A stretch of DNA of 64,000 nt from an uncultured Muribaculaceae bacterium (GTDB taxonomy: Bacteria; Bacillota_I; Bacilli_A; RF39; UBA660). Under the pieces are notes generated by a model. That model saw nothing but the letters and a program-made list of their open reading frames with translations, ran no database searches and had not been told where the DNA came from. How positions within the stretch are numbered: the first letter of the stretch is position 1; each line of letters starts with the position of its first letter. The DNA is taken from the NCBI GenBank assembly GCA_964447275.1, contig CAYURI010000003.1, positions 510 through 64,509 on the forward strand. The letters run 5' to 3'. The position numbers were made by a program, and so were the translations under genes. This document shows, piece by piece, positions 1 through 64,000 of this stretch.

Positions 1-440
1 ATAAACAAAGGATTATATATTTTACCAGGGTTTTGAGCAACGGCCAAAGCTGCTGTTTGAGCAAAGCGATTTGATTCGCCAATCACAAAGTTATCGAAGG
101 TATATTTTTCAATTAAATTAGAATTAAAATTTTTATTAATATTATTTTCTACTTCAATAGGTTTAATATCTAAAATCTCTTCTTTATTTTCTACTTCGTC
201 TTGGCTGATGAACTCTAGTTCATAACTTTTACCAGTAATATTTACAAAGAAGTTTTCAATCATATCATAGTAGTTTTCCCCAAGTAATTTTTTGTGGATC
301 TGCATTGGGACTTTTATTGTTGCTTTATCGCTTGTGAGTTTTATTAAAGTAGTTTCTTTAAACCAAGTATTGAAAGACATTGGCGATAAGTCTTTACTAA
401 TAGCCTCCAAAATTTTACTCCATAAAGTATTATTATCCAC
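1..440 (-). CDS. dnaA: chromosomal replication initiator DnaA, N-terminal ~146 codons (gene continues beyond window start)
   Basis: Reverse-strand translation from GTG at 440 gives [30 protein letters not shown]...[12 protein letters not shown]...[35 protein letters not shown], i.e. DnaA domain I and the start of the AAA+ domain. SD GAGGTGA lies 5 nt upstream. Missing from ORF track because it is truncated by the window edge. Confidence 0.85.
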
Positions 441-720
441 AATATCACCTCACAGTCTTTTACTAATTTCATTTTAACTTAATAAAAATTAAAATAAAAG
501 TATAATCAGCAAAAAAATAGTTATTAACAAGTTATTCACTACCAAAATCTGCTTTTGGCTACTATAATAACGCAATTTTTTATACTTATCAACAATATTA
601 ACAAAAATATTAGTAACAATATTAACAACGGGTAAAAAAGCTATTAACAATGGTGTTGATAACTTGACTTATAAAAACCCTATATATATAATGAAAGAGG
701 AATTGAAAAGTTATTAACAT
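433..720. other. oriC-like DnaA-box cluster and AT-rich unwinding region between divergent dnaA and rnpA
   Basis: Perfect TTATCCACA at 433-441 (overlaps dnaA GTG start). Further 9-mers with 1-2 mismatches: TTATTAACA 521-529, TTATTCACT 532-540, TTATCAACA 586-594, ATATTAACA 595-603 and 619-627, CTATTAACA 641-649, TGTTGATAA (reverse TTATCAACA) 656-664, TTATTAACA 710-718. Alternating AT run CTATATATATAAT at 680-692. Confidence 0.7.
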
Positions 721-726
721 TTTCAT

Positions 727-756
727 AAAACCCACTAACTTAGAAGTGGGTTTTTA
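727..756 (+). terminator. hairpin (CCCACT/AGTGGG) followed by T-run immediately upstream of rnpA; terminator-like or leader structure
   Basis: aaaaCCCACTaacttagaAGTGGGttttt at 727-755. Confidence 0.35.
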
Positions 757-772
757 GAAAGAAGCTTGGACA

Positions 773-1102
773 ATGAAGAAAATTGAGATTGTTAGAAAAG
801 AAACTGAGTTTAATAATATTATTGCTACAGCGTCTAAAAAAGGAAATAAATTTTTTTTGGTTTTTAGCGTGGCAAACAATCTTACTTATTCTAGGTTTGG
901 TATCGCAGTTGGCAAAAAACTAGGCAATGCAGTAATGAGAAATAAATATAAAAGAAAAATAAAAACAATAATTGACGAAAATAAATTTATGTTTCAAAAA
1001 AGCGTTGATTATATTATAATAGTTAAGAAAGCGTGTATAGGAACAAGTTATATAGAATTGAAAGAAAACTTAATTAAAGTTTTTCAAGAGGAGATAAAAT
1101 GA
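773..1102 (+). CDS. rnpA: ribonuclease P protein component
   Basis: 109 aa, basic, RnpA-like motif GNAVMRNKYKRKIK. Conserved position next to oriC and upstream of yidC. Confidence 0.85.
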   Translation: MKKIEIVRKETEFNNIIATASKKGNKFFLVFSVANNLTYSRFGIAVGKKLGNAVMRNKYKRKIKTIIDENKFMFQKSVDYIIIVKKACIGTSYIELKENLIKVFQEEIK

Positions 1103-2034
1103 AAAAGAAATATTTATTGGGTCTGTTGTTAGTTTTAACAATTGCTACAACTGGTTGTACAAAATATATGACAAATGACAAAAATGAAAGAATAAAAAAT
1201 GAAGCAACAGGGCAAATTCTACCTTCTAACATATTATGTAAACCTACCGATGAAAAGATTTTAGCTTTATATGAAAAAAATGAAGCAAAAATGACAGTTA
1301 AATTAAATAAATTACCATCATGTGAAGAATTTAAACCAAGCGATTTAAAGTATGTAAGTTTATGGGAATCTGGCTTTGTTAAGCCTTTAGCTTGGTTAAT
1401 ATTGAAAATAGGAAGTTTCTTAAAAAACTATGGGCTCTCTGTAATGCTAATTGGTTTACTTATTAGAGTAGCAATGATGCCGTTATCAAAAGGATCAATT
1501 AATCAAAGCGAAAATATGAAAAAAGCTCAACCAGAGATTGCAAAATTGGAAAAGAAATATCAGGATACCAAAGATCAACAAGCAATGATGATGAAGAGCC
1601 AAGAAACGATGGCAATATACAAAAAGTATAATATTAACCCTCTAACGGGATGCTTACTTGCTTTTATTCAATTACCAATTTTCTTTGCTTTCCTAGAGGC
1701 CATAAATAGAGTGCCAGCTATCTTTGAGGAAAAATTGTTTGGCCTTCAACTAGGAACTAATCCAGTGGTTGGAATCGGCAATGGTAATTATTTATATATA
1801 ATATTAATAGTTTTAATTATTGCGACAACTTATTTCTCTTTAAAAAGTACTATGCAATCTAGTGCTGGCATGGGTGGTAGTGCTCAAAACCAGACTCAAT
1901 TAATGTCTAAAATAATGTTAATAATGATATCTTTAGCATCTTTAACATTACCAGCCGCAGTAGCTTTGTATTGGATAGTAACAAATGCTTTCACGGTTTT
2001 CCAAACTATGATTGTAAAAAGAAAGAAGAATTAA
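1099..2034 (+). CDS. yidC: membrane protein insertase YidC/SpoIIIJ (lipoprotein-type signal, Cys at LLVLTIATTGC)
   Basis: 311 aa polytopic membrane protein following rnpA. Lipobox plus C-terminal basic tail KRKKN. Confidence 0.85.
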   Translation: MKKKYLLGLLLVLTIATTGCTKYMTNDKNERIKNEATGQILPSNILCKPTDEKILALYEKNEAKMTVKLNKLPSCEEFKPSDLKYVSLWESGFVKPLAWLILKIGSFLKNYGLSVMLIGLLIRVAMMPLSKGSINQSENMKKAQPEIAKLEKKYQDTKDQQAMMMKSQETMAIYKKYNINPLTGCLLAFIQLPIFFAFLEAINRVPAIFEEKLFGLQLGTNPVVGIGNGNYLYIILIVLIIATTYFSLKSTMQSSAGMGGSAQNQTQLMSKIMLIMISLASLTLPAAVALYWIVTNAFTVFQTMIVKRKKN

Positions 2035-2035
2035 T

Positions 2036-2650
2036 ATGAAGACAAAAGTTTATGAAGGAAAAACTGAAGTAGAAGCTTTAGAAAAAGCCACCAAAGAATT
2101 AAATTTAACTGAAGCAGAGGTTTTATATAAATCAGAAGAAGTAAAAGGGAAGTTATTTAAAGCCACCACAGTTAAAGTAAATGCAATTGCTATTTCAGAA
2201 GTAGAAGAGTTTATTAAAGAATATTTAAAACAAATTCTAGATGATATGGGAATAGAGACAACGTTCGAAAGCCGTATTAGAGAAAAGCAGATATATATAA
2301 AAATGTATTCTAATAATAATCCAATCTTAATTGGTAAGAACGGGCAGACTTTAGAAGCTTTACAAAACATTGTTAAAAATGTTGTAAGTAACCACATTGG
2401 TATTTATCCAGTTGTCATGTTAGATGTTGAAAACTATAAAGAAAAACAAGAAAAACGAATTGAAAGGCTCGCTAAAGACACGGCTCGTGAAGTATTAAAA
2501 ACTAAAATAGAAGCAAGGCTTGAGAATATGAACTCTTACGAAAGAAGAATAGTCCACAATATTTTAACAGACTATAAGGGGATCTATACTTCAAGTGAGG
2601 GCGAAGAGCCAAATCGTTACGTAGTTATAAAGATTAAGGAAGACAAATAA
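2036..2650 (+). CDS. jag: Jag/KhpB RNA-binding protein (KH + R3H domains)
   Basis: 204 aa. C-terminal R3H-like segment YERRIVHNILTDYKGIYTSSEGEEPNRYVVIK. Conserved yidC-jag synteny. Confidence 0.8.
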   Translation: MKTKVYEGKTEVEALEKATKELNLTEAEVLYKSEEVKGKLFKATTVKVNAIAISEVEEFIKEYLKQILDDMGIETTFESRIREKQIYIKMYSNNNPILIGKNGQTLEALQNIVKNVVSNHIGIYPVVMLDVENYKEKQEKRIERLAKDTAREVLKTKIEARLENMNSYERRIVHNILTDYKGIYTSSEGEEPNRYVVIKIKEDK

Positions 2651-2662
2651 GTCTTCTTTTTT
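2634..2662 (+). terminator. rho-independent terminator after jag
   Basis: GAAGACaaataaGTCTTC followed by TTTTTTT. Confidence 0.6.
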
Positions 2663-2666
2663 TAAT

Positions 2667-2690
2667 AAATTATTTCCCGGGAAATAATTT
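2667..2690. promoter_or_regulatory. 24-bp perfect palindrome containing a perfect Noc-binding site (NBS) TATTTCCCGGGAAATA (2671-2686), overlapping the -35 region of the mnmE promoter
   Basis: AAATTATTTCCCGGGAAATAATTT. Immediately followed by extended -10 TGCTATAAT (2693-2701). Confidence 0.75.
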
Positions 2691-2726
2691 CGTGCTATAA
2701 TAGGCGCGAAACAGGGAAGTGGAATT

Positions 2727-4079
2727 ATGAGTGATACAATATGCGCAATATCATCAGCTTTAGGATTAGGAGCTATTTCAATAATTAGAGTTAGTGGTCC
2801 TGAAGCAATTAATGATGCTAATAAAATTTTTAAAGGTAAAAGTTTACTAAAAGTAAAAGATCATAGTATCACTTATGGTCATATTTTAGATGAAAAAAAA
2901 ATAATTGATGAAGTTTTAGTCATGGTTATGAAAGGTCCCAAAACATATACAAAAGAAGATATAGTAGAGATAAATTGTCATGGTGGGGTAGCTGTAACTA
3001 ATAAAATATTGGAGGTCTTATTAAAAAGTGGCTGTCGTCTAGCAGAGCCAGGAGAATTTACTAAACGTGCTTTTTTAAATGGTCGTATTGATTTAATAAA
3101 AGCCGAAGCTGTTCAAGACTTATTAATGTCCGAAACTGAGAATGCGCGAAAGCTATCAATTAACCAACTAGAAGGCAAGCTATCAATTAAAATTATTGAA
3201 ATTAGAAAAAAAATTCTAAATCTAATTGCTAATATTGAAGTTAATTTAGATTATCCAGAGTATGATGATGCTATCGAAGTTACCAACAAGTACTTAAAAA
3301 GCAAACTTACAGATATTAAAAAGGATCTAAAAAGCTTACTTGATACTACTGAAAATGGTAAAATTGTCAAGTCCGGGATAAACGTAGCTTTAATAGGTAA
3401 ACCAAATGTTGGTAAGAGTAGCATACTAAATAAACTGCTTGATGAAGACAAGGCGATTGTTACAAACATTGCTGGAACAACTAGGGATGTAGTTGAAGGA
3501 TCATTTATCTTAAATGGGATAAAAATAAATTTAATTGATACTGCCGGAATAAGAAGAACGACTAATAAAATCGAGAAGATTGGGGTAGAAAAGACCGAAA
3601 AACTTTTAAATGAAGTCGATTTAATTGTTTTGGTGTTGGATAGTAATAGCAAACTATCAAGAGATGATAAAAAGTTGTTAGAAAAATTAAAAGATAAAAA
3701 TAGTATAATTTTTATTAATAAAACAGACTTAAATAGAAAAATTAAAATTCCAAAAACAAATAAAGAAGTGGTTTTCGGGAATACTATTAATAAAGATGGA
3801 CTAAAAGAATTATTAAATAAAATAACTGAAACGTTTAACTTAGATAAAATTGCGCTAAAAGATCCAACTTACATATCAAATATCAGGCAGAAAAACTTAG
3901 TAAGTGAAAGCTTAGATTTGATTGATAATTGCTTAAATAATCTTTCTTTCGATTATACAATTGATTTTTTAGCTTCTGATATTAAAAAAGCCTGGGATTT
4001 ATTAGGAGAAATAATTGGTGAAACATATAACGATGAATTGTTAGATGAATTATTCAGTAATTTCTGCTTAGGAAAGTAG
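2727..4079 (+). CDS. mnmE: tRNA modification GTPase MnmE
   Basis: 450 aa. G-domain motifs GKPNVGKSS, DTAG, NKTD. C-terminal CLGK. Confidence 0.9.
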   Translation: MSDTICAISSALGLGAISIIRVSGPEAINDANKIFKGKSLLKVKDHSITYGHILDEKKIIDEVLVMVMKGPKTYTKEDIVEINCHGGVAVTNKILEVLLKSGCRLAEPGEFTKRAFLNGRIDLIKAEAVQDLLMSETENARKLSINQLEGKLSIKIIEIRKKILNLIANIEVNLDYPEYDDAIEVTNKYLKSKLTDIKKDLKSLLDTTENGKIVKSGINVALIGKPNVGKSSILNKLLDEDKAIVTNIAGTTRDVVEGSFILNGIKINLIDTAGIRRTTNKIEKIGVEKTEKLLNEVDLIVLVLDSNSKLSRDDKKLLEKLKDKNSIIFINKTDLNRKIKIPKTNKEVVFGNTINKDGLKELLNKITETFNLDKIALKDPTYISNIRQKNLVSESLDLIDNCLNNLSFDYTIDFLASDIKKAWDLLGEIIGETYNDELLDELFSNFCLGK

Positions 4080-4086
4080 GGTTAAT

Positions 4087-5958
4087 ATGCAAAAAAAATA
4101 TGAAGTAGTTGTTGTTGGTGGCGGCCATGCCGGCTGCGAAGCATCTTATGCATCAGCGACAAAAGGTCATCATACGCTGCTTGTAACTACAAATGTAAAT
4201 AATATTGCTGATATGCCGTGTAATCCTTCGATAGGTGGGACAGCGAAGGGAATAGTCGTTAGAGAAATTGATGCTTTAGGTGGAATAATGGGAAAAGTTG
4301 CTGATAGATCTCATTTTCAAATAAAAATGTTAAATGCTAAAAAAGGGCTAGCAGTAAGATCTCTGAGAGCTCAGGCCGATAAAAAAGTCTACCCTAAAGA
4401 AATGCTAAAAGCTTTAAAAAATTGCACTAAACTAGATATTTTGGAAGGAATAGTTACTAAGCTAGTCGTTGAAGATAATAAAATCAAAGGGGTAATTATT
4501 GATGAAAACCAAACAATCTTTTGCGATGCTGTGATCTTAACAACTGGAACTTATCTAAGATCTCAAATATTAACAGGTAGTAATAAAGTATCAAGTGGGC
4601 CTCATGGGGAAAAAACCTCGTCCTTTTTAAGTGATAATTTAAAGAGTTTAGGTTTTGAAATTTTAAGACTTAAAACCGGAACGCCACAAAGAATAGATGG
4701 TTCATCAATTGATTTTAGCAAAATGCAAGAAGAGTATGGTGATAATGAGTATTACACTTTTAGCCATGATAATCCACCACTTTATAAAATAGAAGAGCAA
4801 AAGAAATGTTACTTATTATATACTTCAAAAGAAACTCATGAGATTATTAAGAAAAACTTATCAAAATCCAGCATGTATGGCGGCTATGTTGAAGGAGTAG
4901 GACCAAGATACTGTCCATCAATCGAAGATAAAATAGTAAGGTTTAGTGATAAAGAGCGTCATCAATTATTTTTAGAACCAGAAAGCGCTTATTATGATGA
5001 ATGGTATTTACAAGGGTTTTCAACTAGTATGCCTCATGATATTCAAGAGAAAATGGTTCATAGTCTAAAAGGGTTAGAGAACGCTAAGATTGTAAAATAT
5101 GCGTATGCCATAGAATATGATGCGATAAATCCATTACAAATTAAAGCTTCGTTAGAAACAAAACTAATATCAGGATTATATACCGCTGGTCAAATAAATG
5201 GCACTAGTGGTTACGAAGAAGCTGCTGCTCAAGGTTTAATGGCCGGAATCAACGCGGCTTTAAAATTAGAAAATAAAGAGCCTTTAATATTAAAACGAAA
5301 TGAAGCTTATATTGGGGTTTTAATAGATGACTTAGTAACGAAAGGAACTAAAGAACCATACCGTTTATTGACATCAAGAGCTGAATTTAGATTAATACTA
5401 AGACATGATAATGCGGATTTAAGGTTAAGAGAAAAAGGGTTCTCAGTTGGTTTAATTGATAAGAAGAAATACAATATTTTTATAAAAAAGCGTGAATTAA
5501 TAAAAAAGACGATAGAGTTATTAGAAACGAATCAATTAAGTTTAAATAGAGCCAATATTGAAAAATTTAAAATTAAAAATGTCCTTATTCCTAAAGCTAG
5601 CGTTAAGTTTTCAGACTTATTAAAAAGACCAGAGATCAATATTTACTTTATTAAAGAATTCATCGATATAACAGATGATAAAGAAATTTTGGAAGAAGTA
5701 GAAATAAATATAAAGTATGCTGGTTATATTGAAAAAGCTTATAAAGAAGCTGAAAGAATGTTAAAGTTAGAAGAAAAGAAAATTCCTTTAGATATTGATT
5801 ATAATAAAGTAAAAAACTTAGCCAGCGAAGCTAGACAAAAATTAAAATTAATAAAACCAATATCAATTGGTCAAGCGAGCAGAATAAGCGGTATAAATCC
5901 AAGTGATATAGCTATATTGGCAGTTTATTTAAAGAAGGAGTATCCTCAAAATGACTGA
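4087..5958 (+). CDS. mnmG: tRNA uridine 5-carboxymethylaminomethyl modification enzyme MnmG (GidA)
   Basis: 623 aa. FAD-binding N-terminus VVVVGGGHAGCEA. Conserved synteny. Confidence 0.9.
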   Translation: MQKKYEVVVVGGGHAGCEASYASATKGHHTLLVTTNVNNIADMPCNPSIGGTAKGIVVREIDALGGIMGKVADRSHFQIKMLNAKKGLAVRSLRAQADKKVYPKEMLKALKNCTKLDILEGIVTKLVVEDNKIKGVIIDENQTIFCDAVILTTGTYLRSQILTGSNKVSSGPHGEKTSSFLSDNLKSLGFEILRLKTGTPQRIDGSSIDFSKMQEEYGDNEYYTFSHDNPPLYKIEEQKKCYLLYTSKETHEIIKKNLSKSSMYGGYVEGVGPRYCPSIEDKIVRFSDKERHQLFLEPESAYYDEWYLQGFSTSMPHDIQEKMVHSLKGLENAKIVKYAYAIEYDAINPLQIKASLETKLISGLYTAGQINGTSGYEEAAAQGLMAGINAALKLENKEPLILKRNEAYIGVLIDDLVTKGTKEPYRLLTSRAEFRLILRHDNADLRLREKGFSVGLIDKKKYNIFIKKRELIKKTIELLETNQLSLNRANIEKFKIKNVLIPKASVKFSDLLKRPEINIYFIKEFIDITDDKEILEEVEINIKYAGYIEKAYKEAERMLKLEEKKIPLDIDYNKVKNLASEARQKLKLIKPISIGQASRISGINPSDIAILAVYLKKEYPQND

Positions 5959-6652
5959 AAAAGAATTTATAAAATTTCTACAAGAAAATAATATAAAATT
6001 TGAGCAAGAAATGCTTATAAAATTAAAAAAATATCAAGAAATATTACAGGAATACAATAAAAAGTTTAATTTAACGGCAATTGTTGATACTGAAGAAGTA
6101 TACTTGAAGCATTTTTGTGATTCACTTTTAGTCGCGACATTTATTAATTTTGAAAATTATAGTGAAGTTGTCGATATTGGTACTGGAGCTGGTTTCCCGG
6201 GGCTTGTTTTAAAAATCTTTTTTCCAAATTTAAAACTATATTTAATAGAATCTAATGGTAAAAAATGCCAATTTTTAAATGTTGTTTGTGTTGAGCTTAA
6301 TTTAAAAAATGTTACGATTATAAATGATCGAGCAGAAAACTTTGCTTTAAACAATTTAGATAAATTTGAAATAGTAATATCAAGAGCTGTAGCTAGTTTA
6401 AAGGTTTTAGCTGAACTTTGTTTGCCACTTTTAAGAAGTAATGGACTATTTATTGCAATGAAAGGCAAAGAGGGCGATGAAATTTCTGAAAGCGAAAATA
6501 TTATTAATAAGCTAAAAGGAGAACTAGTAAAAGTAGAAAAATATAAATTACCAGTTCTTAATCATGATCGGCTACTAATAATAATCAAGAAGATAGATTT
6601 AACTCCTAAAGGATATCCAAGGAATTATCAAGAAATAGTCAAAAAGCATTGA
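5951..6652 (+). CDS. rsmG: 16S rRNA (guanine527-N7)-methyltransferase RsmG (GidB)
   Basis: 233 aa. SAM motif VVDIGTGAGFPGLVL. Confidence 0.9.
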   Translation: MTEKEFIKFLQENNIKFEQEMLIKLKKYQEILQEYNKKFNLTAIVDTEEVYLKHFCDSLLVATFINFENYSEVVDIGTGAGFPGLVLKIFFPNLKLYLIESNGKKCQFLNVVCVELNLKNVTIINDRAENFALNNLDKFEIVISRAVASLKVLAELCLPLLRSNGLFIAMKGKEGDEISESENIINKLKGELVKVEKYKLPVLNHDRLLIIIKKIDLTPKGYPRNYQEIVKKH

Positions 6653-6681
6653 AAAAGAATAAAAAATAAGATATCATTATA

Positions 6682-8031
6682 ATGAATAAAAATAAGAAGG
6701 GGCTGTCACATATGAATTTTGAGCCACAAATAGTTGAAGTAGGAATTGAAGAGATAATTCCTAATCGCTTTCAACCACGTTTAACATTTGACGAAAAAGC
6801 AATGGAGGAATTAGCAGCATCGATAAAAGAACACGGGATCATTCAACCGTTGGTTTTAAGAAGGGTTGAAAATAAATACGAAATCATTGCTGGTGAAAGA
6901 AGATATAAAGCCTCAATTATGGCTGGATTGCAGAAAGTTCCAGCAATTATTACTAACTTAGATGATAATAGTAGCGCTGAAGTAGCTCTTGTAGAGAATG
7001 TCCAAAGAAAAGGGTTAACACCAATAGAAGAAGCTAAATCATATAAAGTGCTATTAGATAGAGGATATATTACTCAAGAAGAACTGGCTAAAAAGATTGG
7101 TATTGCTCAACCAACTTTATCAAATAGACTTCGTCTTCTTAATTTAGATGAAGAAGTTCAAAAAGCGTTATTAGAAGAAAAAATATCTGAAAGACATGCT
7201 CGTAGTATTTTGCAAATTACTGACAAAGAAAAACAAAAAGCGTTATTAAAAAGAGTAATTGATGAAAGACTTACAGTAAAACAGTTAGATATGGAAATTC
7301 AAAATATGAATAAAGAAGTAAACAAAATGGATGATACACCTTTAATTGAAATAACACCTAGCGTTGAAGAAATAAAGACGACAGCAACAGATATAAATCC
7401 TCAAGTATTATCTCCAGGGATTGAAGAAATGCTAAAACCAGATCCAATGCTAACGCCGCTAACACCATTAAATAATAATCCGGTAGTTAGCGAAGCAATT
7501 ATTCCTTCAACAATGCCAATAAATAATAACCAAACCGGTGATGAAGAATCAGGAAGTGCGCCAATGGTATCATTAGAACCAAAGCCAGAAGCGATGATTA
7601 ATGTGAATATGCCAGCTGGTTCGACCCCTGAGCAAACTCCTCAACCTAGTCAAAATAAATTTTTCAACTTTTTAGAAGATGAAGAAGCTAACTTGAATAT
7701 CGCTGATAAACCAATCGAGACACCAACAGTAAATCCAGTTGTTGAACCAGCACCAAGCACAGTTGAAGTTCTTGATATTCCGATGCCATCACCAAACCTA
7801 AGTATGCAAAATGTTGTTGACCCGGTATCAAAGATAGATACTTTAGATCCTTCTTATGTTGCTCCAGTTGTCGAAACTGAAGAAAAAGCATATTCTTTAA
7901 CAGATGCGATAAATGCTCTAAGAGACACTGTTAAAGCAATAGAAGCTAAAGGATTATTAATTGATACGGAAGAGATTGATTTAGAAAACTTGTATCAAAT
8001 AATTATTAAAATAGATAAAAAAACTGAATAG
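6682..8031 (+). CDS. noc: ParB-family nucleoid occlusion protein Noc homolog with ~200-aa low-complexity P/T/N/V/E-rich insertion; true start may be ATG at 6712 (SD GAAGGGG)
   Basis: ParB N-domain with GERRYKAS arginine patch and an HTH (QEELAKKIGIAQPTLSNRL). Sits directly after rsmG, as noc does in Bacillus. A perfect NBS is present upstream at 2671-2686. Residues ~215-400 are compositionally biased. Confidence 0.75.
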   Translation: MNKNKKGLSHMNFEPQIVEVGIEEIIPNRFQPRLTFDEKAMEELAASIKEHGIIQPLVLRRVENKYEIIAGERRYKASIMAGLQKVPAIITNLDDNSSAEVALVENVQRKGLTPIEEAKSYKVLLDRGYITQEELAKKIGIAQPTLSNRLRLLNLDEEVQKALLEEKISERHARSILQITDKEKQKALLKRVIDERLTVKQLDMEIQNMNKEVNKMDDTPLIEITPSVEEIKTTATDINPQVLSPGIEEMLKPDPMLTPLTPLNNNPVVSEAIIPSTMPINNNQTGDEESGSAPMVSLEPKPEAMINVNMPAGSTPEQTPQPSQNKFFNFLEDEEANLNIADKPIETPTVNPVVEPAPSTVEVLDIPMPSPNLSMQNVVDPVSKIDTLDPSYVAPVVETEEKAYSLTDAINALRDTVKAIEAKGLLIDTEEIDLENLYQIIIKIDKKTE

Positions 8032-8055
8032 AAACTGCTTAGGCAGTTTTTTTCT
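8032..8055 (+). terminator. rho-independent terminator after noc
   Basis: ACTGCttaGGCAGT followed by TTTTTTT. Confidence 0.6.
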
Positions 8056-8165
8056 GCTTTAAACTTTTATATTGACATTTTTCTATTTAAAGTATATAAG
8101 AATAATTGCAAATGTTTATTATAAATAATATAATGTATTCTGTATAAAGAAGGGATACCATAATT

Positions 8166-9776
8166 ATGAAAGAAAAAATAGAACAAACAATTACTGACGT
8201 TATCAAGGCTTTAGGATTGGTTTGTGAAGAAAAAACTTTTGTTGATATACCTAGTGCAAAAGAAAATGGTGATTATACATCAAATGTTGCTTTAAAGCTT
8301 GCCAGTAAAAATCATATGAAACCAATGGATTTGGCCGAACTAATAAAAAATAATTTTTCATTACCAGATGTTAATAAAATTGAAGTAAAAGCTCCAGGCT
8401 TTATAAACTTCTTTGTCGATAAATCATATTTATTTGCTAACATTGATAAAGTTTTAGACGAAAAAGAAGCTTATGGATCAAATAGAGATGGTTTAAATAA
8501 AAAAATTAATATTGAGTTTGTTAGTGCTAATCCAACTGGTATAATTCACATGGGAAATGCTAGAGGCGGAGCCTATGGCGATAATTTAGCTAGAATTTAT
8601 ACTTTTAATGGATATCAAGTTAATAAAGAATACTATGTAAATGACTCAGGCAATCAAATTGCTAACTTAGGCAAATCATTAAAAACACGTTATTTAGAAG
8701 TATGTGGTATCAATACTTCAATGCCAGAAGATGGTTATTTTGGCGATGATATAAAAAAGTTGGCTAACGAGTTATATGAACAAGAAGAAAATAAATTAAT
8801 CGAAACTGATTATAATTTTTTCGAAGAATATGCTACCAAGAAGTTATTAGACAAAATTATCGCCGACTTAAAAGAGTATCGTGTTTCATATGATACATTA
8901 ACAAGCGAAAAAGCAATTAAAAAAACCAATTATGTTGAAGAAGTTTTAAAAGAATATAAAGCAAAAGAATATACATATGAAAGTGAAGGAGCAACTTGGT
9001 TTAAAGGAACATCTTTTGGCGCTCCAAGAGATTTTGTGTTAATAAAATCAGATGGTAATTATACTTATGTTCTTCCTGATGTTGCTCACCATTTAAATAC
9101 ATTAAGTTTTAATTATGATAAATTAATTAATGTTTTAGGTGCTGATCATCATGGGTACGTACCAGTCATAAAATCAACCCTTAAAGCTTTGGGTAAAGAT
9201 ACCGATAAAATCGATATCAAGTTATTACAATTAGTAAGAGTAGTAAAAGATGGTAAAGAGCTTAGAATGAGTAAAAGAGCAGGGAATTCAATTACTCTAA
9301 AACAATTGTTAGATGAAGTAGGAGTAAATGCAGCAAGATACTTTTTTGCTTCCAGAAGCTTGGATACTCAAATGGATTTTGACTTAGATTTGGCTAAAAA
9401 AGAGAGCAGCGAAAATCCAGTCTTTTATATTTGCTATGCTTATGCTAGAATATGTAGTGTCTTGAAAGATAATGCGCTACCAACAGAAAAGTTAAACTAT
9501 GAAAGCATTAAAAACGATGAGGTTAATCGCTTATTAGAAAAGATTTATCTTTTCCCAGAAATAGTAAAAGATGCAGCTAATAAAGAAATTCCTCATTTAA
9601 TTGCTAATTATGCATATGAACTTGCTAACTTATTTCATGTATATTATTCAAAACATCGTATCTTAACTGAAAATGAAACCGAAACAAAAGAGAGTTTAAA
9701 TTTAATTCAAGCGACTAAGATTGTTTTAAATAATGCTCTAAACTTAATTGGTGTTATACCACCAGAAAAAATGTAG
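8166..9776 (+). CDS. argS: arginine--tRNA ligase
   Basis: 536 aa. Class I HIGH-like region SANPTGIIHMGNARG and KMSKR-like MSKRAGN. Confidence 0.9.
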   Translation: MKEKIEQTITDVIKALGLVCEEKTFVDIPSAKENGDYTSNVALKLASKNHMKPMDLAELIKNNFSLPDVNKIEVKAPGFINFFVDKSYLFANIDKVLDEKEAYGSNRDGLNKKINIEFVSANPTGIIHMGNARGGAYGDNLARIYTFNGYQVNKEYYVNDSGNQIANLGKSLKTRYLEVCGINTSMPEDGYFGDDIKKLANELYEQEENKLIETDYNFFEEYATKKLLDKIIADLKEYRVSYDTLTSEKAIKKTNYVEEVLKEYKAKEYTYESEGATWFKGTSFGAPRDFVLIKSDGNYTYVLPDVAHHLNTLSFNYDKLINVLGADHHGYVPVIKSTLKALGKDTDKIDIKLLQLVRVVKDGKELRMSKRAGNSITLKQLLDEVGVNAARYFFASRSLDTQMDFDLDLAKKESSENPVFYICYAYARICSVLKDNALPTEKLNYESIKNDEVNRLLEKIYLFPEIVKDAANKEIPHLIANYAYELANLFHVYYSKHRILTENETETKESLNLIQATKIVLNNALNLIGVIPPEKM

Positions 9777-9785
9777 GAGGTAACA

Positions 9786-10205
9786 ATGAAACTAAAAGAA
9801 TTAAGTAAAGAAGAATTGGAAAGATTGCCTTATGATGATATTGCTTTTTCAATATTAACTTCATATGGTAAAAAAATGAAAATTCAAACCTTGTTTGGCA
9901 AAATATGTGAATTATTAGGGTTATCAGAAAAAGATTTTGAAGAAAAAATCGCTGATTTTTTTGAATTACTTTCTACTGATAAAAGATTTATTATGCTTCC
10001 TAATGGATATTGGGATTTAAGAAGTAATCATAGCAGAAAGATAGAAATTGATGATGATGACGAAGAATTAATCCCTGAGGCCGAAGAAAGCGATTCCGAT
10101 GAAGATATTTTTTTAGAGGGTGAAGAAGATGACGACGATGTGGAAGACGAATTTAAAGACTTAGTTGTAATTGATCCTGATGAAGAAGATATAGGTCTTT
10201 TATAG
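9786..10205 (+). CDS. rpoE: DNA-directed RNA polymerase delta subunit
   Basis: 139 aa. N-terminal HARE-HTH-like domain followed by a highly acidic D/E C-terminal tail, the hallmark of Firmicute RpoE. Confidence 0.75.
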   Translation: MKLKELSKEELERLPYDDIAFSILTSYGKKMKIQTLFGKICELLGLSEKDFEEKIADFFELLSTDKRFIMLPNGYWDLRSNHSRKIEIDDDDEELIPEAEESDSDEDIFLEGEEDDDDVEDEFKDLVVIDPDEEDIGLL

Positions 10206-10246
10206 CTTCTTAAGATTATTTTATTTAATAGAAAGAAGGTATAAAG

Positions 10247-11311
10247 ATGTTTAATAGATTAGATGATATTGTTTCAAGATATCAAGAAATTTCTGAAAAG
10301 CTAACAACTGATGAAGTAATTAGTAATTTTGAATTGATGAAACAATTACTAAAAGAACAAAAAAGTTATGAAAAAATCGTTCAAAAATATGAAGAATATA
10401 AAAAAGTTATAGCTCAAATTGAAGAAACTAAAGGAATGGTTAATGATCCCGAGCTAAGAGATATAGCTAACGAAGAATTAGATTTATTAAAAGAACAAGA
10501 AATCTCTTTAAAAAAGGAATTGGAAATTTTGCTTGTTCCTAAAGACGAAAATGATGAAAAAAACATTATTATGGAAATCCGTGGTGCCGCCGGTGGCGAT
10601 GAAGCTAATATTTTTGCTGGTGATTTATTTAGAATGTATGCTAAATATTTTGAAAGAAACGGGTGGAAAGTAGAAATTCTTAATGAAGTTGTTGGGTCAG
10701 CTGGTGGTTATTCCCAAATAGAATTTATGGTAAAGGGCGAAAATGTTTATGCTAAATTAAAATTTGAAAGTGGCGCTCACCGTGTTCAAAGAGTTCCTGA
10801 AACAGAAGCGCAAGGAAGAGTACACACATCAACCGCAACAGTTTTAGTTATGCCGGAAGCTGACGATGTTAACGTTGAAGTAAAAGAAGCGGACTTAAAA
10901 ATTGATGTTTACCACAGTAGTGGAGCAGGTGGGCAAAGTGTTAATACTGCTGACTCAGCAGTTAGAATAACCCATATCCCCAGTGGCATAGTAGTTACTT
11001 GTCAAACGGAAAGAAGCCAATTAAAAAACAAAGAAAGAGCTTTATCAGTTTTAAAAACAAGATTATATGACTATGAGCTTCAAAAGCAAGAAAGTAAAAT
11101 AGAGAGCGAAAGAAGAAATAAGATTGGCACGGGAGATCGTTCTGAAAAAATTAGAACATATAATTATCCTCAAAATAGAGTTACTGATCATCGTATAAAT
11201 TTTTCAACAATGGCTTTGGATAATGTTATGGAAGGTTATCTTGATGAAATTATTGAAGCTTTAATTGCTGCCAATCAAAAACTAAATCTAGAAAAAAGTG
11301 AAAATGAATAA
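10247..11311 (+). CDS. prfA: peptide chain release factor 1
   Basis: 354 aa with GGQ motif (SGAGGQSVN) and PxT-type region. Followed by prmC. Confidence 0.9.
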   Translation: MFNRLDDIVSRYQEISEKLTTDEVISNFELMKQLLKEQKSYEKIVQKYEEYKKVIAQIEETKGMVNDPELRDIANEELDLLKEQEISLKKELEILLVPKDENDEKNIIMEIRGAAGGDEANIFAGDLFRMYAKYFERNGWKVEILNEVVGSAGGYSQIEFMVKGENVYAKLKFESGAHRVQRVPETEAQGRVHTSTATVLVMPEADDVNVEVKEADLKIDVYHSSGAGGQSVNTADSAVRITHIPSGIVVTCQTERSQLKNKERALSVLKTRLYDYELQKQESKIESERRNKIGTGDRSEKIRTYNYPQNRVTDHRINFSTMALDNVMEGYLDEIIEALIAANQKLNLEKSENE

Positions 11312-12026
11312 GATTACCAAAATAGATTATGATTTACTCTTAAAGCTAAAGGGTAAGAATTTTAAACGAACTTTAAATAAAGTTAACAAAGGATATCCAA
11401 TTCAATATGCAATTGGTCATGTTAACTTTTTTGGTTATGAAATAAAAGTTAACAAAAATGTTTTAATTCCTCGTTTTGAAACTGAGCAACTAGTAGAAGA
11501 AACTTTAAAATTAATTAATAGTAATGAAACAATTAAAATTTTAGATTTAGGAACTGGTAGTGGTTGCATTGCTATTAGTTTAAAAAAGCGTCTTCCCAAT
11601 TCAGAAGTAACTGCTATCGATAAATCTTTTAAAGCATTACAAGTGGCTAAAAAAAATGCGATGATTAATGATGTTGATATTAACTTTAGAAGAATGAATA
11701 TGGAAAAAATTATTCCTGGTAAATATGATCTTATTATAAGTAATCCACCTTACATTTCTAAGGATGAAGAGGTTATGCCTTTGGTAAAGAAATATGAACC
11801 AAAGATGGCTTTATTTGCCAAAAAAGACGGGCTATATTTTTATGAGGTTATCCTCAATAATTATAAAGATCATTTAACAACTAATGGTATTATTGCTTTA
11901 GAAATTGGTCATTTACAAAAAGAAGCAATTTTCAATATAATAAAAAAAGCAATGCCTAAAGCTCGTTTTGTCTGTCAAAAAGACTATAGTGGTAAGGATC
12001 GTTTTATATTTATTTTTAATAGCTAA
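11298..12026 (+). CDS. prmC: release factor glutamine N5-methyltransferase
   Basis: 242 aa. SAM motif LDLGTGSGCIA and NPPY motif. Confidence 0.85.
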   Translation: MKMNKITKIDYDLLLKLKGKNFKRTLNKVNKGYPIQYAIGHVNFFGYEIKVNKNVLIPRFETEQLVEETLKLINSNETIKILDLGTGSGCIAISLKKRLPNSEVTAIDKSFKALQVAKKNAMINDVDINFRRMNMEKIIPGKYDLIISNPPYISKDEEVMPLVKKYEPKMALFAKKDGLYFYEVILNNYKDHLTTNGIIALEIGHLQKEAIFNIIKKAMPKARFVCQKDYSGKDRFIFIFNS

Positions 12027-12108
12027 AACTTGTTTGATTATGTAAATAGATTACTAGTTTAATTGACAATTAAGGCTTTTACATATTATAGTTTATATGG
12101 TGAAGTAT

Positions 12109-12936
12109 ATGAAGAAAGCTTACAAAGTATTATTAAAAGCGTATCAACGAAAATATGCTGTTCCGCAATTTAATATTAATAATTTGGAATGGACTAAATA
12201 TATATTAGAAGCTTGCGAAGAATTAAAAAGTCCAGTTATTCTAGGTGTAAGCCCTAAGTCAGCTATTTATATGGGTGGATATTATACAGTTAGAAATTTA
12301 GTTGATGGATTGATAAAAGATTTGCAAATTTCCATTCCGGTAATATTGCATTTAGACCATGCTAAAAGTTATGAAGAAGCTGAAAAAGCTATTCTTGCTA
12401 GATTTGATTCTGTAATGATTGATGTGGCCAAAGAAGAGATTAATCAAAATATTCTAATAACTAACAAGACTTTTAAAAAGGCCAAAGGAATTATGGTTGA
12501 AGCTGAGATTGGTAAAATTGAAAATAATATGGATACTGATAAAACAGACTTAGAATCAGTTCTTTATTTTAATAAAAAAGCTAAATTTGATTTATTGGCC
12601 CCGGCGATAGGTAATTATCATGGAATAAAAAACATTCCACCAGATATTGATTTAAACTTATTGAAAACCATTTTTGGCAATATCAAAAAACCTTTAGTAT
12701 TACATGGCGGAACAAACTTATCGGCAGAAGTATTAAAAAGCTCAATTAACCTTGGAGTTGCCAAAATAAATTTTAATACTGAGTTGCAAGATGCTTGGGC
12801 AAAAGCCTTAAAAACTTATTTATCTTTAAACCCTAACGAAATAGATCCAAGAAAAATAATTGGTGCCGGTGAAATAGCACTAAAAGAAGTAGTTAAAAAC
12901 AAAATAACCATTTTAAATTCAGCAAGTAAGGAGTAA
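12109..12936 (+). CDS. fba: class II fructose-bisphosphate aldolase (start ATG 12109 preferred over 12097 by SD GGTGA)
   Basis: Class II aldolase signature (YAVPQFNINNLEW, LHLDHA, LVLHGGT), ~275 aa. Confidence 0.8.
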   Translation: MKKAYKVLLKAYQRKYAVPQFNINNLEWTKYILEACEELKSPVILGVSPKSAIYMGGYYTVRNLVDGLIKDLQISIPVILHLDHAKSYEEAEKAILARFDSVMIDVAKEEINQNILITNKTFKKAKGIMVEAEIGKIENNMDTDKTDLESVLYFNKKAKFDLLAPAIGNYHGIKNIPPDIDLNLLKTIFGNIKKPLVLHGGTNLSAEVLKSSINLGVAKINFNTELQDAWAKALKTYLSLNPNEIDPRKIIGAGEIALKEVVKNKITILNSASKE

Positions 12937-12941
12937 CTGCG

Positions 12942-14195
12942 ATGCAAAAAATAATTATTAGTGGTCAGCATGAGCTAACCGGGGAAATAAAAATAAGTGG
13001 TGCCAAAAATAGTGCGGTAGCTTTAATACCAGCCGCAATATTAAGTGATGATGAAGCAAGTATTTTTAATGTTCCTAAAATTTCTGATATAGGAGCCTTA
13101 ACGGAAATCTTAGAAAAACTAAATTGTACTTGTGAGCTGGATAAAGACTCAATAAAGATAAACACTAAAAACATGAAAAATGCTTTAATAGAGGAAGAAT
13201 TGTCTTCTAAACTAAGAGCCTCTTATTATTTTATGGGAGCTTTGTTAGGTAAATTTAAAAAAGTAGAAATGTTTTTCCCTGGTGGATGTAGAATTGGCTC
13301 AAGACCAATTGATTTGCATTTAAAAGGGTTTGAAAAAATGGGAGCTAAGGTTATGACTTCCGGGACAGATAAATATGTAATTGAAGCAGAAAAATTAAAA
13401 GGGGCCAGAATATATTTGGACTTCGCTAGTGTTGGAGCAACTATAAATTTAATGCTAGCGGCAACCAGAGCTGAGGGTGAAACAGTTATTTCCAATGCTG
13501 CTAAAGAACCAGAAATAGTTAATGTTGCAACATTTTTAAACAATATGGGAGCACAAATATTTGGGGCTGGAACTAGTGAAATAAAGGTAATTGGCGTTGA
13601 CAAATTATCTGGTGGAATGATAGATGTTATCCCCGATCGTATTGAAGCTGGGACATATGTAATAATTGGTGCTCTTTTAGGCAAAAAACTTAAAATAACT
13701 GATATTATTCCTCTTCATATCGAATCTTTAACCTCAAAGTTAAAAGAAATGGGTGTAGACTTTGAAATAGATGAAAACAGTATTACTCTAAATAAGTGTG
13801 AAGAGTTAAAGCCAATAAATATAAAGTCTTTAATATATCCAGGGTTTCCAACAGATTTAGGGCAGCCAATGACAACATTATTAACCCAATGCTATGGCGT
13901 ATCTTTTTTTGAGGAAACCATTTATGAAAATCGTGTTGGTCATATTGAAGAACTGAATAAGATGGGAGCTAATATTAAAAATATTCAACCCAATGCCATT
14001 ATTTATGGTAAAACGCCCTTAAAAGGTTGCGAAGTGAAATCAACAGATTTAAGAGCCGGAGCTGCTTTAGTAATTGCTGGACTTATTGCTTCTGGCAAAA
14101 CAACAATAGATGATGCCGAACATATTTTAAGAGGTTATGAAAATATCGCCAAGAAATTAAAGGCTGTGGGAGCTAAAATAGAATTAAAAAATTAG
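12942..14195 (+). CDS. murA: UDP-N-acetylglucosamine 1-carboxyvinyltransferase
   Basis: 417 aa, EPSP-synthase fold. Active-site Cys in FFPGGCRIGSRPIDLH. Confidence 0.9.
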   Translation: MQKIIISGQHELTGEIKISGAKNSAVALIPAAILSDDEASIFNVPKISDIGALTEILEKLNCTCELDKDSIKINTKNMKNALIEEELSSKLRASYYFMGALLGKFKKVEMFFPGGCRIGSRPIDLHLKGFEKMGAKVMTSGTDKYVIEAEKLKGARIYLDFASVGATINLMLAATRAEGETVISNAAKEPEIVNVATFLNNMGAQIFGAGTSEIKVIGVDKLSGGMIDVIPDRIEAGTYVIIGALLGKKLKITDIIPLHIESLTSKLKEMGVDFEIDENSITLNKCEELKPINIKSLIYPGFPTDLGQPMTTLLTQCYGVSFFEETIYENRVGHIEELNKMGANIKNIQPNAIIYGKTPLKGCEVKSTDLRAGAALVIAGLIASGKTTIDDAEHILRGYENIAKKLKAVGAKIELKN

Positions 14196-14280
14196 TTGCC
14201 AAAAATAAAACTTATGCTATAATACACTAGGAAACAAATTACTATAACTAAATCTTAGTTATGGCGGAAGGAGAAAAATT

Positions 14281-14484
14281 ATGAAAAAGGGAATCCATCC
14301 AGAAATGAAAGAGACCACTTTTAAATGTGCTTGTGGAGCAACATTTAAGGCATTATCAACAAAAGAAAATGTGACTGTTGATGTTTGCAGCGAATGCCAT
14401 CCTTTCTACACTGGAACACAAGGGAAACACAAGAAAACTGGATCAGTAGAAAAGTTTAATAAAAAATTTGGCTTAAATAAATAA
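14281..14484 (+). CDS. rpmE: 50S ribosomal protein L31 (zinc-ribbon C+ form)
   Basis: 67 aa. CxxC...CxxCH motifs (CACG...CSECH). Confidence 0.9.
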
Positions 14485-14507
14485 ACTACTTTATAGTAGT
14501 TTTTTTA
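14483..14507 (+). terminator. rho-independent terminator after rpmE
   Basis: AAACTACTttatAGTAGTTT followed by TTTTTT. Confidence 0.7.
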
Positions 14508-14531
14508 TGCTATAATTTTATTGGTGATAAT

Positions 14532-15521
14532 ATGAAATATATTTTGCAAAGAATTATTAAGATGGATTATAAAAATTTCTTTATAACAATTAAAAAAATT
14601 AGTAAAAAAACAAAAAAACCGGTTATTTTAATTTTTTTAGATATTGTCTACACGGGAATAAAATTTAAAGCTGGATACATGGATTATTATTTATTAAAGA
14701 TGTATGAAATGAACAATAAAGAAAAATCTACTTATTTAGTAAGAGGCAAAAATAATGAATTAATTGAAAAACTGAACAAAAAAAGTGATATCCATCTTCT
14801 AAATAATAAAATTGAAACCAATAAATTATTATCTAAATATTTAAAAAGAAATTGGTCTTATTTAGATAATAAAAATATTAATAAATTTATTCGTAATAAC
14901 CCTAGGTTTATTGCTAAACCAAGTAATGGTCAATGCGGCAAAGGAATTGAAATAATTGATACCGCAAAATTTAAAAATAGTGAAGCCATTTTAGCTTACC
15001 TAAAAGAAAATAAGCTTGATTTATTAGAAGAAATTATTAAACAACACAAGTTGTTAAATAAGATAAATTCTAGCTCAGTAAATACTATAAGAATAGTTTC
15101 TATATATAATAAAAAAGTTTTCTATGTTGGGGCTTGCTTTAGAATTGGTAACAAAAAATTTGTTGATAATTTTGAAAGTGGTGGAATGACAGCCAAAGTT
15201 GATGTTGAAAGCGGCATAGTTTTAAGCCCGGCTATTGATAAAGCTGGCAACGTTTATTATAGTCACCCGGTTACTAAAACTAAAATTGAAGGATTTAAAA
15301 TACCTTATTATAAAGAAGCTCTAGATTTAATTGCTGATATGGCTAAATTAGTTCCAACCATCAGATATGTTGGATGGGATATTGCCATAACTGAGAGCGG
15401 GCCAGTATTAGTAGAGGCTAATCCTTTGCCGGGTTCGCAAATAACCCAGATGCCTTATCCTGGTGGTAAAAAAGAAGGTTGTCTACCTAAAATAAATGCG
15501 GCGCTAAATTATAAAATATGA
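14532..15521 (+). CDS. ATP-grasp enzyme of the sugar-transfer-associated / alpha-L-glutamate-ligase-related type
   Basis: 329 aa, ATP-grasp-like central and C-terminal regions (FIAKPSNGQCGKGIEII; VGWDIAITESGPVLVEANPLPG). Own promoter TGCTATAAT at 14507-14517. Confidence 0.5.
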   Translation: MKYILQRIIKMDYKNFFITIKKISKKTKKPVILIFLDIVYTGIKFKAGYMDYYLLKMYEMNNKEKSTYLVRGKNNELIEKLNKKSDIHLLNNKIETNKLLSKYLKRNWSYLDNKNINKFIRNNPRFIAKPSNGQCGKGIEIIDTAKFKNSEAILAYLKENKLDLLEEIIKQHKLLNKINSSSVNTIRIVSIYNKKVFYVGACFRIGNKKFVDNFESGGMTAKVDVESGIVLSPAIDKAGNVYYSHPVTKTKIEGFKIPYYKEALDLIADMAKLVPTIRYVGWDIAITESGPVLVEANPLPGSQITQMPYPGGKKEGCLPKINAALNYKI

Positions 15522-15546
15522 TAAAATATAAGTAGGATGTGATTAT

Positions 15547-16008
15547 ATGATAATTTCTATTGGAGCTGATCATTGGGGTATAGAAATGAAAAACTATATC
15601 ATTATGAATTTAATGAATAATGGGCTTGTTATCAATAATTATGGCCCTAATGAAAATAATGGCAAAAAAGTTGACTATGTTGATTATGCAATAAGAGTTG
15701 GCGAAGATATTAAAAATAATAATGCTGACTTTGGCATTCTTATATGTCGTACTGGAGTAGGAATGAGTATTGCTTGCAACAAAGTAAAAAGTGTTAGATG
15801 TGCAAAAGTTGATACTGAAGAAGAGGCTTATTTAGCAAGAACTGATGATAATGCCAATGTAATTGCCATAAGTAGTCAAAAAGACAAAGAAGAGGCTCTA
15901 ACAATTATTAGAACATTTTTAAAAACAAAATTTAGTTTAGAAGAAAGATACGTAAGAAGAGTTAACAAAATAAAGAGTTATGAGAATGGTCGTCATGGAG
16001 AATTATAA
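15547..16008 (+). CDS. rpiB: ribose-5-phosphate isomerase B (RpiB/LacA/LacB family)
   Basis: 153 aa. ICRTGVGMSIACNK motif typical of the RpiB family. Confidence 0.8.
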   Translation: MIISIGADHWGIEMKNYIIMNLMNNGLVINNYGPNENNGKKVDYVDYAIRVGEDIKNNNADFGILICRTGVGMSIACNKVKSVRCAKVDTEEEAYLARTDDNANVIAISSQKDKEEALTIIRTFLKTKFSLEERYVRRVNKIKSYENGRHGEL

Positions 16009-16195
16009 AGTATTTATTTATATAATTGTAACAATGGTTTCAGCTTTTGCTTTATCAGGAGTAAACTTTAATAATTTTTTTAAAAAAGAAAGAGTTGTCG
16101 AAGCAAAAATATTTGTTGTTTTAATTACACTTTCTTTAAGTTATTTAGCAAGCAATTTTATTATCAATTTTCTAGAAATAAGCAAAATAGTTTAA
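15980..16195 (+). CDS. small hydrophobic protein with two predicted TM helices (start uncertain: 15980, 15986 or 15995), overlaps 3' end of rpiB
   Basis: ORF-track 71-aa product with two hydrophobic segments. Followed by a terminator. Lies immediately upstream of the agr-like regulator. Confidence 0.35.
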   Translation: MRMVVMENYKVFIYIIVTMVSAFALSGVNFNNFFKKERVVEAKIFVVLITLSLSYLASNFIINFLEISKIV

Positions 16196-16202
16196 ATAAA
16201 AG

Positions 16203-16232
16203 TACAAAATTAGGATTTTGTGCTTTTATTTT
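16203..16232 (+). terminator. rho-independent terminator
   Basis: ACAAAATtaggATTTTGT followed by GCTTTTATTTT. An extended -10 TGTTATAAT follows at 16236-16244. Confidence 0.5.
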
Positions 16233-16270
16233 GTATGTTATAATTGCTATTAGTTAACACGGAGGCCATA

Positions 16271-16987
16271 ATGTTAAAAATCATAATTGTTGAAGATGAA
16301 GAAGAGATGCAAAAAAGAATAAAGCTAATTGTAATGAAAGCTTTATTCTCTAAAAATATTGAATTTCAAACTTATATATTCAAAAATTATAATGAGGAAT
16401 TAAAAAAACTTATTAATGATAACTCCCAGCCAAAAATTTTTCTTTTAGATATAGAATTGAAAAGAAGCATATCAGGAATAGATATAGCTAATATAATTAG
16501 AAAAGAAGATTGGGAAAGTGAAATTGTGTTTTTAACGAATCATGATAAAATGTTCGAAAAAGTTTATCGAACGATATATAAAGTTTTTGACTTTATTGAA
16601 AAGTATCACGATTTTGATAATCGCCTTTTAAAAGTTCTGAAAATTATAGTGTCTAACGGTCATGATAATGCGATGCTAAAAATTACTAACAAGAATATGA
16701 CACTGCAATTATATTATAAAGATATTCTTTATATCACAAGAGATACCATAGAAAGGAAACTAATTATTTATACGACAACTAATAAGTTTTCTTTATTGAT
16801 GCCAATTAGTAAATGTTTAGAAAACCTTGATGGTCGCTTTAAAATGGTCCATCGCGCTTGTATAATTAATTCTGATCGTGTTGCAAAATATAATTGGAAT
16901 AAAAAGTCTTTTGTTCTTGAAAATGGTGCAGAAATATTCTTACTTTCTAAAAAATATAAAGGGGTGATACAAGATGATAAGCGTTAA
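16271..16987 (+). CDS. agrA: AgrA-like two-component response regulator (REC + LytTR DNA-binding domain). ATG 16271 with SD GGAGG; the track ORF starts at TTG 16244.
   Basis: Receiver domain (IIIVEDEEEM...FLLDIEL) and C-terminal LytTR-type segment (ITNKNMTLQLYYKDILYITRD...HRACIINSDRV). Confidence 0.75.
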   Translation: MLKIIIVEDEEEMQKRIKLIVMKALFSKNIEFQTYIFKNYNEELKKLINDNSQPKIFLLDIELKRSISGIDIANIIRKEDWESEIVFLTNHDKMFEKVYRTIYKVFDFIEKYHDFDNRLLKVLKIIVSNGHDNAMLKITNKNMTLQLYYKDILYITRDTIERKLIIYTTTNKFSLLMPISKCLENLDGRFKMVHRACIINSDRVAKYNWNKKSFVLENGAEIFLLSKKYKGVIQDDKR

Positions 16988-18275
16988 ACATGTTTTGCAG
17001 TTTTTATTTGTTCTGATTAACGAAGGATTGATTTTTTATTTTGTTAATAAAGAATTAGAGACTAGAATAAAACTTAATCTTAAAGGCATCATCATTATTT
17101 TATTTGCTTCGCTTCTGATATCAATAAATAACATGTGTTCTGCTTTTGAGTTGAGGCTGATTGGCAATTACCTAATTGGGTTGTTAATGTTTGTTTCCTT
17201 AAAAAACGACTTTAAAAAGTCGGCTTTGTATTATTCGCTAATAATGCTTTTTGGTGTTCTCTCTGAGTTATTGCTATCGATAATTTTATCAATCTTCTTT
17301 TCTAGCATTACAAACTTAAGCTTTTGGATACAACCATTACTAATTATAGTTACTTACTTAGTTTGGTTCGGTGGGTGGTTTTTGTTTATTTCATCAAAAC
17401 GGGTAAAATATATTTTAAACAAAATAGAAAATAGTATAAATAGTATTTTTAGAATTGAAGTCTTGCTTATAGTTCTGTTTTTTATAATTGATGTTGTGGT
17501 AGTAGAGCATTATTTCAATCTAAAGGATCATCTTCTACTTTTAGCATCAATAATAGCCCTAAATCTCTTATTTATTTTAATTTTTATAATTTTAAAAAAT
17601 CGTCTAAGATTAAAAACTTTAGAAATATCTAATAACTATTTAAAGAACAATATTGACTTATATGAAAGAATTATTAAAGACCATAATATTATGAAGCATA
17701 ACTTAATTAGTGATTTAATGATAATTAAATCGGTAGCAAGCAGAAAAAGCCAAAAAATTATTGACGAGAAAATAAAATCCTATAAAGAAGGTTATAGCTG
17801 GATAAGCGATATTAATGGGCTACCCGAAGGATTAAAAGGGCTTATTTGCCTAAAAATAGTTGAAGCTAAAAACTTTGGCGTAGAATTAATATCAGAATGC
17901 TCCGGAGTTTGTAATTATAATATATCAAAGAGTTTATCAGCAAAGATCTATCTTGATTTATGCGAAAAACTAGATATTTTAATTGATAATGCAGTAGAAG
18001 CAGCATCCTTATGCCAAACAAAAGTTGTTGAAATAACAGTTAATACAACTAAAAACAAAAAAGTCACTATTGAGGTATCTAACCCATTTTTAAATGAAGT
18101 TGATTTTTCTAAATTTGGCAAAGAAGATAACTCTACTAAAATGAGAAATAGTGGGTATGGGTTATACTACATTTTGAAAAATAAAAGCAGTAAAATAAAA
18201 ACCAAGTTTGAAATTATTAACGATGTTTATATAGCTAGGATAACTGTCGATATAAAAAATATAGCTAATAAATAG
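16974..18275 (+). CDS. agrC: AgrC-like membrane histidine kinase (HPK10 family)
   Basis: 433 aa. ~6 N-terminal TM helices. H-box MKHNLISDLMII resembles the AgrC FKHDY box. N/G boxes DNAVEAAS and GYGLYY. Overlaps the regulator stop, so it is an operon. Confidence 0.75.
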   Translation: MISVKHVLQFLFVLINEGLIFYFVNKELETRIKLNLKGIIIILFASLLISINNMCSAFELRLIGNYLIGLLMFVSLKNDFKKSALYYSLIMLFGVLSELLLSIILSIFFSSITNLSFWIQPLLIIVTYLVWFGGWFLFISSKRVKYILNKIENSINSIFRIEVLLIVLFFIIDVVVVEHYFNLKDHLLLLASIIALNLLFILIFIILKNRLRLKTLEISNNYLKNNIDLYERIIKDHNIMKHNLISDLMIIKSVASRKSQKIIDEKIKSYKEGYSWISDINGLPEGLKGLICLKIVEAKNFGVELISECSGVCNYNISKSLSAKIYLDLCEKLDILIDNAVEAASLCQTKVVEITVNTTKNKKVTIEVSNPFLNEVDFSKFGKEDNSTKMRNSGYGLYYILKNKSSKIKTKFEIINDVYIARITVDIKNIANK

Positions 18276-18279
18276 CTAT

Positions 18280-18387
18280 ATTCTTTCTGATATTGATTTT
18301 GGGCATTTTGGTTCATCAACAAAGATTAATACTGACCACCAAGGAAGATCTTCTGCCAAAGCAACAATATTGTTAACAATATTCATA
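18280..18387 (-). CDS. agrD: AgrD-like autoinducing-peptide precursor (36 aa), not in ORF track
   Basis: Minus-strand ORF MNIVNNIVALAEDLPWWSVLIFVDEPKCPKSISERI. SD AGGAGA lies 7 nt upstream. It starts 14 nt after the agrB-like stop. The C-terminal tail EPK..PKSI resembles the AgrD recognition tail (staphylococcal DEVEVPKEL). A candidate ring SVLIF precedes it. Confidence 0.55.
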
Positions 18388-18401
18388 AATTATTCTCCTT
18401 T

Positions 18402-18989
18402 CTAAAACCAACGATTAAAAAGTTGGTTTTTATTTTTTAAATTCTTGCCCAGTAATTTATATGTTAATGGGCAAACAAGTATAGCTTGATATAAAAGAGA
18501 TAAGAATATAGTTTCTTTCATAAGCCAATTATTACTACTAATAATAACTATTAAATAAAGGCAAACAATCAAACTGATTATTGCTTTTCTTTTTAAATTT
18601 TTATCTTTATTTAAAAGTGGAATGTTTTTAGTTGGCGCTGGAGCAAAGCTAACGATTATTAAAGCGGAAATGAAAGATCCATATATTAAAATAAAATTAT
18701 TAATATCAATTAAGCTACACATGAGAGGTATTATGTTATACATGATTAAACTAGTAATCCAACATTGTAAGTTACTATTAGCGTGAAGGCCGAATCCCAG
18801 TGCTCTCAAAGGAATCATTAAGAATATTAATAACATAACCGATTTCTCAATTTTTAATAAAAAAGATATGAAAATAATGACAGCCAGTTTAACTAAAAAA
18901 GTATATAAGCATTCTAAGGCAAACTTCAACTTTATGTTTTCAAAGCAATTTAATTTTTTTAATAAACAACCAATTATTTTATCTCTCAT
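18402..18989 (-). CDS. agrB: AgrB-like membrane endopeptidase (AIP-processing)
   Basis: 195 aa, ~4-6 TM helices. RALGFGLHANSNLQCWITS matches the AgrB catalytic His/Cys region. Confidence 0.7.
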   Translation of the reverse strand: MRDKIIGCLLKKLNCFENIKLKFALECLYTFLVKLAVIIFISFLLKIEKSVMLLIFLMIPLRALGFGLHANSNLQCWITSLIMYNIIPLMCSLIDINNFILIYGSFISALIIVSFAPAPTKNIPLLNKDKNLKRKAIISLIVCLYLIVIISSNNWLMKETIFLSLLYQAILVCPLTYKLLGKNLKNKNQLFNRWF

Positions 18990-19106
18990 AAAATCACCAA
19001 AGCCAATTTTACTTTTAAAATACTTTTAGGGCTAGAATTTAGTTTAAAAAATAAAAACAACTGCTTTAATGATTAAATAATCAAGTTTTTGAAATAAAGT
19101 TCTCAC

Positions 19107-19138
19107 TTTTTAGACATCAAAATAGTGTTTTTAGACGT
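19107..19138. promoter_or_regulatory. direct repeats TTTTTAGAC(A/G)T spaced 21 bp start-to-start (LytTR-type binding-site geometry) between agrB-like and csp
   Basis: TTTTTAGACAT at 19107-19117 and TTTTTAGACGT at 19128-19138. Confidence 0.45.
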
Positions 19139-19194
19139 TTGTGTTAACTAAGAGCAAATAAAGATGTTAAAAGTTATTTATATGGAGGTGTATT

Positions 19195-19392
19195 ATGAGA
19201 GGAACTGTGAAGTGGTTTAATAACGAAAAAGGTTATGGTTTTATTTCTTATAAAGATTTTGATGATATCTTTTTCCATTATTCAGTTATTAATAAAAATG
19301 GTTATAAGACTCTTAAAGCTGGAACTGAAGTTGAATTCGAACTTGTTAAAACATCTAAAGGCTTACAAGCATTAAACGTTGTTGAACTATAA
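19195..19392 (+). CDS. csp: cold-shock protein (CspA family)
   Basis: 65 aa. MRGTVKWFNNEKGYGFI RNP motifs. Confidence 0.9.
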   Translation: MRGTVKWFNNEKGYGFISYKDFDDIFFHYSVINKNGYKTLKAGTEVEFELVKTSKGLQALNVVEL

Positions 19393-19442
19393 AGTAGTAT
19401 TTTCTTTTTTTAAGTGTTAAAATTATAGTAGGAGGATTGGAT

Positions 19443-19973
19443 ATGGAAATAAATATACGCAGTGAAAAGATGAAAACTACAGATGCAATAAAAAGCTATG
19501 CTATTGAAAAACTTTCTAAACTAGATCGCTATTTTGAAAAACCTGAGGAGATTACGGCAACCCTTTTTGTTAAAAAAATGCCTTTGGTAGAAAAGGTTGA
19601 GGTAACTGTTTTAACAAGAAAATACACATTAAGAGCCGAGGAGTGCCACGAGGATTTATATGCGGCTATTGACCTAGTAATTGATAAGCTAGAAGCGCAA
19701 ATTAGAAAAAACAAAAGTAAGTTTCAAAAAAGATATCAAGATGAAAAAACTCCGGATTTTAATTTTGATTTTGAAGCTGAAGAGGCTTCTAATGAACCAA
19801 AGATTGTTAAAAGAAAAAATATTGAAATAAAATTAATGGATGAAGAAGAGGCTATTCTGCAAATGAATTTACTTAATCATGATTTCTTCTTATTTAATAA
19901 TATAAAGGAGAATTGTTATTCAGTTATTTACTTAAGAAAAGATGGCGAATACGGAATAATTAATGCTAAATAA
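19443..19973 (+). CDS. hpf: ribosome hibernation promoting factor (long HPF). ATG 19443 with SD AGGAGG; the track start at 19437 is TTG.
   Basis: N-terminal sigma-54-modulation/YfiA fold (INIRSEKMKTTDAIKSYAIEKLSKLDRYF) plus a C-terminal dimerisation domain. Confidence 0.85.
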   Translation: MEINIRSEKMKTTDAIKSYAIEKLSKLDRYFEKPEEITATLFVKKMPLVEKVEVTVLTRKYTLRAEECHEDLYAAIDLVIDKLEAQIRKNKSKFQKRYQDEKTPDFNFDFEAEEASNEPKIVKRKNIEIKLMDEEEAILQMNLLNHDFFLFNNIKENCYSVIYLRKDGEYGIINAK

Positions 19974-19996
19974 AGAGTTTAAAACTCTTTTTTTTA
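19972..19996 (+). terminator. rho-independent terminator after hpf
   Basis: AGAGTTtaaAACTCT followed by TTTTTTTT. Confidence 0.6.
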
Positions 19997-20028
19997 TGTT
20001 ATAATATTTGAAGTGGAGGAACTGGCAT

Positions 20029-22527
20029 ATGGGAATATTAAGAAAATTATTTGATTCCGAATATAAAGAATTAAGTAGGTTTAATAAAATCGCTACACAA
20101 GTTATGGCTTTGGAAGAAGAAATGGCTAAATTAAGCGATGAAGAATTAAAAGCAAAAACTGATAAATTTAAAAAAGAATTAGAAAATGGCAAAACTCTAG
20201 AAGATATTTTAGTAGAAGCTTTTGCTGTGGTAAGAGAAGCGGCTTATAGAACAATAGTTGATAAACCGTTCTTTGTTCAAATTGTAGGTGGACTTGCTAT
20301 TCATTATGGTAATATCGCAGAAATGAAAACCGGCGAAGGCAAAACATTAACTGCAACAATGCCGGCTTATTTAAATGCTTTAACAGGCCATGGCGTACAT
20401 ATTATTACAGTAAATGAATTCTTGGCAAAAAGAGACTCTGAATGGATGGGGCGAATATTTAGGTTTTTAGGTCTAACAGTTGGTCTTAATGTAAGAGAAT
20501 TATCTCCAGCCGAGAAAAAAGGAGTCTATAATTCCGACATTGTTTATTCAACCAATAATGAAATAGGCTTCGATTACTTAAGAGATAACATGGTGGTAAA
20601 AAGGGAAGATAGAGTTCAAAGAAAATTAAACTTTGTTATTGTCGATGAAGTTGACTCGGTTTTAATTGATGAAGCAAGAACGCCATTAATTATTTCTGGT
20701 GGTAAATTTGACTCAGCCCAATTTTATATTGATGCTGATAAAGGTGTAAAAAGATTAAAGAACGAAACCGATTATACAATTGATGATAAAACCAGGAATG
20801 TTTCTTTAACTGAAGAAGGCGTAAAAAAAGCTGAGGAAATTTTTCATTTAAATAATCTTTATGACATTGATAACTCAGTATTAGTTCATCATATTAATCA
20901 AGCTTTAAAAGCTAATTTTGGTATGAAAAAAGATGTTGATTATGTCGTTGAAGGCGATGCTATTACAATTGTTGATCAATTTACAGGTAGATTAATGCAT
21001 GGTAGACAATTTAGTGAAGGATTGCACCAAGCAATTGAAGCTAAAGAAGGCGTAACTATAAACGAAGAAACCAAAACAATGGCAACGATAACATTCCAAA
21101 ACTTATTTAGAATGTACAATAAATTATCTGGTATGACCGGAACAGCAAAAACTGAAGAAGAAGAGTTTATTAACATTTATAATATGTATGTTATTCAAAT
21201 ACCAACCAATAAACCTGTTGTTAGAGAAGATTATCCTGATTTAGTTTATGCTACTGAAAAAGGTAAATATGCAGCAATAGTTAATAAAATTAAAGAAATT
21301 CATGAAGCAGGAGAACCTATTTTAGTTGGAACAATTTCGGTTGAATCAAATGAACATTTAAGTAATCTATTGGGTAAAGCAGGAATTCCTCATGAAGTAT
21401 TAAACGCCAAAAACCATGCTCGTGAAGCCGAAATAATTGCCAAAGCTGGCGAAAAGAAGTCAGTAACAATTGCTACTAACATGGCTGGCCGTGGTACAGA
21501 TATTAAACTTGGTGAAGGCGTAGTAGAGCTTGGCGGTCTTTATGTAATAGGAACAGAGCGTCATGAGTCAAGACGTATTGATAATCAGTTAAGAGGCCGC
21601 GCTGGTAGACAAGGCGACCCAGGTAGAAGTCAATTCTTTGTTTCTTTTGAAGACGATTTAATGAAACGTTTCGGTACGGAAAAAATCAAATTAATGATTC
21701 AAAGCTTAGGTATGCCAGAAACTCAAGCTATAAGTTCAAAAATGTTTACTAGAAGTATTGAGTCAGCTCAGAAGAAAGTTGAAGGTAATAACTTTGACAT
21801 GCGTAAAAATCTACTTGATTATGACGATGTTATGAACGAACAAAGAGAAATAGTTTATGCAAGAAGAAATGAAATTCTAGATAGCGAAGATATTCACAAA
21901 CGAATTTTAGAGACATTTATTAATGCTGTAGAATCTTTAGTAAGTAGTCACATACCACCAGAAGGATATTTAACTACTCATGATTATGAAGAGATATGCG
22001 AATTTGTTAACACCAACTATTTAAAAAATGGTAACTTAAAACTTGAGGAAATAGTTAATAAAAAAGAAGAAGAAACAATCAACATAATTAAAGAACATAT
22101 TAATAATGATTATGAAAATAAAATGTCTAAAATCCCTGAAGAAATGCGTAATGAATTTGAAAAGGCAATCTCACTTCGTATTATCGATAATAGTTGGGTA
22201 GAACACATAAGCGCTATGGAACATCTAAAAGAAGGCATTGGTCTTCGTGGTTGGAGTGGTGCTAATCCTTTGCAAGCTTATACTTTAGAAGGATTTAATA
22301 TTTTTGAAAAAATGTTGGACGAAATAGATACAAAAATCTCTGTCTTTCTATTAAAAGCTGAGATAAGAACTAACGCCAATATTGAAAGAAAACAAACCTT
22401 AAAAGGTAGTGCTAGCGATGGTAAAGAAAAAGTTAAAAGCACTCCAAAAAGAATTAACAAAATAGGACGCAATGAACTGTGCCCATGTGGTTCAGGGAAA
22501 AAGTATAAAAATTGTTGTGGAAAATAG
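20029..22527 (+). CDS. secA: preprotein translocase ATPase SecA (start ATG 20029, MGILRKLFD, SD GGAGG)
   Basis: DEAD-like motor motifs. C-terminal zinc finger CPCGSGKKYKNCCGK. Confidence 0.9.
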   Translation: MGILRKLFDSEYKELSRFNKIATQVMALEEEMAKLSDEELKAKTDKFKKELENGKTLEDILVEAFAVVREAAYRTIVDKPFFVQIVGGLAIHYGNIAEMKTGEGKTLTATMPAYLNALTGHGVHIITVNEFLAKRDSEWMGRIFRFLGLTVGLNVRELSPAEKKGVYNSDIVYSTNNEIGFDYLRDNMVVKREDRVQRKLNFVIVDEVDSVLIDEARTPLIISGGKFDSAQFYIDADKGVKRLKNETDYTIDDKTRNVSLTEEGVKKAEEIFHLNNLYDIDNSVLVHHINQALKANFGMKKDVDYVVEGDAITIVDQFTGRLMHGRQFSEGLHQAIEAKEGVTINEETKTMATITFQNLFRMYNKLSGMTGTAKTEEEEFINIYNMYVIQIPTNKPVVREDYPDLVYATEKGKYAAIVNKIKEIHEAGEPILVGTISVESNEHLSNLLGKAGIPHEVLNAKNHAREAEIIAKAGEKKSVTIATNMAGRGTDIKLGEGVVELGGLYVIGTERHESRRIDNQLRGRAGRQGDPGRSQFFVSFEDDLMKRFGTEKIKLMIQSLGMPETQAISSKMFTRSIESAQKKVEGNNFDMRKNLLDYDDVMNEQREIVYARRNEILDSEDIHKRILETFINAVESLVSSHIPPEGYLTTHDYEEICEFVNTNYLKNGNLKLEEIVNKKEEETINIIKEHINNDYENKMSKIPEEMRNEFEKAISLRIIDNSWVEHISAMEHLKEGIGLRGWSGANPLQAYTLEGFNIFEKMLDEIDTKISVFLLKAEIRTNANIERKQTLKGSASDGKEKVKSTPKRINKIGRNELCPCGSGKKYKNCCGK

Positions 22528-22586
22528 CAAATAGTTGCTATTTTTCTTTTTAAAAAGTATAATTTAATTAGAATTGGAGATCTGTT

Positions 22587-23682
22587 ATGGAACCAAGAGA
22601 ATTATTTAAAAAATATGAGGAATTAAGCAAAAAAATAAATGATCTATGGAGGTTACTTTGACTTAGACAATAAACTAAGCGAGGTAGCCATTATTAAAGT
22701 TGAAATGAGTGCTCCTGGTTTTTGGGATGATATTGAGAATGCTAATAAAAAAGCAGCAAGATTATCGCAATTAGAAAAAGATTTAAATAAATACCAAGTT
22801 TTATTATCAAGATTAGAAAACATTAAAGATATTCTACTTATCGAAGATCCTAGTTTAGTAGAAGAATCGTCTAAAGAACTAATAGAAATTGAAAAAGAAA
22901 TTGAAAGCCTGGAAGTAAAAGTTTACCTTGGTGGTAAATATGATAACACCGATTGTTATCTAGAAATTCATCCTGGAGCAGGTGGAACAGAATCTTGTGA
23001 CTGGGCTAATATGTTAAAAAGAATGTATTTGAGATTTTGCGAAAAGAATAATTATAAAGCTGAAATAATTGAGGAACAAGAAGGCGAAGAAGCAGGCATA
23101 AAAAGTGTTACTATTTTAATTAAGGGTGACTATGCTTATGGTTACTTTAAAGGCGAAAAAGGTGTTCATCGTTTGGTTAGGATATCACCATTTGATTCTA
23201 ATGCCAGAAGACATACTTCTTTTGCTTCAGTTACAATTACACCAGTTTTTGAAGACGCTAAAGAAGTCGAAATAAAAGAAAAAGATTTAAAAGTCGATGT
23301 TTTTCATAGCAGTGGAGCAGGTGGGCAAAGTGTAAATACTAGTGATTCAGCAGTTCGAATAACCCATTTACCAACTAAACTTGTAGTTAGCTGTCAAACA
23401 GAAAGAAGCCAACTCCAAAACAAGGAAAGAGCCATGGATATGCTCAAAAACAAACTATATGAATTAGAACTTGCCAAGCATGAAGAATTTATGAAAGAAT
23501 TAAAAGGCGAGAGTGCTAGTATTAATTTTGGTAGTCAAATTAGAAATTATGTTTTAGAACCATATACTTTAGTTAAAGATAGCCGTACTGGATATCAAAC
23601 TGGTGATGCCTTAAGGGTTTTAGATGGTGATATACTTAATTTTATGGAAGCTTATTTAAAGTTTAAGGAGAAAAATGAATAA
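22587..23682 (+). CDS. prfB: peptide chain release factor 2 with programmed +1 ribosomal frameshift (frame 0 from 22587 ends at TGA 22659-22661; frame +1 continues from 22660)
   Basis: MEPRELFKKYEELSKKINDLWRLL* is followed in the +1 frame by DLDNKLSEVAII... The slippery site is GGAGGttaCTTTGAC (SD-like, then CUU UGA C). GGQ motif SGAGGQSVN is present. Confidence 0.9.
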
Positions 23683-24535
23683 AATAGTAGTGAAAAAATA
23701 TTTTAACTTTATAATTGGAACATTAATAGTTGCTGTATGTTTTAATTTGTTTTTTCTTTCTAATGATCTAGCTGCCTTTGGCGTTAGTGGTTTATCAATA
23801 ATTACTGATAAAGTTTTTGGTATTGATCCATTTATTTTTATTTTAGCAACAAATGTTGTTCTTATTGCAATTAGTTATTTCTTTTTAGGTAAAGAATATA
23901 CACGAAGAACTATTTTAGGTGGGGTTTTATTCCCAATATTTGTAAAATTAACAGCTTTTATTCCAAACTATATTGATATATCAAAAGCTGACTTACTCGC
24001 TATAGCTATTGTTGGTGGAGCTTTAACTGGTATTGGCAGTGGACTTGTTTATAAAGAAAATTTTGGTACAGCAGGGACCGATATTGTTGATGAATTAATT
24101 CATCGTTACTTAAAAGTGCCGATGGGTACAGCAATCATTTTAGGTGATGGGCTTGTCGTTGTTTCTGGTGGATTAGTGTTTGGCATAGAAGCCATGATAT
24201 ACTCATTAATAACTTTAATATTGATGAGCTATATATGTAATAAAGTAACACTCGGTATAAACAGAACTAAAACATTTTTTATTATGACAAAAAGAGAAGA
24301 AAAACTAAAAAAATATATTATGGAACATTTTCGCTCTGATATTACAATTATTGATAGCAAAGGTGGCTATAATAAACATAATAAAAACGTCTTAATGGTT
24401 AATATTGATACTAAGCATTACTATAAATTAAAGAATGCCATAAAAAGAATTGATAAAACGGCTTTTGTTTCCGTAACTGATTCATATGGTACATATAATA
24501 AAAATATAAGTATAAAAAAAGAAAAAAGCCAATAA
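23675..24535 (+). CDS. YitT-family membrane protein (DUF161/DUF2179)
   Basis: 286 aa. N-terminal 5-TM region. C-terminal domain resembles YitT/DUF2179. Confidence 0.6.
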   Translation: MNKIVVKKYFNFIIGTLIVAVCFNLFFLSNDLAAFGVSGLSIITDKVFGIDPFIFILATNVVLIAISYFFLGKEYTRRTILGGVLFPIFVKLTAFIPNYIDISKADLLAIAIVGGALTGIGSGLVYKENFGTAGTDIVDELIHRYLKVPMGTAIILGDGLVVVSGGLVFGIEAMIYSLITLILMSYICNKVTLGINRTKTFFIMTKREEKLKKYIMEHFRSDITIIDSKGGYNKHNKNVLMVNIDTKHYYKLKNAIKRIDKTAFVSVTDSYGTYNKNISIKKEKSQ

Positions 24536-24546
24536 GGCTTTTTTAA
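24522..24546. terminator. bidirectional terminator between convergent yitT and hsp20
   Basis: AAAAGCCaataaGGCTTTT with A-run on the left and T-run on the right. Confidence 0.55.
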
Positions 24547-24947
24547 TTAATTTGAATTTTTGACTTGTTATCTTTCTTTTCTAAGACAGGTATAACAACA
24601 TTTAATATACCATTTTTGAAGTCGGCTTTTATATCATCTGGGTTAATATCCCCAACATAAAAGCTTCTTTGATACTTACTATATGATCTTTCTTTTCTAA
24701 TGTATTTCTTGTTGCTATCATCTTTGGTTTGTTCCTTAGCTGCTGTAATAGTTAAGTATCCGTTTTCGCACTCGACATTAATATTGTCTTTTTCAAATCC
24801 TGGTATATCCATTTCTAAATGATATTTTCCGTCCTTTTCATAGATGTCACATTTAAGATCTTCATTTCTTGTCATTATCTTTCTTTCGGATGGAAAAAAG
24901 TCATCAAAGAAATCTTCTAAGTCGAATCTTCTTGGAATTAAATTCAT
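24543..24947 (-). CDS. small heat shock protein (Hsp20/alpha-crystallin family)
   Basis: 134 aa alpha-crystallin domain (YHLEMDIPGFEKDNINVECENGYLTITAAKE...GILNVVIP). Confidence 0.85.
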   Translation of the reverse strand: MNLIPRRFDLEDFFDDFFPSERKIMTRNEDLKCDIYEKDGKYHLEMDIPGFEKDNINVECENGYLTITAAKEQTKDDSNKKYIRKERSYSKYQRSFYVGDINPDDIKADFKNGILNVVIPVLEKKDNKSKIQIN

Positions 24948-24985
24948 TAATACTCATCTCCTTTCATTATAATTATAAAACGTTA

Positions 24986-25012
24986 ATTAGCAGTTGTCAA
25001 TAGTGAGTGCTA
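24986..25012. promoter_or_regulatory. CIRCE (HrcA operator) overlapping the hsp20 promoter
   Basis: TTAGCAGTT-gtcaatagt-GAGTGCTAA versus consensus TTAGCACTC-N9-GAGTGCTAA (right arm perfect, 9-nt spacer). On the minus strand the spacer carries TTGACA, 17 nt from TATAAT. Confidence 0.7.
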
Positions 25013-25113
25013 AAATTTTCTTGCTTTTATTAATGAGTTGTGAGTATAATCTTTTTAGGAGTGTATTGCATTATTTTTTATATTTGGTAAAATAGCAAAA
25101 GCAAGGAGATATT

Positions 25114-26451
25114 ATGAAGGAAGCGACCACATACTTAAATACTTTATTAAAGAAAAATGACAAAGTAGTTGTTTGTCTTTCTGGTGGTCCAGACTCAATG
25201 TGTTTACTTGACTTATTAATAAAACTTCGTGAAACAAAAAACATTACAATAATTGCGGCCCATGTTAATCATAATGTTCGCAAAGTAAGTGCTAAAGAAG
25301 CTTTATTTGTTGAAAATTATTGCCAAAAAAATAATGTTGCTTTTGAAATGATGAAAATTGAAAACTATCAAGATGATAATTTTCATAATGAAGCCAGAAA
25401 TATTAGATATAAATTTTTTGAAGAAATAGTTAACAAACACAAAGCTAAATATTTAATGACTGCTCATCATGGTGATGATTTAATTGAAACCATTTTAATG
25501 AGAATATCAAGAGGATCAAGTCTAAGTGGTTATGCAGGATTTAAAAAGATGGTTAAAAGAGAAAATTATGTAATAATAAGGCCATTAATTGAAAATACTA
25601 AAAAAGAAATATTATTATATAATAAATTAAATAAGATTCCTTTTGTCACTGATAAGTCTAATAATAAAGATAAATATACCCGCAATAGATATCGCAAAAA
25701 TATTTTAGCTTTCTTAAAAAAAGAAGACGCCAATATTCATGAACGCTTTTTAAAATTTAGTAATACTATTAATGAATATAGCAATTTTATGGAAAATGAA
25801 GTAAATAAAATATTTAATCAAATATATAAAAATAAAAAATTAATTATCAAAGAGTTTAATAAATACGAAATAATAATTCAAAAAAGAATTATTGAGAAAA
25901 TATTAGAAACGCTTTATAATGACGACCTAATATTAATTAATGATAGCCATACTAAAGAGATAATTAATTTGATTAATAACAAGTCCAATAAAAAAATTAA
26001 TTTACCAAATGATTTAATAGTTAGAAAAAACTATGATGAAATTGTTTTTGCTAAAGAAAGTAATAACTTAACATATGAATACGAATTAAAAAATAATTTA
26101 TTGTTACCTAATAATAATGTTATTAAAGTAATAAAAAGCAGCAGCGAAAAAAGCAATTATGTAACAAGACTTTTAACTTCAGAAATTAAATTACCATTAA
26201 AAATAAGAACTCGTCATGATGGCGATAAAATGAGTGTTAAAAAATTAAATGGTGATAAAAAGCTTAAGGATATTTTTATTGATGAAAAGATTGATAAAGA
26301 GAAAAGAATTAGCTGGCCAGTTTTAGTTGATGCTAATGATGTCATACTTTGGCTACCAGGCGTAAAGAAGTCTAAATTTGATAAAAGTAAAGAAGAAAAA
26401 TATGATATAATAATCAAGTACATCTTGAAGGAGGAAAAAGATGAAAAATAA
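25114..26451 (+). CDS. tilS: tRNA(Ile)-lysidine synthetase
   Basis: 445 aa. PP-loop SGGPDS. Confidence 0.85.
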   Translation: MKEATTYLNTLLKKNDKVVVCLSGGPDSMCLLDLLIKLRETKNITIIAAHVNHNVRKVSAKEALFVENYCQKNNVAFEMMKIENYQDDNFHNEARNIRYKFFEEIVNKHKAKYLMTAHHGDDLIETILMRISRGSSLSGYAGFKKMVKRENYVIIRPLIENTKKEILLYNKLNKIPFVTDKSNNKDKYTRNRYRKNILAFLKKEDANIHERFLKFSNTINEYSNFMENEVNKIFNQIYKNKKLIIKEFNKYEIIIQKRIIEKILETLYNDDLILINDSHTKEIINLINNKSNKKINLPNDLIVRKNYDEIVFAKESNNLTYEYELKNNLLLPNNNVIKVIKSSSEKSNYVTRLLTSEIKLPLKIRTRHDGDKMSVKKLNGDKKLKDIFIDEKIDKEKRISWPVLVDANDVILWLPGVKKSKFDKSKEEKYDIIIKYILKEEKDEK

Positions 26452-28339
26452 TAATAAAGTAAAAATTATGTTCCCATATTTGATCTTAATATTAATTATA
26501 GTTGGGACAATATACTTTTTCAATATCGGCAAAAGGCAAGTAAATGAACTTACTTATGGCGAATTAACAAAAGAAATGGCAAAAGGCACAGTTACAGAAA
26601 TAACCATAACAGGTAAAAGTGGTGCTAATGTCTATACAATTGAAGGTAAGCTAAAAGATTATAATGAAGGAGAAACATTTAAATCTACTGTTCCACTTTC
26701 TGAAAGTGTTATGACAAGAGTTTTAGATTATGCTGATGCTAAAGGATTCGAAGTAAATACTAATTCTAATCCAGAAAATAGTTCAATAGTTAGTATTTTA
26801 ACTAATTTAGTACCAATTGTACTACTTATCGGTGCAACATTTTGGTTATTTACTAAAGTGTCTGGTGGCAATAATAAATCAATGGATTTTGGTCGCAGTA
26901 GAGCTAAATTAAGCGAAGACGGCGGCAAAACCAAATTTAAAGATGTTGCTGGGTTAAAGGAAGAAAAAGAAGAAGTTGCGGAATTAATTGATTTCTTAAA
27001 AAATCCTAAAAAGTTCCAAAAATTAGGTGCTAGAATTCCTAAGGGCGTTTTACTTGTAGGGCCTCCAGGAACTGGCAAAACTTTACTTGCTAAAGCTGTC
27101 GCCGGAGAAGCTAATGTACCATTTTTCTATATAAGTGGTTCTGATTTTGTTGAACTATTTGTTGGTGTTGGTGCTAGTCGTGTTAGAGATATGTTTAAAC
27201 AAGCTAAACAAAGCGCACCATGCTTAATATTTATTGATGAAATTGATGCTGTTGGTCGCCAAAGAGGTACTGGATTAGGTGGTGGACACGATGAAAGAGA
27301 ACAAACCTTAAACCAATTATTAACTGAAATGGATGGCTTTGGGGCTAATGAAGGAATTATTATCATTGCTGCAACCAATCGACCAGATGTATTAGATCCA
27401 GCATTGCTTAGACCAGGAAGATTTGATCGTCAAGTAACAGTTAGTCTCCCTGATTCTAAAGAAAGAGAAGCAATTCTTGAAGTTCATGCTAAAAATAAAA
27501 TATTTAATAAAAAAGTAAATCTTGCTAATGTAGCAAGCAGAACACCAGGATTTAGTGGGGCTGACTTAGAGAACTTACTTAATGAAGCGGCATTACTTGC
27601 AGTAAGAAGAAGCAAAAATGAAATAACCATGGATGAAATTGATGAAGCAACTGATAGAGTCTTATTAGGGCCAGCTAAAACAAGTCGAAAAATTACTGAC
27701 AAAGAGAAAAAACTAGTAAGTATTCATGAGGCTGGACATGCGGTAGTTGGTTTAAAACTTCCTGATGCTGATGAAGTTCATAAAATAACTATTATTCCTA
27801 GAGGAATGGCTGGTGGCTATACCATGATGCTTCCTAAGGAAGAGAAGTTATCAATTATTACGAAGAATGAACTATTAGCGATGATAACTGGTTTATTAAG
27901 TGGTAGAGTTAGTGAAGAAATGTTTTTAAATGAAATTACCACTGGAGCTAGTGATGACTTTAAAAGAGCTACTAGTATAGCAAGAAGCATGGTTACCGAA
28001 TATGGTATGAGTGATCTTGGTCCTATTCAATTAGAAACAAAAACTGAAGGCGTTTTCTTAGGTAGGGATTATACTAAGTCAAGAAATTTCTCTGATCAAG
28101 TAGCTTTAGAAATTGATAAAGAAATTCAAAAAATAATTAGTGAATGCTATAAAAGATCACAAGAAATTTTAAAGAAGAATAAAAAGTTAGTTATGTTAAT
28201 AAGTGATGCTTTGATTGAACATGAAACATTAACAAAAGAACAAATTGATGAACTTGTAAAAACTGGTAAGTATGTTCCTAGTGATGAAGATGAAATAAAA
28301 GTAGAAATTAAAAAAACTACAAAAAAGTCAGAAAAATAA
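26441..28339 (+). CDS. ftsH: ATP-dependent zinc metalloprotease FtsH
   Basis: 632 aa. TM anchor. Walker [17 protein letters not shown] zinc site. Confidence 0.95.
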
Positions 28340-28354
28340 TATCTGGCTTTTTTA
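28326..28354 (+). terminator. rho-independent terminator after ftsH
   Basis: AGTCAGAaaaataataTCTGGCT (one G-U pair) followed by TTTTTT. Confidence 0.55.
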
Positions 28355-28415
28355 TTTTATTAAAGACAAACCATCCTTATTATGATAAAATAAATAATGA
28401 GAAATAGGTGGTATT

Positions 28416-29201
28416 GTGGCAAAAATAATTTCCTTAGTAAATCAAAAAGGTGGCGTTGGTAAAACAACCACCAGTATTAATTTATCAGCATCATTAGGGC
28501 ATTTTGGCAAAAAGACACTTTTAATTGATTTAGACCCTCAAGGTAATACATCAATAGGGTTAGGATTAAATAAAAGAGATATTAATGCCGATATATATGA
28601 TGTTATGACTAATAAGTGTGAAATTAGAAGAGCAATTATTAAAACCGAGTTTGAAAATTTAAGTATTATTCCAGCAACAATAAACTTAGCTGGACTAGAT
28701 ATTGAGTTTGTTAAAAAGTTCTATGATGATAAAGATTTTCATCAAAATGAGCAATTAAAACGAGTATTAGATACAATTAGAGGCGATTTTGATTATATCA
28801 TTTTAGATTGTCCGCCGGCTTTAGGGATTTTAACAACAAATGCTTTGGTAGCTAGCGATTCAATTATTATTCCGGTACAGTGTGAGTTTTTTGCCCTAGA
28901 AGGAATAACTCAATTATTAAACTCAGTTATTATGATTCAATCAAATTTAAACTCAAATTTAAAAATAGAGGGCGTCCTTCTAACTATGTTAGATGCGAGG
29001 ACCAATATTGGTTTAGAAGTAGTTGAAGAAGTAAGAAAATATTTTAAAGACAAAGTATTTAATACAATTATACCTAGATTAGTTCGTCTTGTTGAAGCAC
29101 CATCACATGGTAAACCAATCAGCGAATATGATCCAGGAAGTAAAGCAACAATGGCATATGAAAATTTAGCTAAGGAAGTGATTTTAAGAAATGGAGAATA
29201 A
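28416..29201 (+). CDS. soj: chromosome partitioning ATPase ParA/Soj (GTG start)
   Basis: 261 aa. Deviant Walker A KGGVGKTT. Confidence 0.9.
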   Translation: MAKIISLVNQKGGVGKTTTSINLSASLGHFGKKTLLIDLDPQGNTSIGLGLNKRDINADIYDVMTNKCEIRRAIIKTEFENLSIIPATINLAGLDIEFVKKFYDDKDFHQNEQLKRVLDTIRGDFDYIILDCPPALGILTTNALVASDSIIIPVQCEFFALEGITQLLNSVIMIQSNLNSNLKIEGVLLTMLDARTNIGLEVVEEVRKYFKDKVFNTIIPRLVRLVEAPSHGKPISEYDPGSKATMAYENLAKEVILRNGE

Positions 29202-30072
29202 AAAGAAAGCATTAGGTAAAGGATTAGAACAATTATTTTCTGATGAGAGAATTGATTTTAACAACTTTGAACAAAAGATTTATGAAAATACTAAAGAAGA
29301 AGATATTGTTAGTATACCTATTGAAGAAATAAGACCCAATCCATATCAACCAAGAAAAGACTTTAATGAAGAAGCTTTAAAAGAATTGTGCGAATCAATT
29401 AAAGTTCATGGTGTTGTTCAACCAATTATTGTTAAAAAAAGTATTAAAGGTTATGAACTTATTGCTGGCGAAAGAAGAACAAAAGCTTCAAAAATGGCTG
29501 GCCTAACTCATATTCCAGCAATAATAAGAGAATTTAATGATGAAGAAATGATGGAAATAGCTCTTGTTGAAAATATTCAAAGAGAGAATTTGAATGCCAT
29601 TGAAGAAGCAGAATGTTATTTGAAAATTCTTAATACCAAACATTTAACTCAGGAAGAACTAGCTAAAAGATTTGGTAAAAGCAGAAGCTATATTACGAAC
29701 CTTTTAGGGATCTTGTCATTACCAGAAATAGTAAAAAACATGGTAATCCAAAAAGGCCTATCAATGGCTCACGCAAGAAACTTAAGTAAACTATCAGATG
29801 TTAATTTACAAATTAGTTTAGCAGAGCAGATTGTTAAAGATGGGATGAGTGTTAGAGAATTAGAAAAAATCGTTAATAACGAAGAAATGGAAAAGAAAGT
29901 TAAAATCAAAAGAGCTTCTAATACGAACCCTAAATATAAAATGTATGAACAAATAGTCAGTGATAAAACAGGAAGTAAAGTGGCTATAAAAACTAATAAG
30001 ATAGAAATATTTTTTGATTCAGAAAAAGATTTAGAAAGAGTTTTAGAAATTTTAGATATTACAGTTGAATAG
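29191..30072 (+). CDS. spo0J: chromosome partitioning protein ParB/Spo0J
   Basis: 293 aa ParB N-domain (GERRTKAS) plus HTH. Overlaps the parA stop. Confidence 0.9.
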   Translation: MENKKKALGKGLEQLFSDERIDFNNFEQKIYENTKEEDIVSIPIEEIRPNPYQPRKDFNEEALKELCESIKVHGVVQPIIVKKSIKGYELIAGERRTKASKMAGLTHIPAIIREFNDEEMMEIALVENIQRENLNAIEEAECYLKILNTKHLTQEELAKRFGKSRSYITNLLGILSLPEIVKNMVIQKGLSMAHARNLSKLSDVNLQISLAEQIVKDGMSVRELEKIVNNEEMEKKVKIKRASNTNPKYKMYEQIVSDKTGSKVAIKTNKIEIFFDSEKDLERVLEILDITVE

Positions 30073-30081
30073 GAGTTTTTT

Positions 30082-30267
30082 ATGAAGACTTATAAACTAG
30101 GAGATCATGTTATAATGAAAAAACCGCATGCTTGTCAGACTAATGATTTTATAATTACTCGAGTTGGCGTTGATATCAAAATAAAATGTGCCAAATGTGC
30201 TAGAGAAATTATGATGGATCGACTAGAATTTGAAAAGAAAGTAAAAAAGGTGGTAGAAAATGAATAA
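30082..30267 (+). CDS. DUF951-family small protein
   Basis: 61 aa. It sits downstream of spo0J, where small DUF951 proteins are typically found in Firmicutes. Confidence 0.5.
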   Translation: MKTYKLGDHVIMKKPHACQTNDFIITRVGVDIKIKCAKCAREIMMDRLEFEKKVKKVVENE

Positions 30268-31801
30268 TAAGTTGGCTAAGTTAAAAGAAAAAATAACTTT
30301 AAATCCAATTATGACATTTTTAATCTTAACTCTTGTAACAATTTTAATAAGTGGACTTTTATCATGGGTTGGTTTAGAAGCTAATTATAATAAAATAAAT
30401 GCTAATACTGGTGAGTATGAAAGTATTTTTGTTAGTGTTACATCATTATTAAATTTATCGGGTATGAAATATATTTTTAGCCAAACATTAAACAACTTTA
30501 CTAATTTTAAGCCTTTAAGCAGTCTTATTATTGTTTTAATTGGGATTGGCATAATGGAAAAAAGCGGTTTTTTAAAAACAGCTTTTACTTTATTGACAAA
30601 ATATATGAAAAAGTATACTGTCACATTTATTATTGCTTTTCTAGGCATCATTTTAAGTATTGCTGGTGATATATCATTTGTTATTTTAATCCCTCTAAGT
30701 GCCTTATTATTTAAATATGGTAAAAGAAATCCCTTATTAGGTGTAATAACATCTTTTGCGGCTTTAACTTGTGGAGCGGGAATAAGTATATTTTTAACAT
30801 CAGTTGATAGTACTTTGCTTACGCAAACGCTTCTAGGTTCTCATATCTTAGATGTTAACTATAATGTTTCTATATGGGCATTTATGTTTATCATGCTAGT
30901 TTCTAGTGTGGCACTGGCATTTCTAATAACTTATATAACTGAAAAGATTACAACGACTAAACTTGAAAAGTATAACTTTGAAAGCGAAGAAGAAATAGAA
31001 ATAAGCAAAAGTGATTTAAAAGGCTTAATAATAGCTCTTATTGCTGGAGTTGTCTACTTATTAATATTTATTTATAATATTATTCCTGGACTTCCACTTT
31101 CGGGAGCTTTACTAGATAACTCCCAGGGATTATATATTGATAAATTGTTTAGTTCAACATCATTTTTCTCTATGGGGTTTGTCTTTATTGTGACAATCTT
31201 ATTTGTTGTTCTAGGGTTATTTTATGGTATAGGAGCTAAAACAATTGAAGATAATCATGATTTTTGTAAATTTTTAGGTCATTCTTTAGATAATGTCGGG
31301 AAGACGATAGTTTTATTATTTATTGCTTCTTTATTTATTAGTGTCTTTACCAAAACTAATATTGGGCCTTTAATAACAGCTTTATTTGCTAATGTTATTG
31401 AAGCCACCAAGTTTACAGGCATACCATTAATCTTTTTATTGTTTATTGTTACAGCAATAGCGACAATTTTCTTGCCATCATCACAAGCTAAATGGGCAAT
31501 ATTAGCTGGGGTAACTGTTCCGGTATTTATGAATGCTGGTTTAACACCAGAGTTTAGTCAAGTGGTATTTAGATTCGGTGAATCATTTACTTTAGGACTA
31601 ACACCTTTATTTGCTTACTTTATTATTTATCTAGCATTTCTGGAAACTTATAATCAAGAAAGAAAACCAATTAATTTAACTAAGAGTCTAAAATATTTAA
31701 TGCCATATAATTTAATTGTTGGATTATTATTAATTGTTTTATTAATTGGCTGGTTCTTAATAGGGTTACCTATCGGGATTAGTACATATGCGGTATTATA
31801 A
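30260..31801 (+). CDS. polytopic membrane transporter (AbgT/YfcC-like, tentative)
   Basis: 513 aa, ~12 predicted TM helices. Family assignment is from overall architecture only. Confidence 0.4.
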   Translation: MNNKLAKLKEKITLNPIMTFLILTLVTILISGLLSWVGLEANYNKINANTGEYESIFVSVTSLLNLSGMKYIFSQTLNNFTNFKPLSSLIIVLIGIGIMEKSGFLKTAFTLLTKYMKKYTVTFIIAFLGIILSIAGDISFVILIPLSALLFKYGKRNPLLGVITSFAALTCGAGISIFLTSVDSTLLTQTLLGSHILDVNYNVSIWAFMFIMLVSSVALAFLITYITEKITTTKLEKYNFESEEEIEISKSDLKGLIIALIAGVVYLLIFIYNIIPGLPLSGALLDNSQGLYIDKLFSSTSFFSMGFVFIVTILFVVLGLFYGIGAKTIEDNHDFCKFLGHSLDNVGKTIVLLFIASLFISVFTKTNIGPLITALFANVIEATKFTGIPLIFLLFIVTAIATIFLPSSQAKWAILAGVTVPVFMNAGLTPEFSQVVFRFGESFTLGLTPLFAYFIIYLAFLETYNQERKPINLTKSLKYLMPYNLIVGLLLIVLLIGWFLIGLPIGISTYAVL

Positions 31802-32441
31802 AATGCTTAAAAGAATTATTTTTGATATCGATAATACTGTTCTTATTTCCAGAGAAGATATTCCTAAATGCCTTTTTATAGGATTAATAAAAAGCAAGAT
31901 AAAACCAACAATTAAATTAATGAAACAAATTGGTCATGCTATGCAAGAATATGAGGATAAATTTCCAAAGTATGACAAAAAGGCGTTTATTGATTTTTTT
32001 AATAGCAAACATAATTATAACTTTGATTATCATTTTTATGACTCGTTAAATAATGCTTTTATGTTATATAGTAGGTGCAAACCTAATAAGAATATCGCCA
32101 AAGTTTTAGAATATTTGAGCGATAAATATGAAATAGTAGCATTATCTAATTATTTAACTGAAGTACAATATAACAGACTTAAAAAAAGAGACCTTGTTAA
32201 ATACTTTAAAGAAATATATGGTGGAGATATGGCACTAAAACCAAATAAGGAAGCATACTTGATGGCTTGTGGTAATCATAAAATAGAAGAGTGTTTGTTT
32301 ATTGGTGATAGTTTGACAAATGATTATTTAGGGGTAGAAAAAATTGGTGGTAAAGCTATTTTATACGACAAAAAAAATAAATATAAAGATAGTAATTATG
32401 ACCGAATAAAGGATTTTATTGAATTAGAAAAAAGATTATAG
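31788..32441 (+). CDS. HAD-superfamily hydrolase
   Basis: Motif I IIFDIDNTV and motif IV-like FIGDSLTNDYLG. Confidence 0.65.
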   Translation: MRYYKMLKRIIFDIDNTVLISREDIPKCLFIGLIKSKIKPTIKLMKQIGHAMQEYEDKFPKYDKKAFIDFFNSKHNYNFDYHFYDSLNNAFMLYSRCKPNKNIAKVLEYLSDKYEIVALSNYLTEVQYNRLKKRDLVKYFKEIYGGDMALKPNKEAYLMACGNHKIEECLFIGDSLTNDYLGVEKIGGKAILYDKKNKYKDSNYDRIKDFIELEKRL

Positions 32442-32450
32442 GAGGGTTTT

Positions 32451-33548
32451 ATGTCATTAAAAGCAGGAATTGTTGGATTACCTAACGTTGGTAAATCGAC
32501 TTTGTTTAACGCGATAACCAAGAAAAACATTTTAGCTGCTAATTATCCGTTTGCGACAATTGATCCTAATGTTGGAGTGGTAACAGTACCAGATTCTAGA
32601 TTAGAAGTATTGGAAAAAATGTATATACCAGAAAAGCTTGTTCCAACTACTTTTGAGTTTACTGATATTGCTGGATTAGTTAGAGGTGCATCAAAAGGCG
32701 AAGGACTTGGCAATAAGTTTCTTTCTCATATTAGGGAAGTTGATGCCATTGTTGAAGTAGTAAGGGCTTTTGATAGCAAAGAAATTATTCATGTTGAAAA
32801 CAATGTGGATCCAATTAGAGATATTGAAATTGTTAATGTTGAGTTAATTCTTGCTGACTTAGAAATCATTGAAGGAAGAGTAGCTAAACTACATAAAAAG
32901 ATGGAATCAAGCAAAGAAAAGCAAGATGCCTTAGAATATGAAGCATTAAAAAAAGGCGAGGAAGCCTTATTAAAGAACATCCCCTTAAGATTAGTCGGTT
33001 ACAGTGAAGAAGAAAAACAAATTTTAAAAGGCTACAACTTTTTAACTTTAAAACCACTTATATATGCTGCTAACGTTTCGGAGACAGAAATTAATACTGA
33101 TAATAATTATGTAACATCTATTAAAGAATATGCCGCTAAAGAAAACTCTATGGTAGTAGTTATATGTGCTAAGATGGAAAGCGAGTTAGCAGAATTAAAC
33201 GATGTTGATAAGCATCAATTTCTAAAGGATTTAGGAATTGAATATAGTGGACTAGATAAACTTATTTTTGCTACTTATGCTCTTCTTGGTTTAGAAACAT
33301 TTTTCACAGTTGGCAAAGATGAAGTAAGAGCTTGGACATTTGTAAAAGGGACTAATGCTAAAAAATGTGCCGGTATTATTCATACTGATTTTGAAAAAGG
33401 CTTTATTAAAGCTGAAGTAATGAGCTTCGCTGATTTAGAAACACTAAAAGATGAAAAAAAAGTTAAAGAAGCTGGTAAACTTCGTTTAGAAGGCAAAGAC
33501 TATATAATGCAAGATGGCGATATTTGCTTGTTTAGATTTAATGTTTAG
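32451..33548 (+). CDS. ychF: ribosome-binding ATPase YchF
   Basis: 365 aa. GIVGLPNVGKSTLFNA. C-terminal TGS domain. Confidence 0.9.
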   Translation: MSLKAGIVGLPNVGKSTLFNAITKKNILAANYPFATIDPNVGVVTVPDSRLEVLEKMYIPEKLVPTTFEFTDIAGLVRGASKGEGLGNKFLSHIREVDAIVEVVRAFDSKEIIHVENNVDPIRDIEIVNVELILADLEIIEGRVAKLHKKMESSKEKQDALEYEALKKGEEALLKNIPLRLVGYSEEEKQILKGYNFLTLKPLIYAANVSETEINTDNNYVTSIKEYAAKENSMVVVICAKMESELAELNDVDKHQFLKDLGIEYSGLDKLIFATYALLGLETFFTVGKDEVRAWTFVKGTNAKKCAGIIHTDFEKGFIKAEVMSFADLETLKDEKKVKEAGKLRLEGKDYIMQDGDICLFRFNV

Positions 33549-33560
33549 GAGGAATTCAAA

Positions 33561-34772
33561 ATGAAAAGAAAAGAAATTAAAGAAAAAGCTCAAAAGATGA
33601 TCGATGGTAAATTATGGGAAATTTGGAAACCGCTGCTATTAATAATGCTAATAAGTATGACGATATCGTTTATGCTAGATAAAGTATTTATTTTAGCTTA
33701 TTCATATGACTTCCTATCAATTAATGGCACTAGTATGGCAATAGATTTTAGTAATACTGTAACAACTTTTATAATGGCGCCAATAGGTATTGGTTACACT
33801 TTCTATATTTTAAACTTTGTTAGAGGCAAAAAGTTTTCTATTAATGATATCTTTAGTAAAATAAAATATATTTTACCAATTTGGGCCGCAACTTTTATTG
33901 CTAGCACTCTCATTGGTGTTGGCTTTATATTTCTAATTGTTCCGGGCATAGTAATCTCTATGATATTTGCTATGATAGAATATATCATGGCTGATGGAGA
34001 ACATAATGTTGCTGAGACTTTGAGGCAGAGTAAGGAATTAATGATAGGATATAAATGGGATTATTTTGTTTTTAATTTAAGCTTTATTGGTTGGATTATT
34101 TTATCAATTATTACCATTGGCATTCTATCAATTTATACTATCCCTTATATGACAGTATCAAAAGCTTTATATTATGAGGAACTAAAAAAATTAAAGGAAG
34201 CCAAATATAAGATTTTAATTAATAAAGCTAATAAGTGTTCAGCTAATTTTAAAATTGTTAATTATGATTCAAAGTATGACAAAAAGGGCCAAACCCAAAT
34301 ATTGTTAGAAGAAAAGACTGCCGAAGCTTTTAAGAAATTGGTTGAATTTGTGAAAAACAATGGATATACAATAGATGCAGATAGTGGTTTTAGATCAAAA
34401 GAAGAGCAACATAAAACTTATGAAGAAACCAAAAAAGAAAAAGGCCCAGAATATGCAGCCAAATATGTTGCTCCATCTGGATACTCAGAGCACCAAAGTG
34501 GCTTAGCTGTTGATTTCTGCCAATATAAAGATGATAAATGGTTGGATTGTAATGAAACGGACTTAAATTTACTAAAAATAATTCATGAAAATGCAGCAAG
34601 ATTTGGCTTTATCTTGAGATATCCAAAAGATAAAGAAAAGATAACTGGATATAAATATGAAGCATGGCATTTAAGATATGTTGGAGATGATTTGGCTTTA
34701 TATTTATATAAAAACAATTTAACGTTAGAAGAATATCACGAAAAGTTACAATCAGCCGAAGCTACTAAATAA
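33561..34772 (+). CDS. fusion protein: N-terminal polytopic membrane domain + C-terminal VanY-like D-Ala-D-Ala carboxypeptidase (peptidase M15B) domain
   Basis: C-terminal motifs SEHQSGLAVDF and EAWHLRYVG match the VanY zinc-binding signature. The first ~230 aa carry 5-6 TM helices. Confidence 0.6.
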   Translation: MKRKEIKEKAQKMIDGKLWEIWKPLLLIMLISMTISFMLDKVFILAYSYDFLSINGTSMAIDFSNTVTTFIMAPIGIGYTFYILNFVRGKKFSINDIFSKIKYILPIWAATFIASTLIGVGFIFLIVPGIVISMIFAMIEYIMADGEHNVAETLRQSKELMIGYKWDYFVFNLSFIGWIILSIITIGILSIYTIPYMTVSKALYYEELKKLKEAKYKILINKANKCSANFKIVNYDSKYDKKGQTQILLEEKTAEAFKKLVEFVKNNGYTIDADSGFRSKEEQHKTYEETKKEKGPEYAAKYVAPSGYSEHQSGLAVDFCQYKDDKWLDCNETDLNLLKIIHENAARFGFILRYPKDKEKITGYKYEAWHLRYVGDDLALYLYKNNLTLEEYHEKLQSAEATK

Positions 34773-34870
34773 ATTTGTTTACAATATATAGCACTTTTGC
34801 TATAATACGTTTGAGCTTAAGGCTCCTTGCTTCTTTTAGAAGCCGAAATAGACCATAAGGAGGTGAACTA

Positions 34871-35152
34871 ATGAATAAATATGAAATCATGTTTATCGTT
34901 AAGTCAAGTTTGGAAAGTGATACTTTAAATAAGATAACTGATGATTTAAAGAAAACTTTCGCAGATAAAAAACTTGAATTTAAAGATATGGGACAAAAAA
35001 GATTTGCTTATCCAATTAAAAAAGATATTAATGGTTATTACTATTTAATAAACGTTTTAGCAACAGCAAACGAAATTGAAGATTTCAAACATAAAGTACT
35101 TATTAACGAAGATGTTATAAGACACTTAATTATAAAACTAGATGAGGAGTAA
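34871..35152 (+). CDS. rpsF: 30S ribosomal protein S6
   Basis: 93 aa, MNKYEIMFIV. rpsF-ssb-rpsR synteny. Confidence 0.9.
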   Translation: MNKYEIMFIVKSSLESDTLNKITDDLKKTFADKKLEFKDMGQKRFAYPIKKDINGYYYLINVLATANEIEDFKHKVLINEDVIRHLIIKLDEE

Positions 35153-35155
35153 AAA

Positions 35156-35620
35156 ATGAATAAAGTAATTTTAATTGGTCGTTTAGTAAAAGACCCAGAA
35201 TTAAAAACACTAGCTAGTGGAATAGCTAATGTATCATTTAGTATAGCAGTACAAAGAAGCTTCACTAACCAAAATGGGGAAAGAGAAGCAGACTTTATAA
35301 ACTGTGTAGCATGGCGTCGTCAAGCCGAAAACATTTCTAAATATTGCGTAAAAGGAACTCAAGTTGCTGTTGAAGGAAGACTTCAAGTAAGAAGTTATGA
35401 TGCTCAAGATGGAACAAAAAAATATATAACAGAGGTTATATGTGATAATGTTACTTTCTTAGGTAGTAAAGGCGATAAGCAAGGTAATTTTATACCTAGT
35501 GAAGGAACTGATAATTATGTTCCAGCTGATCAAGATATAAAAACTACTGATGTAACAGAAGATCCTTTTAAAGACTTTGGTGAGGAAATAGTTTTGTCAG
35601 ATGATGACCTACCATTTTAA
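35156..35620 (+). CDS. ssb: single-stranded DNA-binding protein
   Basis: OB fold. Acidic C-terminal tip DDDLPF. Confidence 0.9.
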   Translation: MNKVILIGRLVKDPELKTLASGIANVSFSIAVQRSFTNQNGEREADFINCVAWRRQAENISKYCVKGTQVAVEGRLQVRSYDAQDGTKKYITEVICDNVTFLGSKGDKQGNFIPSEGTDNYVPADQDIKTTDVTEDPFKDFGEEIVLSDDDLPF

Positions 35621-35633
35621 AGGAGGAAAATAG

Positions 35634-35849
35634 ATGGCAGAATTTTATCGTAAGAAAAAAAGAGTATGTCAAATGTGTTTAGGAAAAAGCGTTGATTACA
35701 AAGATACTATGATTGTAACAAAATATATAAATGAAAAAGGCAAAATACTTCCAAGAAGAGTAACGGGAGCATGCGCTAAACATCAAAGACATATTGCAAA
35801 AGAAATTAAAAGAGCCAGATTTATGGCATTAATACCTTATGTTAAATAA
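35634..35849 (+). CDS. rpsR: 30S ribosomal protein S18
   Basis: 71 aa, basic. Conserved position. Confidence 0.9.
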
Positions 35850-35919
35850 GGTTTTTTAATGCCTCAATTTTTGATTTTATCGTTTTTTTTTGTTATAATT
35901 ATTTTTAGTAGGTGGATAT

Positions 35920-36876
35920 ATGATTGACTATAATAGAATTGTTAAAAGAATTAAAAAAAGTGAAAACATATTCGTTATGGGTCATAGAGCTATAGACTTT
36001 GATTCTTTAGGCTCTTGTCTAGCTATTAGTGAGTTATCAGAAAGACTAAAAAAGAAGTGCTATATTATTTTAGAAGACGCCAAGTTAGAAGAAGGTATTA
36101 AAAAAAGTCTAGAATATTTAAAAGAATATAGCGATAAATATAAAATTGGTAAATTAAGTGATTATAATGATAGGATAAAAAAAGGTTCTTTGCTTGTTAT
36201 AGTAGATACTTATTCTGAAAAAAGAACGCAATCACCAAAGTTACCTAATCTTATTAATAATAAAATTTATATCGATCATCATTTGTTTGGTAATCCGATA
36301 GATGATAATTATTTTATTAGTACTAAAGTATCTAGCAACTGCGAAATGCTAGTTCATCTATTCATCAAAAAGCAAATGCGCATTAACAAATATGTAGCAA
36401 CAATAATGCTAGCTGGTATTGATATTGATAGTAATGGTTTTGGTATTAAGACTACCGAAAAAACTCATGAAGCGGCTGCTTATTTGCATCATTGTGGAGC
36501 AGAACTAAATATTGCCAACAGTTTTTCTAAAACTAAATTAGCTGATTATATAAAAATTCAAAAAATAATTTTTAAAACTAAGTTTTATCGCAAAAAATAT
36601 GCTATAGTAATAGGTAACCGTGATACTATATATGAAAGGAAAAATTTAGCCATTATATCTGATACATTATTAATGTTTGATAACGTTTCTGTTTCAATCG
36701 CAATTGGCTACCTAGGAAAAAGATTGGTAGGAGTAAGCGCTAGGAGTACAGAGTATAATGTTGAAGAATTAATGCAAAAATTTGGTGGTGGCGGAAGTAA
36801 AAACAATGCCGCTTGTCAAATTGAAAATAAGACTTTGAAAGAGGTATATAAATTAATTAAGGGGGAATTGAAATGA
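35920..36876 (+). CDS. DHH/DHHA1 phosphoesterase (NrnA-like nanoRNase/pAp phosphatase)
   Basis: DHH motif (IYIDHH), DHHA1 GGGG motif (FGGGGSKNNAAC). 318 aa with no TM, PAS or GGDEF region. Confidence 0.65.
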   Translation: MIDYNRIVKRIKKSENIFVMGHRAIDFDSLGSCLAISELSERLKKKCYIILEDAKLEEGIKKSLEYLKEYSDKYKIGKLSDYNDRIKKGSLLVIVDTYSEKRTQSPKLPNLINNKIYIDHHLFGNPIDDNYFISTKVSSNCEMLVHLFIKKQMRINKYVATIMLAGIDIDSNGFGIKTTEKTHEAAAYLHHCGAELNIANSFSKTKLADYIKIQKIIFKTKFYRKKYAIVIGNRDTIYERKNLAIISDTLLMFDNVSVSIAIGYLGKRLVGVSARSTEYNVEELMQKFGGGGSKNNAACQIENKTLKEVYKLIKGELK

Positions 36877-37313
36877 AAGTAATTCTATTAAAAGATGTAC
36901 CAAAGCAAGGAAAGAAAGAACAAATAATCGAAGTTAGTGATGGATATGCACATAATTATTTAATCAAAAATAACTTGGCAATCATTGCTAATGAAAGCAA
37001 TGTTTCTAAACTGAAAAGAGATTTAGAAAATCGCAAAGCTAATGAAAAAGAATTAATCATAGAAATGAAAGAATTAAAAACCAAATTAGAAAAAGAGAAA
37101 TTAGCATTTAAAGTTAAAGTTGGTGAAAAAGACAAAGTATTTGGTAGTGTTTCTCATAAACAAATTATTTTGCTTTTAAAAGATAAAGGCTATAATATAA
37201 AAAAAGAACAAATCGAAATTCCTAATTTAATCAATAGTTTAGGTACTCATGAGATAAATATTCATCTTCATAAAGAAGTAATAGCTAAATTATTAATTAG
37301 TGTTTCAAAGTAA
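36873..37313 (+). CDS. rplI: 50S ribosomal protein L9
   Basis: 146 aa, MKVILLKDV. Confidence 0.9.
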   Translation: MKVILLKDVPKQGKKEQIIEVSDGYAHNYLIKNNLAIIANESNVSKLKRDLENRKANEKELIIEMKELKTKLEKEKLAFKVKVGEKDKVFGSVSHKQIILLLKDKGYNIKKEQIEIPNLINSLGTHEINIHLHKEVIAKLLISVSK

Positions 37314-37325
37314 GGAAGTGATCTT

Positions 37326-38675
37326 ATGGCAATAAGGCAAATACCTCAAAATACTGAAGCAGAAATGGCTGCACTAGGATCAGCTTTTTTATCAGTAGCA
37401 GCAAAAGATAAAGTGTGTGAAGAATTAACTGAAGAAATGTTTTACTTAGATAGTCATAAAAAGATTTTTGAGGCAATCAAAGAATTATATGAAGAAGGTA
37501 TTCCTCTTGATATAACAACATTAAAAGAAAAACTATCAAAAAATAAAAATTTAGAAGCCATTGGTGGTATTGAATATTTAACAGAAATAATTGACTCTGT
37601 AGCAACTGCTAGTAATATTGAACATTATATAAACATTGTTAAAGAAAAACATTTATTAAGAAGCATTATTGATGTTTCAACTAATATTATTACTAGTGCT
37701 TACGAATCGAAAGAAGATATAAACGAGGTTATTGATAAAGCTGATCGTGATTTTTCTAATGTTATTAAAAATCGTAAAACTGGTGAGTTTGTAAAAATAA
37801 GCGAAGTATTAAGAAGAGCGCAAGAAGACTTAGAAAGGCTTGCTAAAAATAAAAGCGATATAACAGGATTGGCAACTGGCTTTTATAGTTTAGATAAAAT
37901 AACTAGTGGGTTGCAACCTAATACTTTAATAATTTTAGCGGCTAGACCAGCAATGGGGAAAACTACTTTAGGATTAAATATTGCTACTAATGTAGCGTTA
38001 ACAAGTAAAAAAGCCGTAGCAATATTCAGTATGGAAATGGGTGCTGAGCAATTGGTTATGTCAATGATTGCTTCTGTTGGTGGGATTGATTCATTTAAAC
38101 TTCGTACCGGAAGACTAGAACACAATGATTGGAAAAGAGTTAATGAAGCCATAAGCGAACTCGCTGATGCTAAGCTTTATATTGAAGATGCATCTGGTAT
38201 GACAGTGTCAGAAATAAGAGCTAAATGTCGTCGTTTAGCTAATTCAGCTGATGGACTTTCTTTAGTTGTTATCGACTACCTACAGCTAATTGCTGGAAGC
38301 GCTAGATATGCAGGGCAAAGACAACAAGAAGTATCAGAAATATCAAGAGCCTTAAAAACTTTAGCAATGGAACTTCATATTCCAATTATTGCTTTAGCAC
38401 AGTTATCAAGAAGCCCAGAACTAAGAGAAAACAAACGACCAAATCTAAGTGATCTAAGAGAAAGTGGTTCAATTGAACAAGATGCTGACATTGTTGCTTT
38501 CTTATATCGTGATGACTATTATAATAAACCAAATGAAATGAGTAATAATTCTTTAACAGAAATAATCATTGGTAAGCATCGTAATGGAACAACCGGAACG
38601 ATCAACCTATTATTTGAAAAGAATATGAGTAATTTTAGAAATTATATGGATACTGAACCTTCAGAAGGAGAATAA
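37326..38675 (+). CDS. dnaB: replicative DNA helicase (DnaB; DnaC in Bacillus nomenclature)
   Basis: 449 aa. Walker A ARPAMGKT, RecA-like fold. Confidence 0.9.
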   Translation: MAIRQIPQNTEAEMAALGSAFLSVAAKDKVCEELTEEMFYLDSHKKIFEAIKELYEEGIPLDITTLKEKLSKNKNLEAIGGIEYLTEIIDSVATASNIEHYINIVKEKHLLRSIIDVSTNIITSAYESKEDINEVIDKADRDFSNVIKNRKTGEFVKISEVLRRAQEDLERLAKNKSDITGLATGFYSLDKITSGLQPNTLIILAARPAMGKTTLGLNIATNVALTSKKAVAIFSMEMGAEQLVMSMIASVGGIDSFKLRTGRLEHNDWKRVNEAISELADAKLYIEDASGMTVSEIRAKCRRLANSADGLSLVVIDYLQLIAGSARYAGQRQQEVSEISRALKTLAMELHIPIIALAQLSRSPELRENKRPNLSDLRESGSIEQDADIVAFLYRDDYYNKPNEMSNNSLTEIIIGKHRNGTTGTINLLFEKNMSNFRNYMDTEPSEGE

Positions 38676-38676
38676 G

Positions 38677-40125
38677 ATGTCATTCAAAAATATTTTTATT
38701 ACATCAGTTATAACCATTTTAATTACCATCTTGGTATTTCTAGTGGGATTTACAAAAGAAACAAGTTTAAATCCTGTTAGTGTTTACCAGGTTTATTTAG
38801 ATGGTCAAAAAATTGGTTTAATTCGTGATAAAGATAAATTATATGACTTAATTAATAAAGAAGGTCAAGACATTAAAGAAAGATATAATGTTGATCAAGT
38901 ATATCCACCTAATGGTTTAGAAATAACTAAATATATAACTTATGATGAAAAAATATCTAGTGCATCAGAAATATATCGTAAAATAAAAGAAAAAGAATCA
39001 TTTACGATAGTGGCTTATACTGTTACTATTAAACCCAAAGATAGCGAAGCAACGAAGATATATGTTTTAAATAGTGAAGACTTTGAAACGGCCGTCAACT
39101 CTTTAGTTTATGCTTTTATTCCTAAAAAGGATTATGAAGCATTCGTTAATAATACGCAAAAGGAAATTGAAACAACTGGAGAAATTATTCAAGAAATGTA
39201 TTTTAATGAAACAGTAACAATCAAGGAATCTTATGTTAATGCTGAAGAAAAAATATTTTTAAACGCTGACGATTTAAGCCAGTATTTACTTTTTGGTACC
39301 ACTGAAAAACAGAAAACCTATGTTGTAAAATCTGGTGAAGATATTGCTACTATTGCTTATAATCATCAATTAAACACTCAAGAGTTTTTAATTGCCAATC
39401 CAACTTTTGCTAGTGAAAACCAATTATTATCACCAGGTCAAATTGTTAATATTGGCCTTTTAGATCCTGTGGTTGGTCTTGTTTATAAAAAGCACGTTGT
39501 TGCTGACGAAGAAAAAGCGTTTGATACAGAGTATGAATACAGCGCTAGTTTATCTTCAGGAGCAAAATATGTTAAGCAAAATGGTGAAAACGGTATAACG
39601 AGAAATACTCAAGAAGTCACTTATCTTAACGGCGATGTTGTTGATGTCGAATTCGGTGTTGAAGTTGAAATAAAACCAGCTATTCCTAAAATAATTGTTA
39701 GGGGCTTACAAGGAACTGTATCACCAAATGATAATGGTGCTTGGAAATGGCCAACTGTATCGCCATATAGCATTACTAGTCCTTATGGTTATCGCTGGGG
39801 AGATTTTCATAGAGCAATCGATATTGCTGGTCGCCACGGTTCACCAATTATGGCAATTGAAGCTGGCATTGTAATTTTTTCTGGGCGTCAATCAAAAGGC
39901 GGTAATGTTATTCAAATAGATCACTTAAATGGTTACTTCTCTGAGTATGCCCATCTTGATGAAAGATATGTTAAAGTAGGCGATACTGTAAAAAGAGGCA
40001 ATGTTATTGGTACGATGGGTAAAACTGGTTTTGCAACCGGAACACACTTACATTTTGGAATCTGGGTAGGGATGCCTTGGGGTGGTGGTAGCTATACAAT
40101 TAATCCTTTAAAGCTATATCAATAA
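38677..40125 (+). CDS. membrane-anchored M23-family metallopeptidase
   Basis: N-terminal TM. C-terminal LytM motifs HRAIDI...HLHFGI. Confidence 0.7.
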   Translation: MSFKNIFITSVITILITILVFLVGFTKETSLNPVSVYQVYLDGQKIGLIRDKDKLYDLINKEGQDIKERYNVDQVYPPNGLEITKYITYDEKISSASEIYRKIKEKESFTIVAYTVTIKPKDSEATKIYVLNSEDFETAVNSLVYAFIPKKDYEAFVNNTQKEIETTGEIIQEMYFNETVTIKESYVNAEEKIFLNADDLSQYLLFGTTEKQKTYVVKSGEDIATIAYNHQLNTQEFLIANPTFASENQLLSPGQIVNIGLLDPVVGLVYKKHVVADEEKAFDTEYEYSASLSSGAKYVKQNGENGITRNTQEVTYLNGDVVDVEFGVEVEIKPAIPKIIVRGLQGTVSPNDNGAWKWPTVSPYSITSPYGYRWGDFHRAIDIAGRHGSPIMAIEAGIVIFSGRQSKGGNVIQIDHLNGYFSEYAHLDERYVKVGDTVKRGNVIGTMGKTGFATGTHLHFGIWVGMPWGGGSYTINPLKLYQ

Positions 40126-40889
40126 TGAAAGCAATGATATTAGCAAGTGGCTCCAAGGGAAATGCTACTTATGTTGAAACTAAAGAATTTAAAATTTTAA
40201 TCGATTTAGGTGTAAGTGTAAAATATATTAATCAAGAATTAAAAAAAATAAATATTGATATCGATGATATTAATTACATATTAATTACTCATCTACATAT
40301 TGATCATATAAAATATATTGAAAATTTTGGCAAAGATCATAAAGCCCAAATATGTGTAACTCCTAAAATGCACAAAGAATTAAAAAGGCTTAATCCTGAC
40401 TTGAATTATCTTATTTATGAAGGTGATTTGCTTTTTAATGACTTAAGTATTGAAATAATTAATACTAGCCATGATAGTACTGATTCCAGGGGTTTTTTAA
40501 TAACAGAAACTGAATCTTCTTTAGTCTATATAACTGATACTGGTTATTTAAATCAAAGATATTTTAACAAAATTAAAAATAAAAACTTGTATATAGTTGA
40601 GAGTAACCATGATCCTAAAATGTTAAGAGAAGGAAAATATCCTTTGTGGTTACAAAGAAGAATATTATCCGCCGAAGGGCATTTATGTAATGAAGATACC
40701 GCTACATACTTAGCAAAGTTAATTGGTGATGATACTAAAAAAGTTGTTTTAGCTCATTTAAGCGAAGAAAATAATAATGAAGATATTGCTTTAGAAACAT
40801 TTTTAAATAAAATGAAAGAATACGATATCAATTTTAAGAATGTTTCTTGTGCCAGACAAAATGAAGTAAGTGAGATAATTATAATATGA
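40125..40889 (+). CDS. MBL-fold metallo-hydrolase (YycJ/WalJ-like)
   Basis: HxHxDH motif (ITHLHIDHI). yycJ-rlmH synteny as in Bacillus. Confidence 0.65.
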   Translation: MKAMILASGSKGNATYVETKEFKILIDLGVSVKYINQELKKINIDIDDINYILITHLHIDHIKYIENFGKDHKAQICVTPKMHKELKRLNPDLNYLIYEGDLLFNDLSIEIINTSHDSTDSRGFLITETESSLVYITDTGYLNQRYFNKIKNKNLYIVESNHDPKMLREGKYPLWLQRRILSAEGHLCNEDTATYLAKLIGDDTKKVVLAHLSEENNNEDIALETFLNKMKEYDINFKNVSCARQNEVSEIIII

Positions 40890-41320
40890 TAAAGATAATA
40901 TGTATTGGTAAAATAAAAGAAAAGTATTTAGAAGACCTAATCAATGACTATTTAAAAAGAATTAAAAAATACCACAAAATTGAAATGCTTGAACTAAAAG
41001 ATAGTGATATTAATTCGGAGAGCAAAGAGCTAATTAATAAAATTAATAAAAAAGACTTTAATATTTTGTTAGATGTTAAAGGAGAAGCTTTAGACTCTAA
41101 AGACTTTAGTAATCTAATTAATAATACTTTTAATTTTAATAGTAATATTACTTTTATTATTGGTGGCTCAGATGGGGTTAATAAAGAGGTAAAAGACTTG
41201 GTTAATAAGCAAATATCTTTTTCTAAGTTAACTTTTCCGCATGGTATATTTAGAGGGATACTTTTAGAACAAATATATAGAGCTTTTAAAATTATTAATA
41301 ATGAAACATATCATAAGTGA
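40886..41320 (+). CDS. rlmH: 23S rRNA (pseudouridine1915-N3)-methyltransferase RlmH
   Basis: 144 aa SPOUT protein. Conserved position after yycJ. Confidence 0.75.
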   Translation: MIKIICIGKIKEKYLEDLINDYLKRIKKYHKIEMLELKDSDINSESKELINKINKKDFNILLDVKGEALDSKDFSNLINNTFNFNSNITFIIGGSDGVNKEVKDLVNKQISFSKLTFPHGIFRGILLEQIYRAFKIINNETYHK

Positions 41321-41996
41321 GGTTAAAATGATTGGCAATAGTTGGGATGAAAAATTAAAACTTATTTGGGAAAGCGAAGGATTTCATAAGTTTTATGATA
41401 ATGTTTTAGCTTTGTATAAAACTAAAGATATATTTCCGGCTAAAGATAATATATTTGCGGCATTAAAATTAACGCCATATGAGAAAGTAAAAGTTGTTAT
41501 TATTGGCCAAGATCCATATTTTAATACTGGTAAAGCTGATGGATTATCATTTTCTGTACCAGATAGCATGCCAATTCCACCGTCTCTAAAAAACATTTAT
41601 AAAGAATTAGAAGCTGATTTAAATATAAAACCAGCTAAATATGGTAACTTAACTAAGTGGGCTAAAGAAGGTGTATTGCTTTTAAATGCTATCTTAACTG
41701 TTGAAAAAGACAAGGCTGCGAGTCATAAAAACTTAGGATGGGAATTATTAACTGATTATATAATTAAAGTTATAAACTTAAAAGAAGAGCCAGTAGTCTT
41801 TATTTTATGGGGTAATTTTGCTAAAGTAAAAAAGGTTTTAATTACAAATAAAAAGCATTTAGTTATTGAGTCTTCTCACCCTTCACCATTTGCTTGTCGT
41901 AACGGTTTCTTTGGCAGCAAGCCTTTTTCTAAAACTAATGCTTTCTTAATTAAGAATAATATCTCACCAATTAATTGGGATTTAAATAAATTATAA
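41301..41996 (+). CDS. ung: uracil-DNA glycosylase
   Basis: Motif VIIGQDPYF and HPSPF region. Confidence 0.85.
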   Translation: MKHIISEVKMIGNSWDEKLKLIWESEGFHKFYDNVLALYKTKDIFPAKDNIFAALKLTPYEKVKVVIIGQDPYFNTGKADGLSFSVPDSMPIPPSLKNIYKELEADLNIKPAKYGNLTKWAKEGVLLLNAILTVEKDKAASHKNLGWELLTDYIIKVINLKEEPVVFILWGNFAKVKKVLITNKKHLVIESSHPSPFACRNGFFGSKPFSKTNAFLIKNNISPINWDLNKL

Positions 41997-42533
41997 TTTA
42001 AAATCGTTTATATCATCGTCATTTAGATTTTTGCCATCAAAGCAATTTTTAATTTTGATATTATGAATTCTGGCAATAAAAATAGCTGGGAAAGTCTTTA
42101 TTAAACTATTAAATTTTAAAGTGTTAATATTAAAATAAGCTTTAGCTGCTTCTAGTCTTTCATTATTAATTTTTAACTCTGAATCAATTTCTTGAAGCTT
42201 ATCATTATTAATTAATTCTTTATGATCATTTTTAATCTTTTCATATAAGCTAATACTTTCAGTAATTTTACGATCCATATCGAAGTTACTGATTTTTTTA
42301 TTTTTTAAATCATCTAAATCCTTAAAATAATTATGCTCTAAAACATTAATAATAATATTATTTATTCTTGTCAATAAATCATATCTAGCTCTTAACATAT
42401 CATCAACAATAGTTTCTGCTTCATCAATTCTAATTTTTAGTTTTTGAATCTTATTAAAAATGTTTAAATAGAAAAATACTATTAAACAAAACAATATAAT
42501 TAAAGTTAAAAAAATATAAAAAAACATATCCAT
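41991..42533 (-). CDS. LemA-family membrane protein (tentative)
   Basis: 180 aa. N-terminal TM, then a coiled region with a LemA-like pattern (RIDEAETIVDDMLRARYDLLTRI). Confidence 0.45.
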   Translation of the reverse strand: MDMFFYIFLTLIILFCLIVFFYLNIFNKIQKLKIRIDEAETIVDDMLRARYDLLTRINNIIINVLEHNYFKDLDDLKNKKISNFDMDRKITESISLYEKIKNDHKELINNDKLQEIDSELKINNERLEAAKAYFNINTLKFNSLIKTFPAIFIARIHNIKIKNCFDGKNLNDDDINDFKL

Positions 42534-42639
42534 ACTATACCTTCTTACTATAAAAAATTATAACATAAAAGACTTTGTAATTATAGTTTTAATTTATGAT
42601 TAAAATATAGTATAATCATTATAGTAGGAGTAAGTAATT

Positions 42640-43503
42640 ATGAAGAAGAAAAGAAAACTTTTTTTTAGGTCGGTATTATTTTTATTAGGAATGTTTTTAG
42701 TAGCAGTAAACTATAACATGTTTTTATTACCAAATAATCTTGTTATTGGTGGTGTTTCTGGTTTAGCAATTATTTTAAAAAAGATTATTTATATTGAACC
42801 GGTAATGTTTATTTATTTAGTTAATACTTTGTTACTTATTGTTAGTTTCTTTATTCTTGGTTGGAAGAAGACTTCTAAATCAGTTGTTGGTTCTTTGTTA
42901 TTTCCTTTATTTATTACTTTAACAGCTCCTTTGGTAAGCAAATTAAATATTAACTTTGAAAGCGATATAATTATGGTTTTAATATCAGGATTAATGCTTG
43001 GTACAGGAAGCGGCTTAATATATAAAACTGGTTTTACAACTGGTGGGACAGATATCATTGGTCAAATATTTGGTGAAAAGAAGAAGATGTCTTTTGGAAC
43101 AATTATGTTAATTATTAATGCCACAATAGTTCTTGGTGGTGGTTATTTCTTTGGTTATGAAAAAGTTGTTTATACAATTATGATCTTGTTTTTGAACTCT
43201 ACTTTAGTAGATCGTATATTACTTGGTATATCAGATAGTAAAATGTTTTTTATATATACCAAGAAAGTTGATAAGATAAAAAAATATATTATTGAGGAAA
43301 TAAATACTGGAGTTACAGTCTTAAATATTGAAGGTGGTTATTCCTGTGAAAAAGATAAAATGTTAATGTGTGTGGTAAGAACTAGGGATTATTTCTTATT
43401 TAAAGAAACAATTTTGGAAATTGATCCTAGAGCTTTTTTAGTAATTAATGATTGCTATGAGGTCATGGGTGGTGTCAAGAGAGCCAATTTACCATTCATT
43501 TAA
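42640..43503 (+). CDS. YitT-family membrane protein (DUF161/DUF2179), second paralog
   Basis: 287 aa. Similar architecture to the product of 23675-24535. Confidence 0.6.
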   Translation: MKKKRKLFFRSVLFLLGMFLVAVNYNMFLLPNNLVIGGVSGLAIILKKIIYIEPVMFIYLVNTLLLIVSFFILGWKKTSKSVVGSLLFPLFITLTAPLVSKLNINFESDIIMVLISGLMLGTGSGLIYKTGFTTGGTDIIGQIFGEKKKMSFGTIMLIINATIVLGGGYFFGYEKVVYTIMILFLNSTLVDRILLGISDSKMFFIYTKKVDKIKKYIIEEINTGVTVLNIEGGYSCEKDKMLMCVVRTRDYFLFKETILEIDPRAFLVINDCYEVMGGVKRANLPFI

Positions 43504-43544
43504 AAAGGGTTTAGTGATATAATTTTTATTAAGGTGGTATTGTA

Positions 43545-44246
43545 GTGAAGCTAATTGAAGTTAAAAATTGTTATAAAGTATATAAAAATGGTGTAACTGC
43601 CTTAGCTAATTTTAATTTAGAAATTGAAAAGGGCGAATTTGTTTTTGTTATAGGAGCAAGCGGTAGTGGCAAGTCTTCTTTAATAAAAATGTTATATAGA
43701 GAAGAAAAACCAACTAAGGGTGAAGTCATCGTTGGCGGTGTTAATGTTGCTAAATTAAAAAATTGCAAGGTATATAAGTTTAGAAGAAAAATTGGTATTG
43801 TTTTCCAAGATTTTAAGTTGCTTCCTAAACTAACTGTTTATGAAAATGTTGCTTTTGGTTTAGAGAATATTGGTATGAAAGAAAGCGAGATAAAAGAAAA
43901 AGTAAATAAAGCCTTAGGAAGAGTTGGTTTAAAAGAAAAAAACCGTTGTTTTCCTAATCAATTATCTGGTGGTGAACAACAAAGAGTTTGTATTGCGAGA
44001 GCAATTGTTAATGAACCAAAAATTTTAATTTGCGATGAACCAACTGGAAATTTAGATCCAGATCTTTCTAAAGAAGTAGTTACAGTTATTGAAGAAATAA
44101 ATAAAGAGATGGGGACCACAGTTATTATGGCTACTCATGATAAAGAAATTGTTAACAAGATGAAGAAACGAGTTATTTTAATTGAAAATGGTATTCTAGC
44201 TGGTGATTATTTGAAAGGCAGGTATAAAGCTCATGAAAATATTTAG
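43545..44246 (+). CDS. ftsE: cell division ATP-binding protein FtsE (GTG start)
   Basis: ABC ATPase with Walker A GASGSGKSS and signature LSGGEQQR. Followed by ftsX. Confidence 0.85.
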   Translation: MKLIEVKNCYKVYKNGVTALANFNLEIEKGEFVFVIGASGSGKSSLIKMLYREEKPTKGEVIVGGVNVAKLKNCKVYKFRRKIGIVFQDFKLLPKLTVYENVAFGLENIGMKESEIKEKVNKALGRVGLKEKNRCFPNQLSGGEQQRVCIARAIVNEPKILICDEPTGNLDPDLSKEVVTVIEEINKEMGTTVIMATHDKEIVNKMKKRVILIENGILAGDYLKGRYKAHENI

Positions 44247-45138
44247 AATTTTAAAGAGCAATATTAAAGACGCCTTTAAGAGTGTTTTTCGTAACTTTAG
44301 TTTAAGTTTTGCTTCAATTACTTGTACAACAATTACTTTGATATTAGTTTCGGTTGCCATAATTCTTTCGGCCAATGTTAACTCATTTACTAAAGATTTA
44401 GAAGAAGACCTAACAATAGTAGTATTTATGGATCGTGATTCAACATCAGATGATGTTAATTTGTTAACGGAAAATATTAAAACGGTTGATAATGTTATAG
44501 TTGAAGAAATGGTATTTAAAGATAAAGAAGCCGTAAAATTAGAGATGCAAAATGAATCATCAGTATTCAATTCAATTATGTCTTCTTGGACTGAAGCTGA
44601 AAATCCTTTGCAAAATGAATTCTTATTAAAAGTTAAAGATGTTGATAAGATAGGTGATACTGCTAAAGAGATAGCCAAATTAAATAAAGTAGATACAGTA
44701 AAATATGGCGAAGAAATGGTTGATAAACTAGTAATGATTTTTGATGCCGTTAAAAAAACTTCCATTGTTATTGTGGTATCTTTAGTATTAGTAACAGCGT
44801 TCTTAATTAGTAATACTATTAAACTAACAATTATTTCTCGTAAAACAGAAATTGAAATAATGCGTTTAATTGGAACTAGTAACTTAGTTATTAAATTACC
44901 ATTTTTAGTTGAGGGGTTTGTTCTAGGTCTTATTGGAGCTATTATACCGGTAATATTTACCATCTATGGCTATATTTTAACCTATGATAAATTAGGTGGC
45001 TATTTACTATCAAAAATTATTAAACTAATAAACCCTAATTATTTTATTTTCTATGTTGCTTTAATTTTAATAGCAATTGGTAGCGTAGTTGGTGTTATTG
45101 GTAGTTACCGAGCAGTAAGGAAGTATTTAAAAATATGA
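44233..45138 (+). CDS. ftsX: cell division permease FtsX
   Basis: 301 aa. N-terminal TM, large extracellular loop, three C-terminal TM helices. Confidence 0.8.
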   Translation: MKIFRILKSNIKDAFKSVFRNFSLSFASITCTTITLILVSVAIILSANVNSFTKDLEEDLTIVVFMDRDSTSDDVNLLTENIKTVDNVIVEEMVFKDKEAVKLEMQNESSVFNSIMSSWTEAENPLQNEFLLKVKDVDKIGDTAKEIAKLNKVDTVKYGEEMVDKLVMIFDAVKKTSIVIVVSLVLVTAFLISNTIKLTIISRKTEIEIMRLIGTSNLVIKLPFLVEGFVLGLIGAIIPVIFTIYGYILTYDKLGGYLLSKIIKLINPNYFIFYVALILIAIGSVVGVIGSYRAVRKYLKI

Positions 45139-46355
45139 AAAAGTTTTTTAAATATTTTTCTTTGTTTTGTTTATTAATAACTCTTGTTATTCCTTTTTTT
45201 GCTAATCCAACTAGTGTAAATGGAGCAACTAAAGAAGCGGAAACAATTCTTGATTTAAAAGATGAACTAGCAGCTTTAAAGCAAGAAAAGATTGATAATC
45301 AAAATGCTAAGAGTCAAACCCAATCACAAATAAATACTAAAAAGAATGCAATATATAATGCTTATAAAGAGCAAGAGCAAATCGAGGTTAAAGTAACTGA
45401 AGCAGAAGCGAAAATAGTTGAAAGTAATGCTAAGATCGCTGAAGCGAAAAAAGCCATTGATGAATTATTAAGATTTATGCAATTATCTAATGGTGATAGT
45501 GCTTACTTAGAATATATTTCCGGAGCTTCTAGTACAACAGATTTAATTATGAGAACAGCCATTGTTGAACAATTATCTTCATACAATAAAGAAACTGTTG
45601 AGAAAATGGAAGCTTTAATTGCAGAAAATGAACAGTTAAAATTAGATTTAGAAGCACGTAATGTTGAACTTGAATCAATGAAAGCTGAATATAGTAATGC
45701 GATAAAAAGTTTGGGGAACAAACTATCTGAATTAAACGAACTAAATGAAGATATAAATGATCAAATAAAAAACCAAGAAGCTTTAATTGATTATTATAAA
45801 ACAGTATGTAATAGTGAAACTCAAAAGCTAAGTGATTGTGTTAAGATTGGTTCGGCAACTGGTTTCATAAGGCCAACTGTTAAAGGAAGAATAACTAGTT
45901 CTTGGGGATATAGAACTAGTCCAATAACCCATAGAGTATCATTTCATAATGCGATAGATGTCGGTGGTAACAAAGAAGGTACCCCTGTTTATGCAGCAGC
46001 TTTGGGTATGGTGGCGGCAATTACCAAAAAAGCGAGGTGCGGAGGGAACATAATATATATTCATCATAATGTTTTAGGTAAAGCTTATACAACGCAATAT
46101 GCCCATTTACTTTCTTATAATGTTAAAGTTGGTGATATTGTTTCAGCCGGTACTCAGATTGGTACTGTTGGTGGTGGTTCTCAATCAACTTGGGATAGAT
46201 GCTCTACTGGAGCTCACCTTCACTTCGGGGTATCAAAAGGTCATTATTTAGGCGCTGGCAAAGATGGCTATTCATCTTGGAGTAGTTTTATTGCTAGCAG
46301 TGTTAATCCAATGAATTATTTGCCTTCAGGTTCTAGTTGGAGCAGCAGATATTAA
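45135..46355 (+). CDS. secreted coiled-coil + M23 peptidase (PcsB/EnvC-like FtsEX partner)
   Basis: Signal peptide, ~200-aa coiled-coil region. C-terminal LytM domain (HNAIDV...HLHFGV). Confidence 0.65.
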   Translation: MKKFFKYFSLFCLLITLVIPFFANPTSVNGATKEAETILDLKDELAALKQEKIDNQNAKSQTQSQINTKKNAIYNAYKEQEQIEVKVTEAEAKIVESNAKIAEAKKAIDELLRFMQLSNGDSAYLEYISGASSTTDLIMRTAIVEQLSSYNKETVEKMEALIAENEQLKLDLEARNVELESMKAEYSNAIKSLGNKLSELNELNEDINDQIKNQEALIDYYKTVCNSETQKLSDCVKIGSATGFIRPTVKGRITSSWGYRTSPITHRVSFHNAIDVGGNKEGTPVYAAALGMVAAITKKARCGGNIIYIHHNVLGKAYTTQYAHLLSYNVKVGDIVSAGTQIGTVGGGSQSTWDRCSTGAHLHFGVSKGHYLGAGKDGYSSWSSFIASSVNPMNYLPSGSSWSSRY

Positions 46356-46389
46356 ACAAAAGTGTTATAATTAAATAGAGAGGTGAAAT

Positions 46390-46842
46390 ATGAATACAGA
46401 GAATCCAGAAAATTTAAATCAAGAACCAATAATTGCGAGAAGATTAACTATTTTAGAAAGAGATGGCCTTCAGAGAGATGCAGAAGTTAGCAAAGGAGCA
46501 GCAGTATTAAGTGCTATTGGGGCAGCGACATGCATAGCTATGTTTTTTGCCTATTTAAATTACATAAGCGGTGGAGACTTAAATAAATTTGCAGATTTTA
46601 GTAACTTGAATATGCAGGACATAATTTCCAAAATTTTGGAAAAGGTTAGTACTTGGCAATCATTAAAAAAATTAGCAGTTGATTTGGGTCCAATTGGAGT
46701 AGTGTTGCCGATTGCTGCTTTGGATTTCTTTAGAAACATGGTAAATAATGCGGGTAAATATTTGAAATCTAAAAACAAAGTTGATAAGTTAGATTCTATT
46801 TTATCAGAAGAAAATAATGAGCCACAAATGGGAGGCAAATAA
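46390..46842 (+). CDS. hypothetical protein with one central TM segment
   Basis: ORF only. No recognisable motifs. Confidence 0.35.
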   Translation: MNTENPENLNQEPIIARRLTILERDGLQRDAEVSKGAAVLSAIGAATCIAMFFAYLNYISGGDLNKFADFSNLNMQDIISKILEKVSTWQSLKKLAVDLGPIGVVLPIAALDFFRNMVNNAGKYLKSKNKVDKLDSILSEENNEPQMGGK

Positions 46843-46844
46843 CT

Positions 46845-47087
46845 ATGAATAATAGAGGAGAAGAATTAAAACTAAGTGATGGTAACACTTATGTAATTGC
46901 TAGTAACCTTATGCTTGATGGTAAAAATTATTTATATTTGGTTGATAAAACAAATTACAAAAATTTTACCATTTGTGAGGTCATAACTAAAAATGAACTT
47001 GAAGAAGTAGTAGACCCAAATAAATTTTTGAAATTAATGGAACTAGCTAGCAAAGATTTGACTGATATGATAGATAAAGAGTCCTAA
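46845..47087 (+). CDS. small DUF1292-like protein (tentative)
   Basis: 80 aa, acidic. The pattern LKLSDGNTYVIASNLMLDGKNYLYLVD resembles DUF1292. Confidence 0.35.
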   Translation: MNNRGEELKLSDGNTYVIASNLMLDGKNYLYLVDKTNYKNFTICEVITKNELEEVVDPNKFLKLMELASKDLTDMIDKES

Positions 47088-47103
47088 AATCAAAAAACAT
47101 ACT

Positions 47104-47124
47104 AAGCACCTAAAGTGCTTTTTA
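47104..47124 (+). terminator. rho-independent terminator
   Basis: AAGCACctaaaGTGCTT followed by TTT. An extended -10 TGTTATACT follows. Confidence 0.55.
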
Positions 47125-47150
47125 TGTTATACTAAATTACGGAGATTAAT

Positions 47151-48047
47151 ATGACATTTACAACCAAAATAAAAGAAGAATTATCATTAATTGATCTTGA
47201 ACCAGTAGCAGCAAGAATCTTTTTAGCTGCTTATCTTAATACTAATGGCAAACTAAGTAAAAACAAGCTTACTTTTGTGATTGAAAATGCAAAAGTAGCA
47301 AGAAGAATTTATAAAACCATTAAAGAAACTTATAATATTGATATTAACATAACAGTTAGAACTCAAAAAAGATTTAGAGTTAAACAAATATATATATTAA
47401 AAATTAACCAAAAAGTTGATTTAATTTTAAAAGACTTAAAAACTATTAAAGACAACTTAGAATCTGATGAAGAAAAGAAATCTTATTTAAAAGGAGCTTT
47501 TATAGGAGCAGGCAATATTAGTGATCCATCAACTAGCGGTTATCATTTTGAAATCTTAACAGACATAAAAAGTGAAGCTAGTTTTATTAATAAATTATTA
47601 CATCATTTTAATTTTAACAGCAAAATCATTGTTAGAGATAATGGCTATATGATATATATAAAATCATCAGAAAATATTAGTGATATATTAAAAATGTTTG
47701 GAGCCATTAATTCTTTATTTTATTTTGAAGATATTAGAATATATAAAGATCATAAAAACATGGTTAATAGATTAAATAATTGTGAGCTTGCTAATCAAGA
47801 AAAAATTATTAATGCCGGAATGAAACAAATTGAAGACATTAAATATTTACAAAAACATAAATTCTTTGATCTTTTAGATGACAAAACTAAAGAAGTAGCT
47901 AAATATCGCTTACAATATCCAGAAACATCTTATGAGGAACTCGCTAATATAATTAGTTTAGAAATTGAAAAGAAAGTTACCAAATCTTATATAAATCACC
48001 ATATCAGAAAAATTAATGAATTAAAAAAAAGAATTGTCAAAAACTAA
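47151..48047 (+). CDS. whiA: sporulation/cell-division regulator WhiA (LAGLIDADG-like + HTH)
   Basis: 298 aa. N-terminus MTFTTKIKEELSLI resembles WhiA. C-terminal HTH. Confidence 0.7.
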   Translation: MTFTTKIKEELSLIDLEPVAARIFLAAYLNTNGKLSKNKLTFVIENAKVARRIYKTIKETYNIDINITVRTQKRFRVKQIYILKINQKVDLILKDLKTIKDNLESDEEKKSYLKGAFIGAGNISDPSTSGYHFEILTDIKSEASFINKLLHHFNFNSKIIVRDNGYMIYIKSSENISDILKMFGAINSLFYFEDIRIYKDHKNMVNRLNNCELANQEKIINAGMKQIEDIKYLQKHKFFDLLDDKTKEVAKYRLQYPETSYEELANIISLEIEKKVTKSYINHHIRKINELKKRIVKN

Positions 48048-48086
48048 AAATATAGTATAATCATAATGAGAATAGAGGGATATAAT

Positions 48087-48812
48087 ATGAAAAAAGTTTT
48101 ACTTATTATAATTGGCTTATTAATTGTTTTCTTAAGTGGTATTTTATACTTAAATTGGCCAGCTAAAGAAATTGAAAAAGAAATTAAAGAAGAACCAGTT
48201 TTAACTAGCTTCAATTTTACTAATGGTGATTGTGATACTTTAGAAAGTTATTTCTGCGTAAAAACCATTGCTGATGTTAGTATAAGTGGTGTTGAAAAGG
48301 ATTTGGTTTTAAAAATTACTAAATCAGCAAGTTACTTAGTAGGTAGCTCTGAAGTTGTCGATTTAACAATGAATTTATATTGGGATGATATCTTAGTTTA
48401 TACTTTTAAACCTAATACCTATTTAGTATCAGAATTAACTAACTATAGCCCAGATATTAAAATTGATGTTTTAGATAATCGTTACTTAGTAATTGGTTAC
48501 ATAGCAACCAACAATACACTAGTGGATGAAAAAGCATTGGATGTTGTTGATATAACTAATAAACAAGTAGTTGCTAGTTTAGGCCTTGGTAGTTTAGAAA
48601 TAAATACTTTAAATAATATTGAGTTTTCTAGTACTTATTATAAAATAGTTGATAATAAACTCATTTACTATAGCTATGAATGTAATCAAGCAGAACCTGG
48701 TAATTATTTTTTGAGAGAAATAAGTGGGACATTTAATAATGGTATCTTAGAAAAAGAAACGCTTACTGAATACAATAATACTAATAGTACAACAACAAAT
48801 ATTAGTTGCTAA
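48087..48812 (+). CDS. hypothetical membrane-anchored extracytoplasmic protein (start MKKVLLIII at 48087)
   Basis: N-terminal signal/anchor followed by a ~215-aa domain with no recognisable motif. Confidence 0.35.
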   Translation: MKKVLLIIIGLLIVFLSGILYLNWPAKEIEKEIKEEPVLTSFNFTNGDCDTLESYFCVKTIADVSISGVEKDLVLKITKSASYLVGSSEVVDLTMNLYWDDILVYTFKPNTYLVSELTNYSPDIKIDVLDNRYLVIGYIATNNTLVDEKALDVVDITNKQVVASLGLGSLEINTLNNIEFSSTYYKIVDNKLIYYSYECNQAEPGNYFLREISGTFNNGILEKETLTEYNNTNSTTTNISC

Positions 48813-48882
48813 AAGCCAAATAAAAGCCTTGGCTTTTTTTATTGGAAATAGTATAATATTTAGTAGAATAAGAGGGATTAAA

Positions 48883-50547
48883 TTGAATAGTAATATTGAA
48901 CTTAAAATAAATGGCATAATAAATACGTATCCAATTGGTATAACTCTTTTTGAGTTGAGTAAATATTTTCAAGATAAATTAGCTAACCCAATTATTGCCG
49001 CCAAAATAAATAATATTGTTTTTCCTTTATATGATAAGATTAAAAATAATTGTGAAATAAAGTTTATTGATGTTAATGATATAAATGGTCAGACGATGTA
49101 TTTAGCTGGTCTTAAATTCATTCTTATTACAGCTCTTAAAGATCTTTTCGGTGAAGAAGCCAACATTGAATATTTAAATTCTTTAGATAAAGGTCTTTAT
49201 GCTGAAGTGAAAATTGGTGAAAAGTTAACTTCTCTAAACGTTCAAAGAATTATTAATAAAGTTCAAGAAATAGTTGATATGGATCTTCTGTTTGAGAAGA
49301 TAACTGTTAAGAAAAAAGAAGCAATTAATTTTTTACTTAAAAATGATGAAATTGAAAAAGCTAAAAATATTCAAAATTTATCAAATAGTACAGTGGTGTT
49401 TTTTAAATTAAAGAATTATTTTAATTACTTCTACGCCGATTTACCTTATAGTACTAAAGCCATAAATAAGTTTGCGATTGATTTAATTGATGATAATCAT
49501 TTGCTACTAAGATTTCCTACAGCTAGAAGTAATAATAAGATTCCAGAATTTAGAAAGTATGATAAAACATTGGAATGCTTTTCTTGTTATCGCGGGTGGT
49601 TAAACGATCTAAAGACTCCTTATGTTTCTAGTTTAAATGATTTAATTTCTAAAAATAAAATAAGAGAGTTTATTCAAATTAATGAAATATATATTGATAA
49701 TCAGTTTAAAGAAATAGCTAGTAAAATAAGTTTAAATAAACAAATCAAATTAATTTTAATGGCTGGACCTTCATCTTCTGGCAAAACCACAAGTGCTCAT
49801 AAGTTATCGTTATATTTAAAATATAATGGAATAAATTCAATTATTATTTCGGCTGATGATTATTTTAAAGAAAAAGAAGAATATATTAAAGATTTAAATG
49901 GTGAAATAGACTTTGAATCACCAGATAATTTAGATATCTCACTTTTGAATAATCAATTAGGCAGTTTGTTAAACGGTGAAGAAGTATCAATGCCTAAGTT
50001 TAACTTCTTTACTGGTAAGAAAGAATATAAAGGCAGAGTAGTAAAACTTAATTCAAATGATGTCATCATATTAGAAGGCATCCATTGTTTAAATAATAAT
50101 TTAACTTCATATATTGATAATACTTTAAAATATAAAATTTATGTAAGTCCTTTTATGCCCCTTAGAATTGATAAACATAATCATATCTCAACTGTTGATT
50201 TAAGACTTATAAGAAGAATAGTTAGGGACTCAGTATTTAGAGGATACTTAGTTGATGAAACGATTGCTGGTTGGCAGAAAGTTCGTCGTGGTGAAGAGGA
50301 ATATATTTTCCCTTATCAAGAAGAGGTTGATGATATTATTAACACTGCTTCAATATTTGAACTAGGAATACTAAAAGTATATGCTGAACCGCTTTTATAC
50401 TCTGTTCCAGTTAATTCGCCTTATTATGAAGAAGCAAGAAGATTACTAGGATATTTAAGAATATATTTTCCTATTACTAGCGAATATTTGCCGGGCAGTT
50501 CGATATTAAGAGAATTTATTGGTAATAGTATATTTGATCCTCATTAG
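48883..50547 (+). CDS. uridine-kinase/phosphoribulokinase-family P-loop kinase with N-terminal TGS-like domain. Probable TTG start at 48883 (SD AGAGGGA); the track ATG 48829 lies inside a promoter-like TATAAT.
   Basis: P-loop LMAGPSSSGKTT in the C-terminal half. The N-terminal ~60 aa resemble a TGS/ThrRS-N ubiquitin-like fold. Confidence 0.5.
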   Translation: MNSNIELKINGIINTYPIGITLFELSKYFQDKLANPIIAAKINNIVFPLYDKIKNNCEIKFIDVNDINGQTMYLAGLKFILITALKDLFGEEANIEYLNSLDKGLYAEVKIGEKLTSLNVQRIINKVQEIVDMDLLFEKITVKKKEAINFLLKNDEIEKAKNIQNLSNSTVVFFKLKNYFNYFYADLPYSTKAINKFAIDLIDDNHLLLRFPTARSNNKIPEFRKYDKTLECFSCYRGWLNDLKTPYVSSLNDLISKNKIREFIQINEIYIDNQFKEIASKISLNKQIKLILMAGPSSSGKTTSAHKLSLYLKYNGINSIIISADDYFKEKEEYIKDLNGEIDFESPDNLDISLLNNQLGSLLNGEEVSMPKFNFFTGKKEYKGRVVKLNSNDVIILEGIHCLNNNLTSYIDNTLKYKIYVSPFMPLRIDKHNHISTVDLRLIRRIVRDSVFRGYLVDETIAGWQKVRRGEEEYIFPYQEEVDDIINTASIFELGILKVYAEPLLYSVPVNSPYYEEARRLLGYLRIYFPITSEYLPGSSILREFIGNSIFDPH

Positions 50548-50563
50548 AAAGAAGGAATAAAAA

Positions 50564-51565
50564 ATGATAAAAGTAGCAATTAATGGTTTTGGTAGAATTG
50601 GTAGATTAGCCTTTCGCGAATTAATACTAAATAAGGAATATAAAGTAGTGGCAATTAATGATTTAACATCGGCTAGGGACTTAGCTTACTATTTAAAATA
50701 TGATACTAATCATCGTTCTTTTTATCCAAATTATATAACGAATGATGATAATGGCATTATCTTTAATGGCGAAAAAGTCCAAGTATTTAATGAAACTGAT
50801 CCAGAGAAACTTCCTTGGAGAGATTTAGATGTTGATGTAGTGTTAGAATGCACTGGTAAGTTTACTGATTATAATGAAGCGATGAAGCATATTAATGCCG
50901 GGGCTAAAAAAGTTTTAATTAGTGCTCCTGGTAAAGGGGAAATGAAAACGATTGTTTACAATGTTAATGATAGTATTTTAGACGGTAGTGAAAAAGTTGT
51001 TTCGGCAGCTAGTTGCACAACTAATTGTTTAGCCCCAGTCCTAAAAATTATTAATGATAACATTGGTATTGTTAAAGGCTTTATGGTAACAGTCCATGCT
51101 TATACTAATGATCAAGAGACTCTAGATATTCCTCATAAAAAAGGCATAGAGTCAAGAAGGGGTAGAGCAGCAGCACAAAATATTGTGCCATCTTCAACTG
51201 GAGCAGCTAGCGCCATTGGTTTAGTTATACCAGAATTAAAAGACAAGCTTGATGGTTGTGCTTACCGTGTTCCAGTAAGTGATGGATCACTTATTGATGT
51301 AACTTTAGAACTAAAAAGGAACACCACAAAAGAAGAAATTAATAATTTATTTAAAACTAACCAAAATGATACTATTATGTATACTGAAGATCCAATTGTA
51401 TCTAGTGATATATTAGGTAAAAGAATTGGCGCTTTGGTTGATGGCTTATTAACTAATATTGTTGAATCAGATGGTAAACAACTAGTAAAAGTAGTGGCTT
51501 GGTATGATAATGAAGTTGGGTATACCGCTCAGATGATTAAAACATTTAGCAAACTATTTAAATAA
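50564..51565 (+). CDS. gap: glyceraldehyde-3-phosphate dehydrogenase
   Basis: 333 aa. NGFGRIGR Rossmann motif, catalytic SCTTNCLAP. Confidence 0.95.
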   Translation: MIKVAINGFGRIGRLAFRELILNKEYKVVAINDLTSARDLAYYLKYDTNHRSFYPNYITNDDNGIIFNGEKVQVFNETDPEKLPWRDLDVDVVLECTGKFTDYNEAMKHINAGAKKVLISAPGKGEMKTIVYNVNDSILDGSEKVVSAASCTTNCLAPVLKIINDNIGIVKGFMVTVHAYTNDQETLDIPHKKGIESRRGRAAAQNIVPSSTGAASAIGLVIPELKDKLDGCAYRVPVSDGSLIDVTLELKRNTTKEEINNLFKTNQNDTIMYTEDPIVSSDILGKRIGALVDGLLTNIVESDGKQLVKVVAWYDNEVGYTAQMIKTFSKLFK

Positions 51566-51587
51566 CTCTTTCAAGAGTTATTTTTTT
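51563..51587 (+). terminator. rho-independent terminator after gap
   Basis: TAACTCTttcaAGAGTTA followed by TTTTTTT. Confidence 0.65.
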
Positions 51588-51611
51588 AGTATTAAAGTTA
51601 CATTTTACCCC

Positions 51612-51771
51612 TAGACAAAAGGCTTAGATATTGCTATAATCTTCGTTGTATGACTGCTGAGAGGCGTGAGGTTGCTGACACACTAGGTTGAGTTGCTTAC
51701 ATCTTTCCTAATGTCAGGTTATTTGCGCGGAGCAAGTCTGTACTAGATATAGACGAAGGGAGGACATGAAA
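51612..51771 (+). promoter_or_regulatory. S10-operon promoter (TAGACA-17-TGcTATAAT) and ~125-nt relatively GC-rich structured leader
   Basis: -35 at 51612-51617, -10 at 51635-51640. The leader 5' end CUUCGU (51641-51646) is complementary to ACGAAG (51753-51758), immediately 5' of the SD GGAGG. An internal CUGACA/UGUCAG stem is also present. Confidence 0.5.
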
Positions 51772-52080
51772 ATGTCAAAAGAAAAAGTTCGTATTAGACT
51801 AAAAGCTTATGATCATAGAATTCTTGATCAAGCAGCTGTTAGAATAATTGAAACAGTAAAAAGAACTGGAGGAATTGTATCAGGTCCAGTACCACTTCCA
51901 ACCGAGATTGAAAAAGTAACGGTTTTAAGTGCAGTACATAAATATAAAGACGCAAGAGAACAATTTGAAATGCGTACTCATAAAAGACTTATTGATATTA
52001 AAGACCCTAGTAAAGAAACAATTGATGCTTTATCTCATTTGGATTTGCCAAGTGGCGTAGACATTGAAATAAAATTATAA
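51772..52080 (+). CDS. rpsJ: 30S ribosomal protein S10 (start ATG 51772, [15 protein letters not shown])
   Basis: Conserved S10 N-terminus. SD spacing favours the second ATG. Confidence 0.9.
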
Positions 52081-52098
52081 TAGTTGGAGGAAGAAAGT

Positions 52099-52914
52099 AT
52101 GAAAGGAATCTTAGGTCGTAAAATCGGCATGACCGAAGTTTTTACGAAAGATGGAAAATTAATTCCAGTCACAGTAGTTGAAGTAACACCTAATGTTGTT
52201 ACTCAAGTTAAGACTAATGAGATAGATGGCTATAACAGCATTCAATTAGCATTCTGTGATAAAAAAGAAAAAAATACTAGTAAAGCTAGTATGGGACACA
52301 CAAAAAAAGCTAACACCACTCCTAAGCGCTTCTTAAAAGAAATGAGAAATATGGAAGGCGCTTATACTGTAGGAGACCAAATAGGCGCAGATTTATTTGC
52401 TTCTGGAGAAACAGTTGATGTTACTGGAACAAGTAAAGGTAAGGGCTTTCAAGGCGCTATCAAGCGTTTTAATCAAACTCGTGGGCCAATGTCTCATGGA
52501 TCTAGATATCATAGAGGACCAGGTTCTCTTGGTACAATGAGACCGATGAGAGTATTTAAGGCTAAAAAGTTACCAGGACACATGGGACATGAAACAATTA
52601 CAGTTCAAAACTTAAAAATTGTTGAAGTAAATGCTAATGAAAACTATATTTTAGTAAGTGGTAATGTACCAGGACCTAAAAATGGCTTAGTATTAATTAG
52701 ATCAGCTGTTAAAGGATCACCTAAGAAAGTTGTACCAATTGAATTGGTTAACTATGAAGAAGTTGAAACTGTTGTTGATGAAGTAATTGAAGAAGCTGAA
52801 GTAGAAAATATAGAAGAAGTAACTACTCCATCTACATCTGCTGAAACAGTTGAAGAACAACCTAGTGAAGAAGTAACAGAAGAACAAGCAACTGAAGAAG
52901 GGGCAGGTGAATAA
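52099..52914 (+). CDS. rplC: 50S ribosomal protein L3 with ~60-aa acidic C-terminal extension
   Basis: Begins [12 protein letters not shown]. The C-terminus [27 protein letters not shown]...EEGAGE lies beyond the usual L3 length. Confidence 0.9.
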
Positions 52915-52916
52915 TC

Positions 52917-53540
52917 ATGGCTAAAGTAAGTTTAATAAAATTAAATGGTGAAAAAGTAAAAGATATTACTTTAGAAGATGGTATTTGGAATATTGAGATA
53001 AATAAAGATATTCTAAGTAAAGCTCTAAGATTATCATTAGCTTCACAAAACCAAGGCACAAAGAAAACTAAAACTCGTGGTGAAGTAAGTGGTAGTGGTA
53101 AAAAGCCATGGAAACAAAAAGGAACAGGACGTGCTCGTGCTGGTCAAAAAAGAAGCCCAGTTTGGGTTGGTGGTGGCCATACATTTGCTTTAACCAGCAA
53201 AGAAAACACCATTAAGATGAATAAAAAAGAAAGAGTTATTGCTATTAAGAGTGCTTTATCAACTAAATTCCAAAATAAAGAATTAGTGGTTGTTGAAGCA
53301 ATGATGTTACCTACTTTGAAGACTAAAGAATTAAATGATATTTTAAAAGCTTTAAAAGTTAGTAAAAAAGTTTTATTTGTTACAGTTGAAGAAAATGAAA
53401 ATCTATATATGGCAAGTAGAAACTTAACTAATATTGGTCATATCATGGCTAAAGAAATTAACATTTTAGATGTTATAAATAGTGGTACTTTAGTACTTGA
53501 TGAAGCATCAGTAAAATATGTTGAGGAGGTGCTTAAATAA
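52917..53540 (+). CDS. rplD: 50S ribosomal protein L4
   Basis: 207 aa. S10-operon order. Confidence 0.9.
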   Translation: MAKVSLIKLNGEKVKDITLEDGIWNIEINKDILSKALRLSLASQNQGTKKTKTRGEVSGSGKKPWKQKGTGRARAGQKRSPVWVGGGHTFALTSKENTIKMNKKERVIAIKSALSTKFQNKELVVVEAMMLPTLKTKELNDILKALKVSKKVLFVTVEENENLYMASRNLTNIGHIMAKEINILDVINSGTLVLDEASVKYVEEVLK

Positions 53541-53809
53541 TGAGAGATATTATTATTGCACCGTTAATAACGGAAAAAGTTAGTCGTCTTGCTCAAGATG
53601 GGAAAACTTATATTTTTAAAGTAAGTAAGAAAGCTAATAAATTTGAAATTAAACAAGCAATTGAAGAAGCTTTTGGTGTTAAAGTGGCAAGTGTTAATAC
53701 TTCGATTACTAAGCCAAAAGATAAAAGAGTCGGTAAACATACCGGTCAAACTAAAACATTTAAAAAAGCTATCATCACTTTAGTTGATGGCCAAAGAATA
53801 GATGTTTAG
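53540..53809 (+). CDS. rplW: 50S ribosomal protein L23
   Basis: 89 aa. Confidence 0.9.
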   Translation: MRDIIIAPLITEKVSRLAQDGKTYIFKVSKKANKFEIKQAIEEAFGVKVASVNTSITKPKDKRVGKHTGQTKTFKKAIITLVDGQRIDV

Positions 53810-53824
53810 GGAGGATGATTAGTA

Positions 53825-54661
53825 ATGCCAGTAAAAAATTATAAACCTACTACTAATGGTAGAAGAGGCATGTCCACTTTAATAAACAGTGAAATAACTG
53901 CTAAGAAACCACAAAAAAGTTTAACTGTATCAAAAAGTAAAACTGGTGGAAGAAATAATCAAGGCAGAATGACTGTTAGACATATTGGTGGAGGAGCTAA
54001 ACAAAAATACCGTATCATCGACTTTAAACGTGATAAGTTTGATGTTACTGGTAAAGTAGTATCAATTGAATATGATCCAAATAGAAATGCTAATATTGCT
54101 TTAATCGCTTATAAAGATGGCGAAAAAAGATATATTATCGCTCCTAAAGATTTAAAAGTTAATATGATAATTTCTAGTGGCGAAAATGCTGATATTAGAG
54201 TTGGAAATGCATTACCTTTGAAAAACATTCCAGTTGGTACTGTAATTCATAATATTGAGTTAAAACCAAAAAAAGGCGGCGAATTATGTAGAGCTGCTGG
54301 AGCAAGTGCTCAAATTCTTGGCAAAGAAGGCAAATATGTTATGTTAAGACTTCAAAGTAGCGAAATGCGTAAAGTTTTAGAAACTTGTATGGCTACAGTT
54401 GGAGTTGTTGGTAACGAAGATGCTGAACTTGTTAATTTAGGTAAAGCAGGACGCAAACGTCATATGGGCGTTCGCCCAACCAATAGAGGTTCAGCTATGA
54501 ACCCTAATGACCATCCACATGGTGGTGGTGAAGGTAGAACACCAATTGGTAGAAAAGGGCCAGTTACTCCTTGGGGTAAACCAGCTCTTGGCTATAAAAC
54601 TAGAAAAAACAAAAATAAATCAAATAAGCTTATTGTAAGTAGAAAGAAACCTAGGAGGTAG
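53825..54661 (+). CDS. rplB: 50S ribosomal protein L2
   Basis: 278 aa. GGGEGRTP-like motif. Confidence 0.95.
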
Positions 54662-54666
54662 AAAAA

Positions 54667-54939
54667 ATGGCTAGAAGTTTAAAAAAAGGCCCTTATGTAT
54701 TTGATAGATTATTAAATAAAATAAGAAAGAATAATGAAAATGGCAAAAAAGAAGTTATTAAAACCTGGTCAAGAAGATCAACTATCTACCCAGATTTTAT
54801 TGGTCATACAATAGCAGTCCACAATGGCAAAGAGTTTATTCCTGTTTATATTACAGAAGATATGGTAGGACATAAACTAGGTGAATTTTCTTTAACCCGT
54901 AAATTTACCGGCCATGCTGGAAATAAAAAAGAAAGTTAG
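54667..54939 (+). CDS. rpsS: 30S ribosomal protein S19
   Basis: [11 protein letters not shown]. Confidence 0.95.
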
Positions 54940-54949
54940 GAGGTAGCTA

Positions 54950-55294
54950 ATGGAAGCTTATGCAATTCACAAAAGTGCAATGATTAAACCAAGAAAAGCC
55001 AGAATGACATTAGATCTTATCAGAGGCAAAAAAGTTGTTGTTGCGGAAAGTATTTTAGAAGCAACTAACACTTTAGCAAGTCGTTTAATTATCAAAGTTT
55101 TAAAATCAGCTACTGCTAATGCTACTAATAACTTAGGATTAAACAAAGAAGATTTAATTATCTCAGAATGCTTTATTAATGGTGGTCCAGTTCTTAAAAG
55201 AATTAAGTTTGGATCTCGTACTAAAGTTGATAGACGTGATAAGAGAACAAGTCATATTACTGTAAAAGTAAGTGACGGAAAGGTTGGTGCTTAA
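54950..55294 (+). CDS. rplV: 50S ribosomal protein L22
   Basis: 114 aa. Confidence 0.9.
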   Translation: MEAYAIHKSAMIKPRKARMTLDLIRGKKVVVAESILEATNTLASRLIIKVLKSATANATNNLGLNKEDLIISECFINGGPVLKRIKFGSRTKVDRRDKRTSHITVKVSDGKVGA

Positions 55295-55297
55295 TAT

Positions 55298-55975
55298 ATG
55301 GGTCAAAAAGTAAATCCAGTCAGTTATAGACTTGGTGTTAATAAAACTTGGGATTCAAAATGGTATGCATCAAAAGATTACGCTACTTATTTAAATAAGG
55401 ATCTTAAGATTCGTGAATTTCTTGAAAAAGCATTAAAAGAAGCAGCTGTTGCTTCAATAATCATTGAGAGAAATAAAAAAAGAACTGATATTACAATTAA
55501 TACTGCAAGACCAGGTGTCATAATTGGCCGTGGTGGCGAAGATATTGATAAGTTAAGAAAAGCATTAAATAAATTAGTTGATGAAGAAATTTATATTTCT
55601 ATCGTTGAAGTAAAACAACCAGATATAAATGCTAAATTAGTTGCTGATTCAATTGCTTATCAAATTGCTAATAGAGGACCATTTAGGGGAGCTCAAAAAA
55701 GAGCGATAAGAAATGCCATGAAAGCTGGAGCAAAAGGAATTAAAACTGCTGTTTCAGGAAGACTTGGTGGAGCTGAAATGGCTCGTACTGAATGGTATGT
55801 AGAAGGTACTGTTCCACTTCATACTTTAAGAGCTAATATTGATTATGCCACAAGTACAGCACAAACGATTTATGGCAAAATTGGTGTTAAAGTATGGATT
55901 TATACTGGAGAAGTATTAAATACCAAAAAACAAGATAAGGGAGTTGATACTAATGTTGATACCAAAAAGAACTAA
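55298..55975 (+). CDS. rpsC: 30S ribosomal protein S3
   Basis: [15 protein letters not shown] domain. Confidence 0.95.
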
Positions 55976-56387
55976 ATATAAAAAATCACATCGCATTAGT
56001 TATGATGGTCATGCCAGAGGAAACACCAAGTTAAATCAAGGTGACTATGGTTTAATGGCAAAAGAAGGAGCATGGATAAGTGCTCGTCAAATTGAAGCTG
56101 CTCGTATTGCGATGACTCGTTATATGAAACGTGGCGGCAAAGTATGGATTAATATTTTCCCACACTTACCATTAACAAAGAAGCCTTTAGAAACCAGACA
56201 AGGTACTGGAAAAGGTTCTGTTGAGGAATGGGTAGCAGTAGTTAAAGAAGGCAAAATTATGTTTGAAATAGGTGAAATTGATGAAGCTACAGCAAGAGAA
56301 GCATTTAGATTAGCAATGCATAAATTACCTGTTACATGTAAGTTTGTCAAAAGAGAAGAAAAGGCTGGTGACAGTAATGAAGATTAA
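55953..56387 (+). CDS. rplP: 50S ribosomal protein L16 (ATG 55953, [11 protein letters not shown])
   Basis: Conserved L16 N-terminus. The track start at 55944 is TTG. Confidence 0.9.
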
Positions 56388-56589
56388 TGAAATTAGAAAA
56401 TTAAGTGATACAGATTTAGTTAAAAAGATTGATGAGTTAAAAAAGACTTTATTTGATCTTAGAATGAAACACGCAACAGGATCACTTGATAAACCATCTG
56501 ATTTAAAAAATACTCGTAAAGCTGTTGCTAGAATGAAAACAGTCTTAAAAGAAAGACAAAATGGAAAGGTGGATAATAATGGAAAGTAA
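56377..56589 (+). CDS. rpmC: 50S ribosomal protein L29 (ATG 56377, [11 protein letters not shown])
   Basis: Matches the L29 N-terminus. Overlaps the last codons of rplP. Confidence 0.85.
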
Positions 56590-56836
56590 GAAAACGGAAT
56601 TAATTGGTAAAGTAGTAAGTGCTAAATGTGATAAAACAATCACCGTTTTAGTTGAAACTTATCGTAAAGATCCCCTTTATAAAAAACGTGTAAAATATTC
56701 TAAAAAATATTATGCACATGATGAAAAAAATACTGCTAAAGAAGGGGATACAGTTTTAATATCAAGCACTAGACCATTATCTAAATTAAAAAGATATGAG
56801 TTAGTAAAAGTACTTGAAAAAGCTGTTATCTTATAA
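56579..56836 (+). CDS. rpsQ: 30S ribosomal protein S17 (ATG 56579, [14 protein letters not shown])
   Basis: SD AAAGGTGG upstream. Confidence 0.9.
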
Positions 56837-56847
56837 GGAGGGTTATC

Positions 56848-57216
56848 ATGGTTCAACAAGAAAGTAGATTAAAAGTTGCCGATAACTCAGGAGCTAGAGA
56901 AGTTCTAGTTATTAGAGTTCTTGGCGGCAGTAAAGTTAAAACAGCTAACATTGGTGATGTTGTTGTTGCGACAGTAAAAAAGGCTATTCCAAATAGCACA
57001 ACACCAAAAGGTAAAGTAGTAAAAGCTGTTATTGTAAGAAGCGTTCAAGGAGTTAGAAGAGACGATGGTTCATATATCAAATTTGATGATAATGCTTGCG
57101 TTTTAATCAAAGATGATAAGACTCCAATTGGAACTAGAGTTTTAGGGCCTGTTGCTCGTGAACTTCGTGATAAAGATTACATGAAGATAGTATCACTTGC
57201 GACAGAAGTATTATAG
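56848..57216 (+). CDS. rplN: 50S ribosomal protein L14
   Basis: [17 protein letters not shown]. Confidence 0.95.
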
Positions 57217-57224
57217 GTGATGAT

Positions 57225-57494
57225 ATGTTTGTAAAAGTTGGAGATAAAGTTAAAGTTATTGCTGGAGCTAATAAAGGCAAAGAAGGCAAAGTACTAAAAA
57301 CTTTTAAATTAGAAAACAAAGTATTAGTTGAAGGTGTTCATATTATTAAGAAACACCAAAAACCAACTAATACCAATGACAAAGGTGGCATTATTGAAAG
57401 AGAAGCCCCTATTCATGCATCAAATGTAAAAGTCTTAAAAGAAGAAACTAAAAAAGAACCAGCCAAGAAGAAAACTGAAAAGAAAGTGGCATAG
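57225..57494 (+). CDS. rplX: 50S ribosomal protein L24
   Basis: 89 aa, KOW motif. Confidence 0.9.
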
Positions 57495-57503
57495 GGTGAT
57501 AAA

Positions 57504-58043
57504 ATGAGTACATTTAAAAAATTATATGAAGAAAAGATTAAACCAGAACTAGCTAAAGAATTTAAATATGCGTCAGCAATGCAAATTCCTAAGTTAGAAA
57601 AAATAGTTATAAATATGGGCGTTGGTGAAGGCAGTCAAGATTCAAAATTTGTTGAAGCAGCTGCTAAGGACTTAGAAATTATCACTGGTCAAAAGCCAGT
57701 TATAACTAAGGCTAAAAAATCAATTTCTAGTTTTAAACTACGTGCTGGTGTATCAATTGGTGCTAAAGTAACCCTACGTGGCGAAAATATGTACAATTTC
57801 TTAGAAAAATTAATTAAAGTTGCTATTCCTCGTGTAAGAGATTTCCGTGGCTTAAATAATAAAGCTTATGATGGTAGAGGAAATTATACTTTAGGAATAA
57901 AAGAACAATTAATATTCCCAGAAATTGACTATGATAATATATTAAAAATAAGAGGTATGGATATTGTATTTGTTACTACAGCAAAAACAAACGAAGAAGC
58001 ACACGCTTTATTAAGCGCCTTCGGAATGCCATTTAGAAAGTAG
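57504..58043 (+). CDS. rplE: 50S ribosomal protein L5
   Basis: 179 aa. Confidence 0.9.
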
Positions 58044-58054
58044 GAGATGAAGTT

Positions 58055-58240
58055 ATGGCAAGAAAAAGTTTAATAATAAAATCTAAACAAACACCAAAAT
58101 TTTCAACTCGTGCTTATACTAGATGCGAAAGATGTGGACGCCCACATAGCGTATTAAGAAAATACAAATTATGCCGTATTTGCTTTAGAGAATTAGCAAG
58201 TAAAGGCCAAATACCTGGCGTAACGAAATCAAGTTGGTAA
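58055..58240 (+). CDS. rpsN: 30S ribosomal protein S14 type Z (zinc-binding, 61 aa)
   Basis: [10 protein letters not shown]...CRIC. Confidence 0.9.
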
Positions 58241-58252
58241 GGAGAAGATAAT

Positions 58253-58648
58253 ATGGTAAGCGATTATATAGCAGATATGTTAACAAGAATACGTAACGCT
58301 AATACAATGAAGTATAAAAACGTTACAGTGTTAGGATCTAAGATGACATTAGGAATTGCTGAAATTCTTAAAAAAGAAGGATATATAACAGCCTATAAAT
58401 ATAATAAAGATACTAAAGGTGATACGATAGATATCGAATTAAAATATGGCGCTAAAAAAGAAAGAGTTATAATCGGTCTTAAAAGAATTAGTAAACCTGG
58501 ATTAAGAGTATATGCGAAAAGTGATGAACTTCCTCATGTTCTTAATAATTTAGGAATAGCAATCATATCAACTTCTGAAGGATTACTAACTGATGCAGAA
58601 GCTAGGGCCAAAGGCTTAGGGGGAGAAGTACTTGCCTATATATGGTAA
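58253..58648 (+). CDS. rpsH: 30S ribosomal protein S8
   Basis: [10 protein letters not shown]. Confidence 0.95.
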
Positions 58649-58660
58649 GGAAAATTGATT

Positions 58661-59197
58661 ATGAGTCGTATTGGAAAAAGAGAATTAATTATTCCTGAAG
58701 GTGTAACTGTAACAATAAATCCTAGTGAAGTTATTGTTAAAGGACCTAAAGGTGAATTAAAAGAAAATTATGATAAGAGAATAACTGTTAAAGAAGTAGA
58801 AGGTAAAATAATTACCGAAAGATCTAGTGAAATCAAACATGTAAAACAATTACATGGAACAACAAACTCTTTAATTAATAATATGATTATTGGAGTTACA
58901 AAAGGATATGAACAAGATCTTGAAGCAGTTGGTGTTGGTTATAGATTTAACTTACAAGGAAACAAAATAGTTATCAGTGCTGGCTTTAGTCATCCTGTTG
59001 AAGTAACTATTCCTAGTGACATAAAAGTTGAATCACCAAGCAATACTGAATTATCATTAAAAGGAATTAATAAACAAAGAGTTATGGAATTTGCGGCAAA
59101 TATTCGCAAAATAAGAAAACCAGAACCTTATAAAGGTAAAGGTATTCGTTATAAAGGTGAATATGTAAGACGCAAAGAAGGAAAGAAAGCGGCATAG
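58661..59197 (+). CDS. rplF: 50S ribosomal protein L6 (ATG 58661, MSRIGKR)
   Basis: Conserved N-terminus. Confidence 0.9.
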   Translation: MSRIGKRELIIPEGVTVTINPSEVIVKGPKGELKENYDKRITVKEVEGKIITERSSEIKHVKQLHGTTNSLINNMIIGVTKGYEQDLEAVGVGYRFNLQGNKIVISAGFSHPVEVTIPSDIKVESPSNTELSLKGINKQRVMEFAANIRKIRKPEPYKGKGIRYKGEYVRRKEGKKAA

Positions 59198-59208
59198 GAG
59201 GTTAGAGT

Positions 59209-59565
59209 ATGATAAAAAAAGAATCAAGTAATGTATCTAGAATAAGAAGACATAAACGTATTAGAGAAACATTAAAGGGCACTAATAGTGTACCTAGATT
59301 AAATGTATTTAGATCAAACTCTAATATCTTTGCACAAGTTATTGACGATGAAAAGGGTGTAACATTAGTTTCATCTTCATCATTATCTCTAAAAATTAAA
59401 AATGGCGGAAACATTGAAGGTGCTAGCGAAGTTGGAAAAGACATCGCCCTTAAATGCAAAGCTAAAAAAATCAAAAAAGTAACCTTTGATCGTGGTGGCT
59501 ATTTATACCATGGTCGCGTTAAAGCGGTAGCAGAAGCTGCTCGTGCTAACGGGTTAGAATTTTAA
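59209..59565 (+). CDS. rplR: 50S ribosomal protein L18
   Basis: 118 aa. Confidence 0.9.
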   Translation: MIKKESSNVSRIRRHKRIRETLKGTNSVPRLNVFRSNSNIFAQVIDDEKGVTLVSSSSLSLKIKNGGNIEGASEVGKDIALKCKAKKIKKVTFDRGGYLYHGRVKAVAEAARANGLEF

Positions 59566-59577
59566 GGGAGGGTAATA

Positions 59578-60105
59578 ATGAGACAAGAAATGGATCCAAA
59601 AAAGAAACTTTTAGAAGAAAAAGTTATTAATATTGGTCGTGTTACAAAAGTTACCAAAGGTGGTCGTAATTTTCGTTTCTCAGCTACAGTAGTAGTTGGA
59701 AATAGAAAAGGCTTAGTAGGAATTGGTAGTGGCAAAGCAAAAGAAATATCTGAAGCAGTTAATAAAGCTATTCAAATGGCTAATAAAAATGTTGTTAAGG
59801 TATCAGTTATTGCTGGTAGAACTATCCCTCATGAAGCAATTGGTAAATGCGGTAGAGCTAGCGTTTTAATTAAACCAGCTAGAGAAGGCCGTGGTATCGT
59901 TGCTGGTGGAGCAGCTAGAGCTGTTTTAGAATTAGCTGGTGTTAAAGATATTGTTTCTAAATCTTTAGGAGCAAATGTTCAAGTTAATGTCGCTAAAGCA
60001 ACTTTAGAAGCTTTAAAAGCCCAAAGAACACCAAACAGAATTTTAGCTTTACGTGGTAAAGAAGAAATGAAAAAAGAAATAACTGAAGAAGTTGGTGAAG
60101 AATAA
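59578..60105 (+). CDS. rpsE: 30S ribosomal protein S5
   Basis: 175 aa. RVTKVTKGGR dsRBD. Confidence 0.9.
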   Translation: MRQEMDPKKKLLEEKVINIGRVTKVTKGGRNFRFSATVVVGNRKGLVGIGSGKAKEISEAVNKAIQMANKNVVKVSVIAGRTIPHEAIGKCGRASVLIKPAREGRGIVAGGAARAVLELAGVKDIVSKSLGANVQVNVAKATLEALKAQRTPNRILALRGKEEMKKEITEEVGEE

Positions 60106-60545
60106 TGAAATTACATGAATTAATCGCATCACCTACAAAAAAGGCTACTAAAAGAGTTGGCCGTGGTCCAGGTAGTGGCATGGGTGGAACATCTACTCGT
60201 GGTGATAAAGGGCAAAAAGCCAGAAGTGGTAGTGGTATTCCAGCTTGGTTTCAAGGTGGTCAATCACCATTATATCGAAGAATACCAAAAAGAGGCTTCA
60301 ATAATAAGAGATTTACAACTAGATATCAAGCATTAAATTTAAATGATTTTGATATTTTTAATGATGGCGACGTTGTAACTCCAGAAATTATGAAAGAAAA
60401 AGGTCTTATTAGAAAAGAACTTTCTGGTATTAAAATTTTAGCTTATGGAGAATTAACTAAAAAAGTAACAATTAAAGCACATAGATTTTCTTCAAAAGCA
60501 GTTACAAAAATAGAGAGTGCTGGCGGAAAAGCTGAGGTGATTTAG
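60105..60545 (+). CDS. rplO: 50S ribosomal protein L15 (directly abuts rpsE; no L30 gene between)
   Basis: MKLHELIASPTKKATKRVGRGPGSG. Confidence 0.9.
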   Translation: MKLHELIASPTKKATKRVGRGPGSGMGGTSTRGDKGQKARSGSGIPAWFQGGQSPLYRRIPKRGFNNKRFTTRYQALNLNDFDIFNDGDVVTPEIMKEKGLIRKELSGIKILAYGELTKKVTIKAHRFSSKAVTKIESAGGKAEVI

Positions 60546-61817
60546 ATGTTTAATAATCTAAAGCAAATATTTTCTTCAACTAATAAAGATTTAAGAAAAA
60601 GAATTTATTTTACTTTGATTGTTTTAACCATCTTCTGCATTGGGACTAATATAACAGTTCCTGGAGCAGCATCAATTACCAAAGAATTAGGCTTTTTAGA
60701 GTTACTTAATTTAATGGCTGGTGGAAGTTTAAAAAACTTTTCCATCTTTGCCTTAGGAGTAACCCCATATATTACAGCATCAATTATTACCCAAATATTA
60801 ACAATGGATGCAATTGGCATACCTTATTTTAAGGATATGAAAGAAGAGGGCTATACCGGTAAACAAAAAATTAATAAAATAACGAGATATTTAGGTATTT
60901 TATTCGCTTTTGTTCAAGGCTATGCTTTCTCTGTGGCATTTTTAGGATCAACATCAACTTTATTAATATTAAAAACAACTGTTTTCTTAACAGCGGGTAC
61001 AGCTTTCCTATTATGGCTTGGTGATCAAATTACTGCCAAAGGAATAGGAAATGGCTTATCACTTTTAATTATGGCTGGCATTATTCAAACCATGCCAAGC
61101 ATGTTTGTTACAGCCTTTAATGGTTTAGTACCAACTGCTGGAACAGGGAATGTATATTTAGGGATATTACTATTTGCTTTATTTGTTTTAGTTTATTTAG
61201 GTATTGTGGTCGGGGTAATCTTTATTCAAGAAGCAGAAAGAAGAGTACCGATTCAATACTCAAACAGAACTAATAGTGCTTATGGCGCAAGACAATCATT
61301 TCTGCCGATAAAAATTAATTCAGCCAATGTTATTCCAGTAATATTTGCTTCAACTTTGATATCAATTCCAACAACAATTGCTCAACTTTCTGGTAAAGCT
61401 GGATTTAGTAATTTTGTTAGTAATTATATTAATTATACAACTCCAACTGGCTTTATTTTATATGTATTACTTATTTTCTTCTTTGGTTATTTCTGGACAT
61501 TTATGACCTTAAATCCTGAAGAGATGAGTAAGAACTTAAATAATAATGGTGGATATATACCGGGTGTAAGACCAGGTAGTGAAACATCTAGTTATATAAG
61601 CAATGTTTTATCAAAACTAACAATTGTGGGAACATTATTCCTTGTTGTTATTGCTGCATTACCAATTATCTTTTCTAAATTATCAGATTTAGGTAATACA
61701 GTAACAATCGGCGGAACTGGATTACTAATTGTCGTTGGAGTCGCAATTGAAACCTATAAACAATTAGAAAGTAGTTTAGTAAGTAGAAGTTATAAAAGGA
61801 GACCAAAAAGAATATGA
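60546..61817 (+). CDS. secY: protein translocase subunit SecY
   Basis: 423 aa, 10 TM helices. spc-operon position. Confidence 0.95.
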   Translation: MFNNLKQIFSSTNKDLRKRIYFTLIVLTIFCIGTNITVPGAASITKELGFLELLNLMAGGSLKNFSIFALGVTPYITASIITQILTMDAIGIPYFKDMKEEGYTGKQKINKITRYLGILFAFVQGYAFSVAFLGSTSTLLILKTTVFLTAGTAFLLWLGDQITAKGIGNGLSLLIMAGIIQTMPSMFVTAFNGLVPTAGTGNVYLGILLFALFVLVYLGIVVGVIFIQEAERRVPIQYSNRTNSAYGARQSFLPIKINSANVIPVIFASTLISIPTTIAQLSGKAGFSNFVSNYINYTTPTGFILYVLLIFFFGYFWTFMTLNPEEMSKNLNNNGGYIPGVRPGSETSSYISNVLSKLTIVGTLFLVVIAALPIIFSKLSDLGNTVTIGGTGLLIVVGVAIETYKQLESSLVSRSYKRRPKRI

Positions 61818-62473
61818 AAAATATAATTTTTATTGCCCCTATTGCCTCAGGCAAGGGCACAATTGCCAAAGGATTAATTGAAAAGTATGGCTATGCTCAT
61901 GTTTCAATTGGCCAATTATTAAGAGACAATAGAGATCGAAATGATGAAATTGGAAAACATATTGTTGAGTGTCAAGATAAGGGAGTCCTTGTTGATGATA
62001 CAATAACAGTAACTATTCTAAAAGAAAGACTTGCTCAACCGGATTGCGCAAAAGGCTATATTTTAGATGGATTTCCAAGATCAGTTCCTCAAGCAGGCTT
62101 ATATGATCAATTGTTAAAAGAATTAAATTATGATTTAGGAGTTGTTCTTTATTTAGATATTCCAAAAGAAGAGCTTTTAAGAAGAACAGTTGGCAGAAGT
62201 ATATGTGAAAGTTGCAAAACAGAATATAGTGATTTCTACGAACCAGCAATGCCTAAAGCAAGTGGGATTTGCGACAAATGCGGTAGTAAGTTGATAAAGA
62301 GAACGGATGACAATGAAGAAACATTTAACACTCGTTATAATGTGTTCTTAACACAAACCAGTCCGCTTTTAGATTACTACAAAGCAAGAGGCAAAGTTTA
62401 TAGTTTTAATAGTTTAAGCAGTAAAGAAAATTACGAGGGGATTGTAAAAGTCCTAGAAGAATTAAATGATTAG
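61814..62473 (+). CDS. adk: adenylate kinase (zinc-lid form)
   Basis: P-loop APIASGKGT. Lid CESC...CDKCG. Confidence 0.9.
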   Translation: MKNIIFIAPIASGKGTIAKGLIEKYGYAHVSIGQLLRDNRDRNDEIGKHIVECQDKGVLVDDTITVTILKERLAQPDCAKGYILDGFPRSVPQAGLYDQLLKELNYDLGVVLYLDIPKEELLRRTVGRSICESCKTEYSDFYEPAMPKASGICDKCGSKLIKRTDDNEETFNTRYNVFLTQTSPLLDYYKARGKVYSFNSLSSKENYEGIVKVLEELND

Positions 62474-63212
62474 CATTAAGACTAATACTGATATTGAAAA
62501 AATGAGAATATCAGGTAAAATTAATTATGAAACCCATAAGTATTTAGAAAGTAATATCAAACCTGGTGTTACAACTAAATATTTAAATGATATAGCAGAT
62601 AAGTTCATTAGAAGTAAAGGTGGGATACCATCATTTCTAAATTATGAAGGATATCCCGCTTCAATCTGCATATCAATAGATGAAGAAGTTGTTCATGGTA
62701 TACCAAGTACTAGAAAACTAAAAAATGGTGATCTAGTATCAATAGATATCGGTGTTATCTATGATGGTATGCACAGTGATTCAGCCGCTACTTATCCGGT
62801 GGGAACGATAAGTGAAGAGAAAGAAAGACTTTTGCTTCATACTAAAGAAGCTTTATATAAAGGCTTAGAAGAAGTAAAAGAAGGGGCAAGATTAGGTAAC
62901 ATAAGTAATGCGATTGAACGCCATGCTAAAAAATTCAACTTAAGCATTGTTAGAGAATTAGTTGGACATGGAGTTGGATATAAACTTCATGAAGATCCAG
63001 ATATACCTAATTATGGCGAAGCTAATAAAGGTCCTACTTTAAAAATAGGAATGACATTAGCAATCGAACCGATGTTAAACTTGGGAACAAGAAAAGTCTT
63101 TATGACAGAAAATGATTGGACAATCATAACCCAGGATAATAAACCATCTGCTCATTTTGAGCACACGGTTCTAGTAACAAAAGATGGCTATGAAATACTA
63201 ACGAAAGAGTGA
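62466..63212 (+). CDS. map: methionine aminopeptidase type I
   Basis: 248 aa. Metal ligands D...D...H...E...E pattern. Confidence 0.9.
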   Translation: MISIKTNTDIEKMRISGKINYETHKYLESNIKPGVTTKYLNDIADKFIRSKGGIPSFLNYEGYPASICISIDEEVVHGIPSTRKLKNGDLVSIDIGVIYDGMHSDSAATYPVGTISEEKERLLLHTKEALYKGLEEVKEGARLGNISNAIERHAKKFNLSIVRELVGHGVGYKLHEDPDIPNYGEANKGPTLKIGMTLAIEPMLNLGTRKVFMTENDWTIITQDNKPSAHFEHTVLVTKDGYEILTKE

Positions 63213-63218
63213 TGAAGT

Positions 63219-63440
63219 TTGGCTAATAATAAAGAAGAAAAAATTGAAATTGACGGCAAAGTATTAGATGTAATACCGGGCGGCAAATACAAAGTTGAAC
63301 TACAAAATGGTTACGTAATAGAAGCTCATGTTTCTGGTAAAATCCGAATGAATATGATTCGCATCTTACCAGGTGATAACGTAACTATAGAATTATCACC
63401 ATACGATTTAACACATGGGCGTATAACTTATAGAAAGTAA
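63219..63440 (+). CDS. infA: translation initiation factor IF-1
   Basis: 73 aa, S1-like. Confidence 0.9.
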
Positions 63441-63454
63441 TGGAGGAAATTTTA

Positions 63455-63568
63455 TGAAAGTAAGACCATCAGTCAAAAAGATTTGTGCAAAATGTAAAGT
63501 AATAAAAAGAGAAGGCAAAGTAATGGTTATTTGTGAAAATCCAAAACACAAACAAAAACAAGGTTAGG
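63455..63568 (+). CDS. rpmJ: 50S ribosomal protein L36 (37 aa; below ORF-track size cutoff)
   Basis: [44 protein letters not shown] 8 nt upstream. Confidence 0.9.
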
Positions 63569-63578
63569 AGAGAAGTAT

Positions 63579-63956
63579 ATGGCAAGATTTAAAAATATTG
63601 AAATACCAAATGATAAAAAGATAAGTATTGCTTTAACTTATATTTATGGTATTGGAAGAAACTTAGGAGTAACTATTTGCAAGAATGCAAAAGTTGATCC
63701 TGATAAGAAAGCAAAAACTTTAACTACTGAAGAAGAAGCAGCAATCAGAAGTGAAATTGATAATCATATTACTGAAGGAGATCTTCGTAGAGAAGTTCAA
63801 CTAAATATTAAAAATAAAATGGAAATCAATAGTTATCAAGGAACTAGACATAAAAAAGGTTTACCAGTTCGTGGTCAAAGAACTAGTAGAAATGCTAGAA
63901 CCAGAAAAGGTAAAGTAACAAGAGTAATAGCTAACAAGAAAAAAGTAAGTAAATAG
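63579..63956 (+). CDS. rpsM: 30S ribosomal protein S13
   Basis: [10 protein letters not shown]. Confidence 0.95.
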
Positions 63957-63974
63957 AAGGAAAGGTAAATAATA

Positions 63975-64000
63975 TGGCATATAATAGAAGAAAAAGAAAA
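63975..64000 (+). CDS. rpsK: 30S ribosomal protein S11, first codons only (MAYNRRKRK...), runs off window
   Basis: Basic N-terminus in the conserved position after rpsM. SD GAAGGAAAGG upstream. Confidence 0.5.

Follow-up and report, generated by a model that had tools for sequence, protein, structure and literature searches.

A perfect 24-bp palindrome, AAATTATTTCCCGGGAAATAATTT, occupies positions 2667–2690 of the 64-kb stretch of DNA analyzed here (the window), between jag and mnmE, and raises the question of whether it is a genuine binding site for Noc, and of what such a site might do in this genome. Direct reading of the sequence agrees with the initial annotation on the extent of this unstranded palindrome and on the identity of its core: the central 16-mer, TATTTCCCGGGAAATA (2671–2686, likewise unstranded), matches the Noc-binding-site (NBS) consensus at 16 of 16 positions, with the palindromic 14–16 bp form (T)ATTTCCCGGGAAAT(A) that defines an NBS, and also forms the core of the duplex GGATATTTCCCGGGAAATATCC that was co-crystallized with Noc (PMC7383237). 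We find that this 16-mer has a single match in the 64-kb window, even with up to three mismatches permitted in the pattern search, and that its chance expectation, calculated from the composition of the window (29.7% G+C), is 1.6e-5 per 64 kb. On the same basis, any perfect 24-bp palindrome, whatever its sequence, is expected 0.02 times in 64 kb; four perfect 16-bp palindromes are found in the window, of which only the one at 2667–2690 reaches 24 bp.

The site is embedded in a recognizable origin region. What we read by eye as the N-terminus of DnaA indicates that the 5' part of dnaA lies on the minus strand at 1–443, the gene running past the start of the window, and it is followed by the dnaA–rnpA intergenic region (444–770, unstranded), which gene order and DnaA boxes together lead us to assign to one side of oriC. 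A perfect DnaA box, TTATCCACA, is found at 433–441, with several one-mismatch and TTATTAACA-type boxes nearby; dnaA and this box cluster at 1–770 thus place the NBS about 2 kb from oriC. Beyond them lie rnpA (773–1102), yidC (1099–2034) and jag/khpB (2036–2650), each identified by Pfam. The palindrome follows directly, positioned, as the initial annotation had it, between the jag/khpB terminator and an extended −10 element. The terminator, found on the plus strand at 2636–2666 by a terminator scan, consists of a 9-pair stem and 6-nt loop (hairpin 2636–2659) followed by a T-run, and RNA folding returns it and the palindrome as two separate hairpins. The extended −10 of the mnmE operon promoter, TGcTATAAT (2693–2701, plus strand), is an instance of the near-invariant TG-n-TATAaT found upstream of mnmE in relatives. 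At a 17-bp spacing from this −10, the −35 position would fall at 2673–2678 on the plus strand, inside the NBS; it reads TTTCCC, matching TTGACA at three of six positions, and a promoter scan called no −35 there. The center of the NBS is 17 bp upstream of the −10 hexamer, and from the sequence we infer that the NBS spans approximately −37 to −22.

Downstream of this promoter, and all on the plus strand, are mnmE (2727–4079; Pfam TrmE_N, MnmE_helical and MMR_HSR1), mnmG (4087–5958; Pfam GIDA, E 2.8e-162), rsmG (5951–6652; Pfam GidB) and a Noc-like ParB-family gene encoding 439 aa (6712–8031), with successive spacings of 8, −8 and 60 bp. A second intrinsic terminator (8030–8058, plus strand; hairpin 8030–8051), also found by the terminator scan, lies directly after the noc-like stop codon. 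The two flanking terminators and these short intergenic spacings support a single mnmE-mnmG-rsmG-noc-like transcription unit; the gene order first proposed for this unit is borne out by Pfam, but its last gene does not encode an ordinary Noc of ~280 aa, the product being an atypical Noc-like protein of 439 aa. Pfam places argS and prfA after the ParB-family gene.

We assign the start of the noc-like gene to the ATG at 6712, which has a Shine–Dalgarno sequence, GAAGGGG, 9 nt upstream and coincides with the start of P0001, a database protein of 439 aa with 100% identity. A longer frame of 449 aa from 6682 was considered and rejected, as it is without a Shine–Dalgarno sequence and P0001 and the relatives begin at the 6712 position; the seemingly conserved in-frame 'KGLIS/KGAD' upstream in the relatives is simply the Shine–Dalgarno sequence read as codons. 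From this start, the protein consists of ParB_N and helix-turn-helix (HTH) domains (residues 1–205), a linker and a C-terminal domain (residues ~396–434). Its Pfam assignment is to the ParB family, and its best PDB matches are structures of Noc, from Geobacillus (7NG0, E 4e-56) and B. subtilis (7OL9), with Spo0J ranking behind.

Four specificity positions distinguish Noc (QKKR) from ParB (RTAG) (Jalal et al., PMC7383237); Q173 and R201 switch specificity to NBS, with one K/R at position 179 or 184 sufficing, and ParB invariably has R173 and G201 (PMC7383237). The 439-aa protein has Q173, R179, N184 and R201, that is, the Q173 and R201 of Noc together with one K/R, and neither of the two invariant ParB residues. 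ParB-type residues at these positions were the finding that the initial annotation had set against its own reading, and those we find are of the Noc type (Q173/R179/R201 versus R173/G201 in ParB). The same four positions are occupied by Q, K/R, N (S or T in a few) and R in 80 of 80 relatives, with R179 also present in L003. Motifs for CTP binding, GERR (G61, E62, R63, R64) and ENxQR (E95, N96, Q98, R99), are invariant in the family alignment. As far as can be read from its residues, the recognition surface of the 439-aa protein is Noc-type. We note separately that position 184 is N rather than K in this protein, which we counted against the functional NBS reading.

Full-length profile comparisons set the protein somewhat apart. 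The NCBIfam model nucleoid_noc (TIGR04285) gives 271 bits over profile positions 1–202, below its cutoff of 315, with control Nocs scoring 334 and 323.5 bits, and a profile comparison of the family with canonical Noc aligned residues 6–198 only. Homology in the C-terminal domain (CTD) surfaced only when that domain was scanned alone: the last 63 aa match nucleoid_noc and no other model, at positions 215–255 of 255 (20 bits, E 2.9e-4). An AlphaFold model gives the CTD as a helix and two strands (pLDDT 86–90), and we classify it as a predicted Noc-type domain.

The two ends of the DNA-binding region are where the architecture departs from that of known Nocs. In Noc, an N-terminal amphipathic helix (aa 1–10/15) is 'extremely' conserved in the homologues examined (PMC4331003), and is needed for membrane binding and function (PMC4331003, PMC8429893); the canonical Noc in L126, for example, has such a helix, MKNQLARFFGLG. 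The 439-aa protein begins with MNFEPQ, six residues ahead of the first ParB_N strand, and the N-terminal amphipathic membrane-targeting helix and its spacer are absent both from it and from 36 aligned relatives, 36 of 36 of which share this starting point, with 2–5 additional N-terminal residues in a few. On the other side, the linker joining the DNA-binding domain to the CTD is variable and Pro/Glu-rich, with ~120 residues at pLDDT <50 that are predicted to be disordered, and it carries a motif, NKFFNFLEDE, in which F317, F318, N319 and F320 are invariant in the family alignment. The hydrophobic moment of the FFNF segment is 0.41–0.44, versus 0.42–0.43 for the Noc helix; the segment is acidic and not predicted to be helical, and the idea that it represents a relocated membrane anchor is for this reason speculation.

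The window also encodes a separate, canonical ParA–ParB pair, which was overlooked in the initial annotation. The parA/soj gene (28416–29201, plus strand) has a Walker A motif, KGGVGKT, and matches Pfam AAA_31/CbiA, while parB (29191–30072, plus strand) encodes a protein of canonical length, 293 aa, with ParB_N and HTH_ParB domains and with R173, of the parS type, and A201 at the specificity positions. The presence of this separate pair identifies the 439-aa protein as a Noc paralog and not the centromere-binding ParB. The notion that the 439-aa protein is the genome's only ParB, with the NBS as its centromere, was rejected on account of the parA–parB genes at 28.4–30.1 kb. A pattern search for parS finds none at ≤2 mismatches in the 64-kb window, as inspection by eye had indicated. 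We attribute this to the window spanning one oriC arm, since the parS arrays of relatives sit on the other: the metagenome contig L083 carries five consensus parS in its tadA–gyrA gap, on the other side of oriC, in addition to an NBS between jag and mnmE.

We next turn to the distribution of the site in relatives. With one genome per species scanned, the sample comprises 80 loci encoding relatives of the Noc-like protein (1.32 Mb in total), all from uncultured gut 'Bacilli/Tenericutes' MAGs, with 40–68% identity in the best-matching segment; the order rnpA-yidC-jag-mnmE-mnmG-rsmG-noc-like is common to almost all of them. These loci contain 24 perfect and 4 one-mismatch NBS, versus 3.4e-4 expected, no NBS with two mismatches in the 1.32 Mb, and only two parS, both in one locus. 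An NBS is present in the jag–mnmE gap of 19 of the 60 loci that include the mnmE upstream region, and in 10 of these 19 relatives its spacing to the extended −10 is equal to that in the window. When these ten promoters are aligned with that of the window, the NBS core and TG-n-TATAaT are invariant and the mean column identity of the flanks is 61%, in genomes whose Noc-like proteins are 40–66% identical to the window's. These data show that the window NBS is under purifying selection at an orthologous position.

Further copies in the same loci are found across oriC, shortly after dnaN ends (L028, L053, L071 and L043), within rsmG (L052) and, in L055 and L077, in a murA-like gene. As a function of distance from rnpA, the density of NBS is 16 per 100 kb at 0–2 kb, the bin that holds the jag–mnmE gap, and 6.4 per 100 kb at −4 to −2 kb, after dnaN; beyond 4 kb from rnpA it drops ~40-fold, with four NBS in 970 kb of the relatives' loci. 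This suggests that the clade has a small number of perfect NBS, located near the origin rather than scattered.

A scan of metagenome contigs for TATTTCCCGGGAAATA returned at least 120 loci, in an arbitrary sample that contains the same species repeatedly and whose members are not assignable specifically to the long-Noc clade. Among the matches listed, 56 loci have a G+C content <0.32, most of them sharing the aaat/attt flanks of the window, and 43 of these 56 low-GC contigs carry origin-region genes (dnaA, dnaN, gyrA, tadA, dnaX, ybaB, recR, rnpA, yidC, jag or mnmE) within the few kb available; most of the remaining low-GC contigs among the matches listed are fragments of 1–2 kb. Some of the matches would occur by chance alone in a collection of this size, especially at higher G+C, and the higher-G+C ones entered the inference only where a noc gene is present. 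The jag–NBS–mnmE arrangement is repeated in L083, whose mnmE is 61% identical to that of the window, and in L091, and other copies are found after gyrA, in dnaX, and in gyrA–tadA arrays in which NBS are interleaved with parS and DnaA boxes.

The DNA motif itself is a textbook NBS, and the system around it is a variant of Noc–NBS. From these observations we consider it probable that the palindrome is a functional NBS-type site of high affinity, at which the Noc-type ParB-family CTPase nucleates and loads, this CTPase being the product of the final gene in the operon downstream. The residues and motifs on which such a mechanism would depend are observed, and the steps are taken from what is known of the family. 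A dimer of the 439-aa protein would recognize the two half-sites via its helix-turn-helix, with Q173 and R201 reading the NBS-specific bases and R179 supplying the permissive positive charge; CTP binding would then shut the N-terminal domains into a clamp, and the clamp would slide to flanking DNA, where a nucleoprotein complex extending over a few kb would form. As the site is ~2 kb from dnaA/oriC, such a complex would cover both the origin region and the operon. For comparison, S. aureus Noc spreads 8–10 kb around an NBS (PMC5540599). Across relatives, the conserved property is that perfect NBS, singly or in small number, lie in cis to noc and no more than a few kb from oriC; the geometry of an operator is not fixed among them.

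That last point bears directly on the strongest alternative, in which the palindrome is primarily an operator, the Noc-like protein is a KorB-like CTP-dependent autorepressor, and any chromosome-organizing role is negligible. The NBS does overlap the −35/spacer of the only recognizable promoter of the operon, with identical spacing in 11 diverged genomes, and in L067 an NBS lies between rsmG and the noc-like gene, directly upstream of the latter; the 439-aa protein lacks the membrane helix needed for occlusion, and ParB-family repressors (KorB) are among its PDB matches. However, 41 of the 60 relatives lack an NBS at this promoter although they share both it and the protein, and in 8 relatives the NBS is about 20 to >100 bp further upstream than in the window. 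The spacing to the promoter falls into at least three classes: that of the window, centered at approximately −29; a second, seen in 5 of the 19, centered ~18 bp further upstream (approximately −47); and a third still further upstream (L017, L025 and the second copy in L040). Moreover, copies also follow dnaN and gyrA, occur in dnaX and accompany parS in arrays, and none of these places is a noc promoter. The system resembles KorB–OB of RK2 and other ParB-family repressors in pairing a ParB-family CTPase with a palindrome at the promoter of its own operon, such that autoregulation is possible, but KorB is a distant homolog (E 9e-12 versus 4e-56 for Noc), relatives do not share the placement of the site with respect to the promoter, and no KorA-like co-repressor is evident. 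We regard a primarily operator function as unlikely.

Autorepression is plausible at the window promoter because the NBS occupies its −35/spacer region, whereas promoter occlusion is not the conserved feature, given the variable spacing and the lack of an NBS at this promoter in about two thirds of the relatives. The suggestion in the initial annotation that Noc could repress its own operon therefore holds for the geometry (NBS at approximately −37 to −22) and not as a conserved property of the clade (at least three spacing classes, 41 of 60 promoters without an NBS). Negative autoregulation of mnmE-mnmG-rsmG-noc is, in our estimate, possible at somewhat less than even chance, and would likely be a side effect or a secondary function. 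In the literature searched, to which the original NBS ChAP-chip paper (Wu et al. 2009) does not belong, we found no report of an NBS at a noc-operon promoter or of Noc autoregulation.

The remaining explanations fare considerably worse. If the palindrome acted as an RNA hairpin, either as a second or bidirectional terminator or as part of the mnmE 5'-leader, its resemblance to an NBS would be incidental. RNA folding does give a 10-bp hairpin, and in L046 the palindrome comes directly after the jag stop codon and is followed by a T-run, with the look of a terminator; in the window, however, a separate canonical terminator precedes the palindrome, which is itself upstream of the −10 and hence outside the mnmE transcript. 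Conservation extends to its exact sequence, with no compensatory changes, and the same 16 bp turn up again within coding regions and in parS-adjacent arrays; a scan of 2300–3000 against Rfam found no match beyond one sub-threshold chance hit. We consider an RNA-level role very improbable.

Equally improbable is that the canonical 293-aa ParB binds the site, the parS of this lineage having drifted to NBS to serve as the centromere for ParABS segregation. The genome has parAB and yet no consensus parS in 64 kb, the 293-aa ParB has an unusual A201, and the site is origin-proximal, as a parS would be; against this, that ParB keeps the parS-specific R173, and the consensus parS arrays in the gyrA–tadA gap of relatives adjoin, but differ from, the NBS copies. 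The similarity to chromosomal ParB–parS (Spo0J) is one of organization, namely a palindromic, origin-proximal loading site, cis-linked to the gene of its binding protein and present in few, near-perfect copies, for what is predicted here to be a CTP-dependent sliding clamp. The sequence differs from parS at two specificity positions per half-site, the protein has Q173/R201 and not R173/G201, and it has no adjacent ParA partner in a genome with its own ParAB. Finally, that the palindrome is a chance occurrence or a mere SmaI/XmaI (CCCGGG) site with AT-rich flanks can be set aside. AT-rich genomes do have many short palindromes, and a second CCCGGG is found at 6196, but the 16-mer has an expectation of 1.6e-5 in the window, and relatives hold another 28 copies, placed either orthologously or close to the origin.

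With the loading-site reading preferred, we can ask what such a site would be for. The initial annotation saw in it an origin-proximal mark for nucleoid occlusion; its origin-proximal location is upheld by dnaA and the DnaA boxes at 1–770, and the occlusion part is called into question by the missing N-terminal membrane helix. Classical occlusion by membrane tethering is accordingly doubtful in our view, unless another segment, e.g., the FFNF motif, replaces the helix. As a tentative alternative, what was an occlusion factor acting chromosome-wide through membrane tethering may, in these uncultured gut Bacilli with small, low-GC genomes, have been remodeled into an origin-focused, self-autoregulating Noc system, characterized by the absence of a membrane helix, a long disordered linker with FFNF, and loading at a single perfect NBS or a few of them close to oriC, whether at its own operon promoter, after dnaN or in the gyrA–tadA arrays. 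Its role might then be to organize or regulate the origin, perhaps through control of replication initiation, as reported for S. aureus Noc, or through origin positioning.

Taken singly, the site is well supported and of a familiar kind; the surprise is the clade-level picture of a helix-less Noc, origin-clustered NBS and arrays of parS, DnaA boxes and NBS. Noc has been studied in two model organisms only, and is defined there by scattered NBS and an N-terminal membrane helix. Here, in a large uncultured clade, the NBS sequence is retained exactly, as are the residues with which Noc recognizes it; the membrane helix has been lost, a long disordered linker with an invariant motif has been gained, and NBS copies have become concentrated at the origin, in many cases where the noc-containing operon has its promoter. 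This picture, if confirmed, would make the Noc–NBS module an evolvable origin-marking device, beyond its role as a nucleoid-occlusion factor, and would provide a natural system in which to study the interplay of oriC-adjacent ParB-family clamps with transcription, ParB–parS and DnaA.

The closest known systems are the Noc–NBS pairs of B. subtilis and S. aureus. The locus shares with them an identical 16-bp site, a ParB-family gene after rsmG in the order mnmE-mnmG-rsmG-noc, Q173, K/R179 and R201, the CTP motifs, a predicted Noc-type CTD and a separate ParB in the genome. It differs from them in that the 439-aa protein is without the N-terminal membrane helix and spacer, has N184 instead of K, contains the linker insertion with its ~120 predicted-disordered residues and FFNF, and scores 271 bits against the 315-bit cutoff. 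Nor is parAB adjacent here, as it lies 20 kb from the noc-like gene. NBS number ~70 in B. subtilis and 41 in S. aureus, spread across the half to two thirds of the chromosome nearest the origin, whereas in this clade they are apparently few, perfect and within a few kb of oriC.

The intergenic gap between gyrA and tadA is, among the matches listed, a hotspot of sites of the NBS (Noc-binding site) and parS type in low-GC gut Bacilli. At one locus this gap carries a 105-bp tandem repeat with six NBS (L190:2468-3007), at another three NBS together with three parS (L103:2838-3330), and at two more it is occupied by arrays of consensus parS, seven copies at L105:1749-2706 and five at L083:1337-1571, the latter a metagenome contig from the NBS scan. 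Two further metagenome contigs carry arrays between gyrA and tadA-dnaX, at L148:200-1770 (OIYG01000111.1) and L106:150-1490 (OIYS01000847.1), and we find that these are built from a composite unit of ~45 bp that holds one parS, one DnaA box and one NBS, all of them perfect, with the sequence aTGTTTCACGTGAAACA-TTGTGGATAA-aat-TATTTCCCGGGAAATA. The unit is present in five copies in L148 and 3-4 in L106, accompanied by additional NBS-only units; such an array would give ParB, DnaA and Noc-type proteins a natural hub close to the origin.

NBS are linked to noc in more than one way. Three higher-G+C genomes with a canonical Noc carry a perfect NBS within the noc coding sequence itself (L110:1502-1517, L183:1728-1743 and L126:2833-2848), and in the first two, judging from ISREI in the translated HTH, the site appears to encode this peptide immediately ahead of the R201 recognition residue. 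A perfect NBS also lies in rsmG at L052:2923-2938, a locus encoding a relative of the 439-aa Noc-like protein of the window, and there too the stretch that carries it specifies ISREI; lineages therefore differ in how the linkage between NBS and noc arises. At L067:4370-4410, in another locus of this kind, the NBS is directly upstream of the noc-like gene, and a partial duplicate of the site's left arm stands in front of it (atatttcccaag-TATTTCCCGGGAAATA), an arrangement that gives a hint of the way in which sites of this type arise or move.

A perfect NBS 16-mer also coincides with the 3' end of parB, or closely follows it, in two higher-GC contigs with the gene order rsmG-parA-parB (L087:8720-8735 and L147:2663-2678), and the specificity residues of these ParBs (positions 173/179/184/201) are mixed, R-K-Q-G in L087 and R-K-N-R in L147, the latter a promiscuous specificity class (PMC7383237). 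These could be ParBs, outside the classical Noc lineages, whose specificity is relaxed or NBS-like; alternatively, the NBS matches could be there by chance. The window has its own canonical parA-parB pair (28416-30072), after tilS and ftsH and 20 kb from the noc-like gene; the corresponding residues of its ParB are R-L-S-A, and A201 is at odds with the G201 stated to be invariant in ParB (PMC7383237). A mismatch search revealed no parS with up to two mismatches across the entire 64 kb, parB interior included.

Elsewhere in the window, two class-I release-factor genes with PCRF and RF-1 domains (10247-11311 and 22639-23682) are presumably prfA and prfB. The rpmH gene, which precedes rnpA in most bacteria, is absent from that position here, and the dnaA-rnpA intergenic region contains a terminator-like hairpin, aaacccac...gtgggttttt, immediately upstream of rnpA (window 700-772). 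In the 439-aa protein, an FFNF motif (residues 317-320; window 7660-7671) lies within NKFFNFLEDE(e)ANMn, its F-F-N-F positions invariant in 36 family members (alignment A2) despite hypervariable, disordered linker surroundings, and this segment bears a loose likeness to (S/A)RFFGLG, the core of the helix by which Noc is targeted to the membrane. The same alignment reveals two more conserved islets, EVLD and DPVS.I..LDP.Y.

Follow-up and report, generated by a model that had tools for sequence, protein, structure and literature searches.

The agr genes and their products

The 64-kb stretch of DNA analysed here (the window) carries a genuine four-gene agr-type peptide quorum-sensing locus, arranged as two converging gene pairs, agrA-agrC and agrB-agrD. 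The analysis was carried out in silico: it identifies the genes and their catalytic residues, and establishes orthology, synteny and the conservation of the repeats. The features of the locus, with the grounds for the assignment in brackets where appropriate, are as follows.

16194-16231: terminator hairpin of the DUF1146 gene, just before the possible agrA -10 element
16236..16244, + strand: possible extended -10 element TGtTATAAT for agrA-agrC (direct sequence reading)
16271..16987, + strand: agrA, 238 aa, REC receiver and LytTR DNA-binding domain (Pfam)
16974..18275, + strand: agrC, 433 aa, polytopic histidine kinase of HPK10 type (Pfam, structure matches)
18254..18286, no strand assigned: AT-rich palindrome over both abutting stop codons (folding)
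18276..18386, - strand: agrD, 36-aa autoinducer precursor MNIVNNIVALAEDLPWWSVLIFVDEPKCPKSISERI (positional orthology)
18402..18989, - strand: agrB, 195 aa, AgrD-processing membrane cysteine endopeptidase/cyclase (Pfam)
19107..19136, - strand: candidate AgrA (LytTR) site, made up of a perfectly repeated 9-bp box, GTCTAAAAA, in direct orientation (12-bp spacer, 21-bp period)

The earlier note had claimed these four components, and all four open reading frames are present at the coordinates above, full length and, in the ORF listing, without frameshifts. The agrA ATG at 16271 is preceded by GGAGG, and agrA and agrC, both on the + strand, overlap by 14 nt. The agrC stop codon (TAG, 18273-18275) directly abuts the minus-strand agrD stop (18276-18278), with zero gap instead of the 2 nt previously given. 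The geometry is convergent, or tail-to-tail, as the title of the earlier note has it; the term head-to-head, used in its text, is wrong.

Profile searches, which the same note had proposed for all four products, identify AgrA, AgrC and AgrB, each above Pfam thresholds, and leave the 36-aa peptide without a match to any AgrD model. For AgrA the matches are to Response_reg (PF00072, 39.5 bits) and LytTR (PF04397, 36.7 bits), for AgrC to HATPase_c_5 (PF14501, cut-off 22, score 32.5 bits), and for AgrB to PF04647 (cut-off 23, score 87.7 bits, E=8.3e-25), the AgrB match extending from position 3 to position 181 of the 185 in the profile. By domain the proteins behave as agr proteins, but they are not equivalogs of the staphylococcal ones: AgrA (top model AgrA NF046049, 40.1 bits against 400) and AgrB (PRK01100, 97.1 bits against 282) score far below the NCBIfam equivalog cut-offs, and AgrC and AgrD have no NCBIfam match at all.

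The residues expected to carry out the chemistry are conserved. In AgrA, Asp9, Asp60 and Lys111 are at least 95% conserved among 75 orthologues, and the same degree of conservation is found among 70 orthologous kinases for the phospho-acceptor His242 of AgrC, in the sequence MKHNLISDL. The AgrC N-box (Asp338/Asn339) and G-box (Gly394/Gly396, in GYGLYY) are also conserved in the orthologues, while His69 and Cys76 of AgrB are invariant in alignments of 11 and of 99 homologues. The kinase H-box, GYGLYY and the AgrB His/Cys motif, as quoted in the earlier note, are therefore all present and at conserved positions. In AgrC, residues 1-210 make up the N-terminal sensor, ahead of the C-terminal kinase; hydropathy gives this sensor about 6-7 membrane spans, with the hydrophobic segments in residues 1-206. 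The top matches of AgrC among solved structures are to S. aureus AgrC (4bxi and 6e52). Mean pairwise identity across the AgrC orthologues is 18% for the sensor and 33% for the kinase.

The signal peptide and the regulatory elements

A second gene finder also predicts the 36-aa agrD reading frame, on two other assemblies. The window AgrD gave no match at E<=1 to the AgrD models TIGR04223 and PF05931, nor any in the Pfam and NCBIfam searches. However, about 80 loci have a small open reading frame in the agrB-agrC interval that is a positional orthologue of the window AgrD, and 35 out of 40 of the orthologous peptides match TIGR04223 (21 out of 40 for PF05931). The window peptide aligns with these orthologues in its ring and in the DEPxCPKS tail, which reads DEPKCPKS in the window; the pattern for the clade is a hypervariable ring followed by a conserved DEPx[MC]P[KE]SL tail. 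It is worth adding that the family HMMs miss this AgrD, so that synteny alone reveals it, and that the orthologous peptides provide a ready alignment for building better AgrD models.

Ser18 of AgrD, which sits 6 residues before the D-E-P, aligns with the ring Cys of 64 of the 81 orthologues, 11 having Ser at this position. The position of Ser18 fits the pattern of agr precursors, in which a Cys or Ser nucleophile stands 4-5 residues ahead of the AgrB cleavage site and a conserved acidic tail with Pro comes after it. Several of the Ser-type peptides, such as those of L038, L067, L079 and L080, contain no Cys at all. Because Ser stands where most orthologues carry the ring Cys, the predicted autoinducer is a lactone, with Ser18 as the predicted ring nucleophile and a ring of either five residues (SVLIF) or six (SVLIFV).

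A further reading of these sequences is that the copy in this genome is decaying or non-functional, a relic of a system ancestral to the clade. The leader of AgrD is short and the peptide fails both AgrD HMMs, and AgrB is non-consensus at six positions that are at least 92% conserved in the clade, including Pro119, which replaces the Asp found in 99% of orthologues (D to P in the APADT motif). Nevertheless, we regard decay as very improbable, given the four intact full-length frames, the intact catalytic His/Cys pair, His242 and Asp60, and the perfect repeat pair that is still in place. Moreover, the APAPT variant is common to the window and L168, and the AgrD core LPWWSVLIFVDEPKCPK is identical in the two, despite an AgrB identity of only 66%. 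That both are kept across 34% divergence points to purifying selection on a co-adapted pair.

The agrB-csp intergenic region of the window is 205 bp long, and contains the only perfect repeat pair in the 64 kb (19107-19136). Its 12-bp spacer falls in the 12-13 bp range of the paired 9-bp direct repeats of agr promoters. Counted back from the agrB ATG, the two repeats begin at 147 and 126 nt; counted back from the csp ATG, the pair occupies 59-88 nt. L004, L011, L014, L030, L058 and L078 share this motif with its period and its distance from agrB, and L168 keeps the proximal box; in L016, L032 and L043 the pair is reversed in orientation and at a different distance. Across the orthologous intergenic regions, a period-21 repeat is present in 26 of 81, compared to 0-6 at other periods (12 to 33). 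Upstream of agrA, no period-21 repeat is present in the window, and only 2 of 65 relatives have one. The occurrence of the repeats upstream of agrB and not of agrA suggests that AgrA would drive feedback on agrBD only. In L011 and L030 the proximal box is followed, after 14-16 nt, by a TATAAT/AATAAT hexamer pointing toward agrB; no convincing -10 hexamer was seen downstream of the repeats in the window.

With the csp start only 59 nt away, the repeats could also serve csp. More generally, the locus may be intact and yet not act as a sensor of self-density: the peptide may mainly block the receptors of competitors, AgrC-AgrA may mainly sense peptides of other strains or species, or the repeats may chiefly control the divergent csp-hpf operon. 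The last variant would connect the system with cold shock or with the hibernation of ribosomes. Both ring and sensor are hypervariable in this clade, which is also seen in cross-inhibiting systems, L105 retains agrA-agrC without agrBD, L109 has only a short AgrB-like reading frame, and csp adjoins agrB in every agr-positive locus. Against this, all four cognate genes are kept together in nearly all loci, which is the pattern expected from selection for self-signalling; and because the orthologous intergenic regions range in length from 187 to 370 nt, it can be seen that the repeats are fixed relative to agrB (at about -150) and not to csp. We consider it unlikely that the main role is any of these, and prefer self-signalling.

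For agrA-agrC, the possible extended -10 element at 16236..16244 would mark the promoter. At the other end, the palindrome at 18254..18286 is a candidate bidirectional intrinsic terminator, common to the converging operons. Read on the minus strand it folds into a stem of 14 bp with a U run behind it (-14.4 kcal/mol, z = -5.4); read on the plus strand the stem is 10 bp long and UCUUUCU comes after it. It was missed by a consensus terminator scan because its stem contains only 2 G-C pairs, and L011, L014 and L030 do not share it. A search of positions 14000-20200 against Rfam (E<=1) gave only the L31 leader and matches at chance level.

Chromosomal setting and inheritance

The locus was compared with the 80 best AgrB-matching species-representative genomes, all of them uncultured gut Bacilli and including MAGs assigned to the order RF39. 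Wherever the contig reaches, all 80 have the same arrangement, in which secA-hpf-csp is followed by agrB-agrD converging on agrC-agrA, and then by rpiB-rpmE-murA. Protein divergence tracks that of SecA, with Spearman rho values of 0.64 for AgrA, 0.53 for AgrC and 0.44 for AgrB. There is no step in G+C content, which is 0.22-0.29 in the region and 0.26-0.34 in the flanks.

The earlier note described the locus as accessory and possibly horizontally acquired, in a 4.5 kb inserted stretch. On that reading the cassette, the ATP-grasp gene, rpiB and the 2-TM gene would form a recently acquired island between rpmE and csp. There are observations in its favour: close homologues of AgrB are few (66% identity for the nearest, then <=41%), agr loci do exist on Clostridium plasmids, and the cassette is missing between rpiB/DUF1146 and hpf in some RF39-like metagenome loci (L093, L094, L110, L119, L120 and L121). 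In all, the metagenome scan, anchored on Hpf, found about 15 RF39-like loci with the cassette and about 6-7 without. The proposed comparison of the rpmE-csp interval has a double outcome, the arrangement being constant among the 80 best-matching genomes and variably present at a deeper level.

However, the loci without agr nest among agr-positive relatives (the SecA of L121 is 86-87% identical to that of agr-positive loci), and this favours loss as the simplest explanation for its absence. Furthermore, the stretch is not one unit. In relatives too, rpiB and the DUF1146 gene stand next to rpmE in conserved synteny, and L013 has the ATP-grasp gene at the same place, so that the module is only the agr cassette of about 2.9 kb. 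A search of plasmids and phages found no close copy of the cassette (matches were <=32% identical), and the ORF list contains no integrase or other mobility genes and shows no tRNA-type or repeat boundary. Together with the constant site and orientation, the correlation with SecA and the even G+C content, this makes recent acquisition extremely improbable. We conclude that the agr locus is an old, fixed-position feature of the lineage, and not a recently acquired island. Taking the evidence as a whole, we think it likely that this is a functional agr-type system of two converging units, passed on vertically and always at the same chromosomal position among the RF39-like Bacilli, an uncultured gut lineage with small genomes.

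RF39-like genomes are about 1.4-1.7 Mb in size. A wider and unlikely proposal is that an ancestral agr system has been kept, always linked to csp-hpf-secA, through the whole radiation of this genome-reduced uncultured order, with entry into dormancy at high density as its main output. The output would in that case involve the cold-shock protein and the ribosome-hibernation factor, and possibly sporulation. If true, the predicted lactones, Ser-linked and in some species Thr-linked, would be species-specific cues for manipulation or cultivation.

Proposed circuit and comparison with known systems

In the circuit that we propose, the ring chemistry, the feedback, the promoter positions and the termination of the agr units are those that we infer above. 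Transcription of agrB-agrD would begin at a promoter located some 100-120 nt ahead of agrB. AgrB, using His69 and Cys76, would cut AgrD so as to remove its conserved C-terminal tail, VDEPKCPKSISERI or DEPKCPKSISERI, and cyclise the peptide through Ser18, giving the SVLIF or SVLIFV lactone; a second protease would then trim the N-terminus, and the peptide would be released. Its binding to the variable polytopic sensor of AgrC would lead to autophosphorylation at His242 and transfer of the phosphate to Asp60 of AgrA. Phosphorylated AgrA may then bind both GTCTAAAAA boxes ahead of agrB, increasing transcription of agrBD, a positive feedback on signal production only, with agrA-agrC being driven by its own promoter and probably constitutive. 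Both units would terminate at the common palindrome over the abutting stops.

The S. aureus agrBDCA locus has the same four protein roles, including an HPK10-type AgrC and a REC and LytTR AgrA. Its AgrB, like that of the window, has catalytic His and Cys seven residues apart (His77/Cys84). The presumed AgrA site is in both cases a pair of 9-bp direct repeats separated by 12 bp, the S. aureus box being ACAGTTAAG in place of GTCTAAAAA. In contrast, the S. aureus genes form one operon (P2), whose AIP is a thiolactone, whereas the window has two converging units with repeats only at agrBD, and the ring residue is Cys in S. aureus and Ser here. The window proteins are only about 25-30% identical to those of S. 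aureus, below the NCBIfam equivalog cut-offs. S. aureus also has the divergent effector RNAIII, while in the window it is the csp gene that stands divergent; because the intergenic region is only 205 bp and Rfam finds nothing there, we see neither room for nor sign of an RNAIII-like effector.

In C. acetobutylicum, the agrBD and agrCA units presumably face the same direction, and the signal is a Cys thiolactone, in contrast to the Ser lactone predicted here. As in the window, signal production and response are separate units in this species, and its 6-residue ring, [CVLVTL], fits the C/S-x5-DEP spacing of the window clade (PMC12312760, PMC3754575). Separate agrBD and agrCA operons are found in clostridia (PMC12312760), and in C. 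difficile agr2 the gene order is agrA-agrC-agrD-agrB, with agrA-agrC acting as a transcription unit (PMC3754575). The latter is the same chromosomal order as in the window, the comparison covering the order of the genes. The departure from the agrBDCA order pointed out in the earlier note is thus real, but was already known from these systems. The C. difficile AgrD2 peptide, NSA[SSWVA], also has Ser as ring nucleophile (PMC12312760). C. difficile agr2 is strain-variable, being present in about 86-88% of isolates, whereas the window locus is fixed in position across an order-level clade.

Ser lactones and 6-residue rings both occur in other agr systems (PMC12312760). Ser takes the place of Cys to give a lactone in the S. 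pseudintermedius AIP, RIPT[STGFF], and in the E. faecalis GBAP of the fsr system, which has a 9-residue ring; these lineages are unrelated, and their gene orders (agrBDCA and fsrABDC respectively) differ from that of the window. The locus is therefore a real but ordinary agr-type system, and not a new kind of system. AIP loci have been mined at scale in gut genomes (PMC11953309), and in the literature we found no paper connecting RF39 with agr. What the locus adds is a complete peptide quorum-sensing circuit kept by a small-genome uncultured gut lineage at a fixed site in the core genome, together with a concrete predicted signal (the SVLIF/SVLIFV lactone) and a putative DNA target (GTCTAAAAA-N12-GTCTAAAAA); signal and target alike are open to synthesis and testing.

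Gene layout and protein families

The four agr genes proposed in the earlier note are borne out by both the six-frame ORF list and the raw sequence:

agrA, 16271-16987, + strand: LytTR response regulator, with GGAGG before the ATG; Pfam Response_reg (39.5 bits) and LytTR (36.7 bits), both above gathering threshold
agrC, 16974-18275, + strand: sensor kinase, overlapping agrA by 14 nt; Pfam HATPase_c_5 (32.5 bits, cut-off 22)
agrD, 18276-18386, - strand: 36-aa ORF, putative autoinducer precursor peptide
agrB, 18402-18989, - strand: processing protease; Pfam PF04647 (87.7 bits, E=8e-25, above gathering threshold)

A longer, TTG-initiated agrA ORF from 16244 is less likely than the version starting at the ATG. 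The agrC stop codon (TAG, 18273-18275) and the agrD stop codon (18276-18278, minus strand) are contiguous, with a spacer of 0, and the agrA-agrC and agrB-agrD pairs are therefore convergent, meeting tail-to-tail. Convergence had been proposed correctly, the accompanying term "head-to-head" being a slip. Across 70 loci the gap between agrD and agrC has a median of 37 nt, ranging from -12 to 241 nt.

AgrA, AgrC and AgrB all pass the Pfam gathering thresholds, in keeping with the families first proposed for them. The top NCBIfam models were AgrA (40 vs 400 bits) and AgrB (97 vs 282 bits), both well under the equivalog cut-offs, which makes the window proteins family members rather than staphylococcal equivalogs; AgrC had no match in NCBIfam. 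When compared with solved structures, the kinase gave S. aureus AgrC (4bxi, 6e52) as top matches. The PDB sequence search gave only generic receiver domains for AgrA, plus ComE at E=0.006, and no meaningful match for AgrB. Alignments of 70-99 orthologues identify as conserved His242 (the H of MKHNLISDL), Asp338/Asn339 and Gly394/Gly396 in AgrC, Asp9, Asp60 and Lys111 in AgrA, and His69 and Cys76 in AgrB. By hydropathy, AgrC has about 6-7 membrane segments within residues 1-206. Mean pairwise identity is 18% in this sensor half versus 33% in the kinase half, and such strong variability of the sensor is what agr specificity regions typically show. Judged from its sequence, the locus is functionally an agr system.

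The AgrD peptide and its predicted ring

The 36-aa peptide of the window matches none of the AgrD family HMMs searched (Pfam, NCBIfam, TIGR04223, PF05931), and its identity is therefore drawn from positional orthology. The gene callers of two other assemblies also called this 36-aa ORF, and in about 80 related loci the same slot, from agrB to the end of agrC, holds an ORF of 25-41 aa. Of the three regions of these orthologues, the leader is variable, the hydrophobic core hypervariable and the tail, DEPx[M/C]P[K/E]SL[I/L]K, conserved. TIGR04223, the model for cyclic lactone autoinducer peptides of the AgrD family, is matched by 35 of 40 representatives with a best E of 3e-9, and PF05931 by 21.

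The residue six before D-E-P is Cys in 64 of 81 peptides, Ser in 11 and Thr in 6. The window peptide has Ser at this ring-nucleophile position (WW-S-VLIFV-DEP). The Ser-type peptides of four related loci (L038, L067, L079, L080) lack Cys altogether, so that in these the nucleophile has to be Ser. Only one close relative was found, L168; its AgrB is 66% identical, and despite this strong divergence its AgrD, MNIIALIEDLPWWSVLIFVDEPKCPKVISKKI, has a core identical to that of the window. On the basis of the aligned Ser, the Cys-free orthologues and the core shared with L168, we predict that the window autoinducer is a lactone with the ring SVLIF (5 residues) or SVLIFV (6 residues). Five residues is the ring size in most agr systems. 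A 6-residue ring, [CVLVTL], has been reported in C. acetobutylicum, and Ser lactones are documented in S. pseudintermedius, in C. difficile AgrD2 (NSA[SSWVA]) and in GBAP (PMC12312760).

It is worth adding that Thr occupies the aligned position in AgrD of L014, L016, L017, L030, L058 and L082 (e.g. STFTWWLLADEPECPKSLLK). We know of no characterised Thr-lactone autoinducer; these peptides may represent a new ring chemistry, or may have their nucleophile elsewhere. The AgrB proteins of the window and L168 share the sequence APAPTKNIP in a loop that elsewhere is 99%-conserved as APADTK.RP, and this variant is accompanied by an unusually short AgrD leader. Enzyme and substrate may thus have co-evolved in this sublineage. 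The non-consensus residues of the window AgrB are 23, 84, 119, 122, 131 and 187.

Synteny and descent of the locus

Close AgrB homologues are very few. In a profile-guided scan that took one genome from each species, 322 relatives were obtained, of which the best 80 were mapped. These 80 all come from uncultured gut Bacilli/'Tenericutes'/'Mollicutes' MAGs, among them Ca. Coprosoma, Ca. Faecenecus and Ca. Faecimonas, all three placed by Gilroy et al. in order RF39, with genomes of about 1.4-1.7 Mb and about 28% G+C (PMC8035907). Wherever the contig is long enough, the order in the best 80 is secA< hpf< csp<, then agrB> agrD> <agrC <agrA ... (DUF1146<) rpiB< rpmE< murA<. This common order identifies rpiB and DUF1146 as conserved neighbours of rpmE, and the proposal that the cassette lies within an insertion of ~4.5 kb between rpmE and csp is not upheld. 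A gene for a sugar-transfer-associated ATP-grasp protein (ATPgrasp_ST, 14532-15521) lies between rpmE and rpiB in the window; among the mapped loci its homologue is found only in L013, in the same place and with 43% identity, and the patchy element of the interval is therefore ATP-grasp and not agr. In relatives (e.g. L005, 3296-6120) a block of roughly 3 kb encoding a family 4 glycosyltransferase (GT4), MreB/Mbl and an M23 peptidase separates agrA from DUF1146; this block is absent from the corresponding place in the window (16196-16270), where agrA directly follows DUF1146. Taken from its first ATG, the DUF1146 ORF shares 29 nt (15980-16008) with the end of rpiB, and its true start may be the downstream ATG at 15986 or 15995.

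The cassette had also been read as an accessory island, possibly acquired horizontally. In the best 80 relatives it has the same site and orientation, yet in an unbiased metagenome scan anchored on Hpf the cassette was present in about 15 RF39-like loci and missing from about 6-7 (L093, L094, L110, L119, L120, L121, plus L109, which keeps an AgrB-like ORF only). L109 was considered as a clean empty site and ruled out by this ORF (148 aa, 4880-5326, opposite orientation). The nearest SecA neighbours of the cassette-negative loci are agr-positive, L121 being 86-87% identical to agr-positive loci; the nearest relatives of the window SecA are 73% identical. Pairwise identities of the Agr proteins are correlated with SecA identities, with Spearman coefficients of 0.64 for AgrA, 0.53 for AgrC and 0.44 for AgrB, and of 0.80 for the control Hpf. 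There is no step in G+C along the window locus, and on plasmids and phages, searched for a mobile copy, the homologues were all distant, with identities of at most 32%. Given the fixed synteny, the correlation with SecA, the even G+C, the lack of a close mobile copy and the nested absences, the simplest reading of these sequence comparisons is vertical descent with occasional loss. The agr assignment and convergent layout thus stand, and the acquired island does not.

In L105 (3636-5923) agrA-agrC lies directly beside csp, with no room for agrBD, and in L101 (530-1575), L107 and L007 (180-1172) csp is flanked by a LytTR regulator that is either additional or orphan. The csp beside agrB occurs in two or three tandem copies in L018, L024, L036, L044, L054, L057, L065, L072, L075 and L103, and loci lacking agr often lack csp too (L094, L110, L119, L120, L121).

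Candidate regulatory elements and comparison with known systems

The intergenic region between agrB and csp is 205 bp long, and contains the following feature:

19107-19136: repeat pair, TTTTTAGAC occurring twice without mismatch (read on the agrB strand, GTCTAAAAA), 21 bp start-to-start

Sites of LytTR regulators are built as direct repeats of this kind. The perfect pair occurs once in the 64-kb window; looser pairs (<=3 mismatches) number 6 where 3.3 would be expected, a non-significant excess, and no further targets can be called. A repeat of period 21 (at least 8/9) is present in 26 of 81 orthologous intergenic regions, with 0-6 for other periods from 12 to 33. In L004, L011, L014, L030, L058, L078 and others the core is TGTC[T/A][A/T]AA with the same period, at about -146 to -158 from the agrB ATG, and in L168 the proximal box is conserved. 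L011 and L030 have TATAAT/AATAAT 14-16 nt 3' of the boxes, oriented toward agrB. No period-21 enrichment is seen 5' of agrA (2/65), which suggests that feedback by phosphorylated AgrA would be limited to agrBD; nor does the pair recur elsewhere within +/-8 kb of each relative's locus. Three caveats apply: the window has no good -10 hexamer after the boxes, the pair is inverted and nearer agrB in L016, L032 and L043, and in the window the boxes come within 59 nt of where csp begins.

Upstream of agrA are the DUF1146 terminator hairpin (16194-16231) and then a TGtTATAAT element (16236-16244); agrA-agrC probably has its own promoter. Between the converging units lies a further feature:

18254-18286: AT-rich palindrome, 14 bp, spanning both stop codons (agrC, agrD)

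Its minus-strand hairpin has a folding energy of -14.4 kcal/mol (z = -5.4), and a U run comes after it; the palindrome is plausibly a shared bidirectional terminator. It emerged only on folding, a consensus terminator scan from agrC to agrD giving nothing, and it has no conserved counterpart in L011, L014 or L030. Long overlapping antisense transcripts were considered and dropped for the window because of this palindrome.

The window locus differs from S. aureus agrBDCA in having two convergent units, candidate feedback boxes at agrBD only, different box sequences, a predicted Ser nucleophile, and no RNAIII-like partner, the Rfam scan giving nothing relevant for either an RNAIII-like or a csp-leader RNA. 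None of these five differences is unprecedented as a kind. The departure from the agrBDCA order is real, and the order agrA-agrC-agrD-agrB has already been reported for C. difficile agr2 (PMC3754575), in texts that give the order of the genes and not their strand. A recent primer lists systems in which agrBD and agrCA form two operons, and also 6-membered rings and lactones (PMC12312760), and annotated Clostridium plasmids have several agr layouts. Genomes of the human microbiome have been mined for AIP loci (PMC11953309), and our literature search found no paper linking RF39 with agr. The value of the locus lies in the lineage-wide conservation of agr at a fixed site in a genome-reduced uncultured order, in a predicted Ser-lactone signal, and in a testable candidate binding site.

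Two further features of the window were noted. An L31-Firmicutes ribosomal-protein leader (RF03156; 14242-14273), 5' of rpmE, scored 31.7 bits against a gathering threshold of 33.3. At the start of the prfB ORF (22639-23682), GGAGGA is followed by CTTTGAC (22648-22662), the classic site of programmed +1 frameshifting in RF2, so that the listed ORF is without its first roughly 25 codons, these being in another frame.

Follow-up and report, generated by a model that had tools for sequence, protein, structure and literature searches.

The 64,000-nucleotide stretch of DNA analysed here, referred to as the window, carries a complete agr-type module, in which a small gene encoding a 36-aa peptide lies directly after an agrB-like gene, and genes for an AgrC-like kinase and a LytTR regulator are transcribed towards this pair (Table 1). 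The product of the small agrD-like ORF reads MNIVNNIVALAEDLPWWSVLIFVDEPKCPKSISERI. A first-pass annotation had described this minus-strand ORF, and it was found as stated, with coordinates that needed shifting by one base from the 18280-18387 given before. The AGGAGA Shine-Dalgarno (SD) sequence with its 7-nt spacer was likewise seen, and the distance between the agrB stop codon (18402-18404) and the agrD ATG on the same strand was corrected from 14 to 15 nt. The AAAGGAG element of this SD is kept in the related locus L003, and SD-like motifs stand upstream of nearly all peptides of the wider post-agrB family described below. The ORF was confirmed to be a real gene, and its exact 36-aa sequence is present in a public protein collection (NCBI and Logan sources) as a called, unnamed gene product, as well as on two further contigs with identical neighbours. 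The leader before the serine comprises 17 aa, close to the earlier estimate, and the tail DEPKCPKSI is present. Six residues (S-V-L-I-F-V) rather than the five (SVLIF) counted earlier precede DEP, meaning that SVLIF does not adjoin the tail. By a crude calculation, the hydrophobic moment of the leader is near that of the S. aureus leader. The window leader is short and, unlike that of most Cys-type relatives, has neither an AxA site nor a Lys-rich N-terminus resembling a signal peptide.

Table 1 Features of the agr-type module in the window and peptides from related loci
Feature	Positions	Strand	Remarks
agrD-like gene	18276-18386	minus	36 codons and TAG stop; coding part 18279-18386
Leader M1-W17 of the agrD-like gene	18336-18386	minus	
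Ser18	18333-18335	minus	codon TCA
Predicted ring S18-V23	18318-18335	minus	
Follower D24-I36	18279-18317	minus	DEPKCPKSISERI
Shine-Dalgarno sequence AGGAGA	18394-18399	minus	7-nt spacer to agrD ATG, within the agrB-agrD gap
agrB-like gene	18402-18989	minus	195 aa, membrane cysteine peptidase/cyclase; Pfam PF04647, NCBIfam ArgB-like
AgrC-like sensor histidine kinase gene	16974-18275	plus	433 aa; convergent with agrBD
AgrA-like response regulator gene	16271-16987	plus	receiver and LytTR; PF00072, PF04397
Perfect 14-bp hairpin	18254-18286	both	encloses the abutting agrD and kinase stop codons; U-run on the agrD strand
Two exact copies of GTCTAAAAA	19107-19136	minus	21-nt start-to-start spacing, 118-147 nt upstream of agrB ATG
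17-nt motif copy TTGCTCTTAGTTAACAC	19141-19157	minus	upstream of agrB
17-nt motif copy TTGCTATTAGTTAACAC	16244-16260	plus	between TATAAT (-10) and SD of the regulator gene
PWWS peptide, locus L003			MNIIALIEDLPWWSVLIFVDEPKCPKVISKKI
PWWS peptide, locus L086			MNLIANVLAIAGDLPWWSILVFIDEPDCPKFLLKEI
PWWS peptide, locus L087			MISKITSADNDIPWWSILIFIDEPRCPKSLLKKLN
PWWS peptide, loci L088/L089			MNNIIKVLADGDIPWWSILVFVDEPECPQSILERI
Thr-type example, locus L012	4086-4196		directly after agrB

The AgrB-like protein matched PF04647 with 87.7 bits (E=8.3e-25; cut-off 23 bits) and the ArgB-like model with E=1e-27, and a hydropathy scan revealed several hydrophobic segments. Its residues His69 and Cys76, which we take to be the counterparts of S. 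aureus His77 and Cys84, were invariant in alignments of 11 and 82 homologues, Listeria AgrB included. The same type of scan showed the N-terminal ~210 aa of the kinase to be polytopic, and the C-terminal part is a GHKL domain (PF14501 HATPase_c_5, E=8.7e-8); residues 237 and 242 are the candidate phospho-acceptor histidines. An orthologous kinase gene occupies the equal position in L002, L005, L086 and L088. The matches of the kinase and regulator pair to PF14501, PF00072 and PF04397 were all above cut-off. The best NCBIfam match of the regulator was quorum_RR_AgrA (3.3e-10), far under the cut-off of that model. Since the pair scored far below the cut-offs of the staphylococcal AgrC and AgrA equivalog models, both proteins are regarded as relatives, not orthologues, of staphylococcal AgrC and AgrA. 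Translation of the regulator likely starts at ATG 16271 behind a GGAGG rather than at TTG 16244 of the mechanical ORF, and the L086 orthologue, at 238 aa, agrees with the ATG start.

Beside the agr module lies an ATP-grasp gene of the 'sugar-transfer associated' type (14532-15521, plus strand; PF14397, E=9e-53), an arrangement conserved in L086 with the run L31, ATP-grasp, rpiB, DUF1146 and regulator. Elsewhere in the window, an RF2 (prfB) +1 programmed frameshift site was recognised (22588-22670, plus strand). The frame-0 ORF MEPRELFKKYEELSKKINDLWRLL ends in GGAGG-TTA-CTT-TGA-C, and after the frameshift reading goes on into a 347-aa ORF (22639-23682); TGA is therefore a stop codon in this organism.

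The agrD and kinase-gene stop codons abut at 18275/18276. The fold of positions 18248-18296 on the minus strand had a free energy of -14.4 kcal/mol (z=-5.8), and none of 200 shuffles was equally stable. The 14-bp hairpin at this site is probably a bidirectional terminator; it escaped a consensus terminator scan, as only two G-C pairs are found in its stem. Based on the 15-nt gap, the SD of its own that agrD possesses and the hairpin terminator after agrD, agrB and agrD are probably co-transcribed. Upstream of agrB, the GTCTAAAAA pair was the only zero-mismatch match in the window, and with up to three mismatches three matches were found against 0.65 expected. In the AgrA sites of S. aureus, 9-bp direct repeats occur as a pair with a periodicity of 21 bp, an architecture shared by the GTCTAAAAA pair, which from its sequence is a candidate LytTR (AgrA-type) binding site. 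An alignment showed the agrB-proximal copy to be conserved in L003, L086, L087 and L088; exact direct repeats upstream of agrB were not found in the relatives, in which the conserved proximal box was visible by alignment only. The repeats also fall within the upstream region of the divergent csp gene. For the 17-nt motif TTGCTnTTAGTTAACAC, exactly two matches were found in the 64-kb window against 0.05 expected by chance, and the regulator-side copy is conserved in L086. Both the GTCTAAAAA repeats and the 17-nt motif are candidates for regulatory input, the latter as an operator or a shared leader. Rfam detected no RNA near the agr locus, and no RNAIII was recognised at this locus. The sole Rfam family reaching the gathering score in the window was the S10-Clostridia ribosomal protein leader (51651-51756, plus strand, 39.3 bits).

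Alignment to AgrD family models, the check suggested along with the first-pass annotation, yielded nothing: neither Pfam AgrD (PF05931) nor NCBIfam TIGR04223 matched the window peptide, even at E<=10, and the three other PWWS peptides tested gave no match at the same threshold. The S. aureus AgrD control, whose sequence was validated only by its strong matches to both AgrD models, scored 33.2 bits on TIGR04223 and 112 bits on the Pfam model, on which members of the family described here reached at most 14 bits; the Pfam AgrD model is essentially staphylococcal. Relatives were collected by an AgrB-profile scan with one genome per species. As a result, 80 loci were obtained; the genome of the window was absent from the set, and the best match was 42% identical. 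Almost all of these loci come from metagenome-assembled genomes of animal or human gut, labelled uncultured Bacilli, Tenericutes or Mollicutes. Nearly every one has an ORF of 32-43 aa with an SD directly after agrB, and these ORFs have the common register [C/S/T]-x5-[D/E]EP, in which the nucleophile column is occupied by Cys (64 relatives), Thr (12) or Ser (4). On TIGR04223 (cut-off 19 bits), several Cys-type members at related loci passed with 23.5-27.1 bits, the Thr-type peptide of L012 reached 19.2 bits, and a second Ser-type 15.1 bits.

A family HMM was built from 78 distinct post-agrB peptides, leaving out the window's own clade. When all small ORFs of the window in six frames (520 ORFs of 20-90 aa) were searched with this profile, the agrD-like ORF alone was matched (18.5 bits, E=4.8e-5), the next best small ORF scoring 3.7 bits. 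In the alignment, residues 19-32 pair with model positions 25-38, so that Ser18 corresponds to position 24, where the Cys column lies. The peptide has the AgrD-type layout, with the leader at residues 1-17, Ser18 on the Cys column and the acidic follower DEPKCPKSISERI containing a conserved Pro. Its location directly after a bona fide agrB, its membership of a post-agrB ORF family found at over 80 related loci and in part passing TIGR04223, and the specific match to the family profile together show that the 36-aa ORF encodes an AgrD-type precursor.

To the window peptide, four further PWWS-type peptides were added by an exhaustive phmmer search, a scan with a degenerate DNA pattern and a look-up of the closest AgrBs. 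The phmmer search returned two true relatives, P0015 and P0017; the match P0018, a long repetitive protein, was dropped, and P0014, P0016 and P0019, long proteins with multiple matched stretches, were treated as spurious. The DNA pattern for PWWS..DEP led to two contigs, and a metagenome scan with the PWWS-clade AgrB alignment gave no match. The serine, encoded by TCA and TCT codons, is invariant in all five syntenic peptides (window, L003, L086, L087 and L088/L089). The PWWS...DEPxCP core is invariant across these orthologues as well, and the ring shows only conservative changes (V/I). AgrB identity to the window amounts to 66% in L003, 45% in L086, 48% in L087 and 37.5% in L088/L089, and the kinases of the clade are 46-47% identical to that of the window. 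As far as the contigs reach, synteny covers hpf, csp, agrB, agrD, the convergent kinase and regulator genes, DUF1146 and rpiB, and in L086 it goes on into the ATP-grasp gene and L31. Between the window and L003, agrD differs by an in-frame 12-nt indel, three synonymous and five non-synonymous changes, all of them outside the identical core. The earlier suggestion that Ser takes the place of the ring-forming Cys holds well, with Ser18 on a column occupied by Cys in 64 of the 80 relatives and retained in every PWWS locus. These comparisons support the ORF as the precursor of a Ser-type, probably lactone, autoinducing peptide (AIP).

Threonine (ACT/ACA) was found at the nucleophile column in 12 species-level genomes (L008, L010, L011, L012, L013, L018, L020, L024, L025, L035, L040 and L058), as in the sequence MEFLASLLSGAATAASTSNR-T-VWLVL-DEPNCPEELI. 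Among these loci as fetched, 11 of 12 have the convergent kinase gene and 10 of 12 the regulator gene also; together with the second Ser-type loci, nearly all keep both. A neighbour-joining tree of AgrB showed the PWWS clade to be monophyletic, with the second Ser pair (L052/L075) elsewhere, and placed the 12 Thr-type loci in one clade with three Cys-types nested inside; as a simple tree of roughly 200-aa proteins, it leaves uncertainty about the deeper branches and about exactly how many switches took place. Because the Ser and Thr types form clades in this tree, the oxygen nucleophile is regarded as an inherited state that has been maintained and that arose several times, not as a lesion. 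AgrB residues His69 and Cys76 are invariant in the Cys, Ser and Thr types. No AgrB residue covarying with Ser or Thr was common to all three O-nucleophile clades, and only clade-specific changes were seen. Among 82 homologues, AgrBs of the PWWS clade depart from near-invariant positions (APADT to APAPT or, at the same residue, E/G; R123 to I/K; R131 to N; G24 to A/S/K), the window AgrB itself having APAPT, R123 to I and R131 to N. These deviations are absent from the Thr clade and the second Ser clade.

The follower of the Ser and Thr types carries a Cys at its fifth position (DEPxCP) in 19 of 19 peptides (Cys28 in the window), a position held mostly by Met in the Cys-types. As neighbouring Cys-type clades have this Cys too, it is probably a clade trait tied to the leader type without a signal-peptide-like N-terminus, not a mechanistic requirement. 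Cys28 was considered as the true nucleophile and rejected: it aligns with the Met of the conserved MPK/CPK follower motif, and the Thr-type relatives end five residues after it, which would leave AgrB no leaving group.

Taken together, we favour the reading that an uncultured gut-associated bacterium of the Bacilli (Bacillota) has an agr-like quorum-sensing module whose AgrD-type propeptide is encoded by the 36-aa ORF and gives rise to a Ser lactone, most likely with a six-residue ring, with a probability of roughly 0.7. According to this proposal, the leader, short and amphipathic (residues 1 to roughly 14), would bring the peptide to the membrane, where AgrB, acting through His69 and Cys76, would cut off the acidic, Pro-containing follower DEPKCPKSISERI and keep the Val23 C-terminus as an acyl-enzyme at Cys76. 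Attack of the Ser18 hydroxyl on the acyl-enzyme would then close the lactone, a macrocycle in which six residues [S-V-L-I-F-V] most likely take part. The leader would be removed by a peptidase, and part of the P-W-W motif probably stays on the product, since its invariance suggests retention as an exocyclic tail. The AgrC-like kinase would sense the peptide and signal via the LytTR regulator, which in turn would probably exert feedback at two promoters, those of agrBD and of the regulator's own operon.

The ring size is a point on which the first-pass annotation, with its five-residue SVLIF ring, needs revision. Its remark that DEPKCPKSI resembles staphylococcal DEVEVPKEL was well founded: the family follower DEPecpesl aligns to S. 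aureus DEVEVPKEL gap-free, and the S. aureus Cys falls one column nearer the cut site. The window register is S18...D24-E25-P26...P29, with the nucleophile six positions before the follower and the conserved second Pro at +11, not +10. In characterised five-ring AgrDs the first follower residue comes five positions after the nucleophile, and the follower has the form x-[E/Q]-[P/V]-x-x-P, as in S. aureus (CDFIM followed by DEVEVP) and in C. thermocellum (ring S25-F29, follower from Y30 with P35; PMC5322536). The AgrD of C. acetobutylicum (CVLVTL followed by YEPKMPEELL) can be aligned gap-free to the family HMM, its Cys falling on the nucleophile column. A six-membered ring was predicted for it (PMC10301443), and complementation and reporter assays have been run with R6T0, the tail-free synthetic six-ring AIP (PMC10301443 and its supplement). 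Because the window register equals that of C. acetobutylicum AgrD and is offset by one column from S. aureus Cys28, a six-residue ring is predicted, and cleavage between Val23 and Asp24, giving [SVLIFV], is the better prediction. Five-residue rings are by far the commonest AIP macrocycles (PMC12312760; PMC10301443), and the main alternative is accordingly a cut between Phe22 and Val23 that would yield [S-V-L-I-F] and make Val23 the first follower residue. We consider it unlikely, given that the follower matches S. aureus DEVEVPKEL residue for residue, which implies a cut directly before D, that the whole C-x5-[YD]EPxxP register agrees with that of clostridial AgrDs forming six-residue rings, and that the extra residue is present in 80 of 80 family members. 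The computed ring-only [M+H]+ values are 560.344 for SVLIF and 659.413 for SVLIFV, a difference of 99.068 Da.

On general chemical grounds, a hydroxyl is less nucleophilic than a thiol. AgrB might process the peptide into a signal other than a lactone, either a linear one formed by hydrolysis of the acyl-enzyme or, after an O-to-N acyl shift of the ester, a cyclopeptide closed head to tail (homodetic); the homodetic form would require leader removal right at Ser18. Tail-free thiolactone AIPs do rearrange to lactams in Ruminiclostridium cellulolyticum, and the same study explicitly left the fate of tail-free Ser lactones unresolved (PMC8251862). Against this stand the Ser lactones detected by LC-MS/MS in C. 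thermocellum (PMC5322536), the invariant PWW before the Ser, which suggests a retained exocyclic tail that would block the O-to-N shift, and the strict conservation of the Ser while flanking leader residues vary, a pattern not easily accounted for with a functionless hydroxyl. A non-lactone product is thus rated as distinctly improbable. Least credible of all, and highly improbable in our view, is a decaying or silent agr locus in which a Cys-to-Ser change was inactivating, or a small ORF that is untranslated. The failure of the curated AgrD HMMs to match the peptide would fit such decay. However, all four genes are intact, the Ser and the whole core are kept in five lineages at 37-66% AgrB identity with synonymous variation of the Ser codon, and the indel relative to L003 is in frame. 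Furthermore, the ORF has a strong SD and the only family-HMM match in the window, and independent Ser and Thr clades keep complete modules.

Ser-lactone AIPs, a rare variant, are documented from S. pseudintermedius, from E. faecalis as GBAP with its nine-residue ring, and from C. thermocellum (PMC12312760, PMC5322536, PMC8251862). The sequences are RIPT[STGFF] in S. intermedius/pseudintermedius, QN[SPNIFGQWM] for GBAP and a tail-free pentapeptide lactone in C. thermocellum, and a Ser lactone NSA[SSWVA] has been predicted for C. difficile AgrD2 (PMC12312760, PMC5322536). Like these, the window peptide has Ser in place of the ring Cys of an AgrD-type propeptide and is paired with an AgrB/FsrB-type enzyme (PMC12312760, PMC5322536). 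The comparison with the S. intermedius group drawn earlier is apt for the Ser itself and does not extend to shared descent; the window Ser has an independent origin, as the nearest clade relatives have Cys, and reflects a separate Cys-to-Ser switch. The window system further differs in its predicted ring of six residues, not five or nine, and in its invariant, putatively exocyclic Trp-Trp motif.

Clostridia are known to have AIP rings of six residues and to divide agr between agrBD and agrCA operons (PMC10301443, PMC12312760). C. acetobutylicum AgrD shares with the window peptide the order of nucleophile, five residues and [Y/D]-E-P-x-[M/C]-P, and its agrBD unit also lies apart from the kinase/regulator unit. 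In contrast, the window has Ser instead of Cys as the nucleophile, a leader of 17 aa versus about 33, convergent operons with the regulator gene ahead of the kinase gene, and no LanM-like gene after the locus, and its host belongs to an uncultured gut Bacilli lineage, not to Clostridium. With S. aureus agrBDCA (AgrD-I ...YST[CDFIM]DEVEVPKELTQLHE), the window module has in common the three-part propeptide with the gap-free DEVEVPKEL/DEPKCPKSI pairing, the His/Cys pair of AgrB, an HPK10-like kinase and a LytTR regulator. It departs from S. aureus in its Ser, in one extra ring residue, in gene order and orientation, and in that the Pfam AgrD model gives no score for the window peptide as opposed to 112 bits there. 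Whereas staphylococcal agr is hypervariable, the AIP core here is almost invariant between species. The window element combines known variations, namely the Ser, the six-residue register and the split, convergent module.

The locus adds a predicted Ser-type agr signal from uncultured gut Bacilli, a lineage in which no AIP is known to have been characterised. The curated AgrD models miss the window peptide, and AIP mining by TIGR04223 or PF05931 consequently under-counts such systems. No precedent for a threonine-type AIP was found in the literature. Tentatively, and with the balance of probability somewhat against it, we suggest that the nucleophile switched from Cys to oxygen at least three times (Ser in the PWWS clade, Ser in L052/L075 and Thr in 12 genomes), that all products are six-residue macrolactones, and that the PWW[S(V/I)L(I/V)F(V/I)] core acts as an inter-species signal. 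If so, the Ser form would be without precedent as a six-residue Ser-lactone AIP, as would the Thr form as a threonine-lactone AIP, and the near-invariant core would be shared rather than strain-specific, despite divergence of AgrB and the sensor to about 40% identity. The predicted product is concrete enough for synthesis and a mass-spectrometric search. Moreover, with the AgrB scaffold and the register held constant, the natural series of Cys, Ser and Thr nucleophiles in this family would offer a handle on oxygen versus sulfur nucleophiles in AgrB-type cyclases, and could also show whether threonine lactones exist.
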